A stretch of DNA of 11,131 nt, taken from the NCBI GenBank assembly GCA_040225955.1, contig JBECUL010000064.1, forward strand, positions 1 through 11,131, read 5' to 3'. The stretch is from Candidatus Asgardarchaeum abyssi (GTDB lineage: Archaea; Asgardarchaeota; Asgardarchaeia; Asgardarchaeales; Asgardarchaeaceae). The position numbers were made by a program, and so were the translations under genes. Shown one piece after another: positions 1-11,131 of the stretch. Below the pieces are notes generated by a model. That model saw nothing but the letters and a program-made list of their open reading frames with translations, was not told the DNA's origin and did not search any database. Each line of letters begins with the position of its first letter. Within the stretch, counting starts at the first letter, position 1.

Positions 1-195
1 TCCGTATTGGCTGCGGTGTGGCTGCACTCCTTGCCGAGTGGAATGCCCATCCGAGGGCGAATCCAATCAAATACGCAACTATGGTTGTGTATTCTATTTC
101 TATCATTTTTTTCACCGACAAAAAGGAGTGCGGCGGAAAAAATAATTTTTTCGCAGCCAATACGGATTTTTCACCTAATTAATGCGGAAGTACTG
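1..195 (+). mobile_element. MITE-like non-coding repeat, left copy (outer end cut by window edge)
   Basis: 1-195 is the reverse complement of 10934-11131 except for one T-tract (TTTTTTT vs TTTTATTTAT, 3 nt longer). Similarity stops sharply at ...GGAAGTACTG|. Internal perfect 15-bp inverted repeat TCCGTATTGGCTGCG (1-15)/CGCAGCCAATACGGA (152-166). No transposase present. Confidence 0.75.
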
Positions 196-243
196 ATACT
201 AATTAACTAGTAGATTCGCTGAGATTTTAATAATTTATGCTTT

Positions 244-732
244 TTATTCTCTCTTTATAATGATCATATAGAGATATATTGCAAAAGCAAAGATGAATGA
301 GAATGTACAAAATGAATATATTGTTATAATGGATATTGTCCCGTATAAGGGATTGCCCATTACAGGGAAGAAAGGGTTCATTTCTGAATAAAGGGGAGCA
401 TCTAGCAAAATATGTTTATAAACACCATTAAAAGATCCAGCCATTATTGTTTTCCAATTATAAGATTGTCTAATTTTAAAAGCATCTAATATTGGATCAA
501 AAAACCTTCGTAAATACAGCATTATGGTAAATGTTATCAAGCCCATAATTGTTGCACCAACAAACGTATGAAGATATCCATGTAGCGGATAATTTAGTTT
601 AAAAACAATAACAATCAGTGGTTCTACATCGATTATTACACTTGCAATCAATAAGGTAGGAAGATCAATATAGGCTATAAGTATTAATCCTATTAATAAA
701 GCTGGACCTTCATGAAATGGTGTAAATGGCAT
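244..732 (-). CDS. Small integral membrane protein, putative metal-dependent hydrolase (YdjM/DUF4184-like, MPFTPFH-start family)
   Basis: 162 aa, about 4 hydrophobic segments, with His/Asp motifs MPFTPFH, IIDVE, HGYLHT and HILLD typical of YdjM-like membrane metallohydrolases. Confidence 0.7.
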   Translation of the reverse strand: MPFTPFHEGPALLIGLILIAYIDLPTLLIASVIIDVEPLIVIVFKLNYPLHGYLHTFVGATIMGLITFTIMLYLRRFFDPILDAFKIRQSYNWKTIMAGSFNGVYKHILLDAPLYSEMNPFFPVMGNPLYGTISIITIYSFCTFSFIFAFAIYLYMIIIKRE

Positions 733-1011
733 AATTTAGCACCCCACATAACAATAATAATGAATTACTTTAATAACTACATAAAGTATCTTTCATGCTT
801 AACCTTAAGAGTTATTTTTCACTTTAATATAAAATACCTCCTTTGGAAATTTGCCAGTACTCGAAAATTCATATATCTGCAGTATTCAAGAGACACTGTG
901 GAAATAAAATGATACAGCTTCATCTGCGGGCTCATTTTTTCTACAAATTCTTGCATTAGTGATATTTTTACTTGTTTATTATTCTCTAATTTTTAATTTT
1001 TGAAAGCCTTC

Positions 1012-1026
1012 CGAAACAGTTAAATA
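1012..1026 (+). promoter_or_regulatory. Archaeal BRE + TATA promoter of the putative ncRNA
   Basis: CGAAACAG directly followed by TTAAATA (1020-1026). Canonical spacing puts the start near 1049-1051, where the GC-rich structured block begins. Confidence 0.65.
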
Positions 1027-1049
1027 TTTGTGAGCATTTGTGAGTATTG

Positions 1050-1243
1050 AGGTAGTGTCCGAATGTGGTGGGAGTAAAGCACCGAAAGGACACCGCAATG
1101 TGAAAGGACGCCACGATGTGGGGCTTGTGGGGTTACCCTGAACGGGGTCGAGACCAATGACTTGCTCCCTATGAACCCAGAGGGAGCTGAGGCTGATGAG
1201 GCCCAAGGTGGATGTTCGCTCACCAATGCGGACATTCACTGAA
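1050..1243 (+). ncRNA. Putative structured non-coding RNA of unknown family (K-loop and box C/D-like motifs)
   Basis: About 56% GC (hand count over 1051-1240) in an AT-rich background. 5' and 3' ends pair (1054-1061/1229-1236, 1066-1070/1221-1225, 1080-1083/1207-1210, 1121-1126/1199-1204). Hairpins at 1135-1148 and 1164-1187. Several G-U pairs on the plus strand. Upstream promoter present. Confidence 0.7.
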
Positions 1244-2151
1244 CCCCGTATGTATTATAGCCATAGTCGGACTCACCATCCCAAAAAGCAAAGTATGTCC
1301 CATTGTAAAATGGATTATTCTCACATAGCTTCAGAGCTATTATTTCTGGCATCCCTCCAAAGGTCCATGCCTGTCCTTTTATGAACCACACACCATAAAT
1401 TTCACCTTGATGACTCTTATGTAGGAAAATTTCGTTTGATAAATACGGCTCTGCTGGGTTAAAATCATCTACTATTGTTTTCCAAGTATGATAATTGCTT
1501 ATGTATGTAAAAATCCTGCTCTACTGCACTCTTATTACTTGGATTTAAGTACTCATATGGTGATACAAAACTACCTTCTTCTACAATCCAAGTTTTCGGA
1601 CCATCTGTAACACGTGTATCCACCAATCCAAAATCAAACCCTGCTTCATTTCTATTAGGACCCATATCTTCGCGAGGATATCCTATTGGCTGCCCTTGTA
1701 TCACTTCATCATCTACAGAGACAGTTACATTTTTTAGGTGATCAAGATATGAGTAGATGCTATCATTATGCTGTATGACAAGATAAAAATCACCTGGCTC
1801 TCTCTCAGTTATTTGAATTCTTTTTCCATCAGCTGGAGCCATAACAACTGTTCCTTTATTTACAGAAAACCAGACATGATCTAGCCCTTCTACATGGTTC
1901 CCTCTATGTATTCCAAACTGGCCTATCCCAATGTAGCCACTATGATTTATATCGGATAATCTAACTGGCAACATTAGGTTAACGTTATTTGTTTCGGGTT
2001 CTGAAGGAACTTCAGTGGGTGGTCCTTCATGCTCTTCACCCTCATAGTCACTAAAGTGTAACATTATGAAAAGATAACTTCCTGCAATTAATAATAGTAC
2101 TAAAAATCCAAGGATAAAAATAGTCTTTTTCATAATTATTATGTAAGCCAT
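1236..2151 (-). pseudogene. Membrane-anchored M23/LytM-like peptidase-domain protein, frameshifted near 1480
   Basis: ORF 1465-2151 has an N-terminal TM/signal segment and M23 motifs (HVEGLD, VMAPADG, YLDHL, V..GQPIG). A +1 frame continues for about 80 codons (TIVDDFNPAEPYLSNEIFLHKSHQGEIYGVWF...YNTYGVQ*) to a stop at 1236-1238. Confidence 0.65.
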
Positions 2152-2274
2152 TAAAGATTATAAAATGTTTTTGCCTTCAACTATTTTAATAGAAAATAAC
2201 CATATATACATGAGATTGATTAATACTGATTTTTCTAGAATCTTTTAAGACATGAAAATAAAAAGTTAAGGACA

Positions 2275-3282
2275 TTAGAAGCCAGGTTTAGTGATCTTAG
2301 TAACCTCTTTATTCACAAGATTAGGGGGCACTTCACCTTTTGCGAATGCAATTAAGTTTTTTGCAACAAGAATTGCCATACCTTCACGAGTTTCTTTTCC
2401 AGCACTTCCGATATGAGGTGTTACAACGATGTTCTCTAATTCTAGCAGTTTTGAATCTTTTGGAAGAGGTTCCTTTTTGAAAACATCCAAAGCAGCTCCC
2501 GCTATCCATTGTTCTTTTAAGGCTGTATATAATGCATCTTCATCAACAACAGGACCTCTAGCAGTATTTATTAAATATGCTGTTGGCTTCATACTTTTAA
2601 GTTCCTTTTCACCAATTAGATGATAAGTCTCTTTAGTTAATGGAACGTGTAACGACACAACATCAGATACCTTCAAAAGTTCCTCAAGATTATAAAACTC
2701 GACACCAAGCTCTTTTTCAACATTTTCTTTTCTTATTACGTCATAATAGATTATTTTCATTCCAAAAACTTTTGCTCTTTTTGCAACCTCGTATCCTATG
2801 CCACCCATACCAACAATGCCTAGTACCTTACCCTTAAGATCCATTCCAACCATTAGGTTTGGATGCCATGCAGTTCCAAGTCTTTCCCACTCACCAGATC
2901 TTACAAATTTATCGCCCTCAACTATTCTTCTGGTTATAGCTAATATTAAGCCGATAGTTAAATCTGCTACAGACTCAGAGAGTACGCCTGGTGTATTAGT
3001 GACGTAAATTCCTTTCTCGGTACAAGCATCAACATCTATATTATCATATCCAACTGCATATTGGGCAATTATCCTTAGTTTTTTTGCATAACTAAGGAGT
3101 TCTCTATTTATCTTATCACTTAAGAGAGAAACTAAAGCGTCAATATCCTTGATTTTCTCAACGTAGACATCTCTTGGTGGTGGTTGATATTTATCCCAAA
3201 CTTCAACGTCATAATATTCAGAAATCATATCTATACCTTTTTTAGGAATTTCCCTTGCGATAAATACTTTTGGTCTAGTCAT
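2275..3282 (-). CDS. gyaR: Glyoxylate reductase (D-2-hydroxyacid dehydrogenase family)
   Basis: Strong resemblance to Thermococcales GyaR: PKVFIAREIP, AQYAVGYDNID, GIVGMGGIG (Rossmann), NTARG, LDVFKKEP, TPHIGSA, LVAKNLIAFAKGEVPPNLVN. Start moved to MTRPK (3282), which has an upstream GGTG RBS. Confidence 0.9.
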   Translation of the reverse strand: MTRPKVFIAREIPKKGIDMISEYYDVEVWDKYQPPPRDVYVEKIKDIDALVSLLSDKINRELLSYAKKLRIIAQYAVGYDNIDVDACTEKGIYVTNTPGVLSESVADLTIGLILAITRRIVEGDKFVRSGEWERLGTAWHPNLMVGMDLKGKVLGIVGMGGIGYEVAKRAKVFGMKIIYYDVIRKENVEKELGVEFYNLEELLKVSDVVSLHVPLTKETYHLIGEKELKSMKPTAYLINTARGPVVDEDALYTALKEQWIAGAALDVFKKEPLPKDSKLLELENIVVTPHIGSAGKETREGMAILVAKNLIAFAKGEVPPNLVNKEVTKITKPGF

Positions 3283-3456
3283 ATTCAACACCACTAATAA
3301 ATATTCTACATAAGAAATATAATTCTCTATCAAATATTTTAACATTATTTAATTAGAAATATGATTGTTTTTGGCTTTATTCTAAATAATTTTAATATGT
3401 TTTTTGTTGGGTATAGTTCTTCTCTTTCATATACTAAGTGATCCACCTTAGTTCTC

Positions 3457-4281
3457 TTATTTTCGTCCATTAGATATTGCGGAGATTGCATATTCATAGG
3501 TTTCAGAAGAAATTAAGTCCTTTTGAAATTTTATTTCGGCTATCGTTTTTATTGCATTAATAGTTGCTATTTCAATATCCATTCTATTCATCCAATTAGT
3601 CTCATAATTGAGAAATTCATACCAATTATCATGATAAAAAGCTTTTCTATGTTCCTCTAGTGTCCTATAGAGGATTTTGTAGCCAAATTTTTCTGGACCC
3701 TCAAACGCCATACTTCCAGGGTCCACAAATGGTGCTAAGGATGCAATGAAAGTACTTATCTTTTCAGAAACCATGTTACCAGAAAATTCTGCGGTTTTAA
3801 CAGCCGATTCGACAGTTTGCTTAGGTAAACCTATCATAAAGTAGAGATCTGTCCTTTCAAAACCTAGTTCATTGGCAATTCTTAAAAATTTCAGAAGAGT
3901 TTTTGTCAAGTAAGGCCTTCCGAATTTCTTTCTTATCTCGTCATCATGACTCTCATGAGATATCTGGAGATATATATCACCATCTAATGCCTTCCTTAAC
4001 TTTTGAAGAAACTCTTTGGATGGTGGCTCAAAAAATTCGAACATCAGTGGATTATCAACTTTTGCATCCTTGATAACATTAATGATTTCATCAGCCATCC
4101 CAGTTTGACGTAAATCCCCAACAAAGAAAATAGTTACCTTTGTGCAATCCGCTATCAGAGATACTTCTTTATAAATATCCTCTGGGCGTTTTATTGCTAA
4201 TTTCTTTCTATTAAAGAAATTCTTATAAGAGAAATTAGATACCCCGCATGTTATACAATTATATGAGCATAAATCGTATAG
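3457..4281 (-). pseudogene. 5'-truncated B12-binding/radical SAM protein (Ta0216-like family) remnant
   Basis: The frame stays open upstream of the called ATG (4098) to 4281: LYDL-CSYNCITC-GVSNFSY...KRPEDI...FFVGDLRQ. The CxxxCxxC motif starts at 4269 and an in-frame stop lies at 4282-4284, with no start codon and no B12 domain. Downstream motifs include HESHDDEIR, YFMIGLPKQT, LAPFVDPGS and LNYETNWM. Confidence 0.8.
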
Positions 4282-4410
4282 TTACTTAAAATTGCGTAGG
4301 ATCTTTCACTATTTCTATTAATCCCTGACCTTATCTCTTAACAAAAACTTAGCTATAGACTAATGAATGCTCAGGACTTAACTTAAAAAATTTTACCAAT
4401 AAGTAATTAG

Positions 4411-4438
4411 AAATAAAAAAAGGTGTGGATAAAAATAA
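4411..4438 (-). terminator. Oligo-T tracts, putative archaeal terminator of the malic enzyme gene
   Basis: T5 and T7 runs on the minus strand within about 30 nt of the stop codon at 4444. Confidence 0.4.
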
Positions 4439-4443
4439 AGGTG

Positions 4444-5835
4444 TTATCCTTTATATTTTTTCAGTACCTCATCTTCAGGAGGGGGATTTTGTATTAATCC
4501 TGCTTTCATTAATACATGTACAGATTCACGTGCATTACGAATAATTCTGCTTGCTCTTTCCCAGAGCTCCTGCCTACTCAGTTTTACTCTTGCTACACCT
4601 TGTTTTATAGATTGCTCAGCTGCAGCAACAGCCTCGTATATATAGACTTCCCAGTCTTCCATGGTTGGTATTATATAATCTTCAGATAAGCCCTTTTGTT
4701 CAGCATATTCCGCAAGAGCGTTTGCTGCTGCAATACACATTTCATCAGTTACTGTTGTAGCTTTAACATCTAGTACCCCTCTAAAGATAGCAGGAAATCC
4801 GAGAGAATTGTTGATTTGATTTGGAAAATCTGAACGCCCAGTAGCTATTATTTTTGCACCAGCCTCTTTAGCCTCCCATGGCCAAATTTCGGGAATCGGA
4901 TTTGCTGCTGCAAATACAATCGGATCCTCTTTCATTTGCTTTATCCACTCAGGCTTTATAACACCAGGACCTGGCTTTGAAGCAGCTATTACGGCATCAG
5001 CATCTTTTAGTGCCTCGGCAATGCCACCACTGATGCCATCTGGATTTGTTTTAATCGCCCATTCGTATTTCCATGGATTCTCCTTTTTCATTACTTCCAT
5101 ATCTTTTCTATTTGCGTGAAGAATTCCTTTGCTGTCCACAAGAATCATATTTTCAGGTTTAGCACCAGCTTTTTCAAATACGATAGCAGTTCTAAGATTT
5201 GCCGCACCTGCTCCAATAAATGCTATTCTTACTTCATCCATTTTCTTACCTAATAGTTTTAGTGCATTGGTAAATGCGGCTAAGACAACAGTAGCAGTAC
5301 CTTGCTGGTCGTCATGCCAAACTGGAATATTAAGTTCTTCTCTTGCTTTTTCTAGAACATAATAACATTTAGGGCTAGCAATATCCTCTAAGTTAACTCC
5401 ACCAAAAGTAGGCTCTATCCATTTTAGAGCCTGTATTATTTCATCGGGATCCTTTGTGCTAAGAACTATTGGAAATGCATCAACACCACCAAGATATTTA
5501 AACAAAATAGCTTTTCCTTCCATTACTGGTAATCCAGCCTCAGGTCCTATATCGCCCAATCCAAGAACACGAGTTCCATCGCTAACGACCGCTACGTAGT
5601 TCCATCTATTAGTATATTCAAATGATTCGTCTGGATCATCTTTTATTATTCTGCATGGAGCTGCAACGCCAGGAGTATACCATATTGCAAAATCGTATAA
5701 GCTCCTTATAGCACACTTGGGCATGACTTGTAGCTTTCCCTCATAAAATTTGTGATACTCAATAGCAAGACGAGATGGCTTTTTTGCCTTTTCTAATAAC
5801 TCTTCTACAGTTACTTTCTTCATGTATTGCACCAT
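4444..5835 (-). CDS. mae: NAD(P)-dependent malic enzyme (oxaloacetate-decarboxylating malate dehydrogenase)
   Basis: Motifs YTPGVA, SDGTRVLGLGDIG, PVMEGKA, NLEDI, HDDQQGT, GAGAA, ANPIPEI and ATGRSDFPNQINN. No fused PTA domain. Alternative start at 5823. Confidence 0.95.
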   Translation of the reverse strand: MVQYMKKVTVEELLEKAKKPSRLAIEYHKFYEGKLQVMPKCAIRSLYDFAIWYTPGVAAPCRIIKDDPDESFEYTNRWNYVAVVSDGTRVLGLGDIGPEAGLPVMEGKAILFKYLGGVDAFPIVLSTKDPDEIIQALKWIEPTFGGVNLEDIASPKCYYVLEKAREELNIPVWHDDQQGTATVVLAAFTNALKLLGKKMDEVRIAFIGAGAANLRTAIVFEKAGAKPENMILVDSKGILHANRKDMEVMKKENPWKYEWAIKTNPDGISGGIAEALKDADAVIAASKPGPGVIKPEWIKQMKEDPIVFAAANPIPEIWPWEAKEAGAKIIATGRSDFPNQINNSLGFPAIFRGVLDVKATTVTDEMCIAAANALAEYAEQKGLSEDYIIPTMEDWEVYIYEAVAAAEQSIKQGVARVKLSRQELWERASRIIRNARESVHVLMKAGLIQNPPPEDEVLKKYKG

Positions 5836-5956
5836 CCATAGTAGTTATCCAAAAATAGACTAATAATGATTAAAGACTTTCGCTTTTAGGACTAGAAAAA
5901 AATTACGAGTTTCCCTAGAAAATTAAATTTCTATAAAAATTTGTGTAGATAATCAA

Positions 5957-6688
5957 CTAATATTTTTTCATTTCAATTTCTAAGGCTGCTGTAGGAAAAT
6001 ACTCTCTTATTTTCTTTTTAAGTGTAGCTTCAAATGTGCAAGCATTAGCACCATTTATTTGGCAATCAATTTCTTCTATTTTTTCCACTTCAAGACCTAT
6101 CTTTTCCATAACACCTTGTAGAAATCCACCCATGGAAATGCATGATGACTTAAACTTCGGGTTTCCATTACAAGGACATTTAGACACAGAAATTCTAATT
6201 TTATTATCATCAAAATCAACTTCATTAATTTTGAATCTTAATCGGGGAAGCATTGAGGGCAAGAATATTCCTAACAAACCACTAAGGTATTCTATTGGTT
6301 CTGTCTGCTTGCTAAGTCTTTCAATGATTTTTAAGAACTCCTCTCGACTCGCTAATATATATCCAATTTTTCTGCTTATCTCAAAAATAGAGATAGCTTC
6401 ACCTTTTTTAAAATGTGCATCAATTATGTTTGAAAGATGTTGAAAGAATTTCATTGGGGCATCTGATGTTCTAAACCTATATGTTGCGCTTAGCAACCAG
6501 AATGTATATTTTCCTATGGATCTACGGACTACAAGATCTATTTTTTCTAGTGTGGGTAAATACTTTGCAAGTGTATTTCTATGCCTTCCAGTAACCTCAG
6601 AGAGTTCTTCAATGGTCATACCCCATACAGTACCATCTAAGGCATTTAATATTTCTTCAACTATTTTCTTATTTAATCGTTTATTCAT
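5957..6688 (-). CDS. HTH + V4R-domain transcriptional regulator-like protein
   Basis: N-terminal winged HTH (GMTIEELSEVTGRHRNTLAKYLPTLEKIDLV). C-terminal V4R-type Cys pattern (SKCPC, SSCISMGGFLQG, EEIDCQINGANACTFE). GAGGTGA RBS upstream of ATG 6688; the ORF track starts at 6703. Confidence 0.8.
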   Translation of the reverse strand: MNKRLNKKIVEEILNALDGTVWGMTIEELSEVTGRHRNTLAKYLPTLEKIDLVVRRSIGKYTFWLLSATYRFRTSDAPMKFFQHLSNIIDAHFKKGEAISIFEISRKIGYILASREEFLKIIERLSKQTEPIEYLSGLLGIFLPSMLPRLRFKINEVDFDDNKIRISVSKCPCNGNPKFKSSCISMGGFLQGVMEKIGLEVEKIEEIDCQINGANACTFEATLKKKIREYFPTAALEIEMKKY

Positions 6689-6744
6689 GATATTCACTCT
6701 CACCTCTTTTGTTAAATATTGAATAAAAACACTGGCTTGAAATC

Positions 6745-7962
6745 TTATTCATAGCGTATAGCAACAACAGGATCTAATTTTGCAGCTCGCCATGACGGAT
6801 AAAATCCAGCAATAGCGCTAAGGACTATAGATAGTGAAAATGCCTCAATGAAATGTTCAGACAAGAATAGTGGTTGTATATATTTTGCAGCTTCATGTAC
6901 AATTATGAGCTTGAAAGCATATGCTAGACCGATTCCAGTGACTATACCAAGAGCACCACCTACAATTCCTATGATTAGAGCTTCATTAAGAAACAGTATT
7001 AGAATATGAATCTCTTTGAATCCTATAGCCTTTAACACCCCGATCTCTCTGACCCTTTCAAGCACCGAGGTCCATAGTGTAGTAATTATGCCAACAGCTG
7101 CAACAAGCAATGAAACTGCCGCTATATTATCTATGAAGAATGTTATAGCATCTTCAATTTTGATAATAACATCAATTATTGCTTTAGGAGATATTATATT
7201 GACGTTATACTTTTCACGGATTTTCTCCATAATATATTCGTTATAGGATGGATCTTTTGTAATAACATAAACTCCATCGTATCGTCCGTCTCTTTCAAAG
7301 AAATCTTCAGCAACTCTTAGGGATATAAATGCCATCTGATCCACAGGAACTATACCGCTGCCTATGTAATCTATAATTCCACGAACAACGAAACTTTTCT
7401 TGTATTGTATAGTCTCTCCTCTTACATTTTTAGAAAATTGTATTCTAACTGTTTGTCCTACGACTGCAAATGGATTTTCAGGATCACTGCCATATGCAAG
7501 TTCATGACCTAAAATTATACCTGTACTATCTGATTCTGAAACAAGATTACCTTCTTTGAGTTTGAATGTTGGGTAGATTAGGTGAAGTTTATCTTGCTCT
7601 ATTCCCATAACAACTATCGATTGGGTTTTTCCTCTAGAACTGATTATAGCAATTTGTTGATAAAAAGGAACTACATCGTAGACTCCATCAATTTTTTTAA
7701 CATCATCGACAAATAAGTCGTCTAATGGTTCATCTGAGCTACGTGGGTTAATTATAAGTAAATTAGCCCCTATATTTTCAAATTGACTATTGATGTATGC
7801 TACTGTTCCAGTGCTAATACCATTAACAGCAACCAATAGACTAGTTCCTATAGTAACCATTAGAATTGTTAGTCCAGCTCTCATTTTTCTCTCTGTTAGC
7901 GCTTCAACTGATAGTTTCAGAAGCTCCATATACTTTCCGATCCATTCCATTAAGATCACCAT
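6745..7962 (-). CDS. ABC transporter permease, MacB/FtsX/LolE family
   Basis: RKMRAGLTILMVTIG first TM, large extracytoplasmic domain, ERVREIGVLKAIG, and C-terminal YPSWRAAKLDPVVAIRYE. ATG 7950, preceded by GGTGA, is an alternative start. Confidence 0.92.
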   Translation of the reverse strand: MVILMEWIGKYMELLKLSVEALTERKMRAGLTILMVTIGTSLLVAVNGISTGTVAYINSQFENIGANLLIINPRSSDEPLDDLFVDDVKKIDGVYDVVPFYQQIAIISSRGKTQSIVVMGIEQDKLHLIYPTFKLKEGNLVSESDSTGIILGHELAYGSDPENPFAVVGQTVRIQFSKNVRGETIQYKKSFVVRGIIDYIGSGIVPVDQMAFISLRVAEDFFERDGRYDGVYVITKDPSYNEYIMEKIREKYNVNIISPKAIIDVIIKIEDAITFFIDNIAAVSLLVAAVGIITTLWTSVLERVREIGVLKAIGFKEIHILILFLNEALIIGIVGGALGIVTGIGLAYAFKLIIVHEAAKYIQPLFLSEHFIEAFSLSIVLSAIAGFYPSWRAAKLDPVVAIRYE

Positions 7963-7966
7963 AATA

Positions 7967-9592
7967 TTAAATTAAACTTGATGATTCTAATTGTTTCAAC
8001 TTCTTTTTACTATAAACAATAGCGAATACGATGACTGCTATGCCACCTATAATTACAGTCCATCCACCTCTATATAATACTTCATAGAGATCTATAGTGG
8101 TTGATTGTGTTTCATTCTCAGTATTTGTTACTTTTAATACTGTAAGGAGAAAAGTAACGTTTAATGAGTACCCATTGAACAAATCATCTTCATAGTAGAT
8201 TTTAATTAAGATCGGGTAAGTTCCATTGTTTACGTCACTTTTAACATAAGCATATACTGTAAATGGAACTGGAGAGTTTGCATCAACGTCACCAATATAA
8301 GTAACACTTTCAGGGGTTAGCTCAAGAATATCATTTGATATTATTGAAACATTTGTAAAGATTGCACCTATGTTACCCTTATTTAGTATAGTTGCGCTAA
8401 AAGCTACTTTCTCTCCAGGTTTTACAGGAGTTGGAATTACTGATTTTTCGTAGACAACAATTCTAATGTATCCACGAGTGACTAATCCTACACTATATGT
8501 TTCAGTGTACTCATTTCCGTAATCGTCTGAGTAACTTAGTCCTATTTGCGTTGGAAAGGTATTTCCATATGCGCCAAATGGAACATAAACTGATACTGTA
8601 ACCACAATAATATCATCAGGGGTAATGTTATAAAATGTCCATGAATTATTTCCATATATAACTAGTGGATTTGGAACAGTGTAACTCACATCAACCCGAC
8701 CATGCCATATATTATTTGAAATTGTAAAATTGATCGTATTCACAAGACCAACAGTTACATATTGGTTACTAACTTTAACCGTTGTTTTAACTTCTCTCAT
8801 AACGTTAATAGCCCATGTCCACGAAGTTGTTAAATTCCCATCTGATGCTCTGAACTCTAAGGTGTGAGAGCCCACATCTTCTTCTAACGCGGTATATATG
8901 TATGTAGTACTATTTTCTAATACCAAATCGCCATCAAAATACCATTCATAGTTCAGAGTATCATTATCTGGATCTTTGCATTTATTTACTGTAAAGTTGA
9001 CTGTTTCACCAATAAGCACATCAACAGTTCCTGAAGTAGGGTTTACAGAATAAATTACAGGTGCTCTATTGTAGATTCGTATTGGAATTAAATAGACCCT
9101 TGGTTCACCTGCAACAAAAACATTACCTACAGACACAAAGTATGTTAAAGTTAAATTATAATAATAAACACCCTTTGTTGCATTCGGATCAATATTCAAA
9201 TTAAAAGTCAATGTAAAGGAACCCATTTCAAGAATATCACCAGTTTGATTTAACACATTTCCTTGTTCAACTGGTTGAGCTGTAGCCTCGGCGGTGTAGC
9301 TTTCTGTAACGTAATCCTTAAATGGATAACTTAGATTTAATGTACCACGGACCCCTCTCAGTGTGTTATTTGATAGGTTTCTTACAAATATTGTGAGGGG
9401 AACATTGGTATCTCCTGGTGATACAGAAATTGGATAATTTTGTGGTGTACCCCATACTACGTTTTCAATTTCAAAGTCAACTGGAGGAATGGCCGCTTTT
9501 ACATGAACTTTCATATTAGTCATTAGTAATGATGTACTAAATAATGTTAGTATCAAAAATAATAGAAATAGAGAGCTAATTGTTCTTCTCAT
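7967..9592 (-). CDS. COG1361-like S-layer/Ig-fold surface glycoprotein with PKD-like domain
   Basis: Signal peptide, repeated beta-rich modules (VSPGD..LTIFVRN, PVKPGEKV..TILNKGN, GTYPILIKIYYED), NRAPVI...DPDNDTLNYEWYFDG PKD/Ig module, many N-x-S/T sequons, and a C-terminal TM followed by a KKKLK tail. Overlaps the ATPase stop. Confidence 0.8.
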   Translation of the reverse strand: MRRTISSLFLLFLILTLFSTSLLMTNMKVHVKAAIPPVDFEIENVVWGTPQNYPISVSPGDTNVPLTIFVRNLSNNTLRGVRGTLNLSYPFKDYVTESYTAEATAQPVEQGNVLNQTGDILEMGSFTLTFNLNIDPNATKGVYYYNLTLTYFVSVGNVFVAGEPRVYLIPIRIYNRAPVIYSVNPTSGTVDVLIGETVNFTVNKCKDPDNDTLNYEWYFDGDLVLENSTTYIYTALEEDVGSHTLEFRASDGNLTTSWTWAINVMREVKTTVKVSNQYVTVGLVNTINFTISNNIWHGRVDVSYTVPNPLVIYGNNSWTFYNITPDDIIVVTVSVYVPFGAYGNTFPTQIGLSYSDDYGNEYTETYSVGLVTRGYIRIVVYEKSVIPTPVKPGEKVAFSATILNKGNIGAIFTNVSIISNDILELTPESVTYIGDVDANSPVPFTVYAYVKSDVNNGTYPILIKIYYEDDLFNGYSLNVTFLLTVLKVTNTENETQSTTIDLYEVLYRGGWTVIIGGIAVIVFAIVYSKKKLKQLESSSLI

Positions 9593-10799
9593 ATTTTTCC
9601 CTCCTTATGATTTCCTCACCAATTATCATTCCATCTTTAATATGAACTATCCTATCAGCCATCTCACCAACTTCACGATCATGAGTAACGACTATTACTG
9701 TTGTACCGAACTTCTCATTCATCATTCTCAAGTAACTCATTACTTCACGCCCAGAAACAGAGTCAAGGTTTCCAGTAGGCTCGTCAGCAAGTATTATCTG
9801 CGGTGAATTTATTAATGCTCTAGCAATAGCCACTCTTTGTTGTTGCCCACCACTTAGATGCTTTGGCCTTCTATTATGAAGGCCTTCCAATCCGAGAGCT
9901 TTCAGCAATTCTAATGCTCTCTTCATTCTCTCTCTTTTAGGCATTCCTTTTATAATTGCTGGTAATTCGATATTTCTAATAACCTTTGAGCGATTGATTA
10001 AGTTAAAATTTTGAAATATAAACCCTATCTTCTCATTTCGAAATTTTGCCAGTTGATCATTATTTAAAGTACTTATGTCAATTCCATCGATAATTACTTT
10101 ACCTTCCGTAGGCTTATCTAAGGCACCAATTAAGTTTAATAAGGTAGATTTGCCTGATCCAGAAGGCCCCATTATTGCAATGAATTCACCTCTACGAACC
10201 TTTAGGTTCGCTCCCCTTAAAGCATGAACTTTTATCTCACCAACTTTGTAAACTTTGTGAACATTGATTATTTCAACTGAGTGCTCACTGTTTGATATAT
10301 AGTTTAGATTATCATTGAATTTGAGGTTCTCTATTCTTTTGATCTGTATATTCCAAGAAATTGTTTTTAATGAAAGAAAGACACCTAAAAGACTTATTAC
10401 AGATATCAAGAGAGCATGAAAAACGGTTAAAATAAGCACATCAGGCATTACAAATATCACGTATAGAAAAATTAAACTCATCAAAAACTCGACGCAACAT
10501 GCTATTAGCAATAAATGAGATAAGAAGTTATTCTTTATGTACAAACCCAAAGCACCAATAAGAAATAATGATATTGTAATTGTGCTGACACACAGTGATA
10601 CTGGTTGAGAAATAATGCTTGTTGCCCATATAAGATTGCCAGTAGTTGCTAATATTTCAATTAGAGTTAAAAAGAATGCGATAGTTAGTAATATGTTTTT
10701 TTGAAACTTATCACTTAGCATTTCCTGAGTTTTAACTCTGTGTATTGCTGGTTCTAATCCACCGCGAATTTCTAGTGAATTTGGCATTGTACTCACCAT
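9576..10799 (-). CDS. ABC transporter ATP-binding protein (LolD/MacB type) with fused N-terminal ~4-TM domain
   Basis: Walker A GPSGSGKST, signature LSGGQQQR, Walker B IILADE, H-loop VTHD. Start is uncertain: 10799 or 10721 is preferred over 10859, which lies within the promoter palindrome. Confidence 0.88.
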   Translation of the reverse strand: MVSTMPNSLEIRGGLEPAIHRVKTQEMLSDKFQKNILLTIAFFLTLIEILATTGNLIWATSIISQPVSLCVSTITISLFLIGALGLYIKNNFLSHLLLIACCVEFLMSLIFLYVIFVMPDVLILTVFHALLISVISLLGVFLSLKTISWNIQIKRIENLKFNDNLNYISNSEHSVEIINVHKVYKVGEIKVHALRGANLKVRRGEFIAIMGPSGSGKSTLLNLIGALDKPTEGKVIIDGIDISTLNNDQLAKFRNEKIGFIFQNFNLINRSKVIRNIELPAIIKGMPKRERMKRALELLKALGLEGLHNRRPKHLSGGQQQRVAIARALINSPQIILADEPTGNLDSVSGREVMSYLRMMNEKFGTTVIVVTHDREVGEMADRIVHIKDGMIIGEEIIRREKYEKNN

Positions 10800-10868
10800 T
10801 TTGTGCATTAATGCATATCTATGAATATATTCAATATTGGGTTTATAAATTTTGTGCATTAATGCACA
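10798..10868 (-). promoter_or_regulatory. ABC operon promoter: TATA box between two palindromic operator-like sites
   Basis: TGTGCATTAATGCACA (10853-10868, perfect 16-bp palindrome) and TGTGCATTAATGCATA (10802-10817) flank TTTATAAA (10842-10849). Confidence 0.7.
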
Positions 10869-10933
10869 TTTATAATAAAAAACGTTAATATTAATACCAA
10901 TAGCTATTTAACTATATAGCTATCTTCATAAAA

Positions 10934-11131
10934 CAGTACTTCCGCATTAATTAGGTGAAAAATCCGTATTGGCTGCGAAAAAATTATTTTTTCCGCCGCA
11001 CTCCTTTTTGTCGGTGATAAATAAAATGATAGAAATAGAATACACAACCATAGTTGCGTATTTGATTGGATTCGCCCTCGGATGGGCATTCCACTCGGCA
11101 AGGAGTGCAGCCACACCGCAGCCAATACGGA
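10934..11131 (-). mobile_element. MITE-like non-coding repeat, right copy (inverted relative to left copy; outer end cut by window edge)
   Basis: Starts CAGTACTTCCGCATTAATTAGGTGAAAAATCCGTATTGGCTGCG. Reverse complement of 1-195 with a 3-nt length difference. Confidence 0.75.

Follow-up and report, generated by a model that had tools for sequence, protein, structure and literature searches.

The window, i.e. the whole 11,131-nucleotide stretch of Candidatus Asgardarchaeum abyssi DNA that was analysed, contains a GC-rich island with a minus-strand gene on either side, one encoding an M23 peptidase and the other being a 162-codon ORF without a Pfam match. The GC content was 55.9% over positions 1046–1247 compared to 27% and 39% in the flanks and 34% in the genome, and values of at least 55% occur in only 0.11% of the 200-nt genome windows. 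An earlier note had pointed out this island, and its description of the sequence was partly confirmed. A BRE/TATA-like box is located at 1012–1027, the octamer GAAAGGAC is present at 1084 and 1102, and the plus strand folds better than shuffled sequences (z = −3.09, and −3.29 for 1046–1247), compared to z = −1.25 for the minus strand. Likewise, no recognised family was detected in the window by an Rfam scan, nor any tRNA or tmRNA by ARAGORN. RNase P and SRP RNA were considered and rejected: neither matched in the window, and the genuine genes are located elsewhere in the genome, at C8 and C79.

The remainder of the window displays some further peculiarities. The same repeat of about 195 bp occurs in inverted orientation at both contig ends (1–198 and 10934–11131); it has 25 matches in the genome, many of them at contig ends, and is probably the end of another collapsed mobile element. 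The radical-SAM ORF at 3345–4098 (213 codons) lacks the N-terminal half of the domain; a short ORF downstream overlaps it, and the gene may be truncated or frameshifted. An ABC ATPase (9576–10859) with an unusual hydrophobic N-terminal extension of about 190 residues sits in a MacB/FtsX transporter cluster together with an Ig/PKD surface protein.

The island almost certainly belongs to a gene-less mini-transposon of the IS607 family that occupies positions 1007–1247. The features assigned to it, in part by comparison with complete tnpA-tnpB elements (parents), are as follows.

1006–1008, plus strand: target site and predicted TAM, GCC, with the CC core dinucleotide; from left-end counts and from single-GCC joins that restore ORFs in 6/6 copies.
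1007–1247, plus strand: non-autonomous IS607 mini-element, bounded by a CC core on the left and on the right; the 16 complete copies share sharp ends but not their flanks, and the same ends enclose tnpA-tnpB in L049, L052, L053 and L056.
1012–1027, plus strand: BRE/TATA-like box, putative tnpA promoter of the parent; located about 35–40 nt upstream of the tnpA start codon in five full elements.
1029–1048, plus strand: left-end direct repeats TGAGC/TGAGT in 10-bp phase, predicted TnpA-binding motifs; the motif covaries with its inverted right-end copy and with the TnpA helix-turn-helix across subfamilies.
1052–1096, plus strand: 5' hairpin from tnpB zinc-finger (CPxCGG) codons; matches tnpB of L034, 94% paired, with double-sided change in 7/13 pairs in 23 homologs.
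1097–1115, plus strand: subfamily-specific insert with the second GAAAGGAC; missing from the 219–225-bp copies, as judged by copy alignment and lengths.
1119–1140, plus strand: helix 1119–1123/1136–1140, whose loop bears the pseudoknot strand 1129–1134; compensatory GUGG/CCAC variants in L088, L094 and L116, with variable loop inserts.
1145–1204, plus strand: core RNA domain with helices 1145–1149/1200–1204, 1152–1155/1191–1194 and 1164–1169/1182–1187; supported by covariation.
Bulge 1156–1158 with GA 1159–1160/GA 1189–1190, plus strand: K-turn in the core domain; tandem GA/GA in 24/30 homologs.
1170–1181, plus strand: K-loop in the core domain; tandem GA/GA in 23/30 homologs.
1208–1239, plus strand: right-end terminal hairpin, which holds the inverted left-end motif GCTCA (1218–1222); double-sided change in 9/12 pairs.
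1242–1247, plus strand: 3' end of the scaffold and right end of the transposon, pairing with 1129–1134 in a pseudoknot-like manner; 96% paired, 2/6 pairs covary.
1248–1267, plus strand: predicted guide in host flanking DNA, different in every copy; role assigned by analogy to known TnpB systems.

Copies, ends and parent elements

Similarity searches yielded 18 long matches to the window element, dispersed over its own genome. Sixteen copies were complete, with sizes of 219–243 bp, identities of 81–99%, sharp ends and unrelated flanks. The complete copies start at GCC and nearly all of them finish in ACCCC, and in the copy alignment conservation stops at the CCCC end. Additional copies were found at different sites on related metagenome contigs, and the element family occurs in 8 of the 301 genomes of the phylum, while a search of viral contigs with the core pattern gave no match. 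One copy, at locus L043, has a length of just 108 bp and is devoid of most of the RNA, indicating that copies can exist without it. Two other assemblies of the window locus (L059 and L060) carry the element as well; a search for true empty alleles found none, and within the own genome a join at the level of paralogs was the only empty-site-like join observed. The feature that the earlier note had placed at 1012–1247 is thus real; its true extent, however, is 1007–1247, and its multicopy and mobile nature had been missed.

Six copies sit within genes. When the element was removed and one GCC was kept, the longest open frame was obtained in all six cases, and such restoration worked by the single-GCC join only; one of the six rejoined proteins aligned without gaps with four paralogs. 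A search pattern that itself requires GC retrieved left ends with GC in 20/20 and GCC in 18/20 cases, and among rows picked by BLAST, GC was present at the left in 18/19, the exception lacking a left end. On the plus strand, CC is found at either end of the element as well as in the reconstructed targets; read from tnpA to tnpB, the core is CC and not GG. The element ends, GCCT... and ...ACCCC, are not inverted, no terminal inverted repeats are present, and the insertion sites display no target duplication beyond the dinucleotide core. Insertion takes place at GCC with a CC core, and removal is scarless. The absence of terminal inverted repeats and of target duplication, a dinucleotide core and short phased end motifs are the published behaviour of IS607 (PMC6188088).

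The interrupted genes are located at C55 414–656 and C144 1918–2141, and on C9, C39, C61 and C110. Named from sequence likeness, that on C55 is a probable HepT/DUF86-like toxin-antitoxin gene and that on C144 a probable methyltransferase gene. Two further copies, at C14 44372–44505 and C24 ~873–970, are inserted a few bases from the ends of other repeats of about 134 and 100 bp, which have 6 and 12 matches, respectively.

The phased end motifs are TGAGC/GCTCA in the window copy and in L049. L050, L052, L053 and L056 carry TAGAC repeats instead, with GTCTA at the right end where that end is present. Between subfamilies, the left-end motif, its inverted right-end copy and the helix-turn-helix of TnpA change together. 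Phased motifs inside the ends are the TnpA-binding sites expected for IS607 (PMC6188088).

In Candidatus Baldrarchaeum yapensis, a member of the same phylum, both ends enclose 2.7 kb encoding TnpA and TnpB (L034/L049). This TnpA is a MerR-HTH serine recombinase that matched NF033518 with 244 bits (cut-off 110), and the TnpB matched PF07282 and PF01385 above the cut-offs. Bins of Thermoproteota and Archaeoglobales contain comparable elements, which are either complete or truncated at contig ends. Aligned to the parent, the window copy shows three matching blocks, namely the left end, part of the zinc-finger codons of tnpB and the final 120 nt, which identifies it as a double internal deletion. 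The element descends by two internal deletions from an element encoding a serine-recombinase TnpA and a TnpB, and it has retained the left end with the putative tnpA promoter, the hairpin from the zinc-finger codons and the right-end RNA. The box at 1012–1027 lies 35–40 nt upstream of the tnpA start in five parents, indicating that it is the tnpA promoter, and in the mini-element it directly precedes the RNA. Thus, structured plus-strand sequence does follow a promoter box as the earlier note had proposed for an independent RNA gene, but it is multicopy and the promoter is that of tnpA. A protein-coding role was rejected: stops occur in all three plus frames, and the likeness of one frame to the TnpB zinc finger and of another to the TnpB C-terminal tail represents remnants.

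The own assembly contains a single full tnpA (C44), which has a different left end and a Tyr at the position of the Ser in the YxRVS motif, the catalytic residue of serine-recombinase TnpA proteins. No intact cognate TnpB and no active cognate TnpA were found in a search of this assembly, and the two own-genome TnpBs with matching RNA architecture (C97 and C135) are contig-edge fragments. The assembly consists of 189 pieces, and complete elements present in many copies frequently drop out, so that absence of an intact partner from the assembly does not equal absence from the genome.

Several related elements were noted. The own genome carries other IS607-type families (C44 117–735, C97 1–445, C135, C61 3587–3740, C11, C188 and C1 3765–5104). 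One of these families has the left end GCCTA, the right end AGACCCC, an RNA that fits the same model and deleted derivatives of its own, and the element at C1 3765–5104 encodes a canonical DRD TnpB with a short HTH-like ORF upstream. Many genomes of Thermoproteota and Asgard archaea harbour gene-less minis belonging to related IS607 families (L080, L084, L085, L091, L092, L094, L096, L102, L106, L107, L136, L036, L038 and L098), with a GCC start wherever a left end was seen and the zinc-finger hairpin kept in some. In the Baldrarchaeum element, an insert of about 840 nt (L049 3558–4410, equal to L034 5216–6082) separates the RuvC-III codons of tnpB from the core of the right-end RNA; it encodes a LAGLIDADG-like and HTH ORF (PF14528 slightly below the cut-off) and has GATG at both junctions. 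L051 (near 1479; 2185–3030) contains an ORF 92% identical to that of this insert and a second insertion within tnpB. The insert is possibly an archaeal intron or a homing endonuclease gene inside a transposon guide RNA. Finally, at L054 ~716–772 and L057 ~2824–2877 the zinc-finger hairpin has its interior inverted between the inverted-repeat arms, and tnpB is broken; this was seen in two unrelated bins and is either a real inversion or an assembly artefact.

Conserved fold of the right-end RNA

Covariation, proposed in the earlier note as a check, was determined on 30 homologous right ends. Since related sequences inflate the shuffle control, we relied on a control with slid partners and on pair types. 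In the local fold, 90% of the cells were paired and 21 of 33 pairs had changed on both sides, compared to 31–51% paired with slid partners, and RNAalifold proposed largely the same helices unaided. The homologs hence do covary. The 5' hairpin includes a third-codon position with five pair types; its outer part is weak in the short subfamily. Because helix 1119–1123/1136–1140 closes the loop that holds 1129–1134, the pairing of this strand with the 3' end forms a pseudoknot. A third K-turn-like site displayed the pattern in only 8/30 homologs and is not conserved. Scanning the window and seven parent loci against Rfam gave nothing significant; the RNA family is absent from Rfam and can now be modelled.

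This fold differs in part from the one that had been drawn from the single sequence. The hairpin GCUCCC/GGGAGC was correct, but the hairpin ACCCU/GGGGU was only 76% paired with little covariation and is not conserved. The complementary segments of the proposed long rod exist as well; it is not the end-to-end rod, however, that is conserved. The pair probability of the rod was 0.001 at 37°C as compared to 0.94–1.0 for the local hairpins, while the energy model favours the rod at 70–80°C (0.61–0.74). The outer rod pairs can form at 10–13 of 13 positions in the window subfamily but only at 3–8 of 13 in parents and other minis, in which 7–12 of 12 pairs of the terminal hairpin can form. Rod formation would exclude two covarying hairpins, and the rod is at most a lineage-specific alternative.

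Predicted role as a TnpB guide RNA and alternative explanations

In the parents, the homologous RNA overlaps the 3' end of tnpB and terminates at the right end of the transposon, with variable host DNA following. Based on this position and on its structure, we conclude that the RNA is in all likelihood a TnpB omega-RNA scaffold. The overall reading, an IS607-family mini-transposon that encodes no protein but carries a TnpB omega-RNA, is very likely; whether the window copy is at present transcribed and used in trans appears evenly balanced to us.

Such an element would function as follows. TnpA made elsewhere would bind the phased end motifs, excise the element as a circle and reinsert it at GCC. 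From the tnpA promoter, which directly precedes the 5' hairpin, transcription would begin near 1045–1050 and continue past the right end for about 20 nt into the flanking DNA. The scaffold would be bound by a compatible TnpB encoded elsewhere, probably along with host L7Ae at the K-turn and the K-loop. This TnpB would recognise GCC plus flank, the sequence of the empty site that excision leaves behind, and would spare the CCCC end of the element, which has no G at −3. A cut at the empty site would be repaired from the filled sister chromosome, restoring the copy. No other GCC-adjacent target was found in the genome for the copy flanks (best match with 6 mismatches in 20), so that each guide would address its own empty site only.

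Individual steps have been described for other elements. In the IS607-type CboIStron, excision of a circle by TnpA creates a precise joint, the TAM of TnpB equals the target of TnpA, and the base at −3 prevents self-cutting (PMC10690162). The same target and TAM arithmetic would fit the window element, with GCC as the target and CCCC as its own end. Action in trans is known for stand-alone omega-RNAs, and gene-less PATE-like elements that carry omega-RNA have been published (PMC10691335; PMC10055086).

The main alternative shares the mini-IS607 identity and differs on RNA use alone. Here, the element is a passive MITE-like remnant that moves with TnpA in trans; the RNA fold was inherited from the parent and is no longer used, and the hairpins were retained since deletions stop at hairpins and the ends are required at the DNA level. 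We do not favour this explanation but consider it a serious possibility. It is consistent with the lack of an intact cognate TnpB or active TnpA in the assembly and with the 108-bp copy without the core RNA. Against it, nearly all copies have an intact promoter box, K-turn and K-loop, and alleles that break pairs are depleted among copies (7 vs. 13.2 expected, P = 0.008). For the internal RNA part alone, depletion was weak (5 vs. 9.1 expected, P = 0.03; P = 0.10 for the selection signal without the most decayed copy), as would be expected of a remnant. Evidence from other genomes likewise points in both directions. Independent minis in several of them also keep the left end, the zinc-finger hairpin and the right-end RNA, in a set biased by having been found via the RNA core. 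In several separate lineages the zinc-finger hairpin is kept as an island between two deletions, which argues against passive retention, but it is absent from about half of the minis in other genomes.

A second alternative concerns the activity of TnpB. In the aligned parent TnpBs, Gln occupies the position of ISDra2 D361, the RuvC-III Asp and third catalytic Asp of that TnpB, in 15/15 sequences and likewise in C97/C135. DNA cutting is therefore not assured, and the RNA may guide a TnpB that nicks or does not cut at all; instead of introducing a double-strand break, such a TnpB would bind the empty site or repress nearby DNA, or would help TnpA to find the site. However, we regard this as unlikely. 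The RuvC-I Asp and the RuvC-II Glu are invariant in the parent TnpBs, and although they lack the canonical D-E-D RuvC triad, an extra invariant Asp occurs 7 residues past the RuvC-I Asp that is missing from two canonical TnpBs of the own genome. This combination is expected of a rearranged active site. TnpB branches with a rearranged RuvC-III are known, some of them nearly restricted to archaea, and conserved rearrangements of this kind are argued to retain activity (PMC10691335). Judging by its residues, the parent TnpB clade would fit such a branch.

The own genome contains L7Ae-family genes, and the K-turn together with the K-loop suggests binding of L7Ae. The omega-RNA of this clade may even need host L7Ae as a third subunit, along with a TnpB whose third catalytic Asp has moved, and the minis may represent naturally minimised, self-promoted guide cassettes keeping exactly the RNA modules needed by TnpB; we put this forward tentatively, as a doubtful proposition. 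A literature search of limited coverage revealed no paper on a K-turn- or L7Ae-dependent TnpB guide, which is weak evidence of novelty.

The new host-encoded ncRNA/RNP class with a promoter of its own that had been proposed from the sequence is, as stated, already refuted, and any such explanation is highly improbable. The GC island, the folding z-score, the promoter box, the covariation and the lack of an Rfam match would agree with it. However, the feature is a dispersed, multicopy, internal-deletion derivative of an IS607 tnpA-tnpB element that has sharp transposon ends, inserts into genes and occurs in only 8/301 phylum genomes, and its closest homologs lie at the 3' end of tnpB or within IS607 ends. 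There is scarcely any likelihood that the RNA is an atypical box C/D methylation guide: it has a box C-like word (1193–1199), a box D-like word (1239–1242), the K-turn and the K-loop, but the 11 nt before the terminal CUGA are without a perfect antisense target outside the copies and are locked in the covarying terminal hairpin, no Rfam C/D match was obtained, the context is mobile, and neither single-stranded guides antisense to rRNA or tRNA before D/D' nor a C'/D' pair were found. Y RNA, vault RNA, hammerhead and 6S RNA had motif likeness only and were dropped given the mobile context and the lack of Rfam support.

Relation to known systems

With the element identified, a candidate 'new archaeal RNA class' is removed, and gene-less IS607 elements can underlie orphan promoter-bearing GC islands in genomes of Asgard archaea and Thermoproteota. 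The mini copies shape the host genome by breaking genes. By natural deletion, the minis mark the parts of the scaffold that matter (about 200 nt), and they point to GCC as the target motif of a TnpB clade whose active site is altered and which is probably thermostable. Should L7Ae be required, a transposon guide RNA would rely on a host protein common to box C/D and H/ACA guide RNPs.

The element most closely resembles the IS607 family (IS607, IS1535 and ISC1926; PMC6188088) and CboIStron (PMC10690162). As in these, the parent encodes a MerR-HTH serine recombinase TnpA and a TnpB, terminal inverted repeats are absent while short phased motifs lie within the ends, the dinucleotide core is left once in the empty site, the RNA stops at the right end, and the target motif and the own right end differ at position −3. 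In contrast to the GG of the studied IS607 elements, the core in tnpA-to-tnpB direction is CC, and the target is GCC. The window copy is furthermore gene-less, intron-less and archaeal, and in the parent TnpB the RuvC-III Asp is replaced by Gln.

Similar to stand-alone omega-RNAs and PATE-like IS200/IS605 elements (PMC10691335; PMC10055086), the window element is gene-less, mobilised and multicopy; it also shares with them the retention of both ends and the omega-RNA and a predicted use in trans. It is derived, however, from an IS607 element (serine recombinase, dsDNA) and not from IS200/IS605 (Y1 HUH transposase), and it keeps a tnpB-internal hairpin fused to the tnpA promoter, with activity in trans being predicted here. 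The reRNA of RAGATH-18-type IS607 TnpB (ISFba1; PMC11061315) has a scaffold of similar size with stem-loops and pseudoknots, and its guide is the 3' flank as well; the RNA described here differs in sequence, target motif and lack of an Rfam match to RAGATH-18 or to any other family, and conserves a C/D-type K-turn and a K-loop. Haloarchaeal sotRNAs (PMC4615843) and the SisTnpB1 omega-RNA (10.1101/2023.03.06.531077) are also structured RNAs overlapping the 3' end of an archaeal tnpB, but unlike the window RNA they belong to IS200/IS605 elements (SisTnpB1 TAM TTTAA).
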